Assembly (NCBI GenBank): GCA_001821055.1 | Contig: MHRT01000005.1 | Span: 156,378-220,377 of the forward strand | From: Candidatus Taylorbacteria bacterium RIFCSPHIGHO2_12_FULL_45_16 | GTDB lineage: Bacteria > Patescibacteriota > Minisyncoccia > Phycocordibacterales > PALSA-1337 | Direction: 5' to 3' | Length of the DNA: 64,000 nt | Shown here: positions 1-64,000 of the stretch, one piece after another | Numbering within the stretch: position 1 is the stretch's first letter | Layout of the letters: every line of letters starts with the position of its first letter | Program-made: the position numbers and the translations under genes | The notes under the pieces: generated by a model | Told to the model about the DNA's origin: nothing | The model's input: only the letters and a program-made list of their open reading frames with translations | Database searches by the model: none

Positions 1-1
1 A

Positions 2-1516
2 GTAACAGAAGCAGTCATCACTGTTCCGGCCTACTTCAACGATTCACAAAGACAAGCTACGAAAGATGCGGGTAAGATTGCTGGACTCGATGTAAAGCGC
101 ATTATAAATGAGCCAACGGCGGCGGCGCTTGCCTACGGCTTCAGCAAAAAGAAAAATGAAAAGATAGCTGTCTTCGACTTTGGAGGCGGTACTTTCGACA
201 TATCCGTCCTGGAGGTCGGAGATGATATCATCGAAGTCAAATCTACTGACGGCGACTCGCATCTCGGCGGACGCGACATCGATGCCAAGATCGTCAATTG
301 GTTGGCCGACACATTCAACAAAGAAAATGGTATCGACCTGAAGAAAGATCCATTGGCGCTGCAACGTCTCGATGAAGCCGCTGAAAAGGCCAAGATCGAA
401 CTATCTGCGGCTATGCAAACGGAGATCAACATCCCGTTCATTACGTCTGGAAGCGACGGGCCAAAACACTTACTTGTCGTCATGACACGCGCAAAGTTGG
501 AAGAAATGACCAAGGAATTCGTCGACCGCGCCATGGAGATCACCAAGCGCGCCGTCGAAGCTTCGCCGTTCAAAGTGGCTGAAATTAACGAAGTAGTTCT
601 GGTTGGCGGACAGACTCGCATGCCGGCACTTCAGGAAGCGGTCAAGAAGTTCTTCGGAAAAGATCCTCACATGGGTGTCAATCCCGACGAGGTGGTTGCG
701 GTTGGCGCCGCCATTCAAGGCGGAATATTGGGCGGTGATGTCAAAGATGTGCTCTTGCTTGACGTCATACCATTGTCGCTCGGAATTGAGACTATGGGTG
801 GTATCGCCACGAAACTCATAGAAAAAAATACCACGGTCCCTACCCAGCGTTCGCAGATCTTCTCAACCGCTGCAGATAATCAAGGTTCAGTTGAGATCCA
901 TATCACTCAAGGTGAGCGTGCCATGTCGGCTGATAACAAGTCGCTAGGCCGATTTATCCTAGATGGTATTCCACCAGCACCTCGCGGTACGCCGCAGATC
1001 GAAGTCAGCTTTGATGTTGACGCCAACGGTATATTGAACGTGACTGCCAAGAATAAAGCCACTGGCAAAGCCAATTCAATCAAGATTACAGCTTCTTCTG
1101 GCCTCTCCAAAGAAGAAGTTGAGAAAATGAAACAGGACGCGGCCAAGCACGAAGCAGAAGACAAAGCCAAGCATGAAGGAGTTGAAGCCAAAAATATAGC
1201 GGAGCAGTTGGTCTACACTGCGGAGAAAGCTATGAAAGATGCCGGTGAAAAAGTTCCTGCTGAATTGCGTGAGTCGATTGAGGATAAAATTGCGGATTTG
1301 AAGACGGCAAAAGATAATGCAAATCCAGATAAAGAAGCTATTAAAAAGGCGACTGGCGCATTGTCAGATGAGATACAGAAAATAGGGCAGTATATGAAAA
1401 ATGATCAGGCCGGTGCTGCTGGCGCGAATCCAAATAGTAACACAACGGGTGGAAATTCTGACGGAAAGGGTCCAGAAGGGGATGTTAAAGACGCGGAGTT
1501 TAAGGAGAAGAAGTAG
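2..1516 (+). CDS. dnaK: Molecular chaperone DnaK (Hsp70), 5' partial; continues upstream of the window
   Basis: Frame from nt 2 reads [46 protein letters not shown], then the substrate-binding and lid region; stop at 1514-1516. Canonical Hsp70 motifs. Confidence 0.9.
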
Positions 1517-1518
1517 GT

Positions 1519-1536
1519 GAGGTCGGACCTCCAGAT
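1519..1536. repeat. Copy of the GGTGAGGTC-S-GACCTCCAGAT palindromic motif directly after the dnaK stop; second locus at 31501-31534
   Basis: gaggtcggacctccagat here. The same 21 nt including the preceding ggt occurs at the rpoB-rpoC junction. The GAGGTC-N-GACCTC core is a palindrome. Confidence 0.6.
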
Positions 1537-2077
1537 AGAGCCATTTCTGGACAAAAAAAGATCTCTCCAGCTTCCCGGAGCGTGATGCTCGGGGGAGTGA
1601 AGAGGGGTCTTTGGGATATCGTTGTCATTTTTTCTCAGTGATTGCTTCACAAAGAGCAATTAGAGTGGCGCCTATGCCAATTACAGAGACAATGATTACG
1701 ACAGCGATTGAGAATCCGTCTAATGTGTGGTTAGCAATCGTGAAGGCGTAACCAATAAGTGAACCGAGACAAAGTGAGGCGATAATAATGGGACTGATCC
1801 ATCTATTGTCCATAATCGATTGATTGTTTGTTCTTTGTGAAAGATTACGTAAAACATCCCAAGATGCCTTGCGTAGCGGGATGAGACCTCGCTAAAACTG
1901 TTCAAAATCAAGATAACATAAAGAGGTGTGAAAGTTAAATTTGACAAATAACTATTTTCTGCTATCTTTATTGCACAAGTCGCCTCCGGACGTCGGCGGA
2001 TTTATTAAAAAATAAGTCCGCAAGCTGAAATGAATACGCTTACACTTATGCTTGTAGTATTAATTACAGGTATAGGA

Positions 2078-2106
2078 TTGCATTTGAATTTAATGATAAG
2101 TATATT
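2078..2106 (+). promoter_or_regulatory. Candidate sigma70-type promoter upstream of the dnaJ-like gene
   Basis: TTGCAT (2078-2083), 17-nt spacer, TATATT (2101-2106), about 45 nt upstream of the ATG at 2152. Confidence 0.35.
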
Positions 2107-2151
2107 TATTCTGATTCGATTGGCTCTCACGGCAACGTATATTAAACCAAA

Positions 2152-3093
2152 ATGAAAGACTATTATAAAACTCTCGGCCTAGAAAAAAACGCCTCCAAAG
2201 ACGACATCAAAAAGGCGTTTCGTAAAATGGCACATGAACATCACCCAGACAAGAATAAGGGCAATACCAGCTCTGAACAGAAATTCAAGGAAGCAAGCGA
2301 GGCATATTCGGTGCTTTCAGATGATAATAAACGAGCTCAATACGATCGATTTGGTTCAGCGGGACCTGGTGGAACTGGTTTCAATTCTGGCCAAGGCGGC
2401 TTTGGTGCTCAAGGATTCGGCGGCTTTGATTTTTCTCAATTCCAACAGGGAGGAGGATTTCACTTCAATCAAGGTGGGGTTGAGTTTGATCTTGGGGATA
2501 TTTTTGGAGAATTTTTTGGAGGAGGTAGCGGAGGGCGGGGACGTCGGCCACGCAAAGGCGCGAACATTACAGTGGATATGGAAGTATCGTTCAAGGATTC
2601 GATTTTCGGCGTGGAAAAGGAAATATCCGTAAATAACTCGAAGTTTTCCATAAAAATTCCTCCAGGAATAGAGAGCGGCCAAGGATTGCGTGTTGCGGGA
2701 AAGGGTGAGGATGGCCCCTCAACAAACTCGGGGCAAGGTACAAAAGGTGATTTGATTGTTCGTATTTGGGTAAAGGAACATCCCGTGTTTCGTAAAGAGG
2801 CATTCAATCTGATAATGGATTTGCCGATCAGATTGACGCTGGCTTTGACCGGTGGTTCTGTTGATATCGAAGCATTGGAAGGGAAGTTGGAAGTCAAAAT
2901 TCCAGCTGGCACTTCTCATGGTGAAATCTTGCGTGTCAAAGGCAAAGGCGTGCCGTATGAGACAACTGGCGGAATATTTGACACTGGCGGAAGGCGTGGG
3001 GACTTACTCATTGTGACACATGTGGAGATGCCAAAAAGACTAAGTAAGAGGGCCAAGGATTTGATTGATGAGTTGAAGGGGGAGGGAGTGTAG
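2152..3093 (+). CDS. dnaJ: DnaJ-family co-chaperone, class II/CbpA-like: J domain, G/F-rich region and C-terminal domains, but no Cys-rich zinc-finger
   Basis: N-terminal YYKTLGLEKNASKDDIKKAFRKMAHEHHPDKN with the HPD motif; long Gly/Phe tract; zero cysteines in 313 aa; C-terminal DnaJ substrate-binding-like region. Confidence 0.8.
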   Translation: MKDYYKTLGLEKNASKDDIKKAFRKMAHEHHPDKNKGNTSSEQKFKEASEAYSVLSDDNKRAQYDRFGSAGPGGTGFNSGQGGFGAQGFGGFDFSQFQQGGGFHFNQGGVEFDLGDIFGEFFGGGSGGRGRRPRKGANITVDMEVSFKDSIFGVEKEISVNNSKFSIKIPPGIESGQGLRVAGKGEDGPSTNSGQGTKGDLIVRIWVKEHPVFRKEAFNLIMDLPIRLTLALTGGSVDIEALEGKLEVKIPAGTSHGEILRVKGKGVPYETTGGIFDTGGRRGDLLIVTHVEMPKRLSKRAKDLIDELKGEGV

Positions 3094-3145
3094 TTTTAAC
3101 GATGTCCAATCTCGCTAATTAACTCCAATTTGCTATAATATTCAC

Positions 3146-4186
3146 ATGAAAAAAATTCTCCTATCAGGCGTCAAACCAACCGGTATCGCACATATCGGTA
3201 ATTATTTTGGGGCCATGAAGCAATTTGTTGATTTGCAGGATTTCCAAGATGGAACCTCAGATGGTTATCAATGTTACTTTATGATAGCCGATTATCATGG
3301 ACTTAATCTGATCCAAAATGGAGAAGAGATGAGGAGGTTAACTCTTGATCTTGCTCTTGATTACTTGGCAATTGGAATAGATCCCTCCAGATCAATTCTC
3401 TTCAAACAAAGTGACGTGTCGGCCCACACAGAGTTGACGTGGATTTTTGACACACTAGTCACGATTCCTTATTTGGCACGCGCTCACGCATTCAAGGCGG
3501 CAGTAGAAAAACTAACAGACGCCACAGTGGCACAGAGGCATCTCTCATCAAAATTGGAACAACTAACTGATATTAATGTCGGCACTTTCAATTATCCAGT
3601 TTTAATGGCTGCGGATATTCTTCTTTACGATACCGATGTTGTTCCTGTCGGCCAAGATCAGAAACAGCATGTAGAGTATGCCAGAGATATCGCGCTTAAG
3701 TTTAACCATACTTTCTGCCGAGATTCCATCTCGACGTTCAAACTGCCTGAGCCGTTGATAATAAAAGATGTCGCCGTTGTCCCAGGTATTGATGGACGCA
3801 AGATGTCCAAAAGTTACGGTAATACCATTCCGTTGTTTGCCACGCGCGGAGAAATCGAGGATGCCGTCATGTCCATTGTTACTGATTCCAATGTTACCGG
3901 AGCTGGTGGCATACCACCAAATATTTATAACATCCATAAACTATTCAAAAACGAGGCTGATTTAACACCTCTATATGATGCCCATAAAGGTCAATACAAG
4001 GCCCTTAAAGAGGCTCTAATTGAGGATATAGACGCTTTTTTGAAGCCAATGAGAGAAAGACGTGCCCAATTGAAGATAAATACCGATAAAGTGCTCGAAA
4101 TACTCAAAAACGGGGCTGAAAGAGCCGGAAAACAGGCTGATGCCAAGCTACTAGAAGTAAAAAAAATAATAGGGGTAACACCATAA
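3146..4186 (+). CDS. trpS: Tryptophanyl-tRNA synthetase
   Basis: Class I HIGH-like PTGIAHIGNYFG near the N-terminus; KMSKS motif (GRKMSKSYGN); 346 aa typical of TrpS. Confidence 0.85.
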   Translation: MKKILLSGVKPTGIAHIGNYFGAMKQFVDLQDFQDGTSDGYQCYFMIADYHGLNLIQNGEEMRRLTLDLALDYLAIGIDPSRSILFKQSDVSAHTELTWIFDTLVTIPYLARAHAFKAAVEKLTDATVAQRHLSSKLEQLTDINVGTFNYPVLMAADILLYDTDVVPVGQDQKQHVEYARDIALKFNHTFCRDSISTFKLPEPLIIKDVAVVPGIDGRKMSKSYGNTIPLFATRGEIEDAVMSIVTDSNVTGAGGIPPNIYNIHKLFKNEADLTPLYDAHKGQYKALKEALIEDIDAFLKPMRERRAQLKINTDKVLEILKNGAERAGKQADAKLLEVKKIIGVTP

Positions 4187-4235
4187 AATAAAGCGTTTTC
4201 GGCCTAAAATATCCCTCTAAAACACTGGTTTTCGC

Positions 4236-4280
4236 GTCTTCAGCAAATCTTTATCACTTCTTCAGCGAAACTTTATCGCT
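4236..4280. repeat. Tandem ~20-nt motif (cttcagcaaatctttatcac / ttcttcagcgaaactttatcgc), copy 1; inverted copy at 23967-24006
   Basis: The 41-nt block is near-identical to the reverse complement of 23967-24006. Both copies are intergenic. Confidence 0.6.
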
Positions 4281-4310
4281 GTCTGATATGGTGACGTTAT
4301 TACAAATACT

Positions 4311-4598
4311 TTGTCTTGTCAGATAGAGTTGAATAAAAATAACATCACAATGTCATTAGACCAAAAAGATATAGAACTTATCGAGCACCTGATGTTCAAA
4401 AACGCGGATGATATCGCCGTATCTATAGCTCGCAGTTTTGAGCGATTGGAGGAGCGTATTGACGCTAGTGAGTCTCGTCTTTATTCTCGCATGGCGGAGA
4501 TTGAAGATAAGGTAGAGGTGAGTCGGCAGGATATTTCGGATGTTATCGGAGAGATGAAGGAGGAAGTGAGAGAAGTGGTGAGAATGAGGGAAATGTAA
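4311..4598 (+). CDS. Hypothetical small coiled-coil protein
   Basis: 95-aa ORF, charged and helical (…LEERIDASESRLYSRMAEIEDKVEVSRQD…); no recognisable family. Start may be the internal MSLDQKD. Confidence 0.3.
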   Translation: MSCQIELNKNNITMSLDQKDIELIEHLMFKNADDIAVSIARSFERLEERIDASESRLYSRMAEIEDKVEVSRQDISDVIGEMKEEVREVVRMREM

Positions 4599-4620
4599 TT
4601 GCCAAGGTTCCACCTCGACA

Positions 4621-6024
4621 CTATTTCAGGATAACTCTAATCCCATCCTTGGTGTCAGTCACGACAAATCCACGTTCCTCGATCTCTTGTCGCAGGGCGT
4701 CGGATTTGACCCAATCTTTTTCAGCGCGAGCCTGTTCACGTGCTTCGACAAGTGCGGCAATGTCTGCCGGAACATCCTTGACTGTTTCTTCGGCAATGCC
4801 TTTGGCCGCGATCAGATTTAGACCTAGAACCTCATCAATGTTGATAATCGTGGCTTTTTTGTCGGCATCGGACAATTGTTTATCTCTCAAGATATCCCAG
4901 ACCAAAGCAATACCCTTTGGCGTGTCCAGATCATTGTTGATATAAGTTTGAAAATTTTCTTTATACGAAGTGGAGATGAATCCATCATCCGGAAGATTAC
5001 CGATCAAGCTGATCAAGCGTATTAAGGCATTTTGAGCGCCTTGGACAGCTTCCAAAGTGAAATTTGCAGGCGAACGGTAATGCGCGGTTAAAAGCCAGTA
5101 ACGGTAGGCAAGAGGTGATATAAATTGTTCCTTGAGTTCGGCCAGAGTCGCGAAGTTTCCGGCAGATTTTGACATTTTGGAATTATTCAATGTCACAAAT
5201 TCATTATGCATCCAATAATGTGCTAGTGGTCCATCATAGGCGGACTCAGATTGAGCGATCTCATTGTTGTGATGGATTGGGATATGATCCACGCCACCCG
5301 TATGAATATCAAACGGCTGACCGAGATATTTTCGTGACATCACGGAACATTCAATATGCCAGCCGGGGAGGCCTTTGCCCCACGGACTCTCCCAGCCTAA
5401 TTTCGCATCAAATTTCCAAACAGCAAAATCTCTTTGGGATCTTTTATCCGAATTCCAACCGACCCGCGATTGAATATCTGTTTGGTCGTCGATTTTTAAA
5501 GCAGTTTCCTTTAGTTTCCCCAACTTACCATAAGGCGTAAACTTGGCCGTGTCAAAATAAATGCCGTCCTCTGTCGGGTATGTGTATCCTTTTTGCTCCA
5601 GTATTTTGATGAAATCTATGTCATCCTCTATATGATCGCTGGCTCTAGGAAATTCCTGGGGCAATTTGATATTCAGGGATTTCAAATCGTCAACAAATTT
5701 TTCAAAATAAAAAGTCGCCACATCACGCATAGCTTCCAAGGTGAAAGGTTTACCTTCGCGTTTCAAGGCTTTTATCATCTTGTCCTCGCCGTCATCACCA
5801 TCTGTGACCAGATGACCAATGTCAGTAATATTGATGACTTGATGAACTTTGTAGGAATTGTATTCAAAAGTCCGACGCAAGATATCGGCGAAGACATAAG
5901 AACGCAGGTTACCAATATGGGCATAATCATATACCGTCGGTCCGCAATGATACATCGTAACCCATTCTTTTTTAATGAATGTTTCCTTATGGAGTGTAAG
6001 CGTATTATATAAATGTATATCCAT
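4621..6024 (-). CDS. cysS: Cysteinyl-tRNA synthetase
   Basis: MYHCGPTVYDYAHIGNLRSY (HIGH region); KMSKSAGN; WHIECS zinc-site motif. 467 aa. Confidence 0.9.
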   Translation of the reverse strand: MDIHLYNTLTLHKETFIKKEWVTMYHCGPTVYDYAHIGNLRSYVFADILRRTFEYNSYKVHQVINITDIGHLVTDGDDGEDKMIKALKREGKPFTLEAMRDVATFYFEKFVDDLKSLNIKLPQEFPRASDHIEDDIDFIKILEQKGYTYPTEDGIYFDTAKFTPYGKLGKLKETALKIDDQTDIQSRVGWNSDKRSQRDFAVWKFDAKLGWESPWGKGLPGWHIECSVMSRKYLGQPFDIHTGGVDHIPIHHNNEIAQSESAYDGPLAHYWMHNEFVTLNNSKMSKSAGNFATLAELKEQFISPLAYRYWLLTAHYRSPANFTLEAVQGAQNALIRLISLIGNLPDDGFISTSYKENFQTYINNDLDTPKGIALVWDILRDKQLSDADKKATIINIDEVLGLNLIAAKGIAEETVKDVPADIAALVEAREQARAEKDWVKSDALRQEIEERGFVVTDTKDGIRVILK

Positions 6025-6074
6025 AGCTGGTAACTGGTTGCTGGTAACTAGTTACTAGTAACCAGTTACCAGCT
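6025..6074. repeat. 50-nt near-perfect palindrome: 15-nt perfect arms agctggtaactggtt/aaccagttaccagct around a nested GTAACTAGTTAC palindrome. It lies between the corA-like stop and the cysS start codon.
   Basis: Read directly from the sequence. It abuts the cysS ATG at 6024, and no T-run follows on the transcribed minus strand. Confidence 0.7.
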
Positions 6075-6078
6075 ACTG

Positions 6079-7071
6079 TCAAACCCACCTTTTTTTCTTA
6101 AAAAATAACCAAATACCGCTGGTGATAGCGACCATCGCCACCAAAATACCGTACCAACCGAGGCCATGTCTGATGATCGGCACATTGATGGCTGGGATGG
6201 TGAACAGGGCGGCGATAAAAGTCATAGGTTGGAAGATAAAGGCGACCAAAGTTAACATTTTGATTATGTCATTCTGTTTTGTATTCAACAGGGAATCATT
6301 GGTCTCACGGAGATCAGTGAGCAATTCGCGGGCATTGGTGATAAGTTCACGGATCCGATTGAACTCGTCCCTGATATCTCTGGCATACACGAGAAAATCT
6401 TTACCGAATATCATAACCTCGTCGTAACGGATCATGTCTTCCCAAATATCTTGATGCACGCGGGCGGTTTGCTTGAAGTCAATAAGTTCACGACTGAGAT
6501 TGGAGAGAACTTCAACCATATCACGCTCGTCTCCGTTAAATATCCTGGTTTCAGCCGAAATAAGGGAGTCTTTGATGTTTTCCAAATCCTCAACCATGCC
6601 AGCGTATATACGCTTGACCATGTAATAAAATAAATGGCCAGCATGGTCCATCTTGTCGTCTTTTTTGAGGATGGAGTTGGCCTCAAAAATCTTCTTGAAG
6701 TATTCCAGCTGTTCGATGGTATCGACCCTAGAAGTGATGAGAAAGTTTTTGCCAATCACGAAGTCGACTTCACGATCGACGATCTCATATTCGCCTGACT
6801 TCGTCTGCACACGAACAGGCAAGGTGAGGACGACAAGCATATAATCTTTGTAAAAGTCCATTTTGGCCAACGATGACGAATTTTTTAGTTCTTCGCCGAC
6901 CAACGGATGAAGATCATATCGTTTGACCAAACCGGTAATCTCGTCGTCGGTCGGATTGGAAATGTCAAGCCAGACGATTCCATGAGATGCGTGATGTGTA
7001 ATCATGTCACTATTATAGCGACTAAATAAAAAAAAGAAAATGCCTTGTATATGAATTGAATCACCAAGCAT
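6079..7071 (-). CDS. CorA-family divalent cation transporter homologue with a non-canonical pore motif (TIP in place of GMN)
   Basis: The N-terminus (IVWLDISNPTDDEITGLVKRYDLHPLVGEEL … DYMLVVL) is typical of CorA. The C-terminal MLTLVAFIFQPMTFIAALF-TIP-AINVPII aligns with CorA …FIAGIY-GMN-FEYMPEL. Two C-terminal TM helices. Confidence 0.65.
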   Translation of the reverse strand: MLGDSIHIQGIFFFLFSRYNSDMITHHASHGIVWLDISNPTDDEITGLVKRYDLHPLVGEELKNSSSLAKMDFYKDYMLVVLTLPVRVQTKSGEYEIVDREVDFVIGKNFLITSRVDTIEQLEYFKKIFEANSILKKDDKMDHAGHLFYYMVKRIYAGMVEDLENIKDSLISAETRIFNGDERDMVEVLSNLSRELIDFKQTARVHQDIWEDMIRYDEVMIFGKDFLVYARDIRDEFNRIRELITNARELLTDLRETNDSLLNTKQNDIIKMLTLVAFIFQPMTFIAALFTIPAINVPIIRHGLGWYGILVAMVAITSGIWLFFKKKRWV

Positions 7072-7164
7072 TGGTTATTTAGTGATTATATGTAATAATG
7101 TCTTTGTTGCATCTTATAAGTGCGTGTTGGTTTTTTGTAACCATGTAACCAAATTTCATAATAC

Positions 7165-8370
7165 ATGAATCTCAATGATCGAAAACTTCTTATATTTCTA
7201 GTCGGGCTTCCAGTGGTGATAATCGTCTTCTTTGTCGGAGTATATGTTGGAGAAGACAAGTCCTATGTCCCAAATGCCGACGTGGGCGATGTCAGCGCGA
7301 TTACATCCGAGCAATTTCAGCCATATTGGAAAGTCTGGCATATTCTGGATGAAAAATTCGTCGAGTCCAGCAGTACGACGCCGCAACAGAAGATTTATGG
7401 CTCGATTCAGGGTTTGGCTTCTTCATATGGTGATCCGTATACTGTTTTTTTCCCACCGGTAGAATCAAAAATGTTTGAAGAAGATATCTCAGGCAATTTT
7501 GAGGGTGTAGGCATGGAGATTGGTATCAAAGACAAACAACTCCAAGTCGTCAGTCCACTCAAGGGAAGTCCAGCCGAGCGTGCCGGAGTCAAAGCGGGCG
7601 ATTTTATCTTAAAAATTGATGACAAAAACACCATGGATATGTCGGTTGACGCAGCAGTCAAACTTATTCGCGGCAAAAGCGGAACGACAGTCAAAATACT
7701 GTTCTTGACAAAGGGTGTTTCTAGGCCCGTTGAGCGCTCCATTGTTCGTGATGTGATCAATATTCCGACCATTGAAACAAGTACAAAGCCTGGTGGCATA
7801 TTTGTTATTCGTCTTTATAGTTTTACGGCACAATCGCACAATCTGTTTCGTAACGCCCTTCGTGAATTTGTCCTGTCAGACAATCACAAACTGATTCTGG
7901 ATCTTCGTGGCAATCCTGGTGGATATCTCGACGCGGCTTGGGATATGGCCTCATGGTTCTTACCGACCGGTTCAGTCATCGTCACGGAAGATTTTGGCAA
8001 AAACGGCGGCGAACCGCGTGTATATAGAAGTAAAGGATATAATATATTTAACAACAATCTCAAAATGATTATTTTGGTGGATGGAGGATCGGCGTCCGCT
8101 TCAGAGATTCTAGCTGGGGCGCTCAAAGAAAATAACATCGCCAAGCTTGTTGGAACTAAAACTTTTGGTAAGGGTTCCGTCCAACAGTTGATTTCAATTA
8201 CCTCCGACACCTCACTCAAAGTTACGATAGCTCGCTGGCTTACACCAGGTGGACACAACCTTTCACATGATGGATTGGAACCAGATTACAAAATCGAAGT
8301 GACAGAAAAGGATATCGAGGACAAAAAGGACGTGGCTATGGACAAGGCGGTGGAATTATTGAATAAATAA
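7165..8370 (+). CDS. ctpA: Carboxyl-terminal processing protease (S41 family) with a PDZ domain
   Basis: N-terminal TM; PDZ-like GVKAGDFILKIDDKNTMDMS; S41 motifs LDLRGNPGGYLD and DGGSASASEILAGAL. Confidence 0.8.
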   Translation: MNLNDRKLLIFLVGLPVVIIVFFVGVYVGEDKSYVPNADVGDVSAITSEQFQPYWKVWHILDEKFVESSSTTPQQKIYGSIQGLASSYGDPYTVFFPPVESKMFEEDISGNFEGVGMEIGIKDKQLQVVSPLKGSPAERAGVKAGDFILKIDDKNTMDMSVDAAVKLIRGKSGTTVKILFLTKGVSRPVERSIVRDVINIPTIETSTKPGGIFVIRLYSFTAQSHNLFRNALREFVLSDNHKLILDLRGNPGGYLDAAWDMASWFLPTGSVIVTEDFGKNGGEPRVYRSKGYNIFNNNLKMIILVDGGSASASEILAGALKENNIAKLVGTKTFGKGSVQQLISITSDTSLKVTIARWLTPGGHNLSHDGLEPDYKIEVTEKDIEDKKDVAMDKAVELLNK

Positions 8371-8450
8371 GAAGAGATTAGTGATTAATAATCAGAAATT
8401 GGAGATTGAAAAAAATAAAAATTTCGTTAATAAATTAATCAAAAGTCACC

Positions 8451-8924
8451 ATGAAAGTAATCCTCCTCAAAGATGTAGCCAAGCTTGGCCGAAAGTATGA
8501 CATCAAAACAGTCAGTGATGGCCATGCCATAAATTTGCTCATTCCTCAAGGCCTAGCCGTCACCGCCACACCCGAAGCAATCAAACGCAATGAAGTCTTG
8601 AGAGCGACCACTGAAGTGGAAAGGAAGGTACAGGAAGAACTTTTGTTTAAAAATATTGAAGGACTTGATGGCGTAACTATTACGATTGTAGGCAAGGCCA
8701 ACGACAAAGGTCATCTCTTTGCCGGTCTGCACAAGGAAGTTATCGCAGATGAGATCCAAAAGCAGACTAGATTGCAAATTGATCCATCATTCATCCAACT
8801 TGAGCATCCACTGAAAACAGTTGGTGAACATCTGGTCGAAGTGAGGGGACCCTCCTCCGTCGAAGGCTCCGGAGGGGCGAAAGGGAAGTTAGTGAAGTTG
8901 AAGGTGGTGGTTGAGAAAATGTAG
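8451..8924 (+). CDS. rplI: 50S ribosomal protein L9
   Basis: MKVILLKDVAKLGRKYDIKTVSDGHAINLLIPQGLAV, classic L9 N-domain. Length 157 aa with an acidic/Gly tail. Confidence 0.85.
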   Translation: MKVILLKDVAKLGRKYDIKTVSDGHAINLLIPQGLAVTATPEAIKRNEVLRATTEVERKVQEELLFKNIEGLDGVTITIVGKANDKGHLFAGLHKEVIADEIQKQTRLQIDPSFIQLEHPLKTVGEHLVEVRGPSSVEGSGGAKGKLVKLKVVVEKM

Positions 8925-9051
8925 GTAGATTCTAATAATATTACAAAATTTCCGTGGGGCGTGACTACATTCTTCAAAGATTCTGAAGGGAACCAGCTTG
9001 CAGTTGTGAGGGATGACAGATGAGTAATTTTATCCGATTATTTTTTTGTCC

Positions 9052-9324
9052 CTATTTCACATGCACGATTTTCTTTCTCAAAATATCATTGTTATAGCCG
9101 GTCTTACGCTTTGAGCCAAATTCAACAACACCTTCCTTGAGGGCAAAAAGGGTATAGTCTTTGCCTACGCCGACATTTCTGCCTGGAAGGCAGGTGGTAC
9201 CGCGCTGACGGAGAATGATTTGACCAGAAATTATGTTTTGGCCGTGATTGACTTTGACACCCAAATATTTTGGGTTTGAGTCGCGACCATTTTTTGTCGT
9301 GCCGGCGGCTTTCTTATGAGCCAT
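9052..9324 (-). CDS. rpmA: 50S ribosomal protein L27
   Basis: [43 protein letters not shown], near-universal L27 sequence. Confidence 0.9.
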
Positions 9325-9477
9325 GGAATTTATTTAAGTCACAAGTTAGAAAGTGACGTAAAAACAGCTTAACATAAGGGTATATTTAGTGCAAGGCAAA
9401 TATTAGCAAAGTCTACCCTAGCTATTTAGTGTCAAAAATACGGCTCTGTTTAGCCATATCGTAATGAAAATTAAGCT

Positions 9478-9506
9478 TGACTTTAGAGATCAGGGGTGCT
9501 ATACTG
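9478..9506 (+). promoter_or_regulatory. Candidate sigma70-type promoter upstream of 9564..10034
   Basis: TTGACT, 17-nt spacer, TATACT (ttgactttagagatcaggggtgctatact). Confidence 0.4.
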
Positions 9507-9563
9507 CTCTTACAAGAACGAAAGTAGTAGCCTCATGGTTATTAGCTTCGTTTTTTTAATTGT

Positions 9564-10034
9564 ATGCTTGAATTAACAACTGGTGTGGTGTTCCTCATGT
9601 CATCTATTTATGGTTCCGGACAAAGTGATAATCACATTCAGTCGATTAATGCCACGACTGAAGCAGGACAGATTGCGACAACGACGGAAATTCGCTCATT
9701 TTCAACTTCAACGGATGTGAAAACATATCTTCATGAACAATACTTTGATACCCCGATCTTGATTGAGATCGCGCGCTGTGAGTCGGAATTTCGTCAGTTC
9801 GATAAGGATGGCAAACCGATTCGCGGTCGGGCTAACGCAGCCGATGTCGGCGTCATGCAGATCAATGAATTCTATCACGCTGATACGGCTCGCAACATGG
9901 GTATTAATATCCGCACTCTGGAAGGTAATGTCGCCTTCGGCAGATATCTTTACGAGAAGTATGGTTCAAGTCCATGGTCGGCCTCAAAGCCGTGTTGGTC
10001 TAAAGCTAAAATTGGAGACTTGGCACGGAGATAG
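9564..10034 (+). CDS. Secreted small lytic-transglycosylase-like (SLT-domain) protein
   Basis: Signal-peptide-like N-terminus. ARCESEFRQF … VGVMQINEFYH resembles the family-1 SLT catalytic ES…GLMQ motif. 156 aa. Confidence 0.45.
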   Translation: MLELTTGVVFLMSSIYGSGQSDNHIQSINATTEAGQIATTTEIRSFSTSTDVKTYLHEQYFDTPILIEIARCESEFRQFDKDGKPIRGRANAADVGVMQINEFYHADTARNMGINIRTLEGNVAFGRYLYEKYGSSPWSASKPCWSKAKIGDLARR

Positions 10035-10245
10035 ATGACGGAGACACAACACAAAAGGCCTCAGAAATGAGGTCTTTTGTGTTGATTCATCTGCGGTAGT
10101 GAATATTCAAATTGCCGACTGGATCGCTGGAGCATTGGCGAGATATCTTGAAAAGGGGAGGCTTGGAGAAAAATGTTTCAAGATTCTGAAGGAAAATATT
10201 ATCGGGGAAGGGAAGGAACTATTTAATGGAGAGGCGATTGCATAA

Positions 10246-10276
10246 ACAAAAAATCCGCCGAAGCGGGTTTTTTGTT
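10246..10276. terminator. Rho-independent terminator-like hairpin flanked by an A-run and a T-run (bidirectional)
   Basis: aaaaaatccgccgaagcgggttttttgtt: GC stem ccgc/gcgg, extendable, then a T-tract. Confidence 0.5.
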
Positions 10277-10493
10277 AGAAGTAGCGTCTCACAAGGTGGT
10301 GCTCTCCAACTCAAGCCCCAGATACTCTGAGGGAACATCGGAGCGCCTCGTAAGTTATTATCGCATACTTCTGAGATAAGAATAACAAATGGGGCACACC
10401 GTGTGTCAACTAGACATGTGAATTACTTTTAATTTGTAATAAGATGCCTTGTGCAGGAGGCGAAGATTTGACAGAATAATTGCATTTAATATA

Positions 10494-10859
10494 ATGCTAA
10501 CTATGAATATCAGCAGAGAAAATGATGAATTAGTGATTCGCCTGCCGATGGAGCAGGACGCTATTGATGCTATAGATGAAGTAGTTGGACGTGTGCCGAA
10601 TCTTATAGGAGTCATCGAGGGTGATGAACAGGGTATTCATCAGTCAATTGATATGACCTATAAAGGCAAAGATCCACAAATTGACGGCCTTCTGGTGAGA
10701 ACCTATTACTCTGACGAGGAGTTTAAAAAGAAATGCAATGAGTGGGGAATAGATGTCTTTGAATGCCCAATTTGTGCTTATTGCCGTAAAGCAATTTGGG
10801 GAACATTTACGTTCAAGAATGGAAAAGATTGTTGCTTTGATTGTGCGGAGAAAAAATAA
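10494..10859 (+). CDS. Hypothetical protein with a C-terminal CxxC…CxxC zinc-ribbon
   Basis: ORF 10449..10859; the likely start is MLTMNISREN. C-terminus FECPICAYCRK…CCFDCAEKK. No family recognised. Confidence 0.3.
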   Translation: MLTMNISRENDELVIRLPMEQDAIDAIDEVVGRVPNLIGVIEGDEQGIHQSIDMTYKGKDPQIDGLLVRTYYSDEEFKKKCNEWGIDVFECPICAYCRKAIWGTFTFKNGKDCCFDCAEKK

Positions 10860-11013
10860 TCTCTTCTATAGGAAGGAGGTTCACCTGAGATCTGTAAATG
10901 GAATAACACAACAATGCGCTCAGCTTCAATGGGGCAGGCGAGTGGCCAAAGTTGTATCTTATCGAAAGATACCATGTCGCACAATATATCTTAATATACT
11001 CTTATACCACCAT

Positions 11014-11358
11014 TCAATTTGGGATGGGTTGAGGATTCGGTATGGTTGGTGCAGAAGACCTAAGGCTATCAGGTTCGCCATCTCGGATCTTCGTCAGATT
11101 GTTAATTGCGGGGTTCCAAATCAGATCAAGAAAAATATCTTTCCAGAGGTACATAACTGGTTTCTTTAGATAGTTATTCCAAACATTGATCATAATTTCT
11201 TGGACATAGCTGAAGTTCTCTTGGCCGGCCGGAGAATTGACTATAGCGCGTATATTGAGTCCGAAATAGCTCAAAATAAGCAAAATCACAATTATAAAGA
11301 TAACCATACGAAGCAATCCTCCCCTGCCAGGATTTCTCTTTTTGATGGGGGAATACAT
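11014..11358 (-). CDS. Hypothetical small membrane protein
   Basis: 114-aa ORF with one strong TM helix (MVIFIIVILLILSYFGL). No family recognised. Confidence 0.3.
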   Translation of the reverse strand: MYSPIKKRNPGRGGLLRMVIFIIVILLILSYFGLNIRAIVNSPAGQENFSYVQEIMINVWNNYLKKPVMYLWKDIFLDLIWNPAINNLTKIRDGEPDSLRSSAPTIPNPQPIPN

Positions 11359-11436
11359 GCTAGTATTTTAGCGCATTTATGTGCACTCTAACAACATTAG
11401 TTATGCACAGACGCTATATTTTATTAATCAAAATTA

Positions 11437-12729
11437 TTATAAATACGATAATGGGTTCAAATATGCTTTTGGATCGGCCAGTGGATATAGGACGCCGGAA
11501 CAATATGAACTTGAAGATAAGTTTGTGATACGGACTCCTTCGGTTGCGTAGACCCCCAAATGAAGATGCGGACCAGTAGTAGCTCCAGTGTTGCCGCTAT
11601 AACCGATGATATCTCCCGTGATGACTGCCTGATTTTTGACGACTCCTATAAGCGACAAGTGGGCATACAGCGTAGAAAGACCATTATTGTGTTTTATCAT
11701 GATCCATTTTCCGTAAGCCCTACAACGGCCGCCTCCGGATTGGTCCATATCTCCGGATGCCACTATCACTCCACTAAGCGACGCCTTGACGGGTGTGCCG
11801 ATGGGAGCGGCAAAATCTATGCCCGGATGACTACCTGTCTTATAAATTTGAGGGTTTTTTGTAGCAAAAGCAGTATTACCAAAATATTGCGTTATACGTA
11901 CGGTATTCAACGGATAAACTAGGACTCCTGAACCGGAAGCCGGAATAAGAGTAGGATCAATGGCGATTTTCAGCTCTGCTTCCAAGCTGTCCACTTCCCT
12001 TTCAAACGCCTCTTTTTGCTGCTGACGAGTGGCTAGAAGTTTCGTGTAGTTTGTCTGATTATTTTTTGTTTCTTTCAATAAAAAATTATTTTCTTTGGCT
12101 GTTTCCATCACAATTTTCTTTTGGTCATTCAACTGCCTACCGAGCGTTGAAAGTTCGACTCTGGCTTTTTCAGTAGCTTTTTTGTTAGCCTCCAGATTGA
12201 CTTTGGATTGTTGAAGTTGCTCAATATGATCCGATAAGTTTTTTTGAATTGTGGATATTTCTTCAAGAGAATTCCAAGCGTCTGATAGTGAGTCTTTGGC
12301 GAGCAACAATTCAGGAAGTGATTTGGTGCCAAGCTCATTCATTGTCGCAAATGAACGCTCTATGATGCGCTTATTGTCCTCAATATTGTCTTCCTTGTCG
12401 GAGATCTGCGAACCTAGCTGTTGAATGACAAGATTTTTTTCAATAATTTTATTTTCAGTGACCTTGATATCCGTTTCAAGCTTCTTTTGGGTGAGTTGGA
12501 GCGATTTGATGCTTGCCGATAATGAATTTGCTTGATTGCCAAGTTCGGCTATCTGCTTTGAGTATTCGGCAATCTCCTTCTCCAGATTTTTTATGTCCAA
12601 AATACGCTGGTCAATTTTTGATTGAAGGCTGTTTATGATTGAATTTGTTTGGGCGTATGTATATGTTGAAAAAATGATTGAATAGAGAAAAATACTGATC
12701 ACGAAAGCAGAAGGAAATCTTTTTTCCAT
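11437..12729 (-). CDS. Coiled-coil M23 (LytM) family peptidase, EnvC/NlpD-like
   Basis: Signal/TM N-terminus and a long coiled-coil. The C-terminal M23 domain has HPGIDFAAPIGTPVKASLSGVIVASG and HLHLGVY. Confidence 0.8.
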   Translation of the reverse strand: MEKRFPSAFVISIFLYSIIFSTYTYAQTNSIINSLQSKIDQRILDIKNLEKEIAEYSKQIAELGNQANSLSASIKSLQLTQKKLETDIKVTENKIIEKNLVIQQLGSQISDKEDNIEDNKRIIERSFATMNELGTKSLPELLLAKDSLSDAWNSLEEISTIQKNLSDHIEQLQQSKVNLEANKKATEKARVELSTLGRQLNDQKKIVMETAKENNFLLKETKNNQTNYTKLLATRQQQKEAFEREVDSLEAELKIAIDPTLIPASGSGVLVYPLNTVRITQYFGNTAFATKNPQIYKTGSHPGIDFAAPIGTPVKASLSGVIVASGDMDQSGGGRCRAYGKWIMIKHNNGLSTLYAHLSLIGVVKNQAVITGDIIGYSGNTGATTGPHLHLGVYATEGVRITNLSSSSYCSGVLYPLADPKAYLNPLSYL

Positions 12730-12736
12730 ATTACTT

Positions 12737-14146
12737 TTAATTTCTTAATCTACTCAACGCCTCATAAAGACGCTTCAAAGACTCCTCCTTACCAAGCAAA
12801 GCTGCGGAGATAAAAGGATCGGGAGATTGTTCCTGACCAGTAAGCGCCATCCGGAGAGGCCAGAGAACATCACCTTTGCCGTTGGCCTCAACATACGGCC
12901 AAATCGTTTGTTTTATTACATTTGCCATAAAAGAATCGACAGAAATTAGTTTGAACAGATTTCCGGTCTCTATAAGATGAGTTTGGGCGTTTCGTGGATC
13001 GGGATTTTTCTTCCAAAGTAGTGACTGTTTTTCATATTCCGGCAACCGACGGACAAATGCCAATTCGCCAGATGTCCCTAACATGGCTGTGATTTCGCTA
13101 AATTTGGTGATTTTGTCACGTAACACCGGAATCAGTTTATTGAAGGTGTCACTATTTGGCACAACCCATTCCGGTAAAAACGGTCTTGCGTGTTCGGCGA
13201 AGTCAGTGTCAGACAATTTGAGGACATATTGCCGATTGAACCATTTGAGTTTTTCTTCATCGAAAATGGCACCACTTTTTTGAACGCGTTCTAGGGAAAA
13301 TTCGTCCATAATCTCTTCAATAGTTAGAATTTCCTTGTCATCGGACGGATGCCAACCGAGTAACGCGAGATAATTGACCATAGCCTCAGGCAGATATCCT
13401 TTGTTACGATACTCACTGACAGAAATGGCGCCGTGGCGCTTGGAGAGCTTGGAGTGGTCGGATGAGAGCAAGAGTGGAATATGGACATATTGAGGAATTT
13501 TAGCTCCTATAGCTTCAAAGATGAGAATTTGACGGGATGTGTTGGAAATATGGTCTTCTCCGCGGATGATGTGGGTTATACCCATTTCGTGGTCGTCTAT
13601 AACGACTACGAGATGAAATACGGGCTCATTTTCACTCTTGGCGATGATGAAATCACCAAGCTCTGTAGTGTCAAATTCAACCATGCCGCGGATAGTATCG
13701 TTAAAACTGATTTTTTTGTTGGGGTTTTTGAAACGGATAACGCTAGCTCGCAATTGATTGGTCTCAATTTTTTTACCTTCTACTGCAAACCGTTTCTTCA
13801 CTTCTTCATTTTTAGACGTCTCGTCGGAAACATAGGCGTAGCCGTCGACAATTAATCTTTGAATATATTTTTTGTAAACTTCAATCCGATCAGATTGACG
13901 AAAAAACTCGTCATATTCCAAACCGAGCCACTTCAGGCTATCAATGATATTTTCTTCATATTCCCTTTTTGAACGCTCCTTGTCGGTGTCTTCAATCCTC
14001 AAGATGAATTTGCCTTTGTTTTGTCGCGCGAATATCCATGAAAAAAGGGCCGTCCGGTATGATCCCGCATGAAAATAGCCTGTTGGTGATGGAGCAAAGC
14101 GTGTTATAACAGTCATAAGCGTATTATAGCAGAAAATTGGAGCCAA
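12737..14146 (-). CDS. gltX: Glutamyl-tRNA synthetase (true start probably MTVITRF at about 14116)
   Basis: RFAPSPTGYFHAGSYRTALFSW (HIGH-type) and KLSKRHG (KMSKS-type). 469-aa ORF. Confidence 0.85.
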   Translation of the reverse strand: MAPIFCYNTLMTVITRFAPSPTGYFHAGSYRTALFSWIFARQNKGKFILRIEDTDKERSKREYEENIIDSLKWLGLEYDEFFRQSDRIEVYKKYIQRLIVDGYAYVSDETSKNEEVKKRFAVEGKKIETNQLRASVIRFKNPNKKISFNDTIRGMVEFDTTELGDFIIAKSENEPVFHLVVVIDDHEMGITHIIRGEDHISNTSRQILIFEAIGAKIPQYVHIPLLLSSDHSKLSKRHGAISVSEYRNKGYLPEAMVNYLALLGWHPSDDKEILTIEEIMDEFSLERVQKSGAIFDEEKLKWFNRQYVLKLSDTDFAEHARPFLPEWVVPNSDTFNKLIPVLRDKITKFSEITAMLGTSGELAFVRRLPEYEKQSLLWKKNPDPRNAQTHLIETGNLFKLISVDSFMANVIKQTIWPYVEANGKGDVLWPLRMALTGQEQSPDPFISAALLGKEESLKRLYEALSRLRN

Positions 14147-14200
14147 AAATAAGACATCGGAAATACGCGATATATCTCATAAATTTTAACTTGTGAGGAG

Positions 14201-15172
14201 TTAGCCTACTGGACTGATAACCTGTCCAGTTTCCAAAAAATTGATGACGTTGTCAGCGGCAATTCTCGCCATCTCATTGCGAGTCTCTTCGCTGGCGGAA
14301 GCGATATGTGGAGTCAAAATAACGTTGGATAATTCGGCAAGACCTGGAGCTAATTTCGGTTCAAATTCAAAAACATCAAGACCGGCACCTTTGATAACGC
14401 CGTCTTGGAGAGCTTTGACCAAGGCTTTTTCATCAACAACCGGTCCTCGTGAGGTATTTATGAGATAACTGGTGGACTTCATCATATTCAGTCGTGACTC
14501 ATTCATTAGGTGACGGGTTGAATCCAAAAGCGGCACATGAAGACTGACGATATCAGATTGTTTCAAAACATCCTCTATTGTCTCCAAATATCTGGCACCA
14601 TATTCCCTTTCAATTTTTTTATTCCGAATGATATCATGGTAGATGACTTCCATATCAAACCCCCGCGCGGCAATTTTGGCCATCTGTTCACCGATCCTTC
14701 CCGCCCCGATCAACCCAATCTTCATACCTTTGATGTCATGACCGATAAAATTCATAGGTGTCCAACCTGTGTATTTCCCCGCTCGCACAAAATCGTCAGC
14801 CTCAACAATCCGCGTGGCTAGACCAAGCACGAGCGCCATAGCATGCTCAGCAATACAAAAGGCGTAGTTGCCTACGGTATTGGTTACCGCAATGCCGCGT
14901 CTTTTGGCTTCAGTGATGTCAATGTTGTCATATCCGACGGCATAATTCGCGTATAATTTGACGGTCGGTGCGGCGTCAAAGACTTCGGCGTCTATTTTGT
15001 CGGTCAACAAACAAATGACGGCGTCATACTGTTTTTTCCGGAGTGCCTCGATGATTTCGGCTTGTGTCGGAATCTGGTCTTTATCATAGATATCTATTGA
15101 GTAGCCTTTAGCTTGGAGCATATCAGAAGCCAATCTTGGAATAATACGGGTGATGTAGATTTTTTTTGACAT
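14201..15172 (-). CDS. D-isomer-specific 2-hydroxyacid dehydrogenase (glyoxylate/hydroxypyruvate reductase-like)
   Basis: GLIGAGRIGEQMAKIAARGFDMEVIYHD Rossmann motif and catalytic-domain hallmarks. The track ORF extends to 15250; the start is likelier at MSKKIYITR (15172). Confidence 0.75.
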   Translation of the reverse strand: MSKKIYITRIIPRLASDMLQAKGYSIDIYDKDQIPTQAEIIEALRKKQYDAVICLLTDKIDAEVFDAAPTVKLYANYAVGYDNIDITEAKRRGIAVTNTVGNYAFCIAEHAMALVLGLATRIVEADDFVRAGKYTGWTPMNFIGHDIKGMKIGLIGAGRIGEQMAKIAARGFDMEVIYHDIIRNKKIEREYGARYLETIEDVLKQSDIVSLHVPLLDSTRHLMNESRLNMMKSTSYLINTSRGPVVDEKALVKALQDGVIKGAGLDVFEFEPKLAPGLAELSNVILTPHIASASEETRNEMARIAADNVINFLETGQVISPVG

Positions 15173-15260
15173 AAGATGATTATAACAAAGAAAGAAACAA
15201 ATAAGCAAAAAACGAAGATACGATAATCTTCGCCTTTTCGCTTCAATCAAACTTCACTCT

Positions 15261-15767
15261 TTATCCTTTCAATCCCGCGCCAACCGCCGCTGTAGCTCTG
15301 AACAATTTCATAATGGTATTGCCTTTTGAATCTTTCAATGGAAGATCCTTTGTGTCATCAAATACCTTGTCGCCGTCGTCAGAATGAAGCATGGCGTAAT
15401 AAATGCCGCCTTCAGTTGTCGGCTTGGTCAGAGTGATCTTGCCTGTATTGATGCCCTTGTTAAAATACATCGAACCGATAATCTCGCCCGGTATGCCGGC
15501 ATTGTCCTTGTGGATGACTACCCAACCGCCGTTGGCGAGTTGTACCGAAGAGAGAAAGACAACATTGCCTGGAAATTGATCGCCCAAAACAACGCGATTT
15601 GCTTCAATTGAAGCAGTGGTATCGGTAGTGTCAATATCCGTGCCCAAATCGTCCTGGTCTGAAGCTTTGTCATTACCAAAAACCATAATACCAATGATAA
15701 TAAGAACAATAATGACGATAACAGTCACTACCCACTGCCATGTCTTGATACCTGATGATGGTTCCAT
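15261..15767 (-). CDS. Hypothetical exported/membrane-anchored protein
   Basis: N-terminal TM (VVTVIVIIVLIIIGIMVF) then an Asp/Thr-rich linker and a beta-rich domain. No family recognised. Confidence 0.35.
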   Translation of the reverse strand: MEPSSGIKTWQWVVTVIVIIVLIIIGIMVFGNDKASDQDDLGTDIDTTDTTASIEANRVVLGDQFPGNVVFLSSVQLANGGWVVIHKDNAGIPGEIIGSMYFNKGINTGKITLTKPTTEGGIYYAMLHSDDGDKVFDDTKDLPLKDSKGNTIMKLFRATAAVGAGLKG

Positions 15768-15891
15768 AATATTGTTAATTGTTTTTATAAGTTAATAAAT
15801 TCGACGAATTTAGACTGGTATTATAGCACATATCTGGGTCAAGTACGCAAGAGCCCTTGTAGTCAAGCTAGAGTAGATCTCACTAGTAAGC

Positions 15892-17025
15892 TTATTTTTC
15901 ATGCCGAAGGGCGATATCCAAAATCGCGTCAGCTATCAGTCTGGCACTATCCAATCTGGCAAAATCTTTAGCTTTTTGTTTCATAGTCTCCTTGATTATT
16001 GGTGAATTATATATGCGATCAATTTCTTCTATCACAATATGCGCGCTCAAGTTATTGTCTTCAACAACAGACGCCGCGCCTGTACGGGCATAAGCGAACG
16101 CGTTTGCCGTCTGATCATGACTGATAGAAGTTGGCAACGGGATAATAATTGACGGTATTCCCCAAGCAGCTATCTCAAATATAATGGAACCAGCGCGTGA
16201 GATGACCACATCGGCAACACCCGCGGACATGCGCAGCGCCAATTCATTCAAATAATCAAACGGATGGTATCTAAATGAATAGGGATGATCTTTGAATATT
16301 ACGCTTGTCGTGGATTTTATCTCCTCAATATTATCACGACCAGTTTGATGGATAATTTGATAACGATTGAGAAGTTCCGGCAACCCTTCAATGATGATAT
16401 CGTTTATATGTTGAGCGCCTTGAGATCCGCCTAGTATGAGGATTACTGGCGTATTCTGCTCAAGATGCAAAAACTCATGCGCGCCGTTGGAAAGTGGTTG
16501 AACTACTCCGTTGCGAACGGGACAACCCGTGAGGGCGATCAAGCCTTCTTTTTTTGGAAAATGCGCCGCCGCGTTCGGATATGAAATAGCGATCTTCTTG
16601 GCAAACTTACCGGCCCAAGCATTGACTCGACCGGGTGCGCTATCCGATTCGTGGATGATGACTGGTATATGTAATAATTTAGCCGCAAATAATGCCGGGA
16701 AACTGACATAACCGCCCTTACCAAATACAACATCGGGATATATACGATACATGCTCACAATCGCCGAAACACAACCAAAAAGTGTTTTGAAGATATCCGT
16801 GATATTTAAAATAGAAAAATAACGGCGAATTTTACCGGCGGACACGGGGACAAACTCAAGTTCATTATCAAACAGAGCCCGAGCATTGTATCTGCTTGAG
16901 GCCATATAATAGAGTTTGGGTGCGATGATTTTGCGTTCTTTGACGCGCTCATGCAAGGCCTCGACAACCGCGATGATTGGATAAAAATGGCCGCCTGTAC
17001 CTCCACCGGTAAATAGGATTTTCAT
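15892..17025 (-). CDS. murG: UDP-N-acetylglucosamine--N-acetylmuramyl-(pentapeptide) pyrophosphoryl-undecaprenol N-acetylglucosamine transferase
   Basis: MKILFTGGGTGGHFYPIIAVVEAL, the canonical MurG N-terminus; GT28 C-terminal domain. Confidence 0.85.
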   Translation of the reverse strand: MKILFTGGGTGGHFYPIIAVVEALHERVKERKIIAPKLYYMASSRYNARALFDNELEFVPVSAGKIRRYFSILNITDIFKTLFGCVSAIVSMYRIYPDVVFGKGGYVSFPALFAAKLLHIPVIIHESDSAPGRVNAWAGKFAKKIAISYPNAAAHFPKKEGLIALTGCPVRNGVVQPLSNGAHEFLHLEQNTPVILILGGSQGAQHINDIIIEGLPELLNRYQIIHQTGRDNIEEIKSTTSVIFKDHPYSFRYHPFDYLNELALRMSAGVADVVISRAGSIIFEIAAWGIPSIIIPLPTSISHDQTANAFAYARTGAASVVEDNNLSAHIVIEEIDRIYNSPIIKETMKQKAKDFARLDSARLIADAILDIALRHEK

Positions 17026-17097
17026 GAAAACATTGTAATATGAATCCGTGAATTATGCGAATGCGTGACACATAAGTTGGTGGGTTGATAAGTTGAA

Positions 17098-18210
17098 TTA
17101 CCCCCTTTCATATTTGGAAACATTGGCCACGATACCACTTGCGGCCAGGACAATGATTAAAGCCGTGCCACCGTGGGAGACGAATAACAAAGGTAGACCG
17201 GACAGTGGAATGATACCTAGCATGGCGGCCATATTCATAAATGACTCGGTAATAATGAGTACGACAATGCCAATCGCCAACAAAGCGCCGAACACATCCG
17301 GCGCTCGCACGCCAACGCGAAACGCACTTATAGCGAGAGAAAGATAAAGCGCCAATAACACCAGACTTCCGACAAAACCAAATTCTTCTGCCGCCACTGC
17401 AAAAATCGAGTCCCCTATTGGTTCAGGTAGATAACCGAATTTCTGAACGCTTTGACCAAAACCGCGACCGGAAAATTGACCGGAACCTATAGCGATCAAT
17501 GATTGGTTGACTTGATAGCCGGCACCCTGGATGTCGGCGTTGCTATTTAAGAAAGTTTGAACTCGTTGTAAAGCATATGGTCTAAACCAAATGACTCCAC
17601 TGATCACTGCCACCATTATAATGCCGGCGATTATAATATGACGCGTCGGCAATCCTGAAATAATCAACATAATAATCCCGGTAAAACCGATAATGACCAA
17701 AGTATCCGTGTCTGATTGTGTCAACAAAAACGCGCTTAGAATCGCCATCAAAACAAGATACGGTATCAAACCGAATCGAAGTTTATCTATTCTGTCTTTG
17801 GCAAAATGGATCCAGGCAGCCAGATATATAATAAAAGCTATTTTCAAAAACTCTGAAGGTTGAAAGGAAAAAAGGCCTAGATTGATCCAGCGCGAAGCAC
17901 CGCCATGATATAAGGCCAAACCAGGTATAAAAAGAAGCAGGTTAATGATGATTGCGCCAATCAACACAAAAAAAGCCATCTTGCGGATATATTGATATTT
18001 TATTTTGGAAAATACAAAAAAAGCCATGATACCTATCACCAAGCTGACGCTTTGTTTCAAAGCGACACTGCTAAAACTCACTCCTTCTTGGGCAAGCAGA
18101 CCAAGTGACGCGGACAGGAAGATAACAAACCCGACAACTGTCAGAATGGAAACAGAAAAAAGAAAGAAACGGTCAATTGGTCTGCTGTTGTGTGAATGCA
18201 TGATAATCAA
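17098..18210 (-). CDS. ftsW: SEDS-family peptidoglycan glycosyltransferase, FtsW-like (adjacent to murG)
   Basis: Ten-TM profile, typical FtsW/RodA length (370 aa). Position immediately downstream of murG. Confidence 0.75.
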   Translation of the reverse strand: MIIMHSHNSRPIDRFFLFSVSILTVVGFVIFLSASLGLLAQEGVSFSSVALKQSVSLVIGIMAFFVFSKIKYQYIRKMAFFVLIGAIIINLLLFIPGLALYHGGASRWINLGLFSFQPSEFLKIAFIIYLAAWIHFAKDRIDKLRFGLIPYLVLMAILSAFLLTQSDTDTLVIIGFTGIIMLIISGLPTRHIIIAGIIMVAVISGVIWFRPYALQRVQTFLNSNADIQGAGYQVNQSLIAIGSGQFSGRGFGQSVQKFGYLPEPIGDSIFAVAAEEFGFVGSLVLLALYLSLAISAFRVGVRAPDVFGALLAIGIVVLIITESFMNMAAMLGIIPLSGLPLLFVSHGGTALIIVLAASGIVANVSKYERG

Positions 18211-18213
18211 ATT

Positions 18214-18774
18214 TCAATGATCAAGTTGTGCGCGCTTGAAACCATCAATATCTTCCCTGACCTGAGCGTATTCCGGCAACTCTTCAATTTTTGAAATACC
18301 CAAATGAGACAGCAAATCAAGTGTCGTCTTGTAGAGAAAACTGCGGGCGTCCTTTGGATTCTCGACGCGCTCCACAAGTCCGCGAATCAAAAGATTCCGA
18401 ACAATGAATTGTGAATTGACGCCACGAATATAATCAATATCGGCACGAGTAATTGGACCTTGATAAAGAATAATTGAAAGTGTCTCAAGCCCAGCTTTTC
18501 CAAGATCCTTGGTCAATTCTTCCTTGGTCAACTGCTCAATAAGCGGCGAAAGTTCTTTGGCGGTCCCCAACATGGCTTCCTCGTCCGTTCGGACCAAAGT
18601 AAGTCCCCTGCCTCTTAAAGTATTTTCCAATTCATCTAGGCCGTTTTTGACTGTTTCGACATCTATATTCAAAAGTGCCGCAAGTTTCTTGAAAGAGACT
18701 GGTTCGGCTTTCCAAAAAAGAATGGCCTCTAGTTGTTGAGGAAAATGCATGAGTACATTATACGAGGTATTCAA
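18214..18774 (-). CDS. scpB: Segregation and condensation protein B
   Basis: Tandem winged-helix ScpB pattern (…LEAILFWKAEPVSFKKLAALL… / …ITRADIDYIRGVNSQFIVRNLLIRGLV…). Confidence 0.8.
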   Translation of the reverse strand: MNTSYNVLMHFPQQLEAILFWKAEPVSFKKLAALLNIDVETVKNGLDELENTLRGRGLTLVRTDEEAMLGTAKELSPLIEQLTKEELTKDLGKAGLETLSIILYQGPITRADIDYIRGVNSQFIVRNLLIRGLVERVENPKDARSFLYKTTLDLLSHLGISKIEELPEYAQVREDIDGFKRAQLDH

Positions 18775-18822
18775 TAAATAAAAAAGCTTTCTCTAAAAAT
18801 ATTCACAAGCTTTGAGGTAATC

Positions 18823-19545
18823 CTAATATCTTGGCACTCCGACTTCCTTGGTCTCCATGACAATATCATCAAATTCTTTCTCTTGGTTGACCTGTACAAT
18901 ACCCTCCTTGACCAATTCCAGCATGGCCAAAAAACTAACGATAATCCCGACTTTTTCGCCTTTGTGTTCGGCCGTGAACTGTTTGAAACTCATCCGCAGG
19001 CTCGTCGTTATCCTAGTCGTCAGGTTGGCGATCATCTCCTCAAGACTGATGACTTTTTGTACAATATGTTTAGGTAAATTCTCTTTTTTGGGCAGACGGT
19101 TGACCAAATCTTTCAAGAAATACAGAGCCATTTCAAGAGTGAATGTCGAATCTGGAGTAAAGATTGGATTTACATGACGGAAACGGGATTGGGGAAAAAT
19201 TATATCTCGGCCAAATAATTCACTTATTCGTCTGCTTGCCTCTTTTATCCGTTTGAAAATCTTCAGGCGAATCTCCAGATCTAAGATATCACCTTTTTCT
19301 TCTTCGGTCAGCGATAATTCCGGCAATAAAGATCTCGACTTGATTAAAAGTAATATTGAGGCAATCAGGATAAAGTGCGCTGATTCCGCCATCGGTAGGT
19401 TCTCAAACCGACGAACATGACTGATGAAATCATCAGTGACTTTGGCCAGCGAAATATCATTGATGAAAAGTCTTTTCTTCTCAATCAAATCCAAAAGCAA
19501 ATCAAGTGGACCTTCGAAACTCTGAGTTTTGACAGTGAATGACAT
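18823..19545 (-). CDS. scpA: Segregation and condensation protein A
   Basis: MSFTVKTQSFEGPLDLLLDLIEKKRLFINDISLAKVTDDF, the canonical ScpA N-terminus. Confidence 0.8.
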   Translation of the reverse strand: MSFTVKTQSFEGPLDLLLDLIEKKRLFINDISLAKVTDDFISHVRRFENLPMAESAHFILIASILLLIKSRSLLPELSLTEEEKGDILDLEIRLKIFKRIKEASRRISELFGRDIIFPQSRFRHVNPIFTPDSTFTLEMALYFLKDLVNRLPKKENLPKHIVQKVISLEEMIANLTTRITTSLRMSFKQFTAEHKGEKVGIIVSFLAMLELVKEGIVQVNQEKEFDDIVMETKEVGVPRY

Positions 19546-19653
19546 GGTTTAGGCTATTGCGCATTCAAATCGAGCTATGCGGTTACAATTATACTATCAT
19601 ACTATCAGTTAATCGATTCAACTAAATATTTATGAATACCAAATGAGCAGTGA

Positions 19654-20052
19654 CTATATGGCTACGACACAGCCAAGATCTCTCAATTTGACCGTCTCAT
19701 TTAAGAAATAATCCTTAGCGGCAAGTAGCCGCAGAGTTTCTTGACAAGCTGTCTCGTTTAATCTTTTTTGTACGCGCATTTCTTTTCTTTCAATACCGTC
19801 GAAATACGAGGCTACCGCGGATAAAGTGGCGACCTGAAAAAATAACGCACCCATAGCCAGCAACATAACGGCTGTGGTCGCGATAAATCCTTTCTCCGCA
19901 TTCTGAATTTCGTCCATCAGTTTCAAATCACGCGCGTGTATTGCGTATATATAGTTGATCATATTGGCGACAAGCATGGAAAGAAGCACGGTAAAAATAA
20001 TGACTTCAACAAACGTCACGCCCTTACTTACATTGGAATATTTTTTTAACAT
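19654..20052 (-). CDS. Type IV pilin-like / pseudopilin protein (prepilin-type N-terminal cleavage/methylation-like)
   Basis: SKG-VTFVEVIIFTVLLSMLVA resembles a class III signal peptide (G, hydrophobic, E at +5). 132 aa. Confidence 0.5.
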   Translation of the reverse strand: MLKKYSNVSKGVTFVEVIIFTVLLSMLVANMINYIYAIHARDLKLMDEIQNAEKGFIATTAVMLLAMGALFFQVATLSAVASYFDGIERKEMRVQKRLNETACQETLRLLAAKDYFLNETVKLRDLGCVVAI

Positions 20053-20072
20053 ATTTTCGGCGTGATTAGATA

Positions 20073-21656
20073 TTAAAACAATACCTGATACAAAACTGGT
20101 GCCGTGGCCGCAAGAATGTATAGCGAGTCATTATCACAGGTCAACGATTGGGGCATGGCGGGTAGAGCGATTTTTTTCAGCGTGCTGGTCGAGATATGCA
20201 AATCAGATATCTGGAATTCGGCATCTGGTTGTCGGCTTATGACATACAAGAAAGAACGATCCTGTATAATCCCGTAGATCCCGCCCGTGACATCTAGAAA
20301 ACGCTTATTTTCCGACTCAATAAATGGTAGGATGCCATCACTCCAGCTAAATAACTCATGATCCTGTTTTATATTAAAACCGCCGGAAGTTCGTCCAAAA
20401 CTTAATCGATCTTCAAAATAATCAAGCGACTTCCCTTCTTGCCTCTCCCAGCCTGACGGATTGAATGAATCAATAAGAAATGGTACAGCATGATTACTTA
20501 TATCAATCGCGCGCAATTGTTTTTCATCCGAAGCCGCGAGATATGCGACATCATCTCGAACATATATAGCGCCCACCTTGCTGCCTATTTCCAACCCACC
20601 CAAGCCGATTGGCCGAGTTGGATTGGACATGTCAACAACGGAAAACTCCTGACCTTCCCATTTCTCCGTGCCCAGATATATCAGACCACGATCATAGAAA
20701 ATAGCGCTTCCCAGTGGCGGCGTTGCCGTGGCGTATGGCAGAGGCAATTTGTAACTGGATTCAATGATAAGGTTGGCAAGATCCGGCATTTTAATGACTT
20801 GAAGTTGTGCCACTCTACTTGTCGCCGCGGCAAATATCCTGTCGCCAACCAGAGCAATGGATGAAATTCCCGGTCCAGTATTGATACCCGACAATAAGTA
20901 GGCACTCGACGAATCACGAATGTCCACCACAAAAATATCCGGATCTGATTGCCTCGAGGAATCAGTTGAAATGTAGGCCCTGCCATTCCTGACTTCAATA
21001 TCGGTCAGAGGGATCAAGGGATCAATCGGTAAAATAATAGGAGTAATCGTCGGATTGAGTGATTGCGGGTTCAATCCATTCGAAAATACGGCGTCCTCCA
21101 ATTGGGGACGTTGTCGTCCGTCAAAACCATATGAACCAATCGTATCTTTGCTTGAAAAATCCACGTTGCACAAAGCGGTACCGGAAGCGTCATTTATGTT
21201 CAAAAATGGATACGCGACCACGCGAGTAAATGTCATTGATTGCGTACGCGATGCCGACCTTGGATAAACGCCAGACTCGGTGCTTGACGAAATATGGTCG
21301 GCAATTTCGGAACGAATCGTGATATCAGTTTGAATCCTGACATTGCCATACCAACGTGCATGACCAGTAAGCGTCGTCGTGGAGTATACCGAATAATTTG
21401 AATCATTGGAGTCAAGGACTATCGTCCGTGATTCATATGGCACCATTCCATCAAACTTATTTGAATGATTTTCAAAGATGTTTATCAGTCTACCGCGTTC
21501 TTTGGCGAATTCAAATAATTCGCGGGAATTCGCAGATGACTGCGCGAGGACGATCACGAAAATTGTCGCTAGTGACATGGCCACAAGAATGTCCATCAAA
21601 ATCAGACCACGATGTTGTTTGAATCTAATTTTCCGCATATGTATTATGTGACTCAC
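20073..21656 (-). CDS. Large pilin-like/minor-pilin or pilus-tip-associated protein
   Basis: N-terminus HRGLILMDILVAMSLATIFVIVLA is prepilin-like with D at +5. The 527-aa Ser/Thr-rich beta-rich body has no recognised family. Start may be the internal MRKIRF. Confidence 0.4.
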   Translation of the reverse strand: MSHIIHMRKIRFKQHRGLILMDILVAMSLATIFVIVLAQSSANSRELFEFAKERGRLINIFENHSNKFDGMVPYESRTIVLDSNDSNYSVYSTTTLTGHARWYGNVRIQTDITIRSEIADHISSSTESGVYPRSASRTQSMTFTRVVAYPFLNINDASGTALCNVDFSSKDTIGSYGFDGRQRPQLEDAVFSNGLNPQSLNPTITPIILPIDPLIPLTDIEVRNGRAYISTDSSRQSDPDIFVVDIRDSSSAYLLSGINTGPGISSIALVGDRIFAAATSRVAQLQVIKMPDLANLIIESSYKLPLPYATATPPLGSAIFYDRGLIYLGTEKWEGQEFSVVDMSNPTRPIGLGGLEIGSKVGAIYVRDDVAYLAASDEKQLRAIDISNHAVPFLIDSFNPSGWERQEGKSLDYFEDRLSFGRTSGGFNIKQDHELFSWSDGILPFIESENKRFLDVTGGIYGIIQDRSFLYVISRQPDAEFQISDLHISTSTLKKIALPAMPQSLTCDNDSLYILAATAPVLYQVLF

Positions 21657-21676
21657 GACTCTCGATAAATCATCAG

Positions 21677-22729
21677 CTACTGTTGCAACACCTTTGATAT
21701 GTCATATATCGGCATCATAATGGATAAAGCTATACTTCCAACCGTGCATCCCATACCAATCATCATGATCGGCTCTATAAGCGATGTCAGACGCTTTAAA
21801 CTGTGGTCCATGTCACGGTCAATGATAGACGCCGCGCGAATCAAGGAAGCGCCAAGGGTACCCGAGGCTTCACCGGCCGATAAAAGTGATGGCACATAAG
21901 CCGGAATCCGTTTTGAGACATGCGCCAAAACTAATCCGCACGAAACCCCTTTGTGTATATCTGGGGAATTGTGCTGTAGAACTTTTTGAAAAGGAATTAA
22001 TGAAAGGGTGCTGACAGTATCGGTGTACGAACGCGGGACAGACATGCCTGATTCTACCAATGAGCCGAGCGATTGAAGAAACAGCGAAAGTGAATATGAA
22101 TACAACAAGTAGCCTATAATAGGCACGCGAATGAACAGAGATTGGGAAATGTACCTGAACCGTTTGATTTTGCCGTATAGAATGACAAACAAGACCGTCA
22201 CTCCGCACAACACAACAAACACATAAAGGCCATAGGTAACCAAGTGTTCTGAAACAGCCATAACTATTCGAGTCAACAATGGTAATTCAATGTTAAGACT
22301 TCTGAGCATTGGTGTGATCTGCGGCATAACTCCGCGAACGAGTCCAATAGTCAGCAGAGACGCGAAGACTGCGATAATGCTTGGGTAAATAAGCGCCGAA
22401 GCGCATTTACGCGAAGCATCGCCTTGTTTTTCCAGCATGGCGCGGGAAATGGTTAAGGCGCGAAGCAATTGTCCGGAGGACTCGCCGTGTTCAATAAGCC
22501 CAGAGAGTGTCTTTGACACACCTATATGTTTGGCGAAGGATTTTGACAAAAGTCCACCCGACATTACATCCTCACGAATGCGGAAAAGACATAGGCGTTG
22601 GTGTTTGGTGCTTGCTTGTCCGATAATGTGGAGTGCCTTATCCAATGACAGACCGGCAGAAATATATAGCTCAAGACGCTCAAACAATATTATCCGATCT
22701 TTATTGTTCAATGGTGAGAATAATTTCAT
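21677..22729 (-). CDS. pilC: Type II secretion / type IV pilus platform protein (GspF/PilC family)
   Basis: Two GspF-like repeats with TM segments, 350 aa, next to a GspE/PilB ATPase. Confidence 0.75.
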   Translation of the reverse strand: MKLFSPLNNKDRIILFERLELYISAGLSLDKALHIIGQASTKHQRLCLFRIREDVMSGGLLSKSFAKHIGVSKTLSGLIEHGESSGQLLRALTISRAMLEKQGDASRKCASALIYPSIIAVFASLLTIGLVRGVMPQITPMLRSLNIELPLLTRIVMAVSEHLVTYGLYVFVVLCGVTVLFVILYGKIKRFRYISQSLFIRVPIIGYLLYSYSLSLFLQSLGSLVESGMSVPRSYTDTVSTLSLIPFQKVLQHNSPDIHKGVSCGLVLAHVSKRIPAYVPSLLSAGEASGTLGASLIRAASIIDRDMDHSLKRLTSLIEPIMMIGMGCTVGSIALSIMMPIYDISKVLQQ

Positions 22730-22770
22730 ATAAAATTATAAAGTTAGATCTATAAAAAACTAAGCCACGA

Positions 22771-23877
22771 TTATTCGTACAGGATTCGGGTTATTTCTTC
22801 CTCTGTCGTAATGCCCCATTGGACTTTCTCATAACCATCATCGTCCATGGGACGAAAACCTTGGGATCGAGCGTACGCGAGATATGAGGAAATATTTTCC
22901 TTTTTTGTGATGAGGCTCCTCATCCCGGCGTCTATTTCACAAACTTCTGCCATGACATAACGACCGTTATAACCGGTATTCCTGCAAGCCTGGCATCCAA
23001 CGGAAAAACAATCATGGCATACGGCACGAATCAATCTCTGGGCAATCACGCATTTCAGAGTCGAGGCCAGAAGATAATGATCAATACCCATATCAATGAG
23101 ACGAGGTATGGCTTCGAGCGCGGAATTGGTATGAAGCGTCGATAAGACTAGATGTCCGGTGAGCGCGGTATGAACAGCCACGCGCGCGGTCTCCGCATCA
23201 CGGATCTCTCCGACCATGATCACATCCGGATCTTGACGCAGGGCAGAACGTAAACCCGAAGCGAATGTCACCCCGTAATTGTGACGGATATGGATTTGCC
23301 GAACGGTTGGGATCTCATACTCGACAGGATCTTCAAGGGTAATGATGGATAAGGGTTCACGGGCCTTGAGCGACAAGCAGGTATGAAGCGTCGTGGTTTT
23401 GCCTGAACCTGTGGGTCCTGTCACCAAGATAAGTCCAGAAGTCCTTCGTAATGCGTTATTTATTGAATAGACATGTTCGGGTGTAAAACCAAGCTTAGCG
23501 AATGAAACATCAGCTGATACGCGCGTGGGTAATATGCGCATGACGGCATTTTCTCCATGATATGTCGGCATAAATGAGACGCGAACTTGATATGATGAAT
23601 CATCAATACTCGCCGTCCATCTTCCGTCCTGCGGTATGGCATGAATGTCCGTGCGTACACCAGATAAAATCTTCAGTCGCGCAATAATCTCTTCATGCAA
23701 TCGTTTGGGCACCGTGCCGACATGACCGACTTGACCGTCTATGCGAAGCCGAGCACATGAATCATTTTCCTGAGGATCAAAGTGTATGTCAGACGCACGC
23801 ATGTAAATGGCATAGGAAAGAATAGAGTCAATGGTTTCAACGGCCGTGGTGAATTGTCTCGGAAACGAATATAACAT
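22771..23877 (-). CDS. pilB: Type IV pilus/T2SS assembly ATPase (GspE/PilB family), short form lacking the N1 domain
   Basis: Walker A LILVTGPTGSGKTTTL, Asp box, His box, and a tetra-Cys motif (CHDC…CQAC). 368 aa. Confidence 0.8.
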   Translation of the reverse strand: MLYSFPRQFTTAVETIDSILSYAIYMRASDIHFDPQENDSCARLRIDGQVGHVGTVPKRLHEEIIARLKILSGVRTDIHAIPQDGRWTASIDDSSYQVRVSFMPTYHGENAVMRILPTRVSADVSFAKLGFTPEHVYSINNALRRTSGLILVTGPTGSGKTTTLHTCLSLKAREPLSIITLEDPVEYEIPTVRQIHIRHNYGVTFASGLRSALRQDPDVIMVGEIRDAETARVAVHTALTGHLVLSTLHTNSALEAIPRLIDMGIDHYLLASTLKCVIAQRLIRAVCHDCFSVGCQACRNTGYNGRYVMAEVCEIDAGMRSLITKKENISSYLAYARSQGFRPMDDDGYEKVQWGITTEEEITRILYE

Positions 23878-23966
23878 ATTGGTTTCTGGCTAATATTGAT
23901 AAATTGACTAAAAATAAGTTAAAAAATTCTAAAAAACCCACGAACCAACAAACCATAGCAAATAAT

Positions 23967-24006
23967 GATAAAGTTTCGCTGAAGAAGTGATAAAGATTTG
24001 CTGAAG
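23967..24006. repeat. Inverted copy of the tandem ~20-nt motif seen at 4236-4280
   Basis: gataaagtttcgctgaagaagtgataaagatttgctgaag is the reverse complement of 4238-4279 with 1-2 mismatches. Confidence 0.6.
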
Positions 24007-24157
24007 ATTTTAATAAAAGTGGTCGTTGCTCGACAAACTCGTCTCAATTTACACGTTTTTGACAAAAATGACCAAATAATGTAGACTACCTACTCATTCA
24101 TCATATAAATCTTAATCCCCCTCTTCTTTCCATCCCCTCTCTTTATCTTTTACCCCT

Positions 24158-25948
24158 ATGGACATCCGAAACATCGCTATTATCGCCCATGTGGATCACG
24201 GCAAAACTACTCTGACCGATGCTATCATGGCAGAGTGCGGTCATGGAGACGAAGGCACCATGGATTCAAACGCACTCGAACAAGAACGCGGAATTACCAT
24301 ATACGCCAAGAACACTTCTGTTATTTACAAAGGCACCAAGATAAATATCGTTGACACTCCGGGCCATGCTGATTTCGGTTCAGAGGTAGAGCGTGTTCTT
24401 CGCTCGATCGACACCGTCCTTCTAGTCGTTGACGCCCAAGAAGGCCCCATGCCCCAGACTCGTTTTGTATTGAAAAAATCTTTGGAGCTTGGTATCCGAC
24501 CAATTCTCGTCTTGAATAAGATTGACAAGCCCGCCGCCAATCCAGCTCGCGCTCATGATGAAGTTCTTGAACTTTTTATGGAGCTTGGTGCCAATGATAA
24601 ACAATTGGACTTCCTTACTGTCTATGCAGTTGGCCGTCAAGGCATCGCAAAAAAGAACCTTACTGATGAGGCCAAAGACTTGACACCGCTTCTTGATATG
24701 ATCTTGGAACATGTCCCCCCGGCAAATGCCAAAAAGAACGCCAATGATATCTTGACCGCACAAGTCTTCAATCTTGGCTATGACAATTTCCTTGGTCGTC
24801 TGGCAGTATGCCGAATCTATAGTGGTACCATCAATGAAAATCAAAATGTTTGGGTCAAGGATATTAATGGCAAAACATTCACCGGAAAAATCACCAAACT
24901 CTTCACCTTTGATGGCAAAAAGCGTATAGAGGTCAGACAGGCCGAATCTGGTGACATTATCACTATTGCTGGAATTCCTGATATATATATTGGTGAGACA
25001 ATTACAGATAATGAAAATTCCGAGGCTCTCCCTGCGATCAATGTCGATGAGCCGACTATTTCCCTGCAATTTTTGGTCAACAATTCCCCATTTGCTGGTC
25101 GCGAGGGTACTTTTGTTACAGGTCGTCAGATCCGTGAACGCCTCGAACGTGAACTCGAGACGAATGTCGGTCTTAAAGTTGATTTTAGTGCCAATGAATA
25201 TTTCACTGTTTTCGGTCGTGGCGAGCTCCACATTGCCATTCTTATAGAAAATATGCGCCGAGAAGGTTATGAACTCCAGGTTTCTCAACCAAAAGTTATT
25301 TTTAAGGAAATTGACGGGGAGCAGACTGAACCATTTGAGGAGTTAATCATCGACTGTCCGACTGTCTATTCCGGCGCCATCATTGAAACTCTCGGCAAAC
25401 GCAAGGGCGTCATGACCAATATGACTACTCACGGCAATCAGGTTCGTCTGGTTTTCGAGATTCCGACTCGAGGTCTTTTGGGTTATAAAAATGCATTTAT
25501 TATCGATACCAAGGGTGAAGGTATCATGTCTTCTCGCGTCATTGGTTTCAAACCATATGCTGGGGAGATCGAAAAGCGCGAGACTGGTTCTATGACTTCA
25601 ATGATTTCTGGTAAGTCCCTCGGTTTTTCACTCTGGAATCTCCAGGATCGTGGTCGGCTCTTCATCGGTCCAGCTGTGGAAGTCTATGAGGGTATGGTTG
25701 TTGGTGACACTTCCAAGGGAGATGATATGGATGTCAATCCTTGCAAAGGCAAGGCTATGAGTAATATGCGCTCTTCAGGCAAGGACGAGGCTCTGATGCT
25801 TGTTCCACCATTTGAACTTTCGATCGAACGTGGACTAGAGCTTATGCGTGAAGATGAATACCTAGAGGTTACCCCAAAGAATGTACGACTACGTAAAAAG
25901 TTTTTGACGGAACTTGATAGAGCTAGGTCGAGAAGGAAGGATTTGTAA
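24158..25948 (+). CDS. typA: Translational GTPase TypA/BipA
   Basis: MDIRNIAIIAHVDHGKTTLTDAIM; G1-G5 motifs; 596 aa; EF-G-like domain order without domain IV. Confidence 0.9.
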   Translation: MDIRNIAIIAHVDHGKTTLTDAIMAECGHGDEGTMDSNALEQERGITIYAKNTSVIYKGTKINIVDTPGHADFGSEVERVLRSIDTVLLVVDAQEGPMPQTRFVLKKSLELGIRPILVLNKIDKPAANPARAHDEVLELFMELGANDKQLDFLTVYAVGRQGIAKKNLTDEAKDLTPLLDMILEHVPPANAKKNANDILTAQVFNLGYDNFLGRLAVCRIYSGTINENQNVWVKDINGKTFTGKITKLFTFDGKKRIEVRQAESGDIITIAGIPDIYIGETITDNENSEALPAINVDEPTISLQFLVNNSPFAGREGTFVTGRQIRERLERELETNVGLKVDFSANEYFTVFGRGELHIAILIENMRREGYELQVSQPKVIFKEIDGEQTEPFEELIIDCPTVYSGAIIETLGKRKGVMTNMTTHGNQVRLVFEIPTRGLLGYKNAFIIDTKGEGIMSSRVIGFKPYAGEIEKRETGSMTSMISGKSLGFSLWNLQDRGRLFIGPAVEVYEGMVVGDTSKGDDMDVNPCKGKAMSNMRSSGKDEALMLVPPFELSIERGLELMREDEYLEVTPKNVRLRKKFLTELDRARSRRKDL

Positions 25949-26013
25949 AATGCAACATGCAGGCGGATCCACAGATTCACCTACGTATAAAACTTAATTT
26001 TAGATAAAAAAAG

Positions 26014-26043
26014 AGGGCACAACGGTTGCGAGTCGTTGTGCCC
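26014..26043 (-). terminator. Intrinsic terminator oriented for the minus strand (hairpin followed by a T-run on the minus strand)
   Basis: gggcacaacg-gttgcgagt-cgttgtgccc with 10-bp GC-rich stem. Plus strand has aaaaaaaga upstream, so the minus-strand RNA ends in UCUUUUUUU. Confidence 0.55.
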
Positions 26044-26696
26044 GAGATGGAGCGCAGAGATCATCGATCCCATCTGAATCTCACATCCCGCCGGATGTGC
26101 CCTGTTGCGTCCCAACAGGAAAGCTTGGACAAACATGACCTCGAGGGTCAGTCCCATAATCTTCATTCGGCAACATCGCTTTCAAATGTTTGTTTGCCTT
26201 CAGAAGACTACAGCAAGATACATTCCATTTTAACAATTCATCACAATACGCCTTATGCATCAAATTCAGCGTATTGTAGGAAGAATACAATCTTACTTAA
26301 GTGAAACGTATGCGTAGCATCTTCTTTCCATAATGCTCGTAACTCGCTTTCACTTATCTGGCTCTTTATGATAACAGGGCTATAGCCAGAACTGCCCTTT
26401 TCCACCAAGGGGACAATGTCCCCAAACCACAGAATCCCTAGGGGAAAGCCAAAGGCTGACCCCCCGGTGACCCAATGACAATGTACTGAAAGCGTCACAT
26501 GACGCATCAAGGTTGTATCAAATACCTTACCCTGACACGCTAAGTATAGCACACCTGCAGAATTTGTCAAGCGTTTTTATACTTTGTTTGTTGAAATCCC
26601 AAATTATGGCTCAAAATAAGGGGGTTTCAATGGTGCATTTTTATTTTCTTTATCTATTGTGCGCAGGTGAATCAGCAAATTCACATGCGTATCTTC

Positions 26697-27671
26697 CTAC
26701 CTCCAATGTGTCTTTATGTACTCCTCTGTCTCACTCATCGAGAATGGTTGAGTCGAATTGCCGACTCGAACATAGAAATCTTCTTTTTTATCACCATTTT
26801 GAAGATAGGCTGGCTTGTGACTTTCCTTTACCGAAACAACACAGATATCTTTACCGTCGATCTCCTCAAAACTAATCTTCACATATTTCGTAAATGGCAG
26901 ACCTATCAAAGTCTTGATCAACATCGTAACATGATTTTCGAAACCATCACGATTCTTCTTGGTCAGCGTCTTGTAATCATTTTGTAAACCGACGATTTTC
27001 GCGTCATCGCTCACTCCGATGAGCAAAGTTCCACCTTCTGAATTCAAAAACGCCACGATAGTTTTGAGTATCATTTTTTCCAATTCCCTGCTGATTTCGC
27101 CTTTGCGCGCGTCATAGCGGAGTGTTTCTTTGAATTCAACATACAAACCTTCGCCTTTTTCCAGTAGCACGCGCGGATCTCTGGAGAGAATGCGTCCAGA
27201 CGCTTCTTGAACCATGCTTTTGATGACATAGACGTGCTCATCCACATTAGAGACATTCTTGATTTTGGTTATGCGCCCATTAACGTGTTCAAGGATGATT
27301 GTAGCGTGATTCATCATCCTGCTAATCGGAGATTGGTACGTTTCCACTGAAGTCACATCACTAAGACTCATTGATTTGCGACGACGAAAAATTAGGCCTG
27401 ATTTTCTGACTATTTCTTTGTCATTGACTTCATATTGGGTAAAATACCAATCAAAAAACAACAATGAAAGATACACAAGTTGAAAAACAGAAAAAACAAA
27501 TACCTCAAATATATCAAAACGAATATAATCTGAGAGTACCCAATTTTGATACAGTGTGCCGTAATTGCCAACAAATGAAAGACCAAAAAACAAGATGGCC
27601 GCTATGATTTCCATCGACAAAACATTGCGTATAAAGACAAGCGGTCCTTCTTTGATGGTTATGTTACGCAT
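26697..27671 (-). CDS. Membrane-anchored bPH-domain (YdbT-like) protein fused to an AlbA_2/Schlafen-like putative DNA-binding domain
   Basis: N-terminal half has two long TM segments and a PH-like region. C-terminal half has LYVEFKETL … ELEKMILKTIVAFLNSEGGTLLIGVSDDAKIVGL, the AlbA_2 (PF04326-type) signature. Confidence 0.5.
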   Translation of the reverse strand: MRNITIKEGPLVFIRNVLSMEIIAAILFFGLSFVGNYGTLYQNWVLSDYIRFDIFEVFVFSVFQLVYLSLLFFDWYFTQYEVNDKEIVRKSGLIFRRRKSMSLSDVTSVETYQSPISRMMNHATIILEHVNGRITKIKNVSNVDEHVYVIKSMVQEASGRILSRDPRVLLEKGEGLYVEFKETLRYDARKGEISRELEKMILKTIVAFLNSEGGTLLIGVSDDAKIVGLQNDYKTLTKKNRDGFENHVTMLIKTLIGLPFTKYVKISFEEIDGKDICVVSVKESHKPAYLQNGDKKEDFYVRVGNSTQPFSMSETEEYIKTHWR

Positions 27672-27747
27672 ATGGATAGTATTCGATCACATAGTATCAT
27701 ATCGCGGTCATACCTTGAACTTGTCAGATTTGTTTTTGCGTGAGAAT

Positions 27748-30700
27748 CTACCTCGCGTGTGTTGGCGATTCATCGGCCCCAAACTCCTTGGGCGCGACCG
27801 CATCAATCATCTCTTTTTTGAGCGAACCTGGGAAGCCACTACCCGCTGGAACCAGTCGTCCGATAATAACATTTTCCATAAGACCGGTAAGGTTATCCTC
27901 CGCCCCGCGAACAGCGTTACCAATAAGGACACGAGTGGTGTGTTGGAATGATGCGGCTGACAGGAAACTCTTGCGTGAGAGCGAAGTCTCGGTAATACCC
28001 ATAACGATTCGTTCTCCTTTGGCGCTCAGACCACCCTCAATTTTCGCGATAGAATTTTCTTCAGAGAGATAAGCATCATCAACAACCATGCCCTCAGTCA
28101 GATTCGTATCGCCAGCATCTTTGATGCGACGACGGGAAAACATCTGCTTCACGATCACCTCAATGTGCTTGCGTGAGACAGTCTCACCCTGAAGTTCATA
28201 AATCTTACCGACTTCGGTAATAACATAATCTTTGGCGCGCTCTTCGCCGCCAAACTCAAACACATCATCAATGTCCGCGGAGCCGTCAGTAAGGAGATCC
28301 CCTTTTTTAATCTTGTCACCGGCGCGTACCAGAACAGTACGACGATATGGGAAAGTGTATTCAATCTGTTGCGTGAGTTTCTTTTTGCCACGATCTTCCA
28401 TTTCGGGCAAAACGACAATAACTTTTTCTTTACCGAGATCTTTGACTTCAACGACGACACCATCCACGGTCGCGACGACAGCTGGATTTTTTGGTCGGCG
28501 CTTCTCGAAGATTTCTTCAACGCGGGGCAGACCTAGAGTAATATCTCCACCCCGTGAAGCGGCGCCGCCAGCGTGAAATGTGCGCATCGTAAGCTGAGTG
28601 CCGGGTTCTCCAATGGCCTGAGCGGCGACCGTACCAACGGCTTCGCCAAGATCTATGATTTTATTTTTACCCAAATCGAGACCATAACATTGCGCGCAGA
28701 CACCACGGATCGTCTTGCAGGACAACGGCGAACGCACGGCGACATTGACCGCGTTGGATTCTTCCACCACGACGGCGTCCGCTTTTGAAAGAAGGTGTCC
28801 TTTCTCAAAGATAACTTTACCATTGGAGTCTTTGACATCTTCGGCCAAAATTCTGCCACGGATGTTTTTGGACAAAGGGGTGGCCACGCCTGAAGTCGTC
28901 TGGCGACGGATGACGATGAAGTCTTTGGTCCCACAATCATCTTCTGAAACAACCACATCCTGGGCAACCACGAAAAGTTTGCGGGTGAGATAGCCTGCTT
29001 TGGCGGTATTGAGTGCGGTGTCGGTAAGACCTTTGCGTGATCCGTGGGTCGTGATGAAGTATTCGATCGGAGTCAAGCCTTCCTTGGCGCATGAAAGAAT
29101 CGGAAACTCAATAGTATCTCCGGAGACTGACGCGATTAGACCTTTCATACCAGCCATTATAGTGATCTGGGAAAGCGAGCCGCGAGCACCAGAATTGACC
29201 ATGTCATACACTGAGCCATTTTTGTCTAGTGAAGCTGGGATAGTCTTTTCGACCTCGCCTTTTGCGTGTTGCCATATTTCGATATGCTTCCTGACGCGCT
29301 CTTCTTCCGTCAAAAGACCTTCATTGAATTGATGTGTCACGGCATCCGCTTTGTCTTTGCCATACTTTATGATGTCATATTTTGCCGGAGGAATGACGAT
29401 ATCATCAATGCCCCAGGTCGTACCGGAGAATGTGGCATAATGGAAACCAAATGATTTGATGCGATCCAATATAGGAGCGACATTTTCGGCGCCGTGAATG
29501 GTAATCATGTCGTCAATGATTGCCGCGATGCGCTTGCGACCAGCCTCTTCATTGAGAAACGGGTAATCCGTCGGAAGAATATCGTTGAGAAGAATGCGAC
29601 CGACGGTTGTCTCAAACAAACCTTCTTTGAATTTGGCGTACTTGGCGCCCTTTGGCACAATAACCTTTACCGGCTCACGAAGACCAATACTATTAAAATT
29701 ATATGCGAGTACCGCAGCATCCGGAGATTCAAAATACTTCTGTGAATTTTTTTCCACTTCTTCAGGTTTTTTGTCACTAACTATTTTGGTTACCCAAAAA
29801 CACCCAAGCACAATGTCAAGAAGCTTGGCGACGACCGTGGGATCGTTGTTACCTGGTTTTAAGATATTTTTGTCGGAAGCCATAATCATTTTGGCCTCCA
29901 TTTGCGCTTCATCCGACAATGGAACGTGGACGGCCATTTGATCACCATCAAAGTCGGCGTTGAAAGCCGTGCAGACAAGCGGGTGAACATGAATAGCGTT
30001 ACCTTCTATCAGGATTGGACGGAAAGCTTGGATACCAAGACGATGCAATGTCGGTGCACGATTCAAAAGAACATATTTGTGTTCGATGACTTCTTCGAGA
30101 ATTTCCCAAACTTCCTTGGCACCATCATCGATGAGACGGTTGGCACCACGAATATTATAAGCCAGTTCCTTTTTCAAAAGACCCGAAATAACGAATGGTC
30201 GGAACAATTCCAAAGCCATGTGCTTTGGCAGACCACATTGGTCAAGTTTCAATTCTGGACCGACGACGATAACCGAACGACCGGAATAGTCTACGCGTTT
30301 GCCGAGCAGATTTTGACGAAATAGGCCACGCTTTGACTTCAAACTATCGGAAAGAGATTTCAAGGCGCGTTTCTGGGCGGCGGCGGCGGCGGCGCCGGCT
30401 GAAGAGCTGTGACGAATGGAATTGTCAATGAGAGCGTCAACGGCCTCTTGGAGAATACGCTTTTCATTGCGGAGAATTACCTCCGGCGCGTTAATCTCTT
30501 TTAATTTCAAAAGACGATTGTTGCGATTGATGACGCGACGATACAGATCGTTGACATCGGATGTGGCATAACGACCGCCATCAAGAGCGACCATCGGACG
30601 AATGCCCGGCGGAATGACTGGAATGCGAATAAGAAACATCCACTCCGGACGGAGTTTGGCTTTAATCATCTGCTTGACGAGTGAGACGCGCTTGGAAAGC

Positions 30701-31455
30701 TTTTCATGATCAGCCGAACTTGCATTTTCCAAATATTCTTCGAGTTCGGTTTTGAGTTTGGCTAGATCAATTTTTTTCAAAAGTTCATAAACGACTTCCG
30801 CGCCGATACCGGCCTCAAAAAGTGAACCATATTTCATAGCATACTTGTGATATGTCATTTCATCCATGACCATGCCAAGCTGAAGACTTTCGATTTCTTT
30901 GCGAGCGTTGACTACAAGTTCTTTGAGGGCTTCCTTGGTTTTGTCGTCTTGCGCCCCTTTGACTTTGTTTTTGTATTCACCGTCAAGTTCTTTCAAAAAA
31001 GCGTTTTTTTCATTTTCATTTACCTTGGTAACGATATAGCCGGCAAAATAAACAACTTTTTCAAGATCGGCGGTTGTCATCCCCAAAATAAGTCCGATTC
31101 GCGACGGAACTGATCGAAGGAACCAAATATGAGAAACCGGACTAGCAAGTTCAATATGACCCATTCGTTCACGGCGAACAATCGAACGAGTGATTTCGAC
31201 TCCACACTTTTCACAGACTATTCCCTTGTAGCGGATGCCGCGATATTTGCCGCAATAACACTCATAGTCACGGTCCGGACCGAAGATTCGTTCATCGAAA
31301 AGACCACTCTTTTCTGAGCGCTGGGTGCGATAATTGATCGTCTCTGGCTTGGTGATTTCGCCATATGACCACTCAAGGATTTTGTCTGGTGAGGCCAAGG
31401 AGAGCTTCACGATGTCGAAGATTTGAGGATCTGATTTTTTTATTGGGGTGGTCAT
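27748..31455 (-). CDS. rpoC: DNA-directed RNA polymerase subunit beta'
   Basis: [12 protein letters not shown] catalytic motif, zinc-binding cysteines, trigger loop and so on. The track ORF to 31536 adds 27 aa that merely translate the upstream palindrome; the likely start is MTTPIKK at 31455. Confidence 0.9.
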
Positions 31456-31500
31456 GGTGATAATGTTATGGATTAATAGTGAAAATACGGGTTTTCGGGT

Positions 31501-31534
31501 GAGGTCCGACCTCCAGATCTGGAGGTCGGACCTC
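31501..31534. promoter_or_regulatory. Perfect 34-nt palindrome in the rpoB-rpoC intergenic spacer: 15-bp arms around GATC
   Basis: gaggtccgacctcca-gatc-tggaggtcggacctc. Shares the GGTGAGGTC-S-GACCTCCAGAT motif with 1519-1536. Confidence 0.6.
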
Positions 31535-31538
31535 AAGA

Positions 31539-34500
31539 TTACTCCTCCTCGACCTTCGGCTTACTGGTAAGTTCGACGTTAAGTGCTAACCCTCTCAGTG
31601 TCTTCAGTAACACATTAAACGACGCTGGCAAGTTCGGACTACGTGGACGTTCACCTTTGACAATAGCATCGAAGGTCTGTGAGCGGCCCACGATGTCATC
31701 TGATTTGACTGTAAGAATTTCACGCAAAGTGTGGGCGGCGCCGTGGCCGAGCAATGCCCAAACTTCCATTTCTCCAAAACGCTGACCACCACCCTGAGCC
31801 TTACCTCCGAGTGGCTGTTGAGTGATAAGTGAGTAAGGACCGATAGAGCGCATGTGGATTTTATCTTCAACCATGTGATGAAGTTTCAGAACATACATGT
31901 ATCCGACCGCTATTGGCTGACTGAAATGATCACCGGTTCGACCATCGCGAAGTCTCATTTTACCTGAAGCATCATATCCAGCTTTGACAAGCTCTTCTTT
32001 TATTTCAGTCTCGGTGGCGCCAACAAATGGCGGGACAATAGCTTGATAACCTAGAGCGTTGGCAGCCAGACCCAGATGCAATTCCAGAATTTGACCGAGG
32101 TTCATGCGCGAAGGTACGCCGAGCGGAGTCAAGATAACGTCTATCGGGGTTCCATCCTCCATATACGGCATGTCTTCTTCGGGGAGAATTCTGGATATGA
32201 CACCCTTGTTGCCGTGGCGACCAGCCATCTTATCTCCAACTGATATGTTCCGGACTTGAGCGACTTCAATATAAATCTTTTTAATGATGCCAGATTCAAG
32301 TTTGTCGCCTTTTTCTCGTGAAAATATTTTTACCGAAATGACACGTCCCCGTTTGCCGTTTTCCATACGTTTTGAAGTATCTTTGACGTCTCGAGCTTTT
32401 TCTCCGAAAATAGAGCGCAACAGGCGTTCTTCTGGCGTAAGCTGCGTTTCGCCTTTCGGAGAAATTTTGCCGACTAGAATATCTCCGGGACGGACTTCCG
32501 CGCCGATGCGCACGATACCTTCTTCGGTGAGATTTTTGAGCTTGGCTTCACCGACATTCGGGATGTCGCAAGTTGTGACTTCCGGACCGAGTTTGGTGTC
32601 GCGAACATTGACCACGAACTCCTCGATGTGGACCGAGCTCCATTTGCTGTTCTTGACAACCCGTTCCGAAAGAATGATTGCGTCCTCATAGTTGTTACCA
32701 GACCATGACATAAAAGCCACGAGCGCGTTGTGACCTAGAGCGATCTGGCCATTATCTGAAGTGGAAGTATCGGCGAGTATCGCGCCTTTCTTTACTTTGT
32801 CACCGACCGAAACTATTGGACGCTGATGAAATGCTGTAAAACCGTTCGTTCGTGAAAATAATACCAAATTGTACTCATATTTTTTTCCTTTCTTTGACAT
32901 AAACACAATTTTCTTGGCGTCAACGCTGACAATATCACCATCTTCAGGAGCCAGCACGAGGCGTCCAGTATCAAGAATCGCCTTTGCTTCTATGCCCGTA
33001 GCTACAAATGGAGCTTCCGGGACCAAGCACGGAGTCGCTTGCTTCAACATGTTCGATCCCATCAGCGCGCGATTGGCATCATCATGATTCACGAATGGGA
33101 TAAGCGAAGTAGCGATTGAAAAGGCTTGATTTGTAGCCACATCAATATAGTCAACTTCCTTACGGTTTGCCAAAGACGGTTTGCCGTTGATGCGGACTTC
33201 AATTTCATTGAGGATGATGTTGCCCTGACCGTCGAACGGGGTCGCCATGTGAGCAATCCGAAAGTTTTCTTCTTCAAGAGCGTTCATGTAAACTATCTCC
33301 TTGGTGATTTTGCCTTCCTTGACTTTGGCATATGGAGTCTCGATCATCCCAAAATCGTTGATCCGGGCATACATAGCCAGACGGAGGACCAGACCGATGT
33401 TCGGACCTTCTGGAGTATGGATCGGACACAAACGGCCGTAGTGTGAAGGATGAACATCACGGACCTCAAAACCAGCCCGTTCGCGCGAGAGACCGCCTGG
33501 ACCGAGAGCCGTCAACTGACGAAGGTTCTCGATTTCTCCCAAAGCGTTTGTCTGTTCCATAAATTGCGAAAGTTGGTTGGTCGTGAAAAATTCCTTGATT
33601 CTAGCTTGAAGTGGACGTGGATAGATAAATGAGACCGGTAAAATGATGTCTGGCTCGACCGTCGACATTTTGTCTTGAATATTGCGTTTCATTTGAGTTA
33701 GGCCGAGACGAATGCGTTGTTCAAGCAATTCGCCGACATAGCGAACGCGTCGTGAACCGAGGTGATCGATGTCGTCAGGCTTACTGTCCGGGGTATTGGT
33801 CAGAGAAATGATATGTCCGACGGTCGTGGCGATGTCGTCGAGATTTAGCGTCCGGCGTTCAAGCTCTTTTTCATCCATCAATTTGCCGAAACGCTTATTG
33901 AAACGAAAACGACCGACCCGATTGATATCATAACGGTCATCCTTGAGCAGGGTCTGGACAAAACTGCGAGCATTCTCGGCCGTGGCCAGATCGCCGTCAC
34001 GAAGACGCTTGTGAATCTCCATGTAAGCTTCGTCCTTGGTCTTGGCGTGATCCTTGGCCAAAGTCATCTCAATGATTTTGACAGCATCAGGATTTCCCTT
34101 GAATAACTCCTTGATCGCCTCATCAGTCTCCGCTCCAAGGACACGTAGAAGCGAGGAGATTGGAAACTTGCGCTTGCGATCTATCCGGCAGAAAATAGTT
34201 CCATCAGTATCAGTCTCGATTTCCATCCAGACGCCGCGAGCCGGAATGATTTTGGCGCCAAAATAGCTCTTACCTTTAACCTCAGTGCCGGTAAAAAAGA
34301 TTCCAAATGAGCGAGCCAATTGGGGTACAATCACCCTTTCGACGCCGTTGATAATGAAAGTGCCATGGTCAGTCATAAGGGGAATGTCTGCCAGAAACAT
34401 CTCCTGTTCTTTAACCACATTCAAAGACTTGTTCCTCAGAGTCACCTTGACTTTGATCTGACCTTCGTAGTTCAATTTGTTGTTCTTGGCATAGTGCTCA

Positions 34501-34718
34501 TCGAACTTCGGACGCTGAAGTTCCGGCGAACCGATCGACAAATCAAATTTTTTACCAGCATAGTCGGTAATCGGAGAAAATTCATCCAGTAAATTCTTTA
34601 TTCCCTTCTCGACAAGTTGTGTGAAAGACAGAAGCTGTGATTCAACCAAGTGTGGCGTCTCGGTCAGTGGCGCCTGGTAGCGAGAGAAAAATTTCTTCGG
34701 ACGAATTGTTGTGGTCAT
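31539..34718 (-). CDS. rpoB: DNA-directed RNA polymerase subunit beta
   Basis: Rif-region, fork and clamp motifs; 1072-aa ORF. The likely start is MTTTIRPKKFF at 34718; the track ORF begins at 34757. Confidence 0.9.
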   Translation of the reverse strand: MTTTIRPKKFFSRYQAPLTETPHLVESQLLSFTQLVEKGIKNLLDEFSPITDYAGKKFDLSIGSPELQRPKFDEHYAKNNKLNYEGQIKVKVTLRNKSLNVVKEQEMFLADIPLMTDHGTFIINGVERVIVPQLARSFGIFFTGTEVKGKSYFGAKIIPARGVWMEIETDTDGTIFCRIDRKRKFPISSLLRVLGAETDEAIKELFKGNPDAVKIIEMTLAKDHAKTKDEAYMEIHKRLRDGDLATAENARSFVQTLLKDDRYDINRVGRFRFNKRFGKLMDEKELERRTLNLDDIATTVGHIISLTNTPDSKPDDIDHLGSRRVRYVGELLEQRIRLGLTQMKRNIQDKMSTVEPDIILPVSFIYPRPLQARIKEFFTTNQLSQFMEQTNALGEIENLRQLTALGPGGLSRERAGFEVRDVHPSHYGRLCPIHTPEGPNIGLVLRLAMYARINDFGMIETPYAKVKEGKITKEIVYMNALEEENFRIAHMATPFDGQGNIILNEIEVRINGKPSLANRKEVDYIDVATNQAFSIATSLIPFVNHDDANRALMGSNMLKQATPCLVPEAPFVATGIEAKAILDTGRLVLAPEDGDIVSVDAKKIVFMSKKGKKYEYNLVLFSRTNGFTAFHQRPIVSVGDKVKKGAILADTSTSDNGQIALGHNALVAFMSWSGNNYEDAIILSERVVKNSKWSSVHIEEFVVNVRDTKLGPEVTTCDIPNVGEAKLKNLTEEGIVRIGAEVRPGDILVGKISPKGETQLTPEERLLRSIFGEKARDVKDTSKRMENGKRGRVISVKIFSREKGDKLESGIIKKIYIEVAQVRNISVGDKMAGRHGNKGVISRILPEEDMPYMEDGTPIDVILTPLGVPSRMNLGQILELHLGLAANALGYQAIVPPFVGATETEIKEELVKAGYDASGKMRLRDGRTGDHFSQPIAVGYMYVLKLHHMVEDKIHMRSIGPYSLITQQPLGGKAQGGGQRFGEMEVWALLGHGAAHTLREILTVKSDDIVGRSQTFDAIVKGERPRSPNLPASFNVLLKTLRGLALNVELTSKPKVEEE

Positions 34719-34979
34719 GTTATTTGTAATATAATTAAAATAGAGCCAACTAAACACGCAAAAAGTCCGTTTTTAAAAAACGGCTATTGAGTTCACATGC
34801 TTATAGTGATGTGATAGACACTAGGGTAGGACTAATGATGGACCTATCTAATCCTCCGCTAACGGTCCTTCTTCGCCAAGGCTACGAAGGACACAGCAGA
34901 ACACAATCTGCGAAGTTGTGTCTAGCCTAGCAGAGTACCTCCGGACTGTCAATGGTCATTTGGGGAAAACTTTGATTTC

Positions 34980-35819
34980 TTATTTCCTGTGCTTTTTTGC
35001 CATCTTCCACTCCTCCATTTTTGCATGATGACCGCCCAAAAGAACCTTCGGGACCCGATATTTCTTCTTTCTGTATTCGATAATTGCTGGACGGGTGTAA
35101 ACATCTGGACTAGCGATACGTCCTTCTTCTATTGAGGTATTGTCGCCTAAAACTCCAGGAATCCGACGAGTGATGGTATCTATCATAATCATAGCTGGCA
35201 ATTCCCCACCAGTTAGGACGTATGGACCAACAGAAATATCAATCATTGGAAAAGCTTTTTTGACTCTAGCATCGATACCTTCATAACGACCACAAATAAA
35301 GACGATATCCGTGTATTTTTTGAAACTTTCAGCCATAACATTAGTGAATTGCTTCCCTGAAGGGCTGAAAAAGATGATTTTAATTTTTGACACCGTTTTT
35401 TTGGATTTCTTATTTAGATTTTCGGATTTGTTTCGGCCATTTGACTCTACGGACCTCAGGTTCGAAAAAATTTCTGATTTCGTATTTCGAATTTTCCCTG
35501 CCCTTCGAAGCTCCGAACGACTTGTCCTCTGTAGTTTTAGCAAAGTAGAAAGAGAGGAGCGAAGTAGGGCCGCCTCAATCGCTTTTATAACCGGCATTGC
35601 TTCTATAACCATCCCCGGTCCACCACCATACGGCCGATCATCGACTCTGCGTTCGGCGTAAGTTTGTTTGGCGCCTTTTTTGGCTGAAATAGTAAAGTCA
35701 CGTGGATTGTAATATTTTATTGCAATCAGACCCTTCTTCTCCGCCCGTTTCAAAATCGAGGCATTCAAATATGACTCGGTGCTTTCCGGAAACAGGGTTA
35801 TGAGGTGATAAGTAAGCAT
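34980..35819 (-). CDS. trmD: tRNA (guanine37-N1)-methyltransferase TrmD with a ~65-aa basic low-complexity insertion
   Basis: N-terminus HLITLFPESTESYLNASILKRAEKKGL; …RRVDDRPYGGGPGMVIEAMPV… SPOUT/TrmD core. An internal Ser/Lys/Arg-rich insert is unusual. Confidence 0.75.
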   Translation of the reverse strand: MLTYHLITLFPESTESYLNASILKRAEKKGLIAIKYYNPRDFTISAKKGAKQTYAERRVDDRPYGGGPGMVIEAMPVIKAIEAALLRSSLSTLLKLQRTSRSELRRAGKIRNTKSEIFSNLRSVESNGRNKSENLNKKSKKTVSKIKIIFFSPSGKQFTNVMAESFKKYTDIVFICGRYEGIDARVKKAFPMIDISVGPYVLTGGELPAMIMIDTITRRIPGVLGDNTSIEEGRIASPDVYTRPAIIEYRKKKYRVPKVLLGGHHAKMEEWKMAKKHRK

Positions 35820-35890
35820 ATATAAACAAAAAATCGCAGTAACTATACATTACCACGATTTTTTGAATTTGGCTAATTTAATATTACTTA

Positions 35891-36250
35891 TTATTCCAAT
35901 TTTAGATCCGCCATTGCCTCATCTACAGTCTTTGAATTTGGGGTCGAAAGTGGAACTGTCGGCATTGCTTGAGCCATCCTCTCTGGTGACTTTAGGCCAC
36001 CAACTGGTTCATTGATTTTGAGATTGACGCGACTATTATTCTTCATTCCGACAACACGGAGTAATGTTCGAACGGCCTTGGCAGTATTGCCCTGACGACC
36101 GATGATTTTACCCATGTCAGCCGCACCGACTTCGAGAGTGAGGAGTACCCCCATCTCATCGACTGTTCGAGTAGTCTTGACTTGATCCGGATAATCTACA
36201 AGCGCTTTAATAACATAATCGAGGAACTCTTGATCTTTCTGCATGGTCAT
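35891..36250 (-). CDS. KH-domain RNA-binding protein (KhpA/UPF0109-like)
   Basis: …VDEMGVLLTLEVGAADMGKIIGRQGNTAKAVRTLLRVVG… KH fold with GXXG, located between rpsP and trmD. Confidence 0.6.
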   Translation of the reverse strand: MTMQKDQEFLDYVIKALVDYPDQVKTTRTVDEMGVLLTLEVGAADMGKIIGRQGNTAKAVRTLLRVVGMKNNSRVNLKINEPVGGLKSPERMAQAMPTVPLSTPNSKTVDEAMADLKLE

Positions 36251-36383
36251 TAAATTAATTCTTACTTAATCGTACAGTTCGCTGTACTATCTTTATTGTA
36301 ACAGAAATGCCGAATTATGAGCAACTCTCTAGCGATTTGGCAATGGAGTATATTCCACACCGCACAACATCGACAAAATATAA

Positions 36384-36764
36384 TTAAGCAATAACAGGGG
36401 CAGGTTCAGTAGCTTTCGGAGCCTCTGCTGGTGCCGGAGTTGCTTCTGAAGTTTTTGCGGCTTCAACCGAGACCTCTTTCTTTATCGGTGTCTTCTTTGG
36501 CAAAGCATTCAATTTCTTGCCTTCAATAACTTTCTGGCCAACAAGATAATTGTGAAGCGTAAGCGAGAGTTTGGCTCCTTTTGACATCCACTCCTTCACC
36601 GCTTCGACATCAATCTGCTCAACTTTGTTCTTGATCCGGGTATCATACCAGCCCAAATTCTTGAGGTATTTTCCACTCTTCGGACCATTTTTCGAATCAG
36701 TCAAAACTACTCGAAAAGTCGGCTCATGAACTCGGCCAGTACGTTGTAAGCGAATCATTAACAT
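36384..36764 (-). CDS. rpsP: 30S ribosomal protein S16 with an Ala/Pro-rich C-terminal tail
   Basis: MLMIRLQRTGRVHEPTFRVVLTDSKNGPKSGKYLKNLGWYD. The track ORF starts at 36803; internal Met preferred. Confidence 0.8.
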   Translation of the reverse strand: MLMIRLQRTGRVHEPTFRVVLTDSKNGPKSGKYLKNLGWYDTRIKNKVEQIDVEAVKEWMSKGAKLSLTLHNYLVGQKVIEGKKLNALPKKTPIKKEVSVEAAKTSEATPAPAEAPKATEPAPVIA

Positions 36765-36814
36765 GTGAAAAACTATAATAGCAGATGAACGGGTAAGGCG
36801 CAAGAAAGGAAAAA

Positions 36815-38131
36815 TTAATCGCTCAATATCTTCTCAATGGCCATCAATGCAAAGGTGATGTCTTTTTCTTTAGTCCAACGGCCAAATGAAAATCTAATCG
36901 AAGTTCCACTATCGGCGCCAATCGCTTTCAAGACATAAGATTCTTCTTCGTCGCGCAGACATGAGCTTTTAATTGAGCAGGCGATGCCTCTGGCATCTAA
37001 TTGAAACAAGAAAAACTCATTATCAACGCCCGGAATTGAGATATTCAAAATATGTGGCGAATGTTTCGAAATATCATTGTTTTCGCCATTTACCATGATA
37101 TCAGATCGAATTTTCTTCAGACCGGCAATCATTATATTTCTCAATTGTCCAGATTTTGTCGACATTCTTTTCTTCTTTTTTTCTAGTTGGCCTCTTTCTC
37201 TTCGCGCCATTTCCACTGCCTTGGCAAAACCAGCAATGGCTGGAAGGTTCTCTGTTCCCGATCTCATTCCTCCTTCTTGGCCACCACCATAGATGATAGG
37301 TTGGATCGGCGTACCCCGCTTCACAAACAAACATCCGATACCACGAGGCCCGTAAATTTTCGAACCATCCAAAGTCATGAGATCAATCCCAAGCTTTTCG
37401 ATATACAATTCTTCATAAAGAAATGCCTGAGCCGCATCAGTGTGGAAAAGTGGGTATATTGAAACCGATTCAGATTTATCATCTCTATCATTTTTAGGTG
37501 AAATATCTGCAATCGTATTATTACTATTATTTCCTGAAGTAATCTTACCAGCTCGAGCTTGTCTAATAGCTTTAGCAATCTCCTTTATCGGCTGGATCGA
37601 GCCGATCTCATTATTAACTGTCATTATTGAAACCAAGACCGTATTTATTTTGATAGTTTTTTTCAATTCATCTACAGAAATAATTCCAGTAGAATCAACT
37701 TTCAATCGAGTAATCTCACAACCATTTTTCTCCAAAAAGTTCGCTGTTTCAATAATCGAGGAATGTTCAATGTTTGAAATAATGATATGCGGCTTCGAAA
37801 TTCCAGCCATTTTCGCCGCCCGGACGACACCTTCTAGAGCCAATGCATTGGCTTCGGTTCCGCCACTGGTAAAGACAATTTCATCTGAATGGGAATGAAT
37901 GGTATCAGCGATTTTCTTACGCATTTCAAATAAAGCCTTCTTGGCCAAGACTCCTTCCATATATAGAGAAGAAGGATTGGCATACGCCTGCTTAGAGTAC
38001 TTACCCATTTCGCGAATGACTTTTTGGTCTATCGGAGTAAGTGAAGCATAATCAAGATAAATTCGTCTTTTCGATTTGATCATGGATAAAATGTAGCACA
38101 TTTTTGCCAAAAAAGTGTATAATCTCTCCAT
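36815..38131 (-). CDS. Cysteine desulfurase (class V aminotransferase, IscS/NifS-like) with a low-complexity insertion
   Basis: …DYASLTPID… FTSGGTEANALAL … HTDAAQAF … SKIYGPRGIGCLF (PLP-Lys region). An Asn/Ser-rich insertion lies before the PLP site. The start may be the internal MIKSKRR. Confidence 0.75.
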   Translation of the reverse strand: MERLYTFLAKMCYILSMIKSKRRIYLDYASLTPIDQKVIREMGKYSKQAYANPSSLYMEGVLAKKALFEMRKKIADTIHSHSDEIVFTSGGTEANALALEGVVRAAKMAGISKPHIIISNIEHSSIIETANFLEKNGCEITRLKVDSTGIISVDELKKTIKINTVLVSIMTVNNEIGSIQPIKEIAKAIRQARAGKITSGNNSNNTIADISPKNDRDDKSESVSIYPLFHTDAAQAFLYEELYIEKLGIDLMTLDGSKIYGPRGIGCLFVKRGTPIQPIIYGGGQEGGMRSGTENLPAIAGFAKAVEMARRERGQLEKKKKRMSTKSGQLRNIMIAGLKKIRSDIMVNGENNDISKHSPHILNISIPGVDNEFFLFQLDARGIACSIKSSCLRDEEESYVLKAIGADSGTSIRFSFGRWTKEKDITFALMAIEKILSD

Positions 38132-38618
38132 GGCTTATCTCACTTCACTTTTTGACAATCCGCTACTTCTCGGATTCATCATCCTTGCGATCGCCACATT
38201 GATCTTACTCGGTCTGGTTATTTGGATGTATATGAAATTGCGCCGTTTCCTTGTTTCTGTTGATGCTCACAATATTAGTGATTCCCTATCACATGTCTCG
38301 AACAATCTCAGTGAACTCCAAACATTCCGATCTGAAATGGAAAAATATCTGCTCGGCGTCGAAAAGCGTCTCAGGAAAAGTGTTCAATCAGTTCATACAG
38401 TCAGATTCAATCCATTCAAAGGCACTGGTGGTGGTGGCAATCAAAGCTTCGCCACGACCCTCATCAATGAAGAAGGTGATGGTGTCATCATCTCCAGTCT
38501 CTATTCTCGCGATCATGTCAGCATCTTTTCCAAACCAGTAAAAAATCACAACTCTGAATACGAACTGTCCGAAGAAGAACGTGAGTCGTTGAATAAAGCA
38601 AAAGGGGGGTTGAGGTAA
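38115..38618 (+). CDS. Hypothetical membrane protein, possibly DUF4446-like
   Basis: N-terminal TM, then RFNPFKGTGGGGNQSFATTLINEEGDGVIISSLYSRDHVSIFSKPV. The family assignment is from memory only. Confidence 0.35.
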   Translation: MYNLSMAYLTSLFDNPLLLGFIILAIATLILLGLVIWMYMKLRRFLVSVDAHNISDSLSHVSNNLSELQTFRSEMEKYLLGVEKRLRKSVQSVHTVRFNPFKGTGGGGNQSFATTLINEEGDGVIISSLYSRDHVSIFSKPVKNHNSEYELSEEERESLNKAKGGLR

Positions 38619-38628
38619 TACGCAGACA

Positions 38629-40890
38629 TTATTCAGGCCACCCCTCAACCATCAACAAACCCTTGCCATCCTTATTTAAATTTTTTGAGTCAGCAAACCC
38701 AGCATCAGACCAAATCTCCTCAGTCACATACGGCATAAATGGGTGGAGCAATTTGAGAATAGTCTTCAGAGAGTGGAGCAAAAACTGGATACGAGAAACC
38801 GTAGCTACAGAATCATTACCAGAAATGATTGGTTTACTTTCTTCTAGGATCTTATCCGCCAATTCATGCCAAACATAATGATAGAGTTTTTCACCAACTA
38901 GATAAAACTTGTATTCGTCCATTTCTCCTGTAACCTCAGCAGTCAATTCTTCCAAACGCTTCATATGTGCAAGATCAGCCGGAGTCCAAGCCTTGAAAGT
39001 TGGATCATAATTTATCGCTTCGACTTCCAGAATTTCCGGCTTTTCTCCTGCAACCATCTTGACCCTCTCACCTTCTGCCATTCCAATAATGAATCGAGCA
39101 ATATTCCAAATCTTATTTGAGAAATTCTTGTAGCCTTTCACCTTATCTTCGGACGATTTCGAATCATTTCCTGGACCAGTCCCAATAATCAGTGACAATC
39201 GTGTAGCATCAGCACCATATTTCTTTATCATATCCAGCGGATCGATGATGTTATCGAGTGACTTGGACATTTTGCGACCCTTGGTATCACGGACCAATCC
39301 GTGTAGATAAACTGTCTTGAATGGTATATCACCCAAAAGACAGCCAGTCATCAAAACCATCCTAGCAACCCAGAAAAAGAGAATGTCATAACCGGTTTCT
39401 AGAACATTGGTTGGATGAAATGTTTCCAAATCTTTTGTCTTCCCCGGCCAACCGAGTGTAGAAAATGTCCAAAGTCCTGATGAGAACCAAGTATCGAGAG
39501 TGTCTTCATCCTGAGTCCAACCTTCCCCTTTTGGCGCCTCTATTCCAACAAAAATATCTTTCTCCTTGTACCAAACCGGTATCCGATGCCCATACCAAAT
39601 CTGTCGCGAAATACACCAATCACGCAAATTGTCGATCCAATGGAAATACACTCTTTCGAATCTTTCCGGAATTATTTTTATCGCCCCGGACTCGACTGCT
39701 TTTTTCATTATTTCTTTTAGAGTGACTTCATCACCAGATTTTATGCCAGGAATAACTGAATGTGGAATCCTGAATGGTTTGTTAACACCGATGAACCATT
39801 GCAATTTTGGCAGTGGCTCTATAACACCACCAGTCCTTTCTGCTGTGGCAATATTTTGGACAATGTCTTCAGTCTTTTCCAAAAGAGAATTATCCTCCAA
39901 CCATTTAACGATAGTCTCACGTGCTGGACCGACTTTCATCCCAGCAACCAAACCAGTATTTGGTGTCATCTTGGCAAATTCATCGATAACTTGGATCGTT
40001 GGTAGACCATGTCGTGAAGCAATATCGGCGTCAATTCCACTATGAGCAGGCGTCACACCAACCGCTCCAGTCCCGAATTCCGGATCTACAGCCGTATCTG
40101 CAATTACTTTGATATTCAGTTTGGCTCCAGAAAAGTCGACTTCAAATGATTGACCAACGTATTTTTTATATCGAACATCATCCGGATGAACTGCTACAGC
40201 GACATCGCCGACTTTCGTTTCAGGTCGAGTAGTGGCAATAGAAATTGGAAAGTCTTTTGAATATCTGAAAGTATAAAATTTCGCTTTGCGTTCTTCATAA
40301 ACAATCTCATCATCCGATATCGTAGTCTGGCCTTTTGGATCCCAGTTCACTATCCTGTGACCGCGATAGATCAAGCCCAGATCATACATTGTCTTGAAAG
40401 CCGTCCGAACTGCAAGATTTCGTTCCTCATCCAGAGTGAACGCTTCACGCGACCAATCGATCGATGCGCCCATTTTGCGAACTTGACTGACGATCGTATC
40501 ATGACTAGCTTTAGCAAAAGCATCTACTCGTTTCAACAGTTCTTCGCGCCCGAGATCATGACGACGTTTACCTTCTTTCTTTTCAATATCTTTTTCAACC
40601 TTGGATTGAGTGGCAATAGCGGCATGATCAGTGCCGGGCAACCACAGGGTTTTGAAGCCTTGCATTCTTTTGTAACGAATCATGATATCTTCGATCGCCA
40701 GCATCGCCGCATGACCCATATGGAGAGTACCGGTCACATTTGGCGGCGGTAACACTATCGAAAATGGCTCGCCCGCCTGATTTCTAGCTGGCAGTTTGTC
40801 AGGATTAAAAAATCCGCTTTCTTTCCAAAGTCTGTAAATTCGATCCTCAGTCGAGGTAGAATCATATGGTTTGAGAAATTTCTTGTGCAT
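38629..40890 (-). CDS. valS: Valyl-tRNA synthetase, short form without the long C-terminal coiled-coil
   Basis: PPPNVTGTLHMGHA (HIGH region); GRKMSKSLDN (KMSKS); editing domain present. 753 aa. Confidence 0.85.
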   Translation of the reverse strand: MHKKFLKPYDSTSTEDRIYRLWKESGFFNPDKLPARNQAGEPFSIVLPPPNVTGTLHMGHAAMLAIEDIMIRYKRMQGFKTLWLPGTDHAAIATQSKVEKDIEKKEGKRRHDLGREELLKRVDAFAKASHDTIVSQVRKMGASIDWSREAFTLDEERNLAVRTAFKTMYDLGLIYRGHRIVNWDPKGQTTISDDEIVYEERKAKFYTFRYSKDFPISIATTRPETKVGDVAVAVHPDDVRYKKYVGQSFEVDFSGAKLNIKVIADTAVDPEFGTGAVGVTPAHSGIDADIASRHGLPTIQVIDEFAKMTPNTGLVAGMKVGPARETIVKWLEDNSLLEKTEDIVQNIATAERTGGVIEPLPKLQWFIGVNKPFRIPHSVIPGIKSGDEVTLKEIMKKAVESGAIKIIPERFERVYFHWIDNLRDWCISRQIWYGHRIPVWYKEKDIFVGIEAPKGEGWTQDEDTLDTWFSSGLWTFSTLGWPGKTKDLETFHPTNVLETGYDILFFWVARMVLMTGCLLGDIPFKTVYLHGLVRDTKGRKMSKSLDNIIDPLDMIKKYGADATRLSLIIGTGPGNDSKSSEDKVKGYKNFSNKIWNIARFIIGMAEGERVKMVAGEKPEILEVEAINYDPTFKAWTPADLAHMKRLEELTAEVTGEMDEYKFYLVGEKLYHYVWHELADKILEESKPIISGNDSVATVSRIQFLLHSLKTILKLLHPFMPYVTEEIWSDAGFADSKNLNKDGKGLLMVEGWPE

Positions 40891-41014
40891 ATAAATCTAA
40901 ATAAAAATCAAGATTGTAAACATAACTGTAGCAAGAATACTGATAATAAAAAAGAGGCTTGAGCATAGATTGAAATGAGTGGACGAATCCATCATCAATG
41001 AACTCAAGCCTAGA

Positions 41015-41380
41015 TCACGATCGCACCAATCGACCAAAAAGCTCATGAAGGAGCCAGCCTAAAATTGCGCACACCGTAAGAAAACAGGCAATCACAACTG
41101 GTTCCTGAATCACATAAGGTAAGCCAGAAAGAATATCCCTGACTTCCCATTTCAGGAAGAACCACTGCTCCTCAGATGACTGCATATTCATCCTCGCTAT
41201 TCGTGCTGATTCACGATTGGCACTGATTTTTGCGAGAATCAAAGGATCAGTGGCGGTAGTAATCACCTCCTGTGGCGAAACATTCGTCGCCGCAGGCGAA
41301 ACAGAAAGTAGTGCGTAGGTGTTTGACACCCACACAAAGATGGCGATAATTGCCACCAAAAAAATGTAGCGAGTCTTCAT
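41015..41380 (-). CDS. Hypothetical membrane protein
   Basis: Signal/TM N-terminus and a C-terminal TM. No family recognised. Confidence 0.3.
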   Translation of the reverse strand: MKTRYIFLVAIIAIFVWVSNTYALLSVSPAATNVSPQEVITTATDPLILAKISANRESARIARMNMQSSEEQWFFLKWEVRDILSGLPYVIQEPVVIACFLTVCAILGWLLHELFGRLVRS

Positions 41381-41522
41381 CTCTTTCCTTTCAAAGATTC
41401 ATGTATGGGTAATCCACACACATTCCGCATAAATAATACCTGTATTTAAATCATTTTGTCAAGCCTGTTGCTATCCACATTCCTGTGCCGAGGATAGGCC
41501 TTCGAAAGATTATTCCTCCAAC

Positions 41523-41548
41523 AAAAAACACCCTTTCGGGTGTTTTTT
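41523..41548 (-). terminator. Rho-independent terminator downstream of cspA
   Basis: aaaaaacaccctttcgggtgtttttt: GC stem acaccc/gggtgt with a T-run on the minus strand. Confidence 0.6.
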
Positions 41549-41568
41549 GCATGTCAACAGAGGCGTTA

Positions 41569-41772
41569 TTATACGCGTGTCACATTCTTTGCACTTGGGC
41601 CTTTCTGTCCATCAACAACTTCGAAAGTGACTTTGTCACCAACCTGAAGTTCATTGTATGAAACACCGACCACGTCATTTGAGTGGAAGAAAAGATCCTT
41701 TGTCTCGCCTTCGCGAGCAATGAATCCAAATCCTTTCTCAGTGAGGGTCTTGATTGTTCCTTGTCCTTGCAT
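41569..41772 (-). CDS. cspA: Cold-shock protein (CspA family)
   Basis: GTIKTLTEKGFGFIAREGETKDLFFHSNDV…: RNP1/RNP2 motifs. 67 aa. Confidence 0.85.
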   Translation of the reverse strand: MQGQGTIKTLTEKGFGFIAREGETKDLFFHSNDVVGVSYNELQVGDKVTFEVVDGQKGPSAKNVTRV

Positions 41773-41893
41773 GATTTTTTGATTTTAATTAATATTGCGA
41801 AAAAACTCGACTCGCTCTCTCGTAGAAACAAGTGTAGCATAGATTCTATTATTCACCTAATCCTTTAGATTAAACATATCATCCTCATCCAGA

Positions 41894-42302
41894 CTACAAT
41901 CGCGGCTCAACCAGTTCACTTTTCAATTTTATATGATAATCAAAAGACCAACGATCTGCTCCATACAGAAACACAGCAACTAGTGCTAACATGAGTCCAA
42001 AATCTCGTATGGCAACGGCGCTGTAGCCAAGATTAAGAATGATACTCAAAAGATGTAGAGCAAGAAGCAGTGCTGAAACGCGTGTAAAAAATCCGGCCAT
42101 GAGCGTAAGTCCAAATACTACCTCAAATGCGGCGTTGAGATGCACAAAGTTTGCGGCACTAAATCCTGTCGTTTCAATGAGTGATACTGGGATAAGACCG
42201 GTCCACATCTCGGTACTCATCAATTGTTGCGAAGCGAACCACAAAAATACCAGAGATATTGCAAGACGAAGAACAACTGGAGCGTATTCTTTCATTGTCA
42301 TC
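41894..42302 (-). CDS. DoxX-family membrane protein
   Basis: Four-TM profile with DoxX-like spacing. The likely start is MTMKEY at 42302; the track ORF runs to 42436, overlapping the next gene. Confidence 0.55.
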
Positions 42303-42335
42303 TTTAATAAGGGGAATAATATTATGCGTCTATAA

Positions 42336-42764
42336 TTATTGGGCCAAAACTCCGATTTTGAAATTGACAAGTTGGTCCGCCGGTTTTGATTGTTTATCGT
42401 GTTGATTCGTAAATGCGACGGTTCCGTCTTTGCCACAGATACTCAAAATAGCTTGTGCTCCTCCGGGATGTTTTTGGATCCAATCTGTTAGTTCATAAAC
42501 ATTCCCATTGATGGTAGTCCAACAGCTTTGAACATTACCATGCGCAGCAATTTGGGACATATTATAACTGTTTATAGGTTGTTGGGTTGCCGAGGTTGTG
42601 CTTGTCGGCACAACAATAGGTATATTTACAATTGAGTTATTTTTGTTTGGGCCGGATTCAGCTGATGGTGTTGAATTGGGAGAAGGGGTAACGAGAGTTA
42701 TGATTACGATAATTATTACGGCAACAATGACAAATATAATTGTTGTAAGATATTTTTTTGACAT
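42336..42764 (-). CDS. Membrane-anchored cytochrome b5-like heme-binding domain protein
   Basis: N-terminal TM and Ser/Thr/Pro linker. C-terminal YNMSQIAAHGNVQSCWTTINGNVYELTDWIQKHPGGAQAILSICGKDGTVAFTNQH matches the cyt b5 HPGG fold. Confidence 0.5.
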   Translation of the reverse strand: MSKKYLTTIIFVIVAVIIIVIITLVTPSPNSTPSAESGPNKNNSIVNIPIVVPTSTTSATQQPINSYNMSQIAAHGNVQSCWTTINGNVYELTDWIQKHPGGAQAILSICGKDGTVAFTNQHDKQSKPADQLVNFKIGVLAQ

Positions 42765-42857
42765 GTAATTATTGGGCTAATGGTTAAATGCACGGATAAT
42801 TATATTATGTGATAAAAAAATGTCAAAATTTTGTAACATTACATGAGTCAAATTACT

Positions 42858-43028
42858 GGTAGCCCTACGGGGAATCGCCCGCGCCTCTCGCCTCGCCAGC
42901 TCGGCTCGGGCTGGGCACCGGCTCGCGGCCTCGCGTGCTCGCTCGACATCGCTCCGCCGTTCGATCCCCCAGTCGCAGGCACTCAAAGTGCCTGCTCGGT
43001 TTCTACTAATATTACCTACTTAAGTAAC
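42858..43028. repeat. Direct repeat DR-A (171 bp), beginning with the tRNA-Glu 3'-terminal 19-mer gtagccctacggggaatcg
   Basis: Matches 49179-49350 with about 2 substitutions and 1 indel. Contains the hairpin gcaggcactcaaagtgcctgc. Confidence 0.85.
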
Positions 43029-43036
43029 GTCACCGA

Positions 43037-43083
43037 GTAGGCAAATTGTAACATTCGCGCGAACTTTTTACGAGCAAAATTGA
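43037..43083. repeat. Inverted repeat IR-L (47 bp), partner at 49089-49135
   Basis: gtaggcaaattgtaacattcgcgcgaactttttacgagcaaaattga is the reverse complement of 49089-49135 with 1 mismatch. Confidence 0.85.
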
Positions 43084-43088
43084 AGTAC

Positions 43089-44126
43089 CGCCGCCCACAA
43101 TTTCACTGGGGGCGTGCGAGGGCGGCGGGACTACTGCCTCGGCGCTGAAAACTCGGGGGACTGGGGGCGAGTTTTCAGCGCCGTCCGCTTTTTTGGGGGC
43201 GGGGATGGTTTTAAATTTAAAATTAAAGCGCATACCATTGCTGATATGCGCTTTCCTTAGTCCACGTGACCGTGACCGAGTCTAGCAAAGCACGCTGAAC
43301 AGAACTCTAGCGCACTCGAATTAAAGAACAATGAAATTTTGGAGGGGGTTTTACCTCCCTCCCAGTACTCCACAGCAGACAAGAATGCGTTAGCGAGCTT
43401 GCACTCTACGCCACCGGAAAATGGTAACAATAAAAATTCTTAGACGAGCCCCTGTTTTATCAAGGGCTCGTCCCGTAGACTGCCGCAGTGCACTTGAGTC
43501 TAGCCAAGCAAACTACAGGACGCTTCGGCATGAACTGGTATGCAATACGACCAAATCTAACTGGAAATTTTTGCACGAGTGATTTTTAGGCCACTCGTGC
43601 TCCTTAGAGTGGCGTAGCCGAGTATACTGAAGGAAACCAGACTGCAGCGGACCTCAGAACGCGGGGCCAAACCGGAAAGAGTAACCGACCATACCCGAAG
43701 ATATGGTCGGTTCCGTAGACTGCCGCAGCAAACATTTGGCGCACTGCACGCAACGGCAGCGAAGCCCAGGCTGCGTCACTATCAAAATCATCTAAAAATA
43801 GATTAACATAGATATTATAAAAAGTAAAGCGTATACCATTTCTGATATACGCTTTCATTAGTGAACTGCACGACAGCACAGCCTACGATAGTAAGGCACA
43901 GCATAGTCGAGCGAACCACAAAATGACTACGAAATTATAGCTATAGCCAACTGGACCGAACCAAGATTACTAAACCCGAGAAATTTTTAGTAGGAGTGAT
44001 TTTTAGGCCACCCCTACTCCGTACTGAACCCTACTGCAGGAAGCGCTACGATGGAGAACTGCTCCAAGCGTCACAACTGCGTAGTGTCAGAAATTGTAGC
44101 CGACCCCACCCGAAGATGGGATCGGC
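43089..44126. repeat. ORF-free block of at least 10 stem-loops at ~83-165-nt spacing, in families sharing the loop and inner stem while the outer stem varies with compensatory changes
   Basis: H3 43225-43254 aaagcgcata-ccattgctg-atatgcgcttt pairs with H8 43826-43855 aaagcgtata-ccatttctg-atatacgcttt (c/g changed to t/a on both arms). H6 cacgagtg-atttttaggc-cactcgtg pairs with H9 gtaggagtg-atttttaggc-cacccctac. H7 ccgaccat-acccgaagat-atggtcgg pairs with H10 gccgacccc-acccgaagat-gggatcggc. Most hairpins are followed by CC-R-TA-N (ccgtagactgccgcag twice). Confidence 0.7.
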
Positions 44127-44200
44127 CCGTACTTTGCAGGAGGATACTGGAGCGAACGCGAGCTCAGCTAACTGAAGCATGCACCAGTGTACCCTGTAAA

Positions 44201-46018
44201 CTACTTTCCCTTTAACAGCTCCTCTGCTTGGGAAATGCACTCGTCAAATGTACGATCGTTGACGTATGCCTTTTCAAGCCATTTGGGAAGTGAAGCGTGG
44301 ACGAATCGCCGGAACTGTTGAGACATGAATATTGTCACTCCAAGGTCTTTGGTTGAACGAATGTTCCGACCGCGAACCTGAAGTGCCTGTATCATAACCC
44401 GCCAATTCCACAATGCCCAGCGACTACCACCGAATCGTTCCTCCTCAAACTGAGTGCCCGGATCGCTTGGATTCGGATACCCTGGACGCAGGAAGAAGAT
44501 GACTGGAGCAATCTGTTTGGGCAGATCGACCCCTTCGGCATAGTTTGAAGCTGTGCCGCAGAGGACATCGCCTTCACCATCACGGAAACGAACTGCCGCC
44601 TCCTTGGCGGTCACACCGTTCCCATAACTGATAGCTTTGAGGCCTTCCTCTTCCGCCATCATCATGAACTTATCGCGCTCGAGATTCGAGATGGTGACGA
44701 AGAGACTACGAATCCCTTTGTCTGCCAATCGCTTCGAGGCGCGAGCGACCATGCGAATACTTTTCGGAAGATCACGATTACTGCGTTCGTTCACTGCCAA
44801 GTTGGCTGTGTTCGTCGGCATGAAGAGCCGAGCATTGTCAGATGGAAAGTTGGATTCCAGACTGAATACCGGATTCCGTATCCCCGTCTCGTGCCCGAAT
44901 ACCTCCGGATCACCGATCGTAGCCGAGAGCGCCACCGTCGTCTTGCCCATGATCTTTTGGATAATTGGCGCGACGTAGTAACACTTGACCACCAGTCGAT
45001 ACTGCACATGCTCCTTTTCACCCTTTTCCTCCTTGTAATAGGCGTAGGTGTAGTTGAGCGCGTGGCGATTCTGATCAGGAAGTGAATACTCGAATGAGCG
45101 CAGGTAGCGGCGAAGGTCTTTCACCACAACCTCAAGCTTCTTCAGAGTCTCTCGCTTCTCCACGACATCAATGACTTTTTCCTGCACGGCCTTTTCAAGC
45201 TTGCGCAGGAGTCCTGATTGGTCGATGACCTCGAGTTTCTCCATGAGCGCACCAACCTCGCGTGCATTGAGCACGGTTTTCTGATGCGCCGGTTTCGACT
45301 TGATGATGTAGATCAACTTCTTGTAGAAGTCGTGAAGCAATTCTGCCTCCTCGGCGCCAATCTCTCGCAGAAGCTCCACCGACTTGCGCAAATGCCAATC
45401 GGTTATTTCATACGAGAGCGCGTTCCTGACCACTTCGGCCATGCGGTGTGCTTCGTCAATGACGAGCACTTCCGGCTGTTCCCATTCCCGGCTGAAAAGC
45501 TGGGTGAAGAGATAGAAAGCCATAGTGGAAAGAACAATGCCACCCTGTTTAGCCTCGAACTTCTGCTTCAAGTACGGACAAGGGATCGCTCCCTCGACAA
45601 AAGTCTTGCCTGTTGCTTGGTCCACTCTATGCGGGCAGTCTTTGAGCAGTGAGCATGGGATTTCATCCGCCATCGGCTGTTTGTCTGCCGGCAGTGTGTC
45701 CTTGAAGTAGTGACATTGATGCTCATTGCGCCCGAGAGCGACCTTGAGATCAGGAAACTCTTGGCGGATCTGCTCCATCAGAGTCTTGTTCGTTGTGATG
45801 AGGAAGAGCGGTTGTTTCCGCTTCAAATCCGCGGCCTTGAGTACGGTATACTCTACGGCAGTCTTGCCGCTTCCTGTGGGAGATTCGATCGTGACCGAGC
45901 CATTCTCGGAGATGATACGAAACATTTCCCGCTGACTTGCCCACGGTGCTCTGCGGAGAGCGTTTGTGGGGAATGTCTCTTCTAGCAGAGACAATTTTAG
46001 ATGTTCCAGATGTTGCAT
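44201..46018 (-). CDS. DinG/XPD(Rad3)-family Fe-S cluster DNA helicase
   Basis: Walker A ESPTGSGKTAVEY; four Cys between motifs I and II (HQCHYF, IPCSLLKDCPHR, IPCPYL); DEAH box VLVIDEAHRM; C-terminal helicase motifs (VLCGTASNYAEGVDLP…VIFFLRPGYP). The track ORF extends to 46087; the likely start is MQHLEHL at 46018. GC-rich codon usage. Confidence 0.7.
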   Translation of the reverse strand: MQHLEHLKLSLLEETFPTNALRRAPWASQREMFRIISENGSVTIESPTGSGKTAVEYTVLKAADLKRKQPLFLITTNKTLMEQIRQEFPDLKVALGRNEHQCHYFKDTLPADKQPMADEIPCSLLKDCPHRVDQATGKTFVEGAIPCPYLKQKFEAKQGGIVLSTMAFYLFTQLFSREWEQPEVLVIDEAHRMAEVVRNALSYEITDWHLRKSVELLREIGAEEAELLHDFYKKLIYIIKSKPAHQKTVLNAREVGALMEKLEVIDQSGLLRKLEKAVQEKVIDVVEKRETLKKLEVVVKDLRRYLRSFEYSLPDQNRHALNYTYAYYKEEKGEKEHVQYRLVVKCYYVAPIIQKIMGKTTVALSATIGDPEVFGHETGIRNPVFSLESNFPSDNARLFMPTNTANLAVNERSNRDLPKSIRMVARASKRLADKGIRSLFVTISNLERDKFMMMAEEEGLKAISYGNGVTAKEAAVRFRDGEGDVLCGTASNYAEGVDLPKQIAPVIFFLRPGYPNPSDPGTQFEEERFGGSRWALWNWRVMIQALQVRGRNIRSTKDLGVTIFMSQQFRRFVHASLPKWLEKAYVNDRTFDECISQAEELLKGK

Positions 46019-46032
46019 GTTTCCTTTCTTCT

Positions 46033-46377
46033 CTACTTTTTGTTGTCGATCCAAGCAACGAGCTTGAACCTGCCGATTCCTTCCCACTTGTCCGACCGAC
46101 CAAGCACGTTAGGTGCTCCTGTAGGAATAGTCGTGTTTTCCATGAGCTCGTATAGACGCCCGTGGAATATTGTTCTGAGTCCCGCTTTCACGGTCTCATT
46201 CGGCCTTCCCATAATCGGCAGATAGCGGAATGTTTTGTCCTGCGGATCATATTCGTTCTTTCGTTCAGGTATTAGATGAGCATATTTGTTCACACTCGTA
46301 TGATGTCCGCGTCTTGGTCTGTGATCCGACTTACGACGGAATCGTGGACCATAATGTGGATAGACTTTTTTACCCAT
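46033..46377 (-). CDS. Hypothetical basic protein (island cargo)
   Basis: 114-aa ORF with the SD-like AGGAGAA 9 nt upstream; Arg/His-rich N-terminus. No family recognised. Confidence 0.35.
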   Translation of the reverse strand: MGKKVYPHYGPRFRRKSDHRPRRGHHTSVNKYAHLIPERKNEYDPQDKTFRYLPIMGRPNETVKAGLRTIFHGRLYELMENTTIPTGAPNVLGRSDKWEGIGRFKLVAWIDNKK

Positions 46378-46666
46378 GAGAATATCCGTTCTCCTAAATT
46401 GTATTTGTTGTCAAAAAATCAAGCTTACTCGGCCTGATTCTGGCTTAGCTGTTAAGGGCTTTTCCATTTTTGATGCTAACATACAATAAGTAATCCGTCA
46501 ACTTGCGTAAAGGACCGTGTTCTGTTACGCTGTAATTACAAATGGCTTCGGCCTCGCCCCGCTCACGCGGGGAGGAAGAAATGAGCGATTATTCTATCAA
46601 ACGAATGATCGCTTGTTTTATTTTCTGAAACTGTTCCGAGTCAATGGTGGTGATTTTTTCCTGTAA

Positions 46667-46978
46667 TCACTTGGAGTCTACCAATCGAATTTGAGATAGA
46701 ATGATTTTTCGCGCTACCTTATCACCTAGATTAATATCCGCATAGTATTTTCCTTTTTTATTTTTTGTAGTAAGTGGCACAGATAAAAATACTTCTTTAT
46801 TGAAACCCTTGATGATTAGTACTGGGCGCGCAAAATCAAATCCTTTGCCATCCTGCTCAAATCCAACATTTTCTCCGAGAGAACACCACCAGATTTCTCG
46901 CTCATGATAAAATCGCCGCTCCTTTTCATTATGGATATTTTGCTTGAGTGTATGCCATTTTTGAAAATCTTTTTTCAT
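46667..46978 (-). CDS. MazF/PemK/Kid-like toxin-fold protein (mRNA interferase family); no adjacent antitoxin ORF found
   Basis: …REIWWCSLGENVGFEQDGKGFDFARPVLIIKG…FLSVPLTTKNKKGKYYADINLGDKVARKIILSQIRLVD matches MazF-like logic (RGDI…G.EQ.G.RP.LVL…P.T…….V…QIR.ID). 103 aa. Confidence 0.5.
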   Translation of the reverse strand: MKKDFQKWHTLKQNIHNEKERRFYHEREIWWCSLGENVGFEQDGKGFDFARPVLIIKGFNKEVFLSVPLTTKNKKGKYYADINLGDKVARKIILSQIRLVDSK

Positions 46979-47002
46979 CGTAGGATTTTAACATAAAAAA
47001 AT

Positions 47003-48030
47003 GGCAGGCACTCATTGAGAATGCCCGCCCCATAGAATAGGACTAGTCTGGATTAGTGCAGCCAACTCCGCGCAACTTCACGGCACTGTAGACTGAAATT
47101 TCAGACAAGGAACAAGATGGATAAATCTCGGCGGGGAATTTTCATTCCCCGCCCCGTAGACTGGTGAAGCGTGGTTTAGTACAGGCCAACAAGGAGAACA
47201 GAACTACACCTTACCGGATCAAATCACATGTTGAAACCATGACTCCTTCTGTAAAAAGTAAACGGTAGGAGAAAGTTGATGCTCTCTCCTACCCCTTGCG
47301 CAACCGCACCGCTCCCTAGAGTAGCCCACGGGAGGGCAGCTAACTCCAACAAACGATGGTGGAAATGTAAATTCTGCCGTGGAGTTTTACCTCCACGGCC
47401 CATACTCGAGTGCACAGCAGAGAGGAAAGACGCGCTAAGGCGAACTCCGGGCTGGTTTACACTAGAGAAAAGTTTGGCGGGAGTTTTACCTCCCAGCCCC
47501 ATACTTAGGCACGCGACCACTTCAGGCCACAGTGGGCTAGGCCAGGTCACACCACCCTAAATTTGTTTTAGTCTGAATTTAATATAACATACAAAGCTAA
47601 ATTATGCAAATTTAAAGCGCATACCATTGCTGATATGCGCTTTCCATAGAAGACCGATGTGAAGCTTGGCGCACCTCACTGAAGACAGCGGCACGCGACC
47701 AAGGGACACTACAACGGACTCGAAAAGAACAATTATGAAATTATGTCGCGGAGATATTTCACTCCGCGACCAATACTAAACGGCAGTGTAGTCTAGCCCA
47801 CTGCGGCTAACCGAGCTACACCGAGGTGTGCGCGAGACTGCCACAAAGAACAAACTGGAAAGTGAAAGAATGGCGGGGAATTTTCATTCCCCGCCCCGTA
47901 ACACAGATAACTAGAGTTGCAGAAAAGTCCACCACAGTCCGGGGAACAAAACCGCACCTTACGCGACCCTACGTTACGCAAAAAATCTGAAAATTATAGG
48001 CGGAGGTCAATCTTGCGATCAACCTCCGCC
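47003..48030. repeat. ORF-free block of degenerate ~100-138-bp tandem units (three intervals of exactly 127), each carrying one stem-loop
   Basis: Hairpin starts at 47003, 47130, 47264, 47376, 47476, 47614, 47745, 47872, 47999. ggcggggaat-tttc-attccccgcc is identical at 47130 and 47872. gccgtggag-ttttac-ctccacggc and ggcgggag-ttttac-ctcccagcc share loop and inner stem. aaagcgcata…tatgcgcttt at 47614 is a third copy of the array-1 H3 family. Units starting at 47130 and 47872 also share caccttacYg about 80 nt in. Confidence 0.7.
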
Positions 48031-48146
48031 CCACAGAGAAGCCCGGGACAGTTTAGTTCAGTATGCCCTAGTGAGCGACACGCGAGCTAAGACCAGATCA
48101 CCGAACTGCAAACCCTATTGACTCTGAAGGACGCGCGGACGGAAGG

Positions 48147-48839
48147 TCAGCTGGTCACGACTTCCGCGAGCCGATTGGCACCATTGCCCGACACCGGTGC
48201 TGACGCTTCGGTTTCCTCGGACTCTTCGGGTCTCGTGCCTTGCTTGTCCGATTCTTCCATCGTCACTTCCCATTTCTTGACCGCGAAACGGCCGAAGGGA
48301 CCGCCCTTGTTCGGACGGAAGTCACCGATGCCCGCTTTGGAGCCGGCGGTGTCCACAAGCTGGCGAATCAGAGTGTCTTTCGCTTGCTTGCCATCAACTT
48401 GGAAGGTCACATCGAGCGACCAATCCTTGAACTTCGGGCGGACGATGCAGACGGCGATGTCCATGCAGGTACCGCGACGCATGTCGGGTTCCCACGCAAT
48501 TTCGCCCTTGGCGTTGTTGTCCGCGAACGGCAGAAACTCTTCCTCAATGGAGAGGAACGAGTAGAGCAAGGTGCCCTCAGCAGTCGAAACCGCCTTCTTA
48601 CCGTCGAATTTGTGGAACCGACCAGCGGCTTTGATGGCCGCGAGCAGATTCAGTGTGGGAATGCCCATCGGCCCGGTGCTGTCGTTCTGGCGGTAGATCT
48701 TCGTAACAGCTTCCTGTTTTGGCGACAGATCTTTGGCCTTGGGCGCATGGACTTTGGTACGGAGACCTTCCAAGGTCGCCGGAGTCATGCGATTGATAAG
48801 GAGTGGGCTAATGCCCACGAGTAGTGCGCGTATTTTCAT
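48147..48839 (-). CDS. Hypothetical protein (island cargo), acidic C-terminal tail
   Basis: About 230-aa ORF; the likely start is MKIRALLVGISPLL at 48839, and the track ORF begins at 48884. GC-rich. No family recognised. Confidence 0.4.
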   Translation of the reverse strand: MKIRALLVGISPLLINRMTPATLEGLRTKVHAPKAKDLSPKQEAVTKIYRQNDSTGPMGIPTLNLLAAIKAAGRFHKFDGKKAVSTAEGTLLYSFLSIEEEFLPFADNNAKGEIAWEPDMRRGTCMDIAVCIVRPKFKDWSLDVTFQVDGKQAKDTLIRQLVDTAGSKAGIGDFRPNKGGPFGRFAVKKWEVTMEESDKQGTRPEESEETEASAPVSGNGANRLAEVVTS

Positions 48840-49088
48840 AACCTTACTTTCCGACTTTAGAGCAGAATCAATGATCCTGCTCAAGACGTTATTACCTTTG
48901 TTTTATGCTGTCAAAGAAAAGGCTTTGTTAAGCCCTATAAATAGGTCCACCCTAATTACAAAAAAAGGTTAGCACATTGATTTATTTGTGTCAATAGCAT
49001 GCTTGACAACTTTACTATTCTATTTGTATATATAAATACATATAAAGTACACTATTCACGGTCTAATGCGTGTCGGTACAGCGGGACA

Positions 49089-49135
49089 TCAATTTTGCTC
49101 GTAAAAAGTTCGCGTGAATGTTACAATTTGCCTAC
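49089..49135. repeat. Inverted repeat IR-R (partner of 43037-43083)
   Basis: tcaattttgctcgtaaaaagttcgcgtgaatgttacaatttgcctac. Confidence 0.85.
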
Positions 49136-49178
49136 CAACAAAAATGGCCTTCGCATTCGCTTAGGCTCATTTTTGTAT

Positions 49179-49350
49179 TGGTAGCCCTACGGGGAATCGC
49201 CCGCGCCTCTCGCCTCGCCAGCTCGGCTCGGGCTGGGCACCGGCTCGCGGCCTCGCGTGCTCGCTCGGCATCGCTCCGCCGTTCGATTCCCCAGTCGCAG
49301 GCACTCAAAGTGCCTGCTCGGTTTCTACTAATATTACCTACTTAAGTAAC
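49179..49350. repeat. Direct repeat DR-B (172 bp), immediately adjacent to tRNA-Glu
   Basis: See DR-A. Separated from the tRNA 3' end by only 10 nt (aacatctctc, 49351-49360). Confidence 0.85.
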
Positions 49351-49360
49351 ATCTCTCTCG

Positions 49361-49432
49361 TAGCCCTACGGGGAATCGAACCCCGATTACTGCCTTGAGA
49401 AGGCAATGTCCTAACCGTTAGACGATAGGGCC
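49361..49432 (-). tRNA. tRNA-Glu (anticodon CUC)
   Basis: Minus-strand read GGCCCTA-TC-GTCT-AACGGTTA-GGAC-A-TTGCC-TTCTCAA-GGCAG-TAAT-CGGGG-TTCGATT-CCCCG-TAGGGCT-A: cloverleaf with G1.U72, 7-nt T-loop TTCGATT, anticodon loop TTCTCAA. CCA not encoded. Confidence 0.8.
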
Positions 49433-49501
49433 CTGCTTCGCTAAAGCTACGCAGGGCAAGCCCCTCTCTAGCTTTACGCGCTTTGCATCATAACCTCTTT
49501 T

Positions 49502-50944
49502 CTACGCTTTCTCAAGCCATTCTTTCTCCTGACGGACCACCAACTGGTCGGCCTGATCAGGATATTTCATTAACATCTTTACAATGCGCTCCATCCGAAT
49601 CGACTGTGAACCCTTGATTAGAACTAGATCACCAGTTTTGATGATTGTTTTGAGAAATTCCCCAGCTTCAATAGAATTATCAAATGCGTGGACATTTCCA
49701 ACCACAAAACCATTCTTCACAGCCTCATCAGCCGTAGTGCGAGAGCGTTGTCCAACTGTTACAAGCACACTTGCCACACCGACAACTTCCCTACCGATCC
49801 GCCGGTGTTCTTCAGCCGAATAATGACCGAGTTCCATCATGTCACCCAGCGCAATGATTTTCGAACCATTAGTTTCCAATTCCTTCAAAGTATTCAAAGC
49901 TGAAATGACCGCATCTGGTGATGAATTGTAGCTATCATCGATCAACGTCGTATCGTAGGAGCCAGCAATTATATTCATTCTACTTTTCGGCGCTTCATAA
50001 TTATTGAGACCGTTAATGATTGCCGAGATCGGAACATCCTTTACTTTACCTACTGCGGCTGCTGCCAATAATGGATACATGTATGATCTACCAAGGAGGC
50101 CATTTATTGAAACTTGGGTACTCATTCCATTCAAATTCAATTTGAAAGTAAAGCCAGAAGGAATCTTTGTAGCCACAGCCAAACTGGTTGAATTCGAAGC
50201 TGAAACTGGAATAGAACTAGTCTGATTTGACTCTTCACTAGTCGAAATTGGCATAGAAATCGACTTTGAAATTGAAATTTGGGCTGTGGCCGAAACCGGC
50301 ACTTCTGCCAATTCATAAACAATTCTCTGTTCACTCCCCTTCACATCGGCCTTATTAATTGTTCCGAATGAAATGACTTTTACATCTTTATCCTTGACCA
50401 GTTCTCCAAGCAACAAAACTTTTTCATTATCAGCAAAAAGCACTAACGTCCCACCCTTTTTCACAGCCGTAGCAAGTGAAGCCTTCTCTTCAAAGACTTC
50501 TTTCGGTGATTTGAAAAACTCGACATGGACAGGGGTTGAACTGACTTGAGTGACTACGGCAATCTCCGGATGAAGCCATCTGGCTATTTTTCTAATATCA
50601 CCTGGATGATCAGCACCAATTTCCAAAACCAAACAGTCAGGATATTCATTCTTCCGGAAAATCAATCCGAGACCACATGAAATATTCCGAAGCCAACCCC
50701 ACAGACTATGCCAAGCATTTGGTACGCCGATAATAGTCAGGGGCAAACCGATTTCACTATTCAAACTCTTTTCACTTTTGCGAACATAATTACTCTGATT
50801 CTTGAGCACGCTATAAATAGCATCCTTGGTTGAAGTTTTCCCTACACTGCCAGTAACAGCTACTATAAAAGGCCTATACTTGGCCAGAATGAGTCGAGAT
50901 TCGAGAATCAGGATTGCTGCCAGGATTTTCTTGAAGAGAATCAT
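49502..50944 (-). CDS. murF: UDP-N-acetylmuramoyl-tripeptide--D-alanyl-D-alanine ligase with a Ser/Thr-rich low-complexity insertion
   Basis: VAVTGSVGKTSTKDAI P-loop and DDSYNSSPDAV (MurF-type). About 60-aa insert SATAQISISKSISMPISTSEESNQTSS…. Confidence 0.75.
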   Translation of the reverse strand: MILFKKILAAILILESRLILAKYRPFIVAVTGSVGKTSTKDAIYSVLKNQSNYVRKSEKSLNSEIGLPLTIIGVPNAWHSLWGWLRNISCGLGLIFRKNEYPDCLVLEIGADHPGDIRKIARWLHPEIAVVTQVSSTPVHVEFFKSPKEVFEEKASLATAVKKGGTLVLFADNEKVLLLGELVKDKDVKVISFGTINKADVKGSEQRIVYELAEVPVSATAQISISKSISMPISTSEESNQTSSIPVSASNSTSLAVATKIPSGFTFKLNLNGMSTQVSINGLLGRSYMYPLLAAAAVGKVKDVPISAIINGLNNYEAPKSRMNIIAGSYDTTLIDDSYNSSPDAVISALNTLKELETNGSKIIALGDMMELGHYSAEEHRRIGREVVGVASVLVTVGQRSRTTADEAVKNGFVVGNVHAFDNSIEAGEFLKTIIKTGDLVLIKGSQSIRMERIVKMLMKYPDQADQLVVRQEKEWLEKA

Positions 50945-51594
50945 TGTTTTAGTGATTTTATATCCCCAATCTTTTCACTTATTTTTTTAACAGATAAATT
51001 ATTAACCAACGATTCCATTTGAAAAATCGCTATTTTATTTAACTTCTGAAGCCGTATATTTTGTGAAATTTTCTGTGGAATAATGTGTTTCCTGATTGCA
51101 TCAGTATGAATTTTATAATTCACCTTGGCAAGTAGACGTTTCAAATCCCAACCAGTAGCTATTTTCTCGTTTTCTTCAATTTTTAGGCGTTGAAACTCTT
51201 TGATCAGATATAGTTCAAACTCGGGACTAATCCAGGAAGCAAATTCAAAAGCAATGTCCATATGGCCATAAGTTCCACCATATCGACCAGATTTTGAAAT
51301 AAGCCCGATTGCGGAGGTTTCATTTATCCATCTTTTTGGTGTTAAAGAAAAACTATTTAATCCCGCCTTATTTTTAAACCCATCGAATTCGATGGAATTA
51401 AAGGTTGGATTATGAATTCGTTCCCACAGACCAAGAAACTCTATTGTACTCCTTGTACGGATCCAGTTTTGCAAAATATAGTCAGTTTTTTCATTGTCTT
51501 TATAGCGAGCAATATCAGACAAAGAAATAAAGTCGCCTGCCAAATGAGACGTAAAGCCAATCGAGATATCCTGTACGACTATTTTTTTTATCAT
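50941..51594 (-). CDS. KilA-N domain-containing protein (phage/mobile-element-associated DNA-binding fold) embedded in the dcw cluster
   Basis: …RYGGTYGHMDIAFEFASWISPEFELYLIKEF… matches the KilA-N core (GTWVHPDLAIEFARWLSPEF). 217 aa with a C-terminal coiled-coil. Confidence 0.55.
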   Translation of the reverse strand: MIKKIVVQDISIGFTSHLAGDFISLSDIARYKDNEKTDYILQNWIRTRSTIEFLGLWERIHNPTFNSIEFDGFKNKAGLNSFSLTPKRWINETSAIGLISKSGRYGGTYGHMDIAFEFASWISPEFELYLIKEFQRLKIEENEKIATGWDLKRLLAKVNYKIHTDAIRKHIIPQKISQNIRLQKLNKIAIFQMESLVNNLSVKKISEKIGDIKSLKQ

Positions 51595-51642
51595 ATTGAA
51601 TAGAACCCATTATAAGCGGATTTTGAGAAAAAGGAAAATGAA

Positions 51643-52080
51643 TTAATTTTTCCAACCGATAATGATCGAGCCGCAATTATCTTCAGGAAATCTATTATCT
51701 GGATGGATTTTTAGTAACTCTGTTTCAACTTCTCTCTCAAAATCAACAAGTTTATCTTTGAAAAGTCCTGGGGCGGCAAATGACATACTATATAGGAGGC
51801 CAACAATTTCATCTATATTAAGAGTGCGTGTAGGTAGATTAAATTCAATTTTTTCTGTTCTCCTAAAACTTGATCTATTCAAAAAATCAATGAAATCGTT
51901 TTTCGTACCTGTAGATTTATATTCCCCATTCAGAGTCATCCTACGTGGTCCAAGATATTTTTTGATTATTTCGAGAACCTTTTGTTGCCAGAATTGAGGT
52001 GCATGGGTCCATATCGTACGAATGCCAATTATGACAACTGCGCCATTTTCAGATAAAAGACTATGTACTGAATCCAACAT
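51643..52080 (-). pseudogene. C-terminal fragment of a class I SAM-dependent methyltransferase-like protein (N-terminal SAM-binding half absent)
   Basis: Begins MLDSVHSLLSENGAVVII, which resembles MTase motif IV onward. An in-frame stop sits immediately upstream of the ATG, and no GxGxG region is found. Confidence 0.35.
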
Positions 52081-52115
52081 ACTTAATGAATCAAACCAAT
52101 GTACTTCTTTCTTCT

Positions 52116-53831
52116 CTACCGATCCGGTGGCACATTGTAATAATCAATCAGAAACTTCGTCAGTTCACCAAATGGCTCCGCCAAAGTTTCGGAAGCGTAT
52201 TGCGCGCCCTTGGGATACTTTTGGTATAAGAAAACAATAAATTTCGGTTCATAGGCCGGAAAATACCCGAAAAAAGAGTGGAGGTAGCGGTCTTGATAAT
52301 ACCCTTTGGTCGTGGAATCGGCTATTTGGGCCGTACCGGTTTTCGCGGCGACGGTATAGTGCTCTACTCTAAGCGCGCCTTTGCGTAAAGCTTCATCAAC
52401 CACTTTGACCAACATTCGCGTCACGGTTTCCACGGTTTCCGGCTTCAAAACTTGGACTCCAACGTCAGGCGTGATAATTTTTTTTGTGCCGTCCACGTAA
52501 TCAATTTCCTGAACCAAACGCGGTTTGACTATTTTTCCGTTGTTCGCTAACACCGCCAAGGCCCGCGTCATGGCCATCGGCGACAAGGCGATGCCTTGCC
52601 CATACGCCATAGTAGCGATTTCGATATCACGCCCAGTTTTCAAATTTGCGACAAGTCCAACAGTCTCATTCGGTTGATCGACGCCAGTCTTGCTGCCAAA
52701 CCCCAAAGCAGTAAAATATCTTACGAACGCCTGTTTCCCGACTTCCAATGCCACCGTAGCCGAGCCGACATTGAGTGACTGGCTTAGAATTTCCTGAATC
52801 GAGGTTGTCGGACCACGCGCCTTGCCGTCAAAATTTGAAATATTCTTGCCGCTCAGAGTCATCTTGCCCGTATCATCATATGTCCATGTCGGAGTCAGGG
52901 CGCCGGAATCAAATCCAATGGCCACCGTCAACGGTTTCATTATGGAACCCATTTCGTAAGCGTATTCGACAAGTGGATTGGAAAGGATTCCAATATTTTT
53001 TATTTTGGATATGTCGTTCGGATCAAAATCGGGCAATGAAGCCATGGCGAATATATTTCCCGTCTTCGGGTCCATGATGATGCCTCCAATTTCATCAGGC
53101 TTCCATTGGTCGTTCGTTTCGTCAAGGACCTTTTCCAAGTATCCCTGCACCGTCGGTTCTATAGTCGTCACAATATCTCCGCGAACGAAATCCGCACTCA
53201 AAATAGAATTACGCGTATTAGTGAAAAGTTGTGCAAAAATATTAGCCGAAGACGAAACATACGGACGACTTAGAATATTTTCGTACGTGCGTTCCAAACC
53301 GTATCGCCCCTCGATTGTTCCGTCGCTTTCACCGACAATACCCAAAACATGGGCCGCCAAATTAGCGCCTGGGTATAGACGAATCGTCTCTTTTACGACC
53401 CCAATCCCATTCAACGACAACGAACTGACCTGCTGGGCTACCGAAGCATCGATCTTTTTCGCCAATTCTTCATACGGGTCGTTCAGTAGCGCGGATTTTC
53501 TGAGAAATTGTTCCCGATCAATCTTGATATATTGTGAAAGAGCCTGATATGTACCTTGGGCGTCTTTGATTAGTTTTGGATTGACATAAACAAGATAGTT
53601 TGACGATAATGTCGCGGCGGAAGAATGTGTGCCGTCTTTGGCGGTAAACATTATGGACCCTCTATCAAAAAAATTCAATGGTAGTTTGACCTGCTTCTCA
53701 ACTTTCGCGACATATTCAGATCCGCGCGTAATCTGGAGATTATATAATGTCACGCCAAGGCCAAAAGCGGCCACGATAATTCCTCCCAATATAATACGCG
53801 CACGAAATCTTTGTTTAGAGTTCATGACCAA
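52116..53831 (-). CDS. ftsI: Penicillin-binding protein 2/3-type transpeptidase (FtsI-like)
   Basis: N-terminal TM, dimerisation domain, and transpeptidase SxxK (GSIMKP), SxN and KTGTA motifs. Confidence 0.8.
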   Translation of the reverse strand: MVMNSKQRFRARIILGGIIVAAFGLGVTLYNLQITRGSEYVAKVEKQVKLPLNFFDRGSIMFTAKDGTHSSAATLSSNYLVYVNPKLIKDAQGTYQALSQYIKIDREQFLRKSALLNDPYEELAKKIDASVAQQVSSLSLNGIGVVKETIRLYPGANLAAHVLGIVGESDGTIEGRYGLERTYENILSRPYVSSSANIFAQLFTNTRNSILSADFVRGDIVTTIEPTVQGYLEKVLDETNDQWKPDEIGGIIMDPKTGNIFAMASLPDFDPNDISKIKNIGILSNPLVEYAYEMGSIMKPLTVAIGFDSGALTPTWTYDDTGKMTLSGKNISNFDGKARGPTTSIQEILSQSLNVGSATVALEVGKQAFVRYFTALGFGSKTGVDQPNETVGLVANLKTGRDIEIATMAYGQGIALSPMAMTRALAVLANNGKIVKPRLVQEIDYVDGTKKIITPDVGVQVLKPETVETVTRMLVKVVDEALRKGALRVEHYTVAAKTGTAQIADSTTKGYYQDRYLHSFFGYFPAYEPKFIVFLYQKYPKGAQYASETLAEPFGELTKFLIDYYNVPPDR

Positions 53832-54150
53832 CTAAAACAACCCGTCCCAATGCGGCTGTACGGGATATGAAAGCGCTTACTCTACCTTGATCAAAACCGC
53901 GGGCAACAAGAGTATCGGGCGTGACAGCACTCGAAAGAATGATATATTCCGCGTCAAGTTTATTGATTGCGGTATCTATGGCCGCAACTTGTGTCGTGAC
54001 GCGTTGTATTGATATTGTATAAGAAATGACGCGATAAAGATTGATCGAGTAGACGACGGCCAGAGCCGCGCCGGTCGCTAAAAGAGCCAGAGTAATTTGG
54101 CGTCTATATCCATGGATAGTCGTGTATGTGTGTGTAATTGCCTTGATCAT
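53815..54150 (-). CDS. Small bitopic membrane protein, FtsL-like by position (between rsmH and ftsI)
   Basis: Single TM (ITLALLATGAALAVVYSINLY) followed by a short periplasmic segment. Synteny is the only support for an FtsL call. Confidence 0.4.
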   Translation of the reverse strand: MIKAITHTYTTIHGYRRQITLALLATGAALAVVYSINLYRVISYTISIQRVTTQVAAIDTAINKLDAEYIILSSAVTPDTLVARGFDQGRVSAFISRTAALGRVVLVGHEL

Positions 54151-54213
54151 AATAAATGGTTAATTATGAATTTGCCGTACTCATAATTCACAACTCTTAA
54201 TTTGATTTATATC

Positions 54214-55122
54214 TCATATTTTTTCTATCACTCTCAATTTCGCGCTTCTTGATCTTGGATTTTCCGTTTTCTCCTGATCTCCGGCCATGATTGGCTTTTT
54301 TGTGATGATCCGCGCGCCTTCAATTGCTTTTTTTTTATAGAAATCTTTGACAATACGGTCCTCAAGGCTATGAAACGCGATGATTGCCATCCTGCCCCTT
54401 GGATTAAGCCTCGCGTATCCTTTTGTCAACCCTTCTCTAAGCGCGTTGAGTTCGTCGTTGACCGCGATACGTAAGGCTTGGAATGTTTTCGTCGCCGGAT
54501 GAATCTTGGTACCTCTCTTATAAAATCCCGGAGTGGCTGATTTGACGATTTCCGCTAGTTCACCGGATGTTTCAATTTTCTTTTTGACCCTATACGCTAT
54601 GAGTGTTCTGGCGATCCGGCGCGCAAAGCGTTCTTCGCCATATCCGAATATCACATTGGCGATATCTTCTTCCGCCCAATTGTTGATAATGTCTCGGGCG
54701 ACGAATGGATATCTGGACGGATCTCCCATAGTCATGAGCAACGGTTCATCTTTCTGAAAAGTAAATCCCTTACCGGAATTTTCCAATTCATCGGAAGAGA
54801 CTCCAAGATCTAGAAGCATCATGTCAACGCCGGCAATCTGGTGTCTGTCCAAGACTTTATCAAGGTCGCGATAATCTTCATTTTCAAGAATAATTCGCTC
54901 CGCTTTCCCTTTTAAAGCTTCATTGGCCAGAAATATCGCTTGCGGATCGCGATCCAGGCCGATGATTGTCAATTTCCCTTCGAAAGATTTGGCAATCATC
55001 AAAGCGTGTCCGGCACCTCCGAGCGTGCCATCTAGATATGTCTGAGGTCCGACCTTGGACTTGATTGGAAGCATAGCTACAATCACTTCATGTAAAAGAA
55101 CAGGCGTGTGGACGGTGTTCAT
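54214..55122 (-). CDS. rsmH: 16S rRNA (cytosine1402-N4)-methyltransferase RsmH (MraW)
   Basis: HTPVLLHEVI…DGTLGGAGHA…, the canonical RsmH N-terminus. Confidence 0.85.
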   Translation of the reverse strand: MNTVHTPVLLHEVIVAMLPIKSKVGPQTYLDGTLGGAGHALMIAKSFEGKLTIIGLDRDPQAIFLANEALKGKAERIILENEDYRDLDKVLDRHQIAGVDMMLLDLGVSSDELENSGKGFTFQKDEPLLMTMGDPSRYPFVARDIINNWAEEDIANVIFGYGEERFARRIARTLIAYRVKKKIETSGELAEIVKSATPGFYKRGTKIHPATKTFQALRIAVNDELNALREGLTKGYARLNPRGRMAIIAFHSLEDRIVKDFYKKKAIEGARIITKKPIMAGDQEKTENPRSRSAKLRVIEKI

Positions 55123-55130
55123 GTCAGCTA

Positions 55131-55571
55131 TTATGCATGACCCTCTCTGCCCAATTTCTCAGCAAGCGAATCAGCTCTGAGCTCGACTTCATGAACATAC
55201 GCGTTCCACGCTTCTTCGTTCCATAACTCTACGCGATCTTTGACGCCAACAAAGGCGACAGAAGATTGGAGCTTGGCGCGTTGACGCAAATGCTCCGGGA
55301 TGAGCATGCGACCAACTGCGTCAACCTCGACCTCAACCGCTCTACCCAAGAGATAGCGGTTGAAGCCACGATTGTCCGATGAGAGCATCGAAGCGTGAGA
55401 CACCGACAAACGACCGGAAATTTTTTCCCACTCTCCAACCGTAAAGATGAAGAGGCAGGAATCTAGTCCTGGCGTAATTACCACCGTCTTTCCCATTTCC
55501 TTGCGAAATTTGGATGGAAGAGACAGACGGTTTTTGTCGTCGATAGTGTGTCTGTATTCCCCGATTAACAT
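55131..55571 (-). CDS. mraZ: Transcriptional regulator MraZ
   Basis: MLIGEYRHTIDDKNRLSLPSKFR and a second DxxxR repeat. Confidence 0.85.
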   Translation of the reverse strand: MLIGEYRHTIDDKNRLSLPSKFRKEMGKTVVITPGLDSCLFIFTVGEWEKISGRLSVSHASMLSSDNRGFNRYLLGRAVEVEVDAVGRMLIPEHLRQRAKLQSSVAFVGVKDRVELWNEEAWNAYVHEVELRADSLAEKLGREGHA

Positions 55572-55722
55572 ACATCATGCGGGTATGAAGTGATGTTAAA
55601 TAATGTCGACCATTTATTTACCACTTCTTCCCACTTAATGGATATTATATACCACTTTAATCAAAAAGGCATGCAAATGAAGGTGGGGATAACCTGTGAA
55701 TGAGTTTTGAGATGTATTTACG

Positions 55723-57165
55723 CTACTCAACATACTCTGCCCCTTTTTCATACAACACTAATTTTGTTTGTCTCAAATTGTTCAGAATAGACATCATAAA
55801 TTTCCACGAAGCCATTATCTCATCGGTTGAGGCAAAGAGTGCTTGGTCGCCGATGAAAGCATCGTGAATGAGTCTCTCGTAATCATTGGAAATGATATCA
55901 AAAGACGCGACATCGGCGTATTTGAATTTCAGTGTCTTTGATTCGGTTATATAATCATAACCCGGAACTTTGACGAAAAATCTAATACGAATCCCTTCTT
56001 CCGGTTGAATCCGAAAAGTCAAAATGTTTTGTTTGTTTTCCGCGTCACCCACTCCTGTCTCTTGTCTGTCGTTTCTTTCTCCTTTTTTGAAATACACATC
56101 TATCTCCACCTTTGATTCCGACATCGCTTTTCCGCTTTCCAGGTAAAACGGCACATCTTTCCAACGCGAAGAATTGATGAGTGCCTGGATACGAAAATAT
56201 GTCTCCGTTTGGGATTGCGCCGAAATGCCACTCTCCTGCATGTAGCCCATGTATTGGCCTCTCACCACGCGCCCACGGATCGAACGGCCGGTCATCAGCT
56301 TCAATTTCTCTAATATCTTTGCGCGTTCACAGCGGATATCTTTGGCTTTGAATGAATCCGGCGCTTCCATGGCAACTATAGCCAACATCATTAACATGTG
56401 ATTTTGTCCGACATCCTTGAGCGCACCGATCGGATTGTAGAATGCCCCGCGACCGTCCATCCCAGACTTCTCAAAGAGTTTAATGTGCACTTTATCTATA
56501 AAATGCCTATTCCAAAGAGGCTCAAACATGGAATTCGAGAAACGAAACGCCATAATATTCTGCAGAACTTCTTTGGCCAAATAATGATCAATGCGAAATA
56601 TCTGTTCTTCTTTGAAGAGCGTCCCTAGAAGCTTGTCAAGGCATCTGGCCGTGTCACTGTCGCTGCCAAAAGGTTTTTCTATCAAAACGCGCGTCCAGCC
56701 GCTGCCATCACCGCAAGATTGGGCCAATCCGGAACGCGCGATATTGCTCAGAATTTTTTCATACAGAGTCGGTGGAACGGATAAATGATATAGTTTGTTG
56801 GAGCACTGACCCCAGCGATCATCTATATTCTTCATCTTTGAAGCAAGACGAATATACGCACCGGCATCATCAAACATACCCTGTTCATAGGACATGTGGT
56901 CAAGAAAATGTTTGATGTCTTCTTCCTTGAATTGACCGAGCCTGACATTCATCCGGCTACGGATGAACTCGCGAAATTCTTCTCTGTTAAACATGCGGCG
57001 AGAAAAGCCGAGAATGGCGAAACGGGACGGCAAAAGCTTCTTCGTATATAAATTCAGCAGTGCCGGGATAAGTTTGCGTGACGCCAAATCACCGGTAATG
57101 CCAAAAATAACAAATATCGTTGGATTCAAAGCGAATAGTGCAACAGGTCGATCTGGTTGTGTCAT
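55723..57165 (-). CDS. zwf: Glucose-6-phosphate 1-dehydrogenase
   Basis: GITGDLASRKLIPAL (NADP site) and RIDHYLAKE (the G6PD signature with G replaced by A). 480 aa. Confidence 0.85.
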   Translation of the reverse strand: MTQPDRPVALFALNPTIFVIFGITGDLASRKLIPALLNLYTKKLLPSRFAILGFSRRMFNREEFREFIRSRMNVRLGQFKEEDIKHFLDHMSYEQGMFDDAGAYIRLASKMKNIDDRWGQCSNKLYHLSVPPTLYEKILSNIARSGLAQSCGDGSGWTRVLIEKPFGSDSDTARCLDKLLGTLFKEEQIFRIDHYLAKEVLQNIMAFRFSNSMFEPLWNRHFIDKVHIKLFEKSGMDGRGAFYNPIGALKDVGQNHMLMMLAIVAMEAPDSFKAKDIRCERAKILEKLKLMTGRSIRGRVVRGQYMGYMQESGISAQSQTETYFRIQALINSSRWKDVPFYLESGKAMSESKVEIDVYFKKGERNDRQETGVGDAENKQNILTFRIQPEEGIRIRFFVKVPGYDYITESKTLKFKYADVASFDIISNDYERLIHDAFIGDQALFASTDEIMASWKFMMSILNNLRQTKLVLYEKGAEYVE

Positions 57166-57205
57166 GTAGCAAGTTTACAGTGAAAGGCATGTTCCCGCAA
57201 TTTCA

Positions 57206-57421
57206 CTAAAAGTCTTCTCCCCATTCAACCCATTTTGGATATAAGTTGCCTGCCACAAACACGCAAGGCAAGATGACGATGCCGGCAAGCACCCAGAATA
57301 TGAAATGCAGTGCCATCGGAATGAAGCCAAAAAAAACCGATGCCATTTCTTTACAAATTTCCCAGATTACCGAAAATAATCCGCTAAATGTTTCTCCCAT
57401 AGAGAAAATATGGTAGCGCAC
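57206..57421 (-). CDS. Hypothetical small membrane protein
   Basis: 71-aa ORF with two TM helices. Confidence 0.3.
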   Translation of the reverse strand: MRYHIFSMGETFSGLFSVIWEICKEMASVFFGFIPMALHFIFWVLAGIVILPCVFVAGNLYPKWVEWGEDF

Positions 57422-57429
57422 AAATCACG

Positions 57430-59089
57430 TCTGCGCAAGTTTGTGCATTCTAGTTGACCATCTACGAACCCATTTTAGCAAGTAATCTGTCCTTGGAAAG
57501 GGTTGATAACCCTATCCCCACACCTATCCCCACGGCGGGGACACCCTGCGGTGTCGTGCCGTCCTGTGTTCACAATGGTTTTGTCGTGGTTTGGCTGCCT
57601 CGCAGCATCCCCGACTTCGGTCGGTTTTATGGCTCGCACGGCGCTGTTGTCGTGGTCGCTCCAGCCTACCCGGTCGGAAGCCGTCCCACGGCGCTAGCCA
57701 AGTCCGTGACTTCGTTCGGTTTTATTGCTGACGCACCCAAGACTGATGTTCCCACGGTCTGCTGTATCGTTAAAGGGCGCGATGCTATTTAGGCGAGTGG
57801 GACGAATCTAGGAAATCAGAAAGCAGGATGCTGTAGGAGAGCGATGGTCCACTTCTTGACGTTTCCAGCAAAGTTCGGACTTCACCTCTGTGGGCGGTTA
57901 ACCGCGGTGGAACTCATGTGGTTTGGCAATGAGCGCATGCTTTGATCCACAAAACGCGCGCACTGAACCTAACGTCGAGAATAGGCTACCAATAAATGGA
58001 GAGCCGAAGCGGCAAAGCCACGGCTCTCGTTAAGGCGCCCCCATTTAGCAGAAGAAAGGCAACCTTGCGCTTATCATAGCATATAGTGTGCCAGTTGCAA
58101 CTATTGCCTTTGCGGAAGGTGCCCCGCATGAATCAGGCTCGTCCTACCAAGTCGTCAACCGGGTTGCCGCCAGTCTTGCTGACAAGTCCCTGCAACATCA
58201 ACCCCATAACATCGGAGTATCCAATGACAGCCAATTATGACGAATGCAACCATTCATCGTCCTGATTCTGTGTAGCTCCGCACCGGCGCAAACTCCGGAG
58301 ATAGATAAGGAGCTTTCCGATCTGGCGACGAAGCTGGCGACCATCATCAAGGAGAACGGCAAGAAGAAGGTGACGGTTTTGGATTTTACCGACCTGCAAG
58401 GGGGCGCGAGCGAACTCGGCAAATACATTGCCGAGGAATTGACCGTCAACCTGGTGATGGTCAAAAAGGATTTTTCCGTGTTGGACCGCGCGAACCTGCG
58501 GCGCATTCTCGCCGAACACAAGCTCACGGCGACGGGCTTGGACCGAAACCGCTCGGCTTCATCTATGAAGCCCATCGGCATTACGCCGGAACAGGCGCAA
58601 CACCTTCATGGTCTGATTGACGCAGAAATGCACCAAGACGCGTCCACGCTCCAAAGCACGACCGCAAAGCTGAACGACAGCCTTGCGCTCGTTCAGGACA
58701 AACTTAACAAGCTCACGCGCGGGTATCTCGACGAACTGATTGACGAGGAGAGTTACCAAGCCGCCACGAAAGACTTGGTGCTCGAAAAGACCACCTTGAA
58801 GAAGGAAAAAGAACGTGTTCAGAGAACCCGCGCCAGTGCGTGGATCGAACCAGCCAAAAGGGTCATAAACACCTTAGAAATGGCCGGAAAAGCGCAGTCC
58901 GACAGAACTGCGCCGGGGGTTTCCGAAATCGTTCACAAAGTTGGAACGAACCGCCTGATTGCGCGCAAAACCGTTACGTTTGCTTTTGCCGAACCTTACG
59001 ATTTCATCCCGTCGTTATTGGGGAATTTGCACCCTGCCTTGTCCGATAACCCTTCACTTCAAAATGACTCCAACTGGTGGAGTACTACA
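57430..59089. other. Compositionally anomalous high-GC segment (by eye about 55% GC versus about 38-40% for flanks) directly abutting a tRNA cluster
   Basis: Strings such as ccgacttcggtcggttttatggctcgcacggcgctgttgtcgtggtcgctccagcc contain internal approximate repeats (tgtcgtggt … cttcgGtcggttttat, twice). Codons in the 58244 ORF are GC3-rich. Confidence 0.5.
58244..59086 (+). pseudogene. High-GC ORF, probably a remnant or chimera: N-terminal secreted/lipoprotein-like domain plus a C-terminal coiled-coil resembling the tail of a large serine recombinase. Its 3' end runs into tRNA-Val on the opposite strand.
   Basis: KKKVTVLDFTDLQGGASELGKYIAEELTVNLVMVKKDFSVLDRANLRRILAEHKLTATGL resembles a CsgG/FlgO/LpoB-type pattern. 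…LNKLTRGYLDELIDEESYQAATKDLVLEKTTLKKEKERV resembles the L(x)RLYdaYLdG(x)IseEeY coiled-coil of serine recombinases. Confidence 0.3.
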
Positions 59090-59166
59090 TGGTGCACTCT
59101 GCAGGACTCGAACCTGCGACCTCACCCGTGTGAAGGGTACGCTCTAGCCAACTGAGCTAAGAGTGC
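59090..59166 (-). tRNA. tRNA-Val (anticodon CAC), CCA encoded
   Basis: GCACTCT-TA-GCTC-AGTTGGCTA-GAGC-G-TACCC-TTCACAC-GGGTG-AGGTC-GCAGG-TTCGAGT-CCTGC-AGAGTGC-A-CCA; perfect acceptor stem. Confidence 0.8.
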
Positions 59167-59185
59167 GGAAAAATCACATCTCTAG

Positions 59186-59256
59186 TCGGGGTGCCGGGAA
59201 TCGAACCCGGACCTCACACTCCCGAAGCGTGTATACTACCACTATACTACACCCCG
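59186..59256 (-). tRNA. tRNA-Pro (anticodon CGG)
   Basis: CGGGGTG-TA-GTAT-AGTGGTA-GTAT-A-CACGC-TTCGGGA-GTGTG-AGGT-CCGGG-TTCGATT-CCCGG-CACCCCG-A. Confidence 0.75.
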
Positions 59257-59261
59257 ATTTG

Positions 59262-59332
59262 TGGACCTACGGGGAATCGAACCCCGGCTTCGCCCATGCC
59301 ATGGGCGCGTAATACCGCTTTACGATAGGCCC
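59262..59332 (-). tRNA. tRNA-Ala (anticodon GGC) with the G3.U70 identity pair
   Basis: GGGCCTA-TC-GTAA-AGCGGTA-TTAC-G-CGCCC-ATGGCAT-GGGCG-AAGC-CGGGG-TTCGATT-CCCCG-TAGGTCC-A. Confidence 0.75.
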
Positions 59333-59420
59333 AATATATATGCGATTGCGCCATTCACATCTAAAATCTAACATAAATAACACAATTATCAAAAATGCAA
59401 TTGTGATTCTCTCAAAAACA

Positions 59421-59444
59421 AAAACCGCTTATTAAGCGGTTTTT
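59421..59444. terminator. Bidirectional terminator-like hairpin
   Basis: aaaaccgcttattaagcggtttt flanked by A/T runs. Confidence 0.5.
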
Positions 59445-59934
59445 GTTTTATTTTGTACATTCACATGTCTCGCACTTTTTGCCCGAATGAGCTACGTGCC
59501 CGCAAGAGGAACATACCGGTGGTACATCTGCCATAATTTTATAATTGATTAAGGCTGATAAAACGACCTTTGCGAAGTGACATTATAGCACAGAAATTTC
59601 TTTTGGCGTATCTAAACGTGAGTTCGTCGACTATGCCGCTGACAAAGCTGAAGTACGTTGTTAATTAGGTAAACGATATGAAGTCGTTTTTACAATACCT
59701 CTTTTATGATCTTTTATCCTATTATTCAAATCGCCAGATGATCCAACATAGAATGAACCATCCTTTTTGCATTTCAATATGTACACAAAATATGACATAA
59801 ATTTATTGTATTGAATGTCCTGCTACGCTAAGGCTTCGCAGAACACTGCTTCGCTCTAGGTAATAGAAGTTATAGTTGACCTAACACAGTGCTTTGCACT
59901 GCGTAGCTCCTTGTGATCAACAAGGAGCGAAGCA

Positions 59935-59955
59935 GTGGACCCGAGAGGATTCGAA
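59935..59955 (-). repeat. Orphan duplicate of the 3' end of tRNA-Ala(UGC) (T-loop plus acceptor 3' strand), 152 bp from the intact tRNA
   Basis: gtggacccgagaggattcgaa is identical to 60107-60127. A further ttcgaatcctct copy lies at about 60016-60027. Confidence 0.7.
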
Positions 59956-60075
59956 GCTTACAGCTTCGGTACAGGTTTCGCATTTTCTCGAAGCAAAGCT
60001 TCTCGAAAATATGCTCAACCTTTTCGAATCCTCTACGCAAGGTGCAAAAGCACCTTGCTCGAGTCCTCTCAAACC

Positions 60076-60098
60076 AAAAACCGCTCAATGCGGTTTTT
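60076..60098 (-). terminator. Terminator hairpin immediately downstream of tRNA-Ala(UGC)
   Basis: aaaaaccgctcaatgcggttttt. Confidence 0.55.
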
Positions 60099-60106
60099 GT
60101 GTTTTC

Positions 60107-60181
60107 GGTGGACCCGAGAGGATTCGAACCTCCGACCTTTGCTTTGCAAAAGCACTGCTCTACCAACTGAGCTACGGGCCC
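60107..60181 (-). tRNA. tRNA-Ala (anticodon UGC), G3.U70 present, CC of the CCA encoded
   Basis: GGGCCCG-TA-GCTC-AGTTGGTA-GAGC-A-GTGCT-TTTGCAA-AGCAA-AGGTC-GGAGG-TTCGAAT-CCTCT-CGGGTCC-A-CC. Confidence 0.8.
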
Positions 60182-60269
60182 ATATCTGACGTTTTAAGGT
60201 AACTCGCATAGCTTACACGATTTTACCTGATTCTTCAATAACTGCCGCACCTCGACTGACACGACCAAT

Positions 60270-60461
60270 TCAGCTCAAATCCTTTGACATCTTGTCCACG
60301 AAAGTCTGTTTGACAGCGCACCATGGGCAATACCATTCCTTGCGTATAGGGGCATCACCTATTCCCCACCATCTGCGACAGGAGCCGCATTGAAAATGAA
60401 CGAACCGCTCCAGAGATATCGAGCCGACGATTTTTTTATTCTTTTTGCTGAATTTTTTCAT
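60270..60461 (-). CDS. Hypothetical small zinc-ribbon protein
   Basis: 63 aa, Lys-rich N-terminus, CGSC…CPWC. Overlaps the ddl stop by 4 nt. Confidence 0.3.
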   Translation of the reverse strand: MKKFSKKNKKIVGSISLERFVHFQCGSCRRWWGIGDAPIRKEWYCPWCAVKQTFVDKMSKDLS

Positions 60462-61471
60462 AACGACTCCTTGTCAGTGCTTCTCGGTCTTTTATTCATC
60501 AATGATAATTCAACCAGATGCCCGACCAATTCATGAACATCACTGCCGATCGCTCGCAGAGCCTTCGGAACTAGCGATTCAGCTGTGAGCCCTGGCAAAG
60601 TGTTGACCTCAAGGACATAGATGCCACGACGTGGATGGATGATAAAATCGGAACGTGAATAATGACGCAGACCAAGTGCCCGATGGATTTTACCAGCTAA
60701 TTCTTCCAAAGATTTTTTAATCTTTTCGGAAAATGTCGCTGGAACAATCTCTTGGGACTTGCCCTGATATTTTGCTTCATAATCGAAGAATGCGGTCATT
60801 GGTCGTATCTCGATCGGCGGCAATGCATAGAGAGCTTGCCCGCGAAATCCTTCAATCACGCCACAAGTGGCTTCGACTCCTGGAATGAATTCCTCAATAA
60901 GGATTATTTCTCCATGCTCGGCAGCAATGTTGAGGGCTGGGATCAAATCGGCGAAAGTTTTAACTATCGAAACTCCGACTGACGATCCGCTGGCATTCGG
61001 TTTGACGACGGCTGGCAGAATAAAAGTGTTGAACAACTCACGAGCGACTGCTTCGACATTCACGCGGACGGAATCAGATGAGACCTCTTTCCAGTAAGGA
61101 CTCTTGATGTCGTGGTCGGCGAACACTTTTTTTGAAAGAATTTTATTCATACCGACGGCCGAACCGAGGGATCCAGAACCGGTGAATGGAATACCGTGCG
61201 ATTCAAGAAACGCCTGAACTTTGCCATCTTCACCATATGTTCCATGCAAAGCGTTAAAAACAACGTCAGCCTTGGTCGAAATGTCATTTGGCGAAATGGG
61301 AATGCCATCTATGTGCCAATTTCCCTGCCTATCTATGAAAACATCTCGTGACTGATAGTCCTGCTCAAAATGTTCTCGCAGAGACGATAAAACGGATGCG
61401 CCTGAATCAAGCGAGACTTCATATTCTCTACTAGGTCCGCCGCGGATAACGCCAACGCGTAATTTATACAT
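60458..61471 (-). CDS. ddl: D-alanine--D-alanine ligase
   Basis: …RVGVIRGGPSREYEVSLDSGASV… and the ATP-grasp core (…EEFIPGVEATCGVI…). The track ORF extends to 61591; the likely start is MYKLRVGV at 61471. Confidence 0.8.
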   Translation of the reverse strand: MYKLRVGVIRGGPSREYEVSLDSGASVLSSLREHFEQDYQSRDVFIDRQGNWHIDGIPISPNDISTKADVVFNALHGTYGEDGKVQAFLESHGIPFTGSGSLGSAVGMNKILSKKVFADHDIKSPYWKEVSSDSVRVNVEAVARELFNTFILPAVVKPNASGSSVGVSIVKTFADLIPALNIAAEHGEIILIEEFIPGVEATCGVIEGFRGQALYALPPIEIRPMTAFFDYEAKYQGKSQEIVPATFSEKIKKSLEELAGKIHRALGLRHYSRSDFIIHPRRGIYVLEVNTLPGLTAESLVPKALRAIGSDVHELVGHLVELSLMNKRPRSTDKESL

Positions 61472-61508
61472 AAGTATATTATAGACTAAAAAAACAATAA
61501 GTGGGAAG

Positions 61509-62768
61509 TTAAGAAGGCCGCAAAAGATATCTTGGGATGCTGTTTCTCCGCAAACGGTGAAACGCGAGCGCGAAGCGGTGAGCTTCGGCATTCAAAGCCA
61601 CGATCTCTTTTTTGAATTTTTCAATTATCTCAGGATTACCGACGAATTTCGTAGCCTTATGTCTTTCATCTTTAGTAACTGCAACTACCGGAATTGAAAT
61701 TCGACGAGCTTTGAGGACTGATTCTGCGTGTATTTTATGAGTTTTATTGCCATCGACAACGATCAGATCTGGATAAGTCCATTCGGTATGATTGAGCCGG
61801 CGCGAGAAAATCTCCACTAATCCCGCAATGTCATCGTTAGCTTGACGGGAAATGTTAAATCTCCTGTATTGCGATGACGCAAATTGACCGTTCAAAGAAA
61901 CGGTGAAGGCGCCGACCACATTGGTTCCTGATAAATGAGCAATATCGTAGGCTTCGATGCGAAACTCTCTTCTACCGGAGCTCAAAGAATTTTCAGCCGG
62001 ATAATTCGCGCGTTTAATCAAGGCGATATCATTTATATGATCAAGGGCGTAAAGCAATTTCTTGGAATTCTGGGCCTCCTCAAACCTCTTAGCGCGTGCA
62101 TGGGTATTCATGCCTTTTTCGATCCGCCGATACAGTTCCCTCTTTTTTCCTTCAAAAAATAAAGTCAAATAGCTTATTGTTCTTTTGTATCTGCGCAATG
62201 CGTTGCTGTCATTTTCCTTCGGCGAACGACTGATGGCGCGATAGAAAGCATCATGGCGTGGATCAAATGATTTCTTGTCCCTGAAGGGGAAAAGTTTGCG
62301 CAAAGTCTTCAAGACTTCTTTGATTAGCCCGCCGTGAGGATACGGACCAAAATATTTTTTGACCTCGTATCCGAGAGTCCCGTCGGCAAGTGCCTGCTCA
62401 AAGTCACGCGCACGTGTCAGGAAAACCCGAGGCCACAATTCATCGGTAATGACGACATATTGATTGCTCTTGTCATCGCGTTCATCAACATTATAAAATG
62501 GCTGATATCTTTTTATTAAAATACTTTCTAGGATTATGGCTTCAAGCACAGAATCAGTTTCTTCAAAAGTGAACTTCTTTGACTTTGTGACCATATCCAC
62601 TATTCTCGGCCCACGAGTTTCGATCAGATTCAAGTCAAAATAGCTCTTGATACGATTCTTTAGTGAAGTTGCCCGACCGATGTAAATGGGTCTTTTTTGG
62701 ATATCCCTGAACACATAGACACCGGGAGTATCCGGCAGTCTGAGTTTTTTTAATGATTGACTAATCAT
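61509..62768 (-). CDS. uvrC: UvrC-like excinuclease subunit, short form (GIY-YIG plus central domains; the C-terminal HhH region appears absent)
   Basis: LPDTPGVYVFRD…IYIGRATSLKNRIKSYF GIY-YIG motif. About 419 aa from the likely start MISQSLKKL, versus about 600 typical. Confidence 0.7.
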   Translation of the reverse strand: MISQSLKKLRLPDTPGVYVFRDIQKRPIYIGRATSLKNRIKSYFDLNLIETRGPRIVDMVTKSKKFTFEETDSVLEAIILESILIKRYQPFYNVDERDDKSNQYVVITDELWPRVFLTRARDFEQALADGTLGYEVKKYFGPYPHGGLIKEVLKTLRKLFPFRDKKSFDPRHDAFYRAISRSPKENDSNALRRYKRTISYLTLFFEGKKRELYRRIEKGMNTHARAKRFEEAQNSKKLLYALDHINDIALIKRANYPAENSLSSGRREFRIEAYDIAHLSGTNVVGAFTVSLNGQFASSQYRRFNISRQANDDIAGLVEIFSRRLNHTEWTYPDLIVVDGNKTHKIHAESVLKARRISIPVVAVTKDERHKATKFVGNPEIIEKFKKEIVALNAEAHRFALAFHRLRRNSIPRYLLRPS

Positions 62769-62789
62769 CCTAGAGAGTGTATTGTAAAA

Positions 62790-63329
62790 ATGAATCGAAA
62801 GCAACCAATCGAAAAGAAAGATGAAAATATGAATGATGACAGACTTACGTCCGTCTATGAAAACGGCGGTCTTGATGAAGAAGTTGACGACCATATCTCC
62901 ATTCTCGAGAGCTTGAATCTTCTCGGTTGGATAGTCGGAGTGATACTTGCCATCTGTATTCCAATCACATGCACAGGTTATGTATGGCTGTGTACATACC
63001 ACCTAAAATGGACGTTGATCGCCGGCGCCGCACTTGCGACAATAGGTCTGTTGAGCATCATAGCATGGGCGTCGAGGTCGGCAGACTCGATCAAAACTAC
63101 CAACTTGGTACTTTGCTGCTGGTTGGCACTCGTGATCAATATCACTTCATGGCCGTTTCTGGCAGGCTGTATTGCGTTGGCGACGACGCCGTGGGCATTC
63201 AAGACGACCATGTTCATCTTTGTCGGTACCGTTCTTTTGATTGTCTTTTATGTGTATCAAAAAAGTATCAAGAACCGCGTTGCCGATATCTTCAACACTG
63301 TTTTGGTCGCGTTAAGCGGTGGAGACTAG
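62790..63329 (+). CDS. Hypothetical polytopic membrane protein
   Basis: 4-5 predicted TM helices with Cys/Trp-rich loops. No family recognised. Divergent from uvrC. Confidence 0.3.
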   Translation: MNRKQPIEKKDENMNDDRLTSVYENGGLDEEVDDHISILESLNLLGWIVGVILAICIPITCTGYVWLCTYHLKWTLIAGAALATIGLLSIIAWASRSADSIKTTNLVLCCWLALVINITSWPFLAGCIALATTPWAFKTTMFIFVGTVLLIVFYVYQKSIKNRVADIFNTVLVALSGGD

Positions 63330-63358
63330 TCATTGTCTTGCGACGCCACTCTGCAGTT

Positions 63359-64000
63359 CTACCCTGCGGATTTTTTTAACGCCTTTTTTAAATACTTCCC
63401 AGTGTAACTCTTGTCGTGCCGCGCCACATCTTCCGGTGTTCCTTTTGCCACTATTTTGCCGCCACATTCACCGCCATCAGGACCGATATCAATGACATAA
63501 TCGGCATTTTTGACCAGATCCAGATTGTGTTCAATGACCACCACCGTATTGCCCTTCTCAACCAATTTTTGCAAAATATCAATCAGTTTTTTGACATCTT
63601 CATAATGCAAGCCTACCGTCGGTTCATCCAATAGATAGATTGTTTTTTGCAAATGCGCGCGATACAATTCGGATGAAATCTTCACTCTTTGGGCCTCGCC
63701 ACCGGAGAGCGTCGTCGCCGACTGACCCAATTTTACATAACCCAAGCCAACATCTGTCATGCTTCGCAAGCGATCCTCAATAGCTGGAACGTCCTTAAAA
63801 AACTCAACAGCCTCTTCAATCGTCAACTCCAACACCTCATGAATATTTTTCTTGCGATACTTGATCTCCAATGTTTCTTTGGTAAATCGTTTGCCGTTGC
63901 AAACATCACATGTCACATAGACCGTTGGCAAAAAGTGCATTTCCACGGCAATTTCGCCGTTGCCCTCACAAGCCTCACAACGACCACCTTGACGGTTGAA
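63359..64000 (-). CDS. uvrA: Excinuclease ABC subunit A, C-terminal part (gene continues beyond the window end)
   Basis: …CDVCNGKRF… zinc finger, [15 protein letters not shown] signature, and [25 protein letters not shown]. The frame is open through 64000. Confidence 0.85.

Follow-up and report, generated by a model that had tools for sequence, protein, structure and literature searches.

A YdbS-like membrane module fused to a Schlafen/AlbA_2 domain in Patescibacteria and Chloroflexota: a candidate membrane-tethered endoribonuclease

The gene downstream of rpoC

The gene under study is an ORF that encodes 324 aa from an ATG start, located on the minus strand of the window, by which we mean the whole 64,000-nucleotide stretch of DNA that was analyzed. 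The rpoC gene, which is on the same strand, ends at 27748 and is separated from the gene by 76 nt, in agreement with the distance given in the original prediction for this DNA. The features of the gene and its encoded protein are as follows:

26697..27671, minus strand: whole gene, stop codon included (from the ORF list; both domains score above the Pfam gathering cut-offs)
27672..27747, minus strand: spacer from the rpoC stop to the gene start, 76 nt
27645..27671, minus strand: residues 1-9, short N-terminus, predicted cytoplasmic, with a conserved IKEGP motif (strand at 4-7 in the model)
27570..27644, minus strand: residues 10-34, predicted transmembrane helix 1 (hydropathy peak 2.0-2.2; helix in the AF2 model)
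27519..27569, minus strand: residues 35-51, predicted extracytoplasmic loop, the least conserved segment, with one K/R
27441..27518, minus strand: residues 52-77, predicted transmembrane helix 2 (hydropathy peak 2.1; helix in the AF2 model), followed by seven K/R in 25 residues
27201..27440, minus strand: residues 78-157, bPH_2 domain, predicted cytoplasmic (Pfam; seven strands at 79-141 plus a helix at 143-157; Foldseek)
27156..27200, minus strand: residues 158-172, linker, partly helical at 166-172 (pLDDT 65-69; conservation 0.57)
26700..27155, minus strand: residues 173-324, Schlafen/AlbA_2 putative nuclease domain (Pfam; Foldseek; family profile against the PDB)
27129..27152, minus strand: residues 174-181, motif E174-GLYV-E179-F-K181 (Ex4ExK), codons read from the sequence
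27006..27008, minus strand: D222 in IGVSDD, the last of three conserved acidic residues (no variation in A1 and A2)

The 76-nt spacer showed neither promoter-like nor terminator-like sites and had no stable fold (z 0.41), and read-through from rpoC into the gene is plausible in this genome. On the 3' side of the gene, an RNA gene or pseudogene was looked for in the 748-nt spacer (25949..26696) and rejected: Rfam gave no match at E ≤ 1, tRNA and tmRNA genes were likewise absent, and blastx and tblastx searches showed no similarity to the neighboring genes of relatives. A 74-nt patch of the same spacer was the sole stretch that it had in common with L002.

Domain architecture and membrane topology

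The protein consists of a membrane hairpin and a bPH_2 domain, which together form a YdbS-like module, followed by a SLFN_AlbA_2 Schlafen domain. Both Pfam matches were far above chance: bPH_2 (PF03703) at residues 75-144 (E 8.4e-12; 45.6 bits against a cut-off of 22) and SLFN_AlbA_2 (PF04326) at residues 174-310 (E 1.4e-22; 80.9 bits against a cut-off of 25.3), the latter spanning profile positions 1-117 of 118. There was no HTH or other DNA-binding domain in the protein in the Pfam search, and NCBIfam had no meaningful family for it. Membership of a PADLOC system was rejected, as the sole PADLOC match of the protein was weak (2.7e-4) and fell in the N-terminal, Schlafen-like part of a pAgo model. 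The two hydrophobic segments, at approximately residues 10-34 and 52-77, had KD peaks of 2.0-2.2 and were helices in the AF2 model. In Foldseek comparisons the middle region resembled PH domains, including the bacterial structure 3dcx, and the model has the order of a PH fold, with strands within residues 79-141 and then a helix at 143-157. The Schlafen domain was modeled at a pLDDT of 80-91 over most of its length, and the C-terminal half resembled the bacterial AlbA_2 structures 3lmm and 2kyy, the SAMD9 tRNase domain, and SLFN5/11/13/14 (Foldseek matches 3lmm, 7ksp, 2kyy, 9o0d, 5yd0, 7zep, 7cux and 9nyy; E 3e-6 to 6e-4, probability 1.00). A profile of the family matched SLFN14, SLFN11 and SLFN13 in the PDB at E 2e-8 to 6e-6. 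The C-terminal helix (residues 312-323), with the conserved residues Y318 and W323, is specific to the subfamily. The original prediction, which was made from the sequence alone, had described two long hydrophobic segments, a PH-like region and an AlbA_2 signature, and each of these is borne out here; the VEFKETL stretch that it cited was located at residues 178-184 and IVAFLNSEGGTLLIGVSDDAKIVGL at residues 205-229.

Both the PH and the AlbA_2 domains are predicted to be cytoplasmic, which bears on the topology question that accompanied the original prediction. The N-terminus (residues 1-18) has three K/R, the 16-aa loop has one, and seven follow the second transmembrane helix; by such charge counts, all 57 of 57 family members are predicted to have an N-in/C-in orientation with the bias expected of the positive-inside rule. 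Among 57 relatives, transmembrane helix 1 had a mean KD of 2.22, and the loop was 11-18 aa in length with a mean of 1.04 K/R. The loop is also where conservation is lowest (0.46 for residues 41-51 versus 0.75 for the nuclease domain), and at the N-terminus residues M1, R2, E8, G9 and P10 were invariant in A1. A signal peptide followed by a soluble domain, which had been named at the outset as the competing interpretation of the N-terminal region, was ruled out by the two hydrophobic helices, the N-in/C-in K/R bias and the conserved N-terminal motif.

Conservation of the catalytic motif

Residues E174, E179, K181 and D222 were invariant in 53 close relatives. Among 57 relatives at 24-54% identity, E174, K181 and D222 were again invariant and E179 was at least 90% conserved, and the column equivalent to D222 was at least 90% conserved in A3. 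The Ex4ExK motif aligns with EsthvEFK of SLFN14, EsqsiEFK of SLFN11 and EsasiEFK of SLFN13, while D222 aligns within LIGVDDK of the same three proteins, which contains the Schlafen GVDD motif. The GVDD Asp of SLFN13, to which D222 corresponds, we take to be catalytic. Ex4(E/D)xK is an essential Schlafen motif, and alanine substitutions in it abolish defense by RorSlfn5 (PMC13056530). The original prediction regarded AlbA_2 as a nucleic-acid binder, which was correct as to the identity of the domain but undersells it, given that a complete RNase motif (E174/E179/K181/D222) is present and aligned with that of SLFN11/13/14. Judged by its residues, a Schlafen-type RNase whose motif is intact is a better description of the domain than a passive binder of DNA or RNA. 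Catalysis is favored because the retention of the acidic residues and the lysine down to 24% identity would otherwise be hard to explain.

Family distribution and inheritance

The original prediction considered the fusion of these domains to be unusual, a view that has to be abandoned: the full layout was found in hundreds of 90%-identity clusters and in about 70 of the best 150 50%-identity representatives, and both domains were present in all 120 of the best 120 homologs. As to the suggested survey of CPR genomes, the fusion recurs and has truB and typA as recurrent neighbors. The relatives, of approximately 325 aa, occur in Parcubacteria/Patescibacteria and Chloroflexota and make up a large, uncharacterized family. 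Divergent relatives matched the SLFN_AlbA_2 profile in 57/57 cases and the bPH_2 profile in 46/57 at E ≤ 1e-3. Names already given to such proteins in databases are "Schlafen AlbA-2 domain-containing protein" and "membrane protein YdbS with pleckstrin-like domain". The fusion did not turn up in PADLOC, and viral contigs had the Schlafen half only and never the fusion, which speaks against a phage origin. The closest Schlafen-domain relatives, at 45-56% identity, carry the domain C-terminal to swappable modules (GmrSD_N/DUF262, TIR, CBS, REC, ACT, SBP_bac_3, BrxL and type I R subunits), the same sensor-effector modularity as that reported for prokaryotic Schlafen nucleases (pSlfns).

In a sample of relatives anchored on typA, the gene was beside typA in 13 of 26, with absence in this sample meaning absence from the locus, as the gene could sit elsewhere in the same genome. 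At least five losses or moves are needed on the typA tree of these 26 loci, the slot being empty even in three relatives whose typA is about 90% identical, and tblastn searches of the empty loci up to E ≤ 10 identified no gene remnants. The gene is dispensable at its locus, and its presence in 13/26 relatives together with the lack of remnants fits a conditional function and not an essential one.

Inheritance of the gene is mainly vertical: its tree and that of typA agree in their clades (Mantel r = 0.64, p = 4e-4). On the strength of this agreement, horizontal transfer or allele replacement was rejected as the source of discordant gene and typA identities, which result from long gene branches in L021, L043 and L049. 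The putative sensor is conserved nearly as well as the nuclease (0.69 for bPH versus 0.75 for Slfn), whereas in pSlfn5 it is the sensor that is the more variable of the two (PMC13056530); there is thus no arms-race signature in the YdbS-like/Schlafen family.

Gene neighborhood

The position of the gene after rpoC is incidental, a local accident. The rpoC gene was upstream in only 5/23 species loci, all in the closest relatives and with gaps of approximately 0.2-4 kb, and in four of the five truB, an ABC transporter or other genes were inserted in between. The adjacency was absent from all more distant members, including divergent Patescibacteria and Chloroflexota, and in near relatives the slot after rpoC is occupied by truB with no PH-Schlafen gene there. 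Since rpoC adjacency is restricted to the closest relatives, it carries no functional weight. The original prediction that the gene may be co-transcribed with rpoBC is locally plausible, given a spacer free of promoter-like and terminator-like sites, but it fails as a conserved association; conserved membership of the rpoBC operon was ruled out by the 5/23 count and by the presence of truB in the slot.

Linkage to truB was seen in 13/23 species, with truB immediately upstream on the same strand, at a distance of 4-70 nt, in 10 loci; in L008 the order of the two is flipped and the adjacency is kept. A second recurrent neighbor is typA, which is convergent to the gene. Both linkages are lost in more divergent Patescibacteria and in Chloroflexota. 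Near the gene are typA, hisS, trmD and rpoBC, with pilB and pilC on the far side of typA, both in the window and in several relatives, and housekeeping neighbors were found at every Patescibacteria locus examined. No known defense genes were seen within about 10 kb of the gene in a PADLOC scan of 10 of the larger ORFs at about 15.9-40.9 kb of the window (rpoB, rpoC and typA not among them), which identified only a generic, IscS-like cysteine desulfurase (SspA/DndA models). In 2/4 Chloroflexota loci the gene is beside small membrane proteins (DUF1269, Phage_holin_4_2 and DUF308), of which Phage_holin_4_2 is presumably the family of the sigma-W-regulated YvlD. At one Chloroflexota locus a PIN gene adjoins the family gene.

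Comparison with known systems

The protein resembles pSlfns in having a single AlbA_2/Schlafen unit with the Ex4(E/D)xK motif and in combining a variable module and a Schlafen effector in one gene. Among the pSlfns described, RorSlfn5 is an Ig-like fusion and a trigger-activated nuclease of the tRNA anticodon arm, which was hexameric on purification and was assayed in the presence of Mn2+, and EcoSlfn7 is an experimentally active DUF262 fusion (PMC13056530). The nearest Schlafen-domain relatives of the gene include GmrSD_N/DUF262 fusions, which have the domain composition of EcoSlfn7. The fused module here, in contrast to those of the described pSlfns, is a membrane hairpin plus bPH_2, and neither a membrane nor a PH fusion occurs in the main text of the paper that counts 55 such compositions (PMC13056530). 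The present family also differs from pSlfns in its lack of a defense-island context, its vertical inheritance and its well-conserved "sensor". A further comparison is with Cash (Csx15-Schlafen), a type III CRISPR-associated pSlfn that is activated by cA4, cuts tRNA mainly in the T-loop and has a polymerization-driven amplification step (PMC13462974). In Cash an inactive Schlafen tRNase is switched on via a fused regulatory domain and higher-order assembly, and by analogy we propose that the same may apply here. The present protein differs from Cash in lacking a Rossmann-like sensor and any association with CRISPR or cyclic oligoadenylates. A parallel between T-loop cleavage by Cash and the truB neighbor is speculative.

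The fold and the catalytic motif are shared with the N-terminal RNase core of mammalian SLFN11/13/14. That core apparently has two AlbA_2-like lobes per chain, as the family profile matches each chain twice, and N- and C-lobes have been described for it (PMC13056530). The present protein, unlike SLFN11/13/14, has a single unit, no helicase or linker domains and a predicted membrane anchor; with one Schlafen unit only, oligomerization is presumably required.

With regard to the N-terminal module, YdbS is a protein of 159 aa with two transmembrane helices and one PHb2 domain (PMC8657885), and residues 1-157 have the same layout of two transmembrane helices directly before one bPH_2 domain. The ydbST genes belong to the envelope-stress sigma-W regulon (PMC3498285), and the PH-domain proteins DdE and DdF act in the transport of a leaderless bacteriocin. 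Among the bPH_2 membrane proteins YdbS/YdbT and DdE/DdF, those of the YdbS type are without an enzymatic domain, whereas here a putative nuclease is appended. RNase Y and RNase E, which are membrane-anchored, offer a functional analogy only, that of an endoribonuclease at the cytoplasmic face of the membrane; their folds and mechanisms are unrelated, and they are near-universal in their lineages whereas the gene is variably present.

Proposed function and alternatives

We propose, with moderate confidence, that the gene encodes a membrane-tethered, latent pSlfn endoribonuclease that acts on tRNA (possibly rRNA) and is gated by the YdbS-like module. By analogy with the systems above, we infer the RNase activity, its substrate, its trigger and its gating by oligomerization. 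The YdbS-like module (residues 1-157, an N-in/C-in hairpin plus bPH_2) would hold the nuclease (residues 173-324) at the inner face of the membrane, where the protein would be inactive by default. A perturbation of the membrane or envelope, such as phage attack, membrane-active peptides or another stress, would be sensed by the hairpin/bPH and would alter the oligomeric state of the protein, and this change would result in cleavage of tRNA (possibly rRNA) and a throttling of translation. The membrane trigger is proposed purely by analogy with other bPH_2 proteins. Counting against a gated pSlfn are the absence of known defense genes nearby, the housekeeping neighbors, the vertical inheritance, a putative sensor that is almost as conserved as the nuclease, and the failure to find the fusion in phage contigs or PADLOC. 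We also considered, as an unlikely variant, that the family is an ancient non-immune translational brake, mainly vertically inherited in Patescibacteria and Chloroflexota, in which a membrane-gated tRNase would couple envelope or energy stress (or the attachment state of an episymbiont) to tRNA cleavage, and the pairing with truB would link pseudouridine-55 status of the T-loop to susceptibility to cleavage.

The same neighborhood could suggest a housekeeping membrane endoribonuclease with a role in tRNA/rRNA processing, quality control or turnover that is coupled to tRNA modification by TruB. The position of truB directly upstream in 10 loci, its linkage in 13/23 species and its retained adjacency in L008 are all in favor of such a role, as are the proximity of typA, hisS, trmD and rpoBC, vertical inheritance with even conservation over all domains, the absence of nearby defense genes and the likeness to RNase Y and RNase E, which in model bacteria are bound to the membrane. 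In addition, 30.4% of pSlfn genes are without defense neighbors and may be non-immune (PMC13056530). That half of the close relatives have the orthologous slot empty, with at least five independent changes, would however be unusual for an essential processing enzyme; the truB and typA linkage vanishes in divergent Patescibacteria and Chloroflexota; in small CPR genomes most neighbors are translation genes by default; and the characterized prokaryotic Schlafens are all conditional toxins. We regard a housekeeping role as possible but doubtful.

It is distinctly improbable that the AlbA_2 domain is non-catalytic and does no more than bind nucleic acid at the membrane, whether to tether or handle DNA or RNA in association with the type IV pilus/DNA-uptake genes nearby or as a membrane-sequestered regulator. 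Annotations as DNA-binding or HTH regulators are common among bacterial AlbA_2 proteins, 3lmm, 2kyy and 7ksp (the SAMD9 DNA-binding domain) are among the fold matches, and pilB and pilC lie in the vicinity, but typA stands between them and the gene, and in divergent members they are unlinked to it; moreover, the protein lacks an HTH or other DNA-binding domain and its three acidic residues and lysine are conserved down to 24% identity. Least credible of all, to the point of being very improbable, is a transcription-related accessory of the rpoBC operon that is co-transcribed with the RNA polymerase genes. The short same-strand gap without a terminator-like or promoter-like site or stable hairpin would suit it, and L003, L045 and L093 have the same gene order, with no same-strand site in the longer gap of L003. 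Against this stand the 5/23 count with other genes inserted in four of the five loci, the occurrence of truB and no PH-Schlafen gene after rpoC in near relatives, and the fact that divergent members never adjoin rpoC.

Significance

pSlfns were shown to be trigger-activated tRNases only in 2026, and that work raises the question of how the domains fused to them bring about activation. If the gated pSlfn that we propose is correct, membrane state would be a new class of pSlfn input, distinct from phage proteins and nucleotide signals, and the bPH_2/YdbS module would have its first enzymatic read-out. Should the protein prove to be just another pSlfn architecture, the result would be a useful annotation and no surprise. 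Given that the family lies outside defense islands, passes vertically in the tiny genomes of CPR bacteria and is shared with Chloroflexota, it is a candidate for the "non-immune" functions of pSlfns.

Domain composition and predicted topology of the PH-Schlafen protein

The PH-Schlafen gene and the two RNA polymerase genes that precede it lie on the same strand in the ORF list:

26697..27671, minus strand, PH-Schlafen gene (324 aa, ATG start)
27748..31536 as listed, minus strand, rpoC
31539..34757, minus strand, rpoB

The rpoC stop and the PH-Schlafen start are 76 nt apart. The listed rpoC ORF opens with a TTG at 31536, but its homologues align only from an ATG 27 codons downstream (MTTPIKK..., position 31455; window 31455..31536), so that ATG is probably the real start, and the extra length of the listed ORF probably results from the longest-ORF rule.

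Pfam assigned bPH_2 to residues 75-144 (E 8.4e-12) and SLFN_AlbA_2 to residues 174-310 (E 1.4e-22), both far over the curated cut-offs. An AlphaFold2 model (mean pLDDT 78.4), read together with the hydropathy profile, starts with a short N-terminal strand and helices 10-34 and 52-77. It continues with a PH sandwich of seven strands, for which helix 143-157 forms the cap, and after a linker of lower confidence closes with an alpha/beta domain (178-323). In Foldseek searches of the PDB, the middle of the protein matched PH domains, including bacterial 3dcx, and the C-terminal half matched the bacterial AlbA_2 structures 3lmm and 2kyy, the SAMD9 AlbA_2/tRNase domain (7ksp, 9o0d) and SLFN5/11/13/14. 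Since the ORF list, Pfam, AlphaFold2 and Foldseek all agree with it, the original prediction of a membrane protein with PH and AlbA_2 domains immediately after rpoC was right in every particular.

The protein has three K/R residues in its N-terminus, one in the 16-residue inter-helix loop and seven in the 25 residues past helix 2. The same bias, with the loop poorer in K/R than the N-terminal and post-TM2 flanks, was seen in all 57 divergent family members. Under the positive-inside rule this predicts an N-in/C-in topology, which would place both the PH and the Schlafen domain on the cytoplasmic side, the point that the original prediction had referred to topology analysis. Residues 1-157 share the layout of Bacillus subtilis YdbS, a 159-aa protein with two TM helices and one PHb2 domain (PMC8657885).

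A conserved nuclease motif

Schlafen RNases share a catalytic signature, Ex4ExK (Ex4(E/D)xK in the prokaryotic form), and Ala substitution in this motif abolished the function of RorSlfn5, a prokaryotic Schlafen nuclease (pSlfn) (PMC13056530). In the window protein the motif reads E174-GLYV-E179-F-K181 (codons confirmed in the DNA), and D222 is located in 'IGVSDD'. All four residues are invariant among 53 relatives of 62-82% identity; among 57 full-length relatives of 24-54% identity there is no variation at E174, K181 or D222, and E179 shows at least 90% conservation. The family profile 'gE-x4-EfK ... liGvdD' matches SLFN14 'tEsthvEFK ... LIGVDDK' column for column and aligns similarly with the corresponding SLFN11 and SLFN13 motifs (E 2e-8 to 6e-6 for the three). 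The position of the second Glu is Ala in one of the deposited SLFN14 chains, apparently a substitution. A C-terminal helix (312-323, consensus EA..YI..HW) falls outside the Pfam model and is conserved in this Schlafen subfamily. Judged from its sequence, the C-terminal domain is predicted to be a nuclease more than a nucleic-acid binder.

At 45-56% identity, the same subfamily is found C-terminally in proteins whose N-terminal modules differ widely. Among 56 scanned, these were SBP_bac_3 (eight proteins), GmrSD_N/DUF262 (four), CBS and TIR (three each), Response_reg and ACT (two each), and single examples of a BrxL ATPase, a type I restriction R-subunit, HNH, WD40 and a trypsin-like module. 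Such swapping is the 'variable sensor + Schlafen effector' pattern reported for pSlfns, and the experimentally active EcoSlfn7 has a DUF262-Slfn composition (PMC13056530).

Family size and distribution

The fusion had been thought an unusual architecture, a view that the survey overturned. A search of 5.8 billion proteins gave 695 matches, of which the best 120 were nearly all 324-325 aa long with 62-83% identity; both domains were present in 120/120, and some source records bore the name 'membrane protein YdbS with pleckstrin-like domain' or 'RNA-binding domain-containing protein' (Patescibacteria, Taylorbacteria). An exhaustive search of 50%-identity representatives returned 7,232 matches at E<=1e-3 and 388 at E<=1e-30, and about 70 of the best 150 spanned the full query (313-347 aa); SLFN_AlbA_2 was found in all 57 full-span representatives examined and bPH_2 in 46. 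Named members belong to the Patescibacteria (Paceibacteria, Taylor-, Nomura-, Harrison- and Colwellbacteria) and to the Chloroflexota (Anaerolineae, Promineifilaceae), the latter reached by using a member of 24% identity as the query of a second search, and carried in some cases on contigs of 0.4-2.5 Mb. In UniProt, members already appear as uncharacterised proteins under the name 'Schlafen AlbA-2 domain-containing protein'. Given the many full-length members across two phyla, some already named in UniProt, the YdbS-like/Schlafen fusion is an old, widespread family and no one-off oddity. Leaving aside a published list of 55 pSlfn compositions, we found no description of a membrane-anchored or PH-fused Schlafen in the literature.

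Every taxonomically labelled close homologue was from the Patescibacteria/CPR group apart from a full-length one (61% identity) on JBEBJM010000040.1 (L017), a 5.7-kb contig labelled Nitrospira sp. that is probably a CPR contig binned wrongly.

Gene neighbourhood

Neighbours were counted in 23 species-representative genomes that encode a homologue of full length and 55-85% identity. Only the five closest loci had rpoC upstream on the same strand, at gaps of ~0.2 to 4 kb; in four of them the gap was occupied by truB, an ABC transporter or other ORFs. The 76-nt gap in the window contains no promoter-like site, terminator-like site or stable fold (z 0.41), and read-through from rpoC is plausible in this genome; the suggested co-transcription with rpoBC may thus hold locally, but the arrangement is not a conserved one.

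The most widely kept neighbour was typA, convergent in 14 and divergent in 2 of the 23 loci. In 10 loci the other recurrent neighbour, a TruB-family pseudouridine synthase gene (Pfam TruB_N, E 1.7e-23), immediately preceded the PH-Schlafen gene in the same orientation with a gap of 4-70 nt; two further loci had it at 0.7-1 kb, and one had it immediately after the PH-Schlafen gene. The typA/truB block also includes hisS and an exonuclease with an RNase_H fold. The 64-kb window itself has no truB. Divergent patescibacterial members were located near ftsA/ftsZ/RNR, near groES/EL or among assorted genes. Two of four chloroflexotal loci adjoined genes for the small membrane proteins DUF1269, Phage_holin_4_2 and DUF308, a third adjoined a PIN gene, and the fourth was flanked by genes for a peptidase and a MalT-like regulator. 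These small membrane protein genes are repeated in about 5-15 kb around the homologue in L037 and L038 (Chloroflexota). We take B. subtilis YvlD to belong to Phage_holin_4_2 (PF04020). Both yvlABCD and ydbST belong to the sigma-W envelope-stress regulon (PMC3498285).

PADLOC, run on 10 of the larger ORFs between about 15.9 and 40.9 kb, identified no defence genes within ~10 kb in the window except a generic cysteine desulfurase:

36815..38131, minus strand, class-V aminotransferase, IscS/NifS-like cysteine desulfurase (SspA and DndA models, E about 1e-107)

It is probably a housekeeping enzyme, with no further Ssp or Dnd components among its scanned neighbours; it matches the models in two separate stretches and possibly has an internal insertion.

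The 748 nt between the convergent typA and PH-Schlafen genes (25949..26696) contain no credible ORF, no Rfam match at E<=1, no tRNA and no tmRNA. They include a near-consensus sigma-70 promoter (TTGACA-16 nt-TATACT with an upstream TG, 26570..26543, minus strand) within a 74-nt patch that shares 77% identity with the syntenic spacer in the related locus L002. The spacer ranges from 13 nt to >3 kb in relatives, and in the window it may hold a small RNA or small ORF. One RNA element was assigned elsewhere in the window:

10277..10372, minus strand, DUF3800-V RNA (RF02964; full-length Rfam match, 76.7 bits against a gathering threshold of 37.4, E 1e-15)

Inheritance and variable presence

Where both genes are present, pairwise identities of the PH-Schlafen gene and typA correlate (Mantel r = 0.64, p = 4e-4) and their NJ trees give the same clades, which indicates mainly vertical descent; the discordance is due to long branches in L021, L043 and L049. 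The orthologues in these three loci (6001-7020 in L021) have 48-60% identity versus 82-91% for typA, which points to lineage-specific rate acceleration, and that of L021 has an insertion of ~18 residues within the Schlafen domain.

To avoid ascertainment bias, we also used a typA-anchored sample from independent metagenome contigs. Among 26 loci with sufficient flanks, the gene was beside typA in 13 and absent in 13, where absence means not beside typA and a copy elsewhere in the genome is possible. The typA tree needs at least five state changes for this character. Three loci with typA ~90% identical to that of the window have the order rpoC-truB|typA and no trace of the gene. Comparison of relatives L001-L006 and L041-L094 revealed a variable rpoC-typA slot, since these loci differ in having truB, the PH-Schlafen gene, both or neither. 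The slot contained truB without the PH-Schlafen gene in L044, L068, L079 and others, the two together in L041, L043, L063 and others, and only the PH-Schlafen gene in the window, L045 and L093; L001, L002 and L004 had insertions of an ABC transporter or of unknown ORFs. In more distant relatives such as L051-L056, L059 and L094 (typA 75-82% identical), truB, the PH-Schlafen gene and rpoC were not found within ±6 kb of typA.

Proposed function

The protein is best described, on present sequence evidence, as a putative pSlfn that is anchored in the membrane and carries a YdbS-like regulatory module. The pSlfns characterised so far are tRNases that stay latent until they are activated via a fused domain and oligomerisation (PMC13056530, PMC13462974). 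RorSlfn5 was a hexamer on purification, is activated by a phage tail-assembly chaperone and cleaves the anticodon arm, in assays that used Mn2+ (PMC13056530), and Cash (Csx15-Schlafen) responds to cA4 and cleaves mainly the T-loop (PMC13462974). Membrane proteins with bPH_2 have been connected to envelope stress and to membrane-active peptides, based on the place of ydbST in the sigma-W regulon and the part of DdE/DdF in bacteriocin transport (PMC8657885). In view of these two precedents we favour, at about even odds, a latent tRNA/rRNA endonuclease whose activity would be gated by the membrane module, the trigger being a membrane or envelope perturbation caused by phage or by another stress.

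The chief alternative, a membrane RNase with a housekeeping function connected to tRNA metabolism, would suit the truB pairing, the translation-gene surroundings, the vertical inheritance and the even conservation of the 'sensor', but the clean absence of the gene beside typA in close relatives argues against it, and we consider it a possible but distinctly less probable explanation. A purely nucleic-acid-binding role is improbable, being hard to reconcile with the invariant catalytic residues, and a specific rpoBC-related role, which is not supported, seems very remote.

The 2026 literature already covers the domain family, the catalytic motif and the sensor-effector logic. In the papers searched, the list of 55 pSlfn compositions aside, the putative membrane hairpin/bPH_2 input to Schlafen is undescribed, as are the non-defence, vertically inherited context and the distribution across Patescibacteria and Chloroflexota.

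What the first reader, a model, noticed from the sequence alone, without database searches (positions are those of the whole stretch)
42858..49379. GC-rich ~6.5-kb island at tRNA-Glu(CUC) with triplicated tRNA 3' end, 172-bp direct repeats and 47-bp inverted repeats, but no recombinase
**Observed**
- Composition jumps from AT-rich to GC-rich exactly at 42858 and 49350.
- The tRNA-Glu 3'-terminal 19-mer gtagccctacggggaatcg occurs three times in the same orientation: in the tRNA, at 49180-49198 and at 42859-42877.
- The two internal copies each start a 171/172-bp near-identical direct repeat.
- A 47-bp inverted-repeat pair lies just inside the direct repeats.
- Cargo is a DinG-like helicase, a MazF-like toxin, two unknown proteins, and two ~1.1-kb blocks of structured repeats.

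**Expected but missing**
- Integration into a tRNA 3' end with regeneration of the tRNA is the classic tyrosine-integrase mechanism, yet no integrase or excisionase is recognisable.

**Interpretation**
- The layout tRNA | 154 nt + 19-mer | island | 154 nt + 19-mer fits two tandem integration events of related elements that share a 154-bp att arm, the second reduced to a stub.
- Alternatively it is a satellite-like element mobilised in trans.
- Either way the cargo combination does not match any element class I can name.
Basis: partly seen in the sequence, partly recalled or inferred. Interest (0 to 1): 0.8.

Follow-up and report, generated by a model that had tools for sequence, protein, structure and literature searches.

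The report
VIPR guide-RNA system on tRNA-side islet
The "GC-rich island without a recombinase" is a small, gain-and-loss DNA islet in a candidate-phyla-radiation bacterium. It carries a recently described CRISPR-like RNA-guided system (VIPR): one Cas7-like protein, a DinG-type helicase and 17 guide-RNA genes. It is a new example of a known kind, not a new class.

Summary
tRNA-Glu(CUC) lies at 49360-49432(-). Its last 19 nt occur three times. There are 178-nt direct repeats (98%), 55-nt inverted repeats (95%), and no recombinase in the island or in the 40 window ORFs screened with Pfam.

The cargo is identifiable.
- **Vipr:** the 230-aa "unknown protein" is a Vipr RAMP. Its profile matches PDB 36pp "SUSP1 Vipr" at E=8e-23, its fold is Cas7-like, and the G-loop D-F-R and thumb Arg are conserved.
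- **vrRNA arrays:** the two "structured repeat" blocks hold 8 and 9 vrRNA genes. Each has 13-18 pentamers Y-N-N-N-S followed by a hairpin tail of 8-14 bp.
- **Helicase:** the DinG-like gene encodes an intact Fe-S XPD/DinG helicase. It follows vipr in about 27 Patescibacteria loci.
- **Guide code:** between orthologous guides, pentamer positions 2-3 are conserved while positions 1, 4 and 5 drift (p=9e-4). This fits the published dinucleotide code.

VIPR was described in two 2026 preprints, so this is a new member of a known kind.

Two contigs of the same species show an empty site: tRNA, one repeat copy, then flank. The islet is therefore gained and lost, most simply by recombination between its 178-bp repeats. 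No targets were found.

The parts
49360..49432 (-). tRNA-Glu(CUC), intact, no encoded CCA. Its 3' end faces the islet.
   Evidence: ARAGORN; Rfam tRNA 62.1 bits
49176..49353 (-). Direct repeat, tRNA-proximal copy (DR-R): a 154-nt GC-rich arm, a copy of the tRNA's last 19 nt (49181-49199), then CCA.
49081..49135 (.). Inverted repeat, right arm (IR-R), upstream of the vipr promoter region.
   Evidence: 86-95% match to L109
48147..48839 (-). vipr: Vipr RAMP protein, 230 aa counted from the ATG that aligns with homologues. The mechanical ORF runs from a TTG at 48884.
   Evidence: Profile vs PDB 36pp_D 'SUSP1 Vipr protein' E=7.7e-23. Pairwise alignment shows R135, D174, F175 and R176 matching SUSP1 R138, D177, W178 and R179. 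AF2 pLDDT 88.6. Foldseek top hits are Csm3 and type VII Cas7, E~3e-6. phrog_4652.
46985..48140 (-). vrRNA array 2, between vipr and the mazF-like gene: 9 vrRNA genes.
47999..48110 (-). vrRNA 2.1: 16 pentamers (48110-48031) + 14-bp hairpin tail (48030-47999).
47872..47981 (-). vrRNA 2.2: 17 pentamers + 10-bp tail. The tail is identical to that of vrRNA 2.8.
47745..47859 (-). vrRNA 2.3: 18 pentamers + 9-bp tail. An orthologue in L027 has positions 2-3 conserved.
47614..47731 (-). vrRNA 2.4: 18 pentamers + 13-bp tail. L027 has the same tail with a different guide.
47476..47575 (-). vrRNA 2.5: 15 pentamers + 8-bp tail. An orthologue in L027 has positions 2-3 conserved.
47376..47469 (-). vrRNA 2.6: 14 pentamers + 9-bp tail.
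47264..47363 (-). vrRNA 2.7: 14 pentamers + 12-bp tail.
47130..47218 (-). vrRNA 2.8: 13 pentamers + 10-bp tail.
47004..47120 (-). vrRNA 2.9: about 18 pentamers with one 6-mer + 10-bp tail. It ends 25 nt before the mazF-like start.
46667..46978 (-). MazF/PemK-like ORF (103 aa). It is short relative to the profile, has no antitoxin ORF, and is absent from related VIPR loci.
   Evidence: Pfam PF02452 30.6 bits, profile positions 3-83/109; phrog_9567 1.4e-13; tblastn absent elsewhere
46033..46377 (-). 114-aa basic protein directly upstream of the helicase. It is a lineage-restricted accessory of unknown fold.
   Evidence: Only 3 homologue clusters, each in a locus with Vipr and the helicase. AF2 pLDDT 53, not usable.
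44201..46018 (-). XPD/DinG-family Fe-S SF2 helicase (605 aa), the predicted VIPR accessory (Vap).
   Evidence: Pfam DEAD, DEAD_2, ResIII and Helicase_C_2. PADLOC typeIV_DinG PDLC01439 4.9e-43, full length. Walker A, DEAH, SAT, QxxGRxxR and four Cys conserved in 24 loci. Downstream of vipr in about 27 Patescibacteria loci.
43215..44200 (-). vrRNA array 1, starting 4 nt after the helicase stop codon: 8 vrRNA genes.
44098..44196 (-). vrRNA 1.1: 14 pentamers + 12-bp tail.
43989..44093 (-). vrRNA 1.2: 15 pentamers + 11-bp tail.
43826..43943 (-). vrRNA 1.3: 18 pentamers + 13-bp tail.
43683..43805 (-). vrRNA 1.4: about 15-18 pentamers + 13-bp tail.
43573..43676 (-). vrRNA 1.5: 15 pentamers + 10-bp tail.
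43443..43553 (-). vrRNA 1.6: 16 pentamers + 12-bp tail. Orthologue in L028.
43341..43432 (-). vrRNA 1.7: 14 pentamers + 9-bp tail.
43225..43333 (-). vrRNA 1.8: 16 pentamers + 13-bp tail. Orthologue in L028 with positions 2-3 conserved in 8 of 9 pentamers.
43092..43205 (.). GC-rich block of three hairpins at the end of array 1, including a perfect 16-bp stem at 43140-43183. It is conserved with a compensatory change in L109 and is probably a terminator or structured end module.
43037..43091 (.). Inverted repeat, left arm (IR-L).
   Evidence: 89% identical together with the adjoining block to L109, where it lies ~125 nt upstream of a large serine recombinase gene
42854..43031 (-). Direct repeat, flank-proximal copy (DR-L): the 154-nt arm, the 19-mer (42859-42877), then CCA.

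Best explanation
The segment 42854-49353 is a ~6.3-kb horizontally acquired islet in a Candidatus Taylorbacteria (Patescibacteria/CPR) chromosome. Its cargo is a VIPR (Viral Interference Programmable Repeat) RNA-guided system of the helicase-associated kind that is typical of Patescibacteria.

**Shown**
- The islet encodes a Vipr protein, a minimal Cas7-like RAMP.
- It carries two arrays with 17 vrRNA genes, an intact Fe-S XPD/DinG-type helicase, a small 114-aa accessory protein and a MazF-like ORF.
- Read on the gene strand, each vrRNA is a tract of 13-18 pentamers Y-N-N-N-S, ending in TANGG, followed at once by an 8-14-bp hairpin tail.

**Inferred by homology with the characterised SUSP1 system**
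- Vipr protomers polymerise along each vrRNA, one per pentamer.
- They hold the conserved S/Y scaffold bases flipped out.
- They present the dinucleotide at positions 2-3 to read double-stranded DNA by a gapped code: two paired bases, one skipped base.

**Inferred, not tested**
- The bound filament blocks transcription.
- It probably recruits the DinG-like helicase to the R-loop, as DinG acts with the Cas7 filament in type IV-A CRISPR.
- The effect would be to silence or clear a competing phage or mobile element.

**Mobility**
- The islet lies between two 178-bp direct repeats next to tRNA-Glu.
- Cells of the same population exist with and without it.
- No recombinase is encoded.
- Loss, and possibly gain, most simply occurs by recombination between the 178-bp repeats. 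This would use host homologous recombination or a recombinase supplied in trans.
- The repeat unit itself is probably the leftover arm of an earlier tRNA-integrating element.
For: **Vipr identity**
- A profile of 56 homologues hits PDB 36pp 'SUSP1 Vipr protein' at E=7.7e-23 over the full length.
- The thumb Arg and the G-loop D-aromatic-R, which contact the conserved scaffold bases of the guide in SUSP1, align to R135 and D174-F175-R176 (residues from 10.64898/2026.04.26.720927).
- These residues are invariant or nearly invariant in the family.
- The AF2 model has pLDDT 88.6. Its best PDB folds are Csm3 and type VII Cas7.

**vrRNAs**
- Both arrays show 5-nt periodicity: z=4.5 and 5.3, 0 of 500 shuffles reach the observed value, and there is no 3-nt signal.
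- Phased on the hairpin, position 1 is T/C in ~85% of pentamers and position 5 is never A in the last 60 nt.
- The parse gives 13-18 pentamers per unit.
- All 17 tails fold, with dG from -13.5 to -24.9 and z from -4.3 to -9. There are 15 different stem sequences.
- TANGG followed at once by a hairpin of at least 8 bp occurs 11 times on this strand of the window, always inside the arrays.
- The same unit recurs in 24 other helicase-type loci. A phase score of at least 0.8 is reached by 43.5% of candidate units against 1.5% of shuffles.

**Code**
- Between orthologous guides of the window and of L027/L028, positions 2-3 differ at 14 of 118 sites. Positions 1, 4 and 5 differ at 51 of 181 sites (Fisher p=9e-4).

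**Module conservation**
- vipr, then a non-coding gap, then the helicase, then a second non-coding gap is found in about 27 Patescibacteria loci.
- The helicase motifs and four Fe-S cysteines are conserved.

**Published description**
- The published VIPR description matches this architecture: a ~20-kDa RAMP, ~100-nt vrRNAs with 9-16 pentamer repeats and a structured tail, variant consensus forms such as YNNNG, and helicase or nuclease vap genes.

**Mobility**
- Empty-site contigs are L024 and L020.
- An island-bearing contig and an empty-site contig occur in the same sample, ERZ27254737.
- Island GC is 52% against 40% for the host.
Against: - No RNA data exist. The transcription, ends and processing of the 17 units are inferred.
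- No target was found under any of eight pairing rules in ~1 Mb of local sequence.
- Four viral-collection scans and one metagenome scan with the published rule also found none; the viral scans gave only chance hits.
- The pentamer consensus is looser (Y-NN-N-S) than the characterised Y-NN-GG. The exact pairing rule could therefore differ in this clade.
- The role of the helicase is by analogy only.
- The text of the preprint does not say which VIPR type carries helicases. 'Type IV' is my deduction by elimination.
- Empty-site contig L024 has N at exactly the two sites where the repeat copies differ, so it could be a collapsed assembly. Only L020 argues for real empty-site molecules.
- How the islet first arrived is unknown.
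Confidence: 0.85

Rival explanations
1. This is a classic tRNA-targeting integrative element or satellite. A tyrosine integrase supplied in trans exchanged strands in the 19-nt tRNA 3'-end core. Two tandem integrations occurred and the first element decayed to the 154-nt stub. It would coexist with the VIPR cargo, so it rivals only the mobility part of the best explanation.
For: - The tRNA 3' 19-mer is triplicated in one orientation.
- The copies carry CCA, which the resident tRNA gene lacks. They therefore came from elsewhere.
- The stub is GC-rich like the island and stays in the empty site.
- A Saccharibacteria relative, L047, has tRNA-Glu(CUC) + 147 nt + an exact 19-mer copy directly upstream of its VIPR locus.
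Against: - No integrase was found in the island or in the 40 window ORFs screened.
- The att arm was not found in the viral collection.
- Empty-site contig L020 joins the tRNA-proximal junction to DR-L alleles. At least one exchange therefore lay in the first ~64 nt of the repeat, not in the 19-mer.
- Most related VIPR loci are not next to a tRNA.
Confidence: 0.35
2. The islet is a decayed or non-autonomous derivative of an element moved by a large serine recombinase. The 55-bp inverted repeats would be what is left of its recombinase-recognised ends.
For: - IR-L plus the adjoining GC-rich hairpins (43041-43182) is 89% identical to a Hainich groundwater contig, L109. There it lies ~125 nt upstream of a gene with a serine-recombinase catalytic domain.
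- A full-length relative, L111, has Resolvase + Recombinase + Zn_ribbon_recom domains.
- This recombinase family is very abundant in Paceibacteria metagenomes and is nearly always cut by contig ends, as multi-copy mobile genes are.
Against: - Only one short contig links the repeat to the recombinase.
- Two other loci of the family, L110 and L111, lack the repeat.
- Serine integrases neither need nor create 178-bp direct repeats.
- The repeats lie inside the direct repeats, and the empty site is explained without them.
Confidence: 0.15
3. This is a degenerate or minimal type IV CRISPR-Cas locus: a DinG helicase, a Cas7-like protein and arrays of hairpin repeats with long spacers.
For: - The helicase matches the PADLOC profile 'typeIV_DinG, CAS-IV-A associated' at 4.9e-43 over its full length.
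- The 230-aa protein has a Cas7-like fold.
- The units look like hairpin 'repeats' alternating with ~75-nt variable segments.
Against: - The 'repeats' are not conserved in sequence: 15 different stems among 17.
- The 'spacers' are pentamer-periodic scaffolds, not free sequence.
- PADLOC finds no Csf1, Csf3, Csf5, Cas6 or Cas1.
- NCBIfam cas_csf4 scores 25.6 bits against a cut-off of 400.
- The protein matches Vipr by sequence.
Confidence: 0.03
4. Array 2 plus the MazF-like gene form a type III-like toxin-antitoxin module, in which repeat RNA neutralises an endoribonuclease. The arrays would then be antitoxin RNAs, not guides.
For: - Array 2 ends 25 nt upstream of the mazF-like start codon, on the same strand.
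- No protein antitoxin ORF is present.
Against: - Identical array architecture occurs in about 27 loci that have no MazF-like gene.
- Array 1 is not next to any toxin.
- The units are not identical short repeats.
- MazF belongs to type II systems, and the ORF is short against the profile.
Confidence: 0.04

Closest known systems
VIPR systems (Viral Interference Programmable Repeat): Vipr RAMP + vrRNA + vap, described for Escherichia phage SUSP1 and a Pseudomonas fulva prophage (bioRxiv 10.64898/2026.04.26.720920 and 10.64898/2026.04.26.720927)
   Same: - The protein is a Vipr homologue with a Cas7-like fold and the same RNA-contacting G-loop and thumb residues.
- The guides are ~100-nt RNAs made of tandem pentamers, with a pyrimidine at one fixed position and a variable dinucleotide, capped by a structured 3' tail.
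- Arrays lie upstream and downstream of the protein genes.
- A DNA-acting accessory gene is adjacent.
- There is no CRISPR array and no adaptation genes.
   Different: - The pentamer consensus is relaxed to Y-NN-N-S instead of Y-NN-GG.
- The tail is a single hairpin whose stem sequence differs from guide to guide, rather than an invariant pseudoknotted tail.
- There are 17 guides, against 4 in SUSP1.
- The accessory is a DinG-type Fe-S helicase plus a 114-aa protein, not a DNA-binding Vap1.
- The host is a CPR bacterial chromosome, not a phage.
- Targets are unknown.
Type IV-A CRISPR-Cas (Csf complex with the DinG/Csf4 helicase)
   Same: - A Cas7-family filament on a guide RNA is paired with an XPD/DinG-family helicase.
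- There is no nuclease and no adaptation module.
- It is carried on mobile DNA.
- The likely outcome is interference with transcription or replication rather than cleavage.
   Different: - There are no CRISPR repeats and no Csf1, Csf3 or Csf5/Cas6.
- The helicase does not reach the Csf4 family threshold.
- The guide is read by a gapped dinucleotide code rather than by contiguous pairing.
tRNA-gene genomic islands flanked by a duplicated tRNA 3' end (tyrosine-integrase islands, satellites)
   Same: - It lies next to a tRNA gene.
- It is bounded by direct repeats that contain the tRNA's 3' end.
- Its composition is foreign.
- It is present or absent within a population.
   Different: - It has no integrase or excisionase.
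- The repeat is 178 bp and does not overlap the functional tRNA.
- Three copies of the tRNA end are present.
- The one inferable crossover lies outside the tRNA-derived core.

Membership tests
VIPR system | A Vipr protein: sequence homologue of the characterised Vipr RAMPs | tested here: met
   hmmsearch of the 56-sequence profile against PDB hits 36pp_D 'SUSP1 Vipr protein' at E=7.7e-23, covering 1-185 of the profile and 1-188 of the chain. The single sequence gives E=3.8e-5.
VIPR system | Minimal single-RRM RAMP fold with a glycine-rich loop and a thumb | tested here: met
   AF2 pLDDT 88.6, pTM 0.80. Foldseek PDB top hits are Csm3 and type VII Cas7, E 3e-6 to 5e-4. The G-loop GIGDFRPNKGGPFGRF is invariant or nearly so.
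VIPR system | Residues that hold the conserved scaffold bases of the guide (SUSP1 R138, D177, W178, R179) | tested here: met
   They align to R135, D174, F175 and R176. R135 and R176 are invariant; D174 and F175 are at least 90% conserved.
VIPR system | vrRNA: tandem pentanucleotide repeats (YNNGG or related NNNGG/YNNNG/NNNNG), 9-16 or more units | tested here: met
   There are 17 tracts of 13-18 pentamers Y-N-N-N-S. Period-5 power has z=4.5 and 5.3. This is the looser variant consensus, not the canonical YNNGG.
VIPR system | Structured 3' tail capping each repeat tract | tested here: met
   All 17 of 17 tracts are followed by a hairpin of 8-14 bp directly after the last pentamer, with z from -4.3 to -9. 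It is a simple hairpin, not the SUSP1-type pseudoknot.
VIPR system | Variable dinucleotide carries the specificity | tested here: met
   This is indirect evidence. Positions 2-3 are hypervariable among guides but conserved between orthologous guides: 14 of 118 sites differ against 51 of 181 at the other positions, p=9e-4.
VIPR system | Adjacent vap accessory gene acting on DNA | tested here: met
   A DinG/XPD-type helicase lies downstream of vipr here and in about 27 Patescibacteria loci. The preprint lists helicases among vap genes.
VIPR system | Natural targets matching the 1-nt-skip rule (NNx) | tested here: inconclusive
   There was no match above the shuffled controls in ~1 Mb of local sequence. 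Seed scans of the viral and metagenome collections gave only chance hits. The databases searched probably lack the relevant CPR phages.
VIPR system | vrRNAs expressed and bound by Vipr; DNA binding and silencing | not testable with these tools
   This needs small-RNA sequencing, pull-down and reporter assays.
Type IV-A CRISPR-Cas | CRISPR array of near-identical repeats | tested here: not met
   There are 15 different stem sequences among the 17 units. TRF and the repeat finder show no identical-repeat array.
Type IV-A CRISPR-Cas | Csf1, Csf2, Csf3, Csf5 proteins and a Csf4-family DinG | tested here: not met
   PADLOC hits only the helicase. NCBIfam cas_csf4 scores 25.6 bits against a cut-off of 400.
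tRNA-integrating tyrosine-integrase island | Direct repeats containing the tRNA 3' end at both borders | tested here: met
tRNA-integrating tyrosine-integrase island | Integrase, with or without an excisionase, encoded in the element | tested here: not met
   No recombinase domain was found in the island ORFs or in the 40 window ORFs screened.
tRNA-integrating tyrosine-integrase island | Empty-site variants in related genomes | tested here: met
   L024 (JGI 3300002105) and L020 (ERZ27254737) carry tRNA + one repeat + flank. L024 may be a collapsed assembly, because it has N at the two polymorphic sites.
tRNA-integrating tyrosine-integrase island | Strand exchange within the tRNA-derived core | tested here: inconclusive
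   The L020 alleles place one crossover in the tRNA-proximal ~64 nt of the repeat, outside the 19-mer. A single contig does not settle the matter.
Type II MazEF toxin-antitoxin | MazF/PemK-fold toxin with an adjacent antitoxin gene | tested here: not met
   The toxin-like ORF passes the Pfam cut-off (30.6 against 23.1 bits) but covers only profile positions 3-83 of 109. There is no antitoxin ORF on either side.

The most novel reading that the evidence does not exclude
The Patescibacteria helicase-type VIPR may be a mechanistically distinct branch.

- Its guide scaffold is relaxed to Y-NN-N-S, with a per-guide hairpin tail.
- It may recruit an Fe-S DinG helicase, and a 114-aa partner, to the Vipr filament. 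That would make it a functional bridge between VIPR and type IV-A CRISPR.
- It may travel as a recombinase-less cassette that is swapped in and out of CPR chromosomes through long att-like repeats beside tRNA genes.
Probability: 0.25. Interest if true: 0.75.

Novelty: new member of a known kind. Interest (0 to 1): 0.5.

Why it matters
VIPR was described only in 2026 and has been characterised in phage systems of Proteobacteria. This locus adds several things.

- **Natural test bed:** it is a clean example of the helicase-associated form in an ultra-small CPR bacterium. It has 17 guides, and closely related loci already show purifying selection on the dinucleotide code positions.
- **Testable questions:** what do CPR cells, or their parasites, target with VIPR? 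What does a DinG helicase add to a silencing filament? Does a looser pentamer scaffold change the reading rule?
- **Population genetics:** the islet's presence/absence polymorphism in one aquifer population could be used to study gain and loss of an RNA-guided defence cassette without a dedicated recombinase.
- **Annotation:** such 'structured repeat blocks' next to a ~200-aa orphan protein should now be read as VIPR.

Tried and rejected
- **Rfam:** at gathering and at E-value thresholds there is no family for the arrays, the repeats or the stub. Only weak chance hits appeared.
- **Other readings of the arrays:** I considered a CRISPR array, integron attC sites, REP/RAYT elements and IS200/IS605 ends. 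I rejected them because the flanks are not complementary, the stems differ between units, and the 5-nt periodicity has another explanation.
- **Type III toxin-antitoxin:** rejected, see the rival explanations.
- **The stub as a gene:** I examined the 178-nt repeat for a tRNA-like or intron-containing tRNA gene and for pentamer periodicity. I found no support (period-5 power 0.5).
- **Target searches:**
  - Eight pairing rules were tried on ~1 Mb of local sequence.
  - Four viral-collection seed scans and one metagenome scan gave only chance hits, checked by extension.
- **att arm and core:** two viral-collection scans found nothing.
- **55-bp repeat:** a metagenome scan gave a single 1.2-kb contig, L109. 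I could not get a longer version of that element.
- **114-aa protein:** the structure prediction had pLDDT 53, too poor for a fold search.
- **Preprint supplementary tables:** they are not held, so I could not check whether this exact locus or its type number is listed.

Full report
**1. The observation**

tRNA-Glu(CUC) lies at 49360-49432 on the minus strand. Its last 19 nt occur exactly three times in one orientation, at 42859, 49181 and 49360, with none expected by chance. The two extra copies are followed by an encoded CCA that the tRNA gene itself lacks.

Each extra copy ends a 178-nt direct repeat: 42854-43031 and 49176-49353, 98% identical. Just inside these repeats lie 55-nt inverted repeats, 43037-43091 and 49081-49135, 95% complementary.

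GC rises from about 40% to about 52% inside the segment. It dips to host-like values at the mazF-like gene and upstream of the 230-aa gene. All genes are on the minus strand.

The segment is 100% identical in independent NCBI, JGI and ENA assemblies, so it is not an assembly artefact. A source annotation names the organism Candidatus Taylorbacteria bacterium RIFCSPHIGHO2_02_FULL. The flanking genes (Mur ligase, PBP, LeuRS and others) are ordinary bacterial housekeeping genes.

**2. The two 'structured repeat' blocks**

Cutting both blocks at their hairpins gives 8 + 9 units of about 100-140 nt. Read on the gene strand, each unit has four parts:
- an A/T-rich start;
- a variable stretch of about 65-90 nt;
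- the motif TANGG;
- directly after it, a hairpin of 8-14 bp.

The hairpins are all stable (dG -13.5 to -24.9 kcal/mol; z -4.3 to -9 against shuffles). They use 15 different stem sequences, so it is the structure that is conserved, not the sequence.

The 'variable' stretch is not free sequence. Phased on the hairpin, it is a run of pentamers with T/C at position 1 (~85%), G/C at position 5 (A 0% in the last 60 nt) and a G bias at position 4. A parse that allows occasional 4- or 6-mers gives 13-18 pentamers per unit. Period-5 spectral power is significant in both arrays (z=4.5 and 5.3; 0 of 500 shuffles reach it). Period 3, which dominates in the neighbouring genes, is absent.

**3. The 'unknown' 230-aa protein**

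Pfam, PADLOC and NCBIfam give nothing useful. PHROGs gives a family of unknown function.

It has 117 homologue clusters, all hypothetical. In other Patescibacteria genomes these are followed by the same arrangement: a non-coding gap of 0.5-2.6 kb, a DinG-like helicase, and a second non-coding gap. Reading one such locus (L006) showed the same TANGG-hairpin units.

A profile of 56 homologues matches one solved structure, PDB 36pp 'SUSP1 Vipr protein', at E=7.7e-23 over the full length. The AlphaFold model is confident (pLDDT 88.6), and its nearest solved folds are Cas7-family RAMPs, namely Csm3 and type VII Cas7.

**4. What VIPR is**

Two 2026 preprints describe it.
- **Components:** a ~20-kDa ancestral RAMP (Vipr) and ~100-nt vrRNAs made of 9-16 YNNGG pentamers plus a structured 3' tail.
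- **Mechanism:** Vipr protomers polymerise along the RNA, flip out GGY and present the NN dinucleotides. These read double-stranded DNA with one skipped base per unit.
- **Variation:** seven types are defined. Variant pentamer consensus forms (NNNGG, YNNNG, NNNNG) and accessory vap genes, including nucleases and helicases, are reported.

In SUSP1 the guanines and the pyrimidine are held by thumb R138 and G-loop D177, W178 and R179. In the window protein these align to R135 and D174-F175-R176. They are invariant or nearly invariant across the family.

The island's cargo therefore meets every VIPR feature that sequence analysis can test (see the membership test). Two features differ from the characterised type:
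- The pentamer scaffold is looser, Y-NN-N-S.
- The tail is a simple hairpin that differs from guide to guide.

**5. An evolutionary test of the code**

The Nomurabacteria contig L027 (Vipr 85% identical) and the Taylorbacteria contig L028 (81%) carry orthologues of several guides.
- Between orthologous tracts, positions 2-3 differ at 14 of 118 sites. Positions 1, 4 and 5 differ at 51 of 181 sites (Fisher p=9e-4).
- For the two clearest pairs the counts are 3 of 56 against 24 of 84.
- Changes at position 1 stay within pyrimidines.
- Position 5 changes mostly stay within G/C.

So the dinucleotide that is hypervariable among guides is the part held constant within a guide lineage. That is what one expects if it carries the specificity. 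Two other syntenic units keep the same tail but have an unrelated tract, which indicates guide replacement.

**6. The helicase and the other genes**

The 605-aa protein has Pfam DEAD, DEAD_2, ResIII and Helicase_C_2 domains. Across 24 loci it conserves Walker A, DEAH, SAT, QxxGRxxR and four cysteines between the Walker motifs. These cysteines are the Fe-S domain of XPD/DinG helicases.

Its best defence-library hit is a DinG profile associated with type IV-A CRISPR (4.9e-43, full length). It fails the Csf4 equivalog by a wide margin (25.6 bits against 400).

Among 80 Vipr loci from species-representative genomes, the helicase follows vipr only in the Patescibacteria clade (one further locus is labelled a Woesearchaeota bin) and not in other phyla. 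Among 80 viral-contig loci only two have even a weak helicase hit.

The 114-aa protein upstream of the helicase has just three homologue clusters, each in a locus with Vipr and the helicase. Its fold could not be predicted.

The MazF-like ORF is lineage-specific, short against the profile and lacks an antitoxin. Its role is open: addiction remnant, array processing or effector.

**7. Targets**

None were found.
- Eight pairing rules applied to ~1 Mb of local sequence gave nothing above controls with shuffled pentamer order.
- Seed patterns from conserved guides under the published NNx rule gave only chance hits in the viral collection and none in the metagenome collection.
- There is no sign of self-targeting within the 64-kb window.

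**8. Mobility**

Two long contigs with identical flanking proteins lack the island. L024 (JGI 3300002105, 60.8 kb) and L020 (ERZ27254737, 52.6 kb) read tRNA-Glu, one copy of the 178-nt repeat, then the flank.
- L024 has N at exactly the two internal sites where the repeat copies differ. It could be a collapsed consensus.
- L020 comes from a k=141 assembly of a sample that also yielded an island-bearing contig. It joins the tRNA-proximal junction to the DR-L alleles. No 141-mer is shared between the two repeat copies, so this hybrid probably reflects real molecules.
- It also places a crossover in the first ~64 nt of the repeat, not in the tRNA-derived 19-mer.

Several assemblies break at the tRNA end, at the repeats and inside the arrays, as expected for repeats and population heterogeneity.

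No recombinase domain is present in the island or in the 40 window ORFs screened. The simplest account is loss, and possibly gain, by recombination between the 178-bp repeats.

The repeat unit is GC-rich, ends in a CCA-bearing tRNA 3' end and remains in the empty site. A Saccharibacteria relative, L047, has tRNA-Glu(CUC) + 147 nt + an exact 19-mer copy directly upstream of its VIPR locus. This suggests that the site is used recurrently.

There is a second lead. IR-L with its adjoining GC-rich hairpins is 89% identical to a groundwater contig, L109, where it lies ~125 nt upstream of a large serine recombinase gene. One stem there shows a compensatory change. The link rests on one short contig.

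**9. Verdict**

The finding is real and the island is mobile. Its 'unclassifiable' cargo is a helicase-type VIPR system with 17 guide genes, and VIPR is already described.

The additions made here are:
- the tRNA-side, recombinase-less islet context with an empty site;
- the relaxed pentamer consensus with per-guide hairpin tails;
- the conservation pattern that supports the dinucleotide code;
- the restriction of the DinG-type accessory to Patescibacteria.

Noticed in passing
window 10277-10372 (-): DUF3800-V RNA (Rfam RF02964, 76.7 bits against a gathering score of 37.4). In the Hainich relatives L114-L116, DUF3800-domain proteins flank the VIPR helicase.
   Followed up: no
window 26697-27671 (-): A protein with bacterial PH (bPH_2) and Schlafen AlbA_2 domains, possibly defence-related.
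   Followed up: no
window 50941-51594 (-): A KilA-N domain protein whose gene overlaps the start of the Mur ligase gene inside the cell-wall/division cluster. This is an odd place for a phage-type DNA-binding domain.
   Followed up: no
L047 5215-5453 and 5560-7320: In this Saccharibacteria MAG, tRNA-Glu(CUC) is followed after 147 nt by an exact copy of its last 19 nt, then by the VIPR locus. Each vrRNA there has its own TTGACA-17-TATAAT promoter and a two-hairpin tail: a conserved GACAAGGTA..CCTTGTC stem followed by a terminator.
   Followed up: partly
L029 6992-7068: In this Baikal Patescibacteria MAG, a tRNA-Asp gene lies inside the non-coding gap between vipr and the helicase.
   Followed up: no
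L109 1-1172: This 1.2-kb groundwater contig carries a copy of the island's IR-L plus GC-rich hairpins next to a large serine recombinase gene. The recombinase family has 842 proteins at E<1e-10, nearly all truncated by contig ends, which suggests a very active multi-copy element in Paceibacteria. Downstream, L109 has a ~190-nt long imperfect hairpin before AT-rich host-like DNA.
   Followed up: partly
L004 9800-9876 (corresponds to window ~42846-42900): In sample ERZ4903125 the island is 99.8% identical. The last ~45 nt of DR-L, including the tRNA-like 19-mer, and the first flank bases are strongly diverged just before the contig ends.
   Followed up: no
L112 165-566 and 9236-10838: A related VIPR locus (Vipr 38%, 114-aa protein 73%, helicase 53% identical) sits next to an rve-type transposase fragment. 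It is followed by two paralogous 202-aa ORFs.
   Followed up: no
window 49136-49180 (-): Between DR-R and IR-R there is a hairpin (ACAAAAATG.GCC / GGCCATTTTTGT) followed by a T-run on the minus strand. It looks like a terminator that insulates the tRNA/stub from the islet.
   Followed up: no
window 46378-46666: This 289-nt non-coding gap between the mazF-like gene and the 114-aa gene contains GC-rich hairpins. Only a weak, sub-threshold Rfam hit was found (Yfr19, E=0.87). It is presumably the promoter/leader of the 114-aa-helicase operon.
   Followed up: no

Follow-up and report, generated by a model that had tools for sequence, protein, structure and literature searches.

VIPR (Viral Interference Programmable Repeat) is a CRISPR-like system of RNA-guided DNA binding, first described in 2026 (bioRxiv 10.64898/2026.04.26.720920) and also covered in a second preprint (bioRxiv 10.64898/2026.04.26.720927). 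According to the first preprint, the Vipr protein forms a filament on a pentamer-repeat RNA (vrRNA) with a structured 3' tail, and an accessory gene (vap) completes the system. The preprint reports 667 classified systems and seven types in all, of which types III-V encode nucleases or helicases. Variant repeats (YNNNG, NNNGG and NNNNG) are reported there, and the published examples that it presents come from phages and proteobacteria (bioRxiv 10.64898/2026.04.26.720920).

In this study, we analyzed a hairpin array within a 64-kb stretch of DNA (the window). The array very probably consists of eight vrRNA genes of a VIPR system carried on an island at a tRNA-Glu gene. A Vipr protein is a minimal Cas7-like RAMP of about 20-25 kDa, and a vrRNA has 9-16 pentanucleotide repeats in tandem. 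The locus contains a Cas7-like Vipr gene, units of pentamer repeats, a structured 3' tail and a DNA-related vap gene. The repeat count, the order of 5' repeats and 3' structured tail and the size of about 100 nt match those of the published vrRNA. The pentanucleotide code is the decisive feature, and it was missed in the original prediction, which had been made from the hairpins. To our knowledge, few defence systems are known in CPR bacteria, which are ultra-small. The locus would extend the VIPR class to these organisms with 17 guides, a helicase partner and a tRNA-integrated island.

Layout of the island and its protein genes

The whole module is a mobile island of about 6.5 kb at tRNA-Glu (Table 1). 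A 55-bp inverted repeat brackets the entire module, and both copies of a 178-nt direct repeat start with a copy of the tRNA-Glu 3' end. Because this 3' end recurs at those two places, the tRNA gene is the likely integration site of the island. The GC-rich 178-nt repeat was also considered as a plus-strand vrRNA and was rejected, with neither 5-nt periodicity (z 0.7) nor a significant fold (z -1.8). No copy of it was found in the related loci. Neither the phage nor the plasmid collections contained a BLASTN match to the island, and scans of viral contigs for the H3 hairpin and for relatives of the helicase found nothing.

Table 1. Positions in the window of the vrRNA arrays, their units and the other parts of the island.
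Feature	Position	Strand	Description
vrRNA array 1	43225..44196	-	Eight vrRNA genes; recognised by YNNNS tracts followed by hairpins, strand from G-U pairs and loops
vrRNA H10	44099..44196	-	14 repeats 44127-44196; tail hairpin 44099-44126, cUUCGg loop
vrRNA H9	43989..44083	-	13 repeats 44019-44083; tail hairpin 43989-44018
vrRNA H8	43826..43920	-	13 repeats 43856-43920; tail hairpin 43826-43855, GAAA loop
vrRNA H7	43683..43770	-	About 11-12 repeats, about 43713-43770; tail hairpin 43683-43712, cUUCGg loop
vrRNA H6	43573..43676	-	15 repeats 43602-43676; tail hairpin 43573-43600
vrRNA H5	43443..43547	-	15 repeats 43473-43547; tail hairpin 43443-43472
vrRNA H4	43343..43415	-	About 9 repeats, degenerate and shifted in register; tail hairpin 43343-43365
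vrRNA H3	43225..43319	-	13 repeats 43255-43319; tail hairpin 43225-43254, GCAA loop, terminator-like
H1 and H2	43084..43183		Two long GC-rich hairpins at the module end; not vrRNA units
vrRNA array 2	47003..48110	-	Hi to Ha, nine vrRNA genes immediately downstream of vipr
vipr	48147..48884	-	245-aa Cas7-like RAMP protein; profile and structure matches
XPD/Rad3/DinG-family helicase	44201..46018	-	605 aa, counted from the start that homologues share
PemK/MazF-like toxin gene	46667..46978	-	Pfam PF02452, 4.2e-7
Inverted repeat, left arm	43037..43091		55 bp, 95% complementary to partner
Inverted repeat, right arm	49081..49135		55 bp
Direct repeat	42854..43031		178 nt; second copy 49176-49353, 98% identical
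tRNA-Glu(CUC)	49360..49432	-	3' end recurs at 49178-49199 and 42856-42877

On the minus strand the module runs from vipr through nine vrRNA genes, two cargo genes and the helicase to the eight vrRNA genes of array 1. The claim that no partner enzyme is encoded nearby was mistaken: array 1 begins directly downstream of the stop codon of the helicase, whose gene abuts it at 44201, and vipr lies in the same module.

A profile built from 43 homologues of the vipr ORF matches PDB entry 36pp, 'SUSP1 Vipr protein', over its full length with an E-value of 1.3e-21, and the single ORF sequence matches SUSP1 Vipr with 3.8e-5. The AF2 model of the 245-aa protein has a pLDDT of 85, and its best Foldseek matches are type VII Cas7 and Csm3 (E about 1e-6). 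Judged from these profile and model comparisons, the ORF product is a homologue of SUSP1 Vipr with a predicted Cas7-like fold. The helicase contains the Pfam domains Helicase_C_2, DEAD, ResIII and DEAD_2, and has typeIV_DinG as its best PADLOC match (4.9e-43); it also matches XPD in the PDB (5e-10). Its match to the NCBIfam Csf4 model is weak (26 bits against a cut-off of 400). The helicase is presumed to be the Vipr-accessory gene.

Pentamer tracts and hairpin tails of the vrRNA genes

Each unit spans about 95-115 nt and comprises YNNNS repeats, then a GC-rich hairpin whose loop is GNRA or UUCG, and then a U-rich tail. Across the 17 units of both arrays the number of repeats is mostly 11-16; the exception is H4, with about 9 in a degenerate tract, and the H4 stem is perfect in the relative L007. 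The order of transcription in array 1 is H10, H9, H8, H7, H6, H5, H4 and H3. The tract of H7 has one 6-nt unit among its repeats, a register shift read from the sequence, and only 6 nt separate the H7 tail from the start of H6. The H8 tail is terminator-like, and an AT-rich stretch with TATAAT comes after it. Behind the last tail of array 2 (47003-47029) comes a run of seven T. The island has 14 terminator-like sites, nine of which are vrRNA tails.

The stretches of about 65-80 nt between the hairpins are not unstructured spacers but show a strict 5-nt periodicity. In the pooled consensus of the 17 units, YNNNS, position 0 is Y and position 4 is S, each in 91%; the S divides into G (49%) and C (42%). 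Positions 1-3 are near uniform, with position 3 weakly purine-rich. The mean best-Y fraction is 0.919 versus 0.709 +/- 0.016 in shuffled sequences, which is 12.8 SD above. Within the window, 16 of the 17 minus-strand tracts lie inside the two arrays, and a shuffled window yields 4-9 tracts with both strands counted. Two in-phase pentamers, ACTGCCGCAG, are common to H5 and H7. The region had been described as free of ORFs; ORFs of 40-91 aa do overlap it, coinciding with the vrRNA units, and the 5-nt period is incompatible with their codon frame.

The canonical GGY/NN (YNNGG) consensus is not kept across the repeats, which follow YNNNS instead. YNNGG is usual only in the last, tail-adjacent repeat (TACGG, TATGG, TAAGG). 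The CC-R-TA motif noted earlier after the hairpins is present and is the reverse complement of this last pentamer, TAYGG. Membership in VIPR is not excluded by YNNNS, because the preprint accepts the related consensuses listed above.

At least ten stem-loops had been predicted, and ten were found within 43084-44126, with folding energies 2.9 to 7.9 SD below shuffled sequences. Their assignment to a single array stands for H3 to H10, which are vrRNA tails. H1 and H2 are hairpins of a different kind and not vrRNA, because no pentamer tract lies upstream of them. The tail hairpins are 8-15 bp long (z -3.7 to -7.9) and are present at the end of every unit. The strand on which the hairpins had been read was wrong. 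For the tail hairpins of both arrays, 17 in all, dG adds up to -332.8 kcal/mol when they are read on the minus strand and to -263.6 on the plus strand, a difference of 69 kcal/mol in favour of the minus strand, and these tails contain 19 G-U pairs on the minus strand versus 2 on the plus strand. Read on the minus strand, the loops are GAAA, GCAA and cUUCGg. The G-U asymmetry, the folding energies and the GNRA and UUCG loops identify the minus strand as the functional one.

The three hairpin families of the original prediction are real, as are their compensatory stem changes. H3 and H8 are 88% identical over 43 nt, H6 and H9 81% over 42 nt, and H7 and H10 78% over 36 nt. In H3/H8 and their relatives, every one of the 13 pairs is intact in 100% of cells, and two of them have changed on both sides. 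Read directly from the sequences, H6 and H9 differ by two double changes and one G-U change, and H7 and H10 by three double changes and one G-U change. This maintained pairing supports the view, already taken from the hairpins, that the stems are under selection for secondary structure and that the units form a structured-RNA family. Rfam returned nothing in the arrays, either in a gathering search of the window or in an E-value search of 42700-44300, and these searches found no hammerhead ribozymes between the units.

Relation to known systems and competing explanations

The closest described system is VIPR, and within it the helicase-associated type or types among III-V. The shared features are a small Cas7-like Vipr, RNAs of about 100 nt in which scaffold alternates with hypervariable positions, vrRNA genes in long intergenic stretches that flank the protein genes on both sides, one accessory gene and a mobile-element context. 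In contrast to YNNGG, the repeat here, YNNNS, leaves three positions variable and has either G or C at position 4. The tails here are simple hairpins that vary in sequence from unit to unit, whereas the tail of the SUSP1 clade is invariant and pseudoknotted. The arrays are also large, with 17 vrRNAs in this island and about 60 tracts in one of the relatives, and the hosts are Patescibacteria, unlike those of the phage and proteobacterial examples. The YNNNS scaffold and the variable tails are natural variants from which it may be learned what Vipr recognises in RNA.

By homology with the SUSP1 and P. fulva systems, which have been characterised, the units would be expressed and would direct a Vipr filament to DNA. 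One Vipr protomer would bind each pentamer, burying the scaffold bases (here S and Y) and presenting the variable ones. The helical filament would then read double-stranded DNA through a gapped code, and the R-loop or triplex so formed would keep a competing mobile element from being transcribed. The hairpin at the 3' end would cap the repeat tract and in this clade is probably also an intrinsic terminator or a protector of the 3' end. The helicase, as the vap protein, would presumably act on the bound target.

Type IV-A CRISPR-Cas (Csf2/Cas7 backbone and DinG helicase Csf4) resembles this arrangement in the pairing of a RAMP filament on a guide RNA with an XPD/DinG-family helicase, in the lack of a nuclease and in mobile-element carriage. 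However, the present locus is without CRISPR repeats and without homologues of Cas5, Cas6 or Cas8, and its guides are not contiguous spacers. Type IV-A combines a CRISPR array and the genes csf1, csf2, csf3 and csf5 with DinG; here no direct-repeat array was found, and only the helicase matched a type IV model. With a DinG/XPD helicase as its constant partner, the clade would stand closest to type IV-A among non-CRISPR analogues and might be an evolutionary link. Since S and Y alone are fixed, leaving three bases free per pentamer, a protomer may read three target bases. It is possible but rather unlikely that the clade is at once a VIPR type with a code other than the GGY/NN 1-nt skip, an active source of guides and a bridge to CRISPR.

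The units could instead be independent small regulatory RNA genes or stacked intrinsic terminators, functionally unconnected to the Vipr-like protein. A terminator-like hairpin with a T-rich tail does close each unit, and promoter-like hexamers occur in some of the inter-unit stretches. However, such genes or terminators would leave unexplained why every unit keeps a strict 5-nt Y....S period over 55-80 nt and why the units are constantly associated with vipr in about 15 other loci, and we regard this explanation as very unlikely. It is extremely improbable that the repeat RNA upstream of the PemK/MazF-like gene is the antitoxin of a type III-like toxin-antitoxin system. Although a hairpin and seven T close array 2 about 25 nt before the start codon of PemK, in the order toxI-terminator-toxN, array 1 is without a toxin gene, the units are not near-identical tandem repeats, and many loci carry arrays but no PemK. 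In the close relative L007 the arrays are retained and most of the PemK gene is missing; on this sequence comparison the gene is cargo and not a conserved part of the system.

TIGR-Tas (PMC12045711) also has tandem guide units whose stems vary in sequence, yet are consistently palindromic and conserved in structure, and it is known in phages and CPR genomes. It is hardly conceivable that the present array is such a set of box C/D-like dual-spacer guides working with a Nop-domain protein: box C RUGAUGA (RTGATGA) is absent from both strands of both arrays, the loops of 4-10 nt are too small for the two 9-nt spacers that TIGR-Tas guides carry in the loop, and the flanking proteins are a RAMP protein and a helicase in place of the Nop-domain effector. 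The original prediction had also allowed for DNA hairpins recognised by REP/RAYT, IS200/IS605 or other HUH enzymes, or for attC-like recombination sites. The numerous imperfect palindromes and their short conserved flank recall REP/BIME elements with RAYT and the ends of IS200/IS605, and the island is mobile, with inverted and direct repeats. Those elements, however, act as DNA, are dispersed genome-wide and need a Y1/HUH transposase. The present units all have the same orientation, are confined in the window to the two arrays and are linked to a RAMP protein. RNA of one strand is indicated by the G-U asymmetry and by the GNRA and UUCG loops, and the island ORFs contain no transposase domain. 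We give this explanation almost no credence. The reading as vrRNA genes of a VIPR system is preferred.

Targets, conservation and turnover of the guides

Searches with the guides against the masked window under 13 pairing and skip models, and with 120 guides drawn at random from the 167 found against 275 kb of related loci under seven models, did not exceed the permuted-guide null. When viral contigs were scanned four times for exact target patterns, there were 0 hits. A metagenome scan gave three hits, which lie in cellular genes of ordinary kinds encoding a KAP NTPase fusion and a MotA/ExbB-like protein; the remaining repeats match 1/6 there, the chance level. Once the reading rule is known, the guides would be readable as a record of the opponents of these organisms or of their mobile elements.

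The order of vipr, array, helicase and array was found again in about 15 Patescibacteria loci. Among the loci found by way of the helicase that had enough flank, a Vipr homologue is present in five of five, and in the same five YNNNS arrays of 12-61 tracts flank the helicase on both sides. In genome loci found by way of vipr, tracts lie beside the gene in all 14 and directly downstream of it in 13, and a helicase is encoded within 2 kb in nine. A profile search returned about 8,900 Vipr-like cluster representatives. Compared with the 667 systems classified in the preprint, this number indicates that most of the Vipr family is unexplored.

The order of the hairpins had been attributed to an ancient tandem duplication followed by divergence. 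The tails of H3/H8, H6/H9 and H7/H10 are indeed paralogous, but the guides are unrelated: H3 and Hf have identical tails, and their guide tracts agree at 9 of 39 variable positions, which is the chance level. Moreover, whole vrRNA units are swapped between the island and its close relative. The exchange of entire units between elements otherwise 90-97% identical hints at cassette exchange or guide acquisition, and not at a slow accumulation of point mutations. In comparison with a relative whose helicase DNA is 90.6% identical, every substitution at a scaffold position preserves the base class (three T>C and one C>G).

Hairpins and pentamer repeats on the minus strand

We identified the hairpin region between a cytochrome-b5-like ORF and a helicase ORF as the gene array of vrRNAs, the guide RNAs of a VIPR system with an associated helicase, in a probable Patescibacteria genome. 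The ten stem-loops (H1-H10) and three repeat families claimed for this region (array 1) were all recovered. The families reappeared as direct repeats at 43219/43820 (88%), 43565/43982 (81%) and 43675/44090 (78%), and all ten hairpins folded 2.9 to 7.9 SD better than shuffled sequences. The compensatory stem changes that had been claimed are real. When the H3/H8 family was aligned with its copies in array 2 and in two related loci, non-standard pairs were absent (13 of 13 pairs, 100% of cells), and changes on both sides were seen in two pairs. Read from the sequences, the stems of H6 and H9 differ by two double changes and one A-U to G-U change, and those of H7 and H10 by three double changes and one C-G to U-G change. 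H1 and H2, at the distal end of the array, are another kind of hairpin than the vrRNA tails H3-H10: they are long and GC-rich (dG -26 and -28 kcal/mol) and have no pentamer tract upstream. A terminator-like hairpin on the plus strand adjoins them.

The original prediction read the hairpins on the wrong strand. Over the 17 vrRNA tail hairpins of arrays 1 and 2 together, folding energy favours the minus-strand RNA by 69 kcal/mol (-332.8 vs -263.6), and this RNA contains 19 G-U pairs vs 2 on the plus strand. The loops first read as TTTC, TTGC and cccgaaga become GAAA, GCAA and cUUCGg. The sense strand of all neighbouring genes is also minus, and 9 of the 14 predicted terminator-like sites in the island are vrRNA tail hairpins on this strand.

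Counting back from each stem, we split the upstream minus-strand sequence into 5-mers. This revealed a strict 5-nt periodicity upstream of the vrRNA hairpins, as in the H8 tract (TGTGG TTCGC TCGAC TATGC TGTGC CTTAC TATCG TAGGC TGTGC TGTCG TGCAG TTCAC TAATG). With the 17 units pooled, pyrimidines make up 91% of position 0 (T 67%, C 24%), G and C together make up 91% of position 4 (G 49%, C 42%), and positions 1-3 are near uniform, giving the repeat YNNNS. The pyrimidine fraction in the best register averaged 0.919 vs 0.709 +/- 0.016 in shuffles, and no comparable periodicity was found at the other periods tried (3 to 8). Most units hold 11-16 in-phase repeats; the H7, Hh and He units each have one register break, a 6-nt unit, and the H4 tract is degenerate, with about 9 repeats. 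H5 and H7 have two in-phase pentamers in common (ACTGCCGCAG). The CC-R-TA motif noticed earlier beside the hairpins is the final pentamer (usually TACGG, TATGG or TAAGG) read as its reverse complement. A window-wide scan found 17 minus-strand tracts (4-9 in the shuffled window, both strands together); 16 of them lie inside 43250-44201 or 47026-48115, so there is a second array (array 2). It comprises nine further units (Ha-Hi) and holds an identical copy of the H3 hairpin.

Protein partners and fit to VIPR systems

It had been stated that no partner enzyme is encoded nearby, which is incorrect. The ORF abutting array 1 encodes an SF2 helicase of the XPD/Rad3/DinG family (Pfam Helicase_C_2, DEAD, ResIII and DEAD_2). 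It is best matched in PADLOC by typeIV_DinG (4.9e-43) and in the PDB by archaeal XPD proteins (5e-10); its matches to the NCBIfam DinG, YoaA and Csf4 models are all below the cut-offs. A role for the helicase is suggested only by analogy, through its likeness to the DinG of type IV-A CRISPR. The 245-aa ORF upstream of array 2 had no match in Pfam or PADLOC, and an unannotated PHROG was its sole match. A profile of 43 homologues gave a full-length match to PDB 36pp, "SUSP1 Vipr protein" (E 1.3e-21); the single sequence gave 3.8e-5, with the common motif AG..G.GD(F/W)RP..FGRF. The best solved folds for its AlphaFold model (pLDDT 85, pTM 0.77) were type VII Cas7 and Csm3 (E about 1e-6, probability 1.00).

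VIPR systems are described in two 2026 preprints (10.64898/2026.04.26.720920 and 10.64898/2026.04.26.720927). In their account, vrRNAs of ~100 nt accompany the genes for a small Cas7-like protein, Vipr, and for an accessory protein (vap). The vrRNAs are encoded in long intergenic regions around vipr/vap, either singly upstream or as arrays downstream, and each combines 9-16 YNNGG repeats with a structured tail at its 3' end. Vipr protomers are reported there to polymerise on the repeats, sequestering GGY and presenting the NN bases, which read double-stranded DNA with a one-nucleotide skip; the resulting R-loop triplex transcriptionally silences competing phages and satellites. The same preprints distinguish seven types, report the variant repeats NNNGG, YNNNG and NNNNG, and list nucleases and helicases among the vap genes of types III-V.

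Our locus matches the anatomy described in these preprints in every point: it has a Vipr homologue, a helicase partner, arrays on either side of the protein genes, and RNAs made of pentamer repeats and a 3' hairpin. Unlike the YNNGG repeat described there, the repeat here is YNNNS, with three free bases per pentamer. The array is a further example of a very recently described class; its repeat scaffold is relaxed, and its tails are simple hairpins that vary. Of the two explanations offered by the original prediction for the paired stem changes, a structured RNA family stands; DNA hairpins recognised by structure, as in REP/RAYT or IS200/IS605 systems, do not.

No vrRNA targets were found in the window or in 275 kb of related loci under any of the pairing and skip models tried, nor in viral contigs. 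A metagenome search gave three matches, all in cellular genes, and these are chance.

Related loci and exchange of units

Close relatives of the helicase number in the hundreds in Patescibacteria. All five relatives with enough flank have a Vipr homologue encoded upstream of the helicase (hmmsearch 5e-31 to 7e-62). In these loci, YNNNS tracts followed by hairpins occupy the gene-free DNA to either side of the helicase, on the helicase sense strand (12, 24, 61, 14 and about 43 tracts). In one of the related loci (L003), vipr is inverted and the array is inverted along with it. A genome scan seeded with Vipr gave 14 loci, mostly from Nomurabacteria, Taylorbacteria, Saccharibacteria, Doudnabacteria, Komeilibacteria and other Parcubacteria. 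Tracts lie beside vipr in all 14, directly downstream in 13, and a helicase lies <=2 kb away in 9. Locus L026 (NYZP01000001.1, a 224-kb contig), a variant of the same clade without helicase, has a Vipr homologue and just two vrRNA tracts; no helicase lies within 7 kb. At E <= 1e-3, the full profile search returned 8,887 cluster representatives resembling Vipr. Very large arrays occur in two relatives, L005 (4768-15012, GCA_040384205.1; about 61 tracts) and L009 (4313-11297; about 43), with a YNNNS tract roughly every 75-80 nt, gene-free stretches up to 3.8 kb and two Vipr homologues per locus.

Array 1 (43200-44215) was compared with 3360-4246 of the related locus L007, whose helicase DNA is 90.6% identical and whose 4.2-kb contig carries the same H3-type hairpin sequence at both ends (1-25 and 4221-4245). 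The H3, H4, H5, H6 and H8 units are 93-99% conserved; an unrelated guide and tail stands in place of H7, and one different unit in place of H9 and H10. Between the two loci, the four conserved guides differ by 11 substitutions: seven affect positions 2 and 3, three are T-to-C changes at position 0, and a single C-to-G change affects position 4. The scaffold class is therefore kept. Guides with identical or paralogous tails agree at chance level at the variable positions (e.g. 9/39 for H3 vs Hf). The tails behave like reusable handles and the guides like spacers, and this cassette-like exchange of whole units is reminiscent of CRISPR spacer turnover.

The unit order A,B,C,D,E,A',D',E', earlier ascribed to an ancient tandem duplication, reflects sub-arrays. 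Each of these closes with a terminator-type tail ("aaagcg"), and an AT-rich promoter-like stretch comes next. By contrast, just 6 nt separate the H7 tail from the start of H6, a spacing that suggests co-transcription of some units. Since the H3-type hairpin sequence is repeated in both arrays, short-read assemblies of such loci are probably broken or falsely circularised.

The island at tRNA-Glu and its surroundings

Features of the island and its surroundings (window positions)
Feature	Position	Strand	Remarks
DUF3800-V RNA motif (Rfam RF02964)	10277-10372	minus	76.7 bits, E 1e-15
Cytochrome-b5-like ORF	42336-42764	minus	
178-nt GC-rich direct repeats	42854-43031 and 49176-49353		98% identical; flank VIPR module
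55-bp inverted repeats	43037-43091 and 49081-49135		95% complementary; bracket whole vipr-array-helicase-array module
H1 and H2	43084-43183		
Hairpin region	43089-44126		
Terminator-like hairpin	43184-43203	plus	
Helicase ORF	ends 44201	minus	
114-aa ORF	46033-46377		between array 2 and helicase; no family match
PemK/MazF-like toxin gene	46667-46978		between array 2 and helicase; no obvious antitoxin
Array 2	47003-48110	minus	
vipr homologue, 245 aa	48147-48884		upstream of array 2
Third tRNA-Glu 3' end	49357-49378		
tRNA-Glu gene	49360-49432		
KilA-N domain protein	50941-51594	minus	PADLOC candidate defence family PDC-S22, E 4.6e-87

The 178-nt repeat shows neither 5-nt periodicity nor a significant fold, and the related loci carry no copy of it. 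Each copy opens with the last ~20 nt of tRNA-Glu, whose 3' end therefore occurs three times, including the tRNA gene, a pattern suggestive of tandem or nested integration at tRNA-Glu. No integrase was found in the island, which resembles a small integrated element lacking one of its own. The G+C content of its protein-coding parts is 0.52-0.54 vs about 0.43. The PemK/MazF-like gene and the 114-aa ORF are absent from L007, and they therefore appear to be inserted cargo.

The 55-bp inverted repeats resemble transposon ends, and no transposase is encoded between them. The DUF3800-V motif is unrelated to the array. The KilA-N domain protein is encoded just past tRNA-Glu, and in L003 an ORF6N/KilA-N-like gene adjoins the array.
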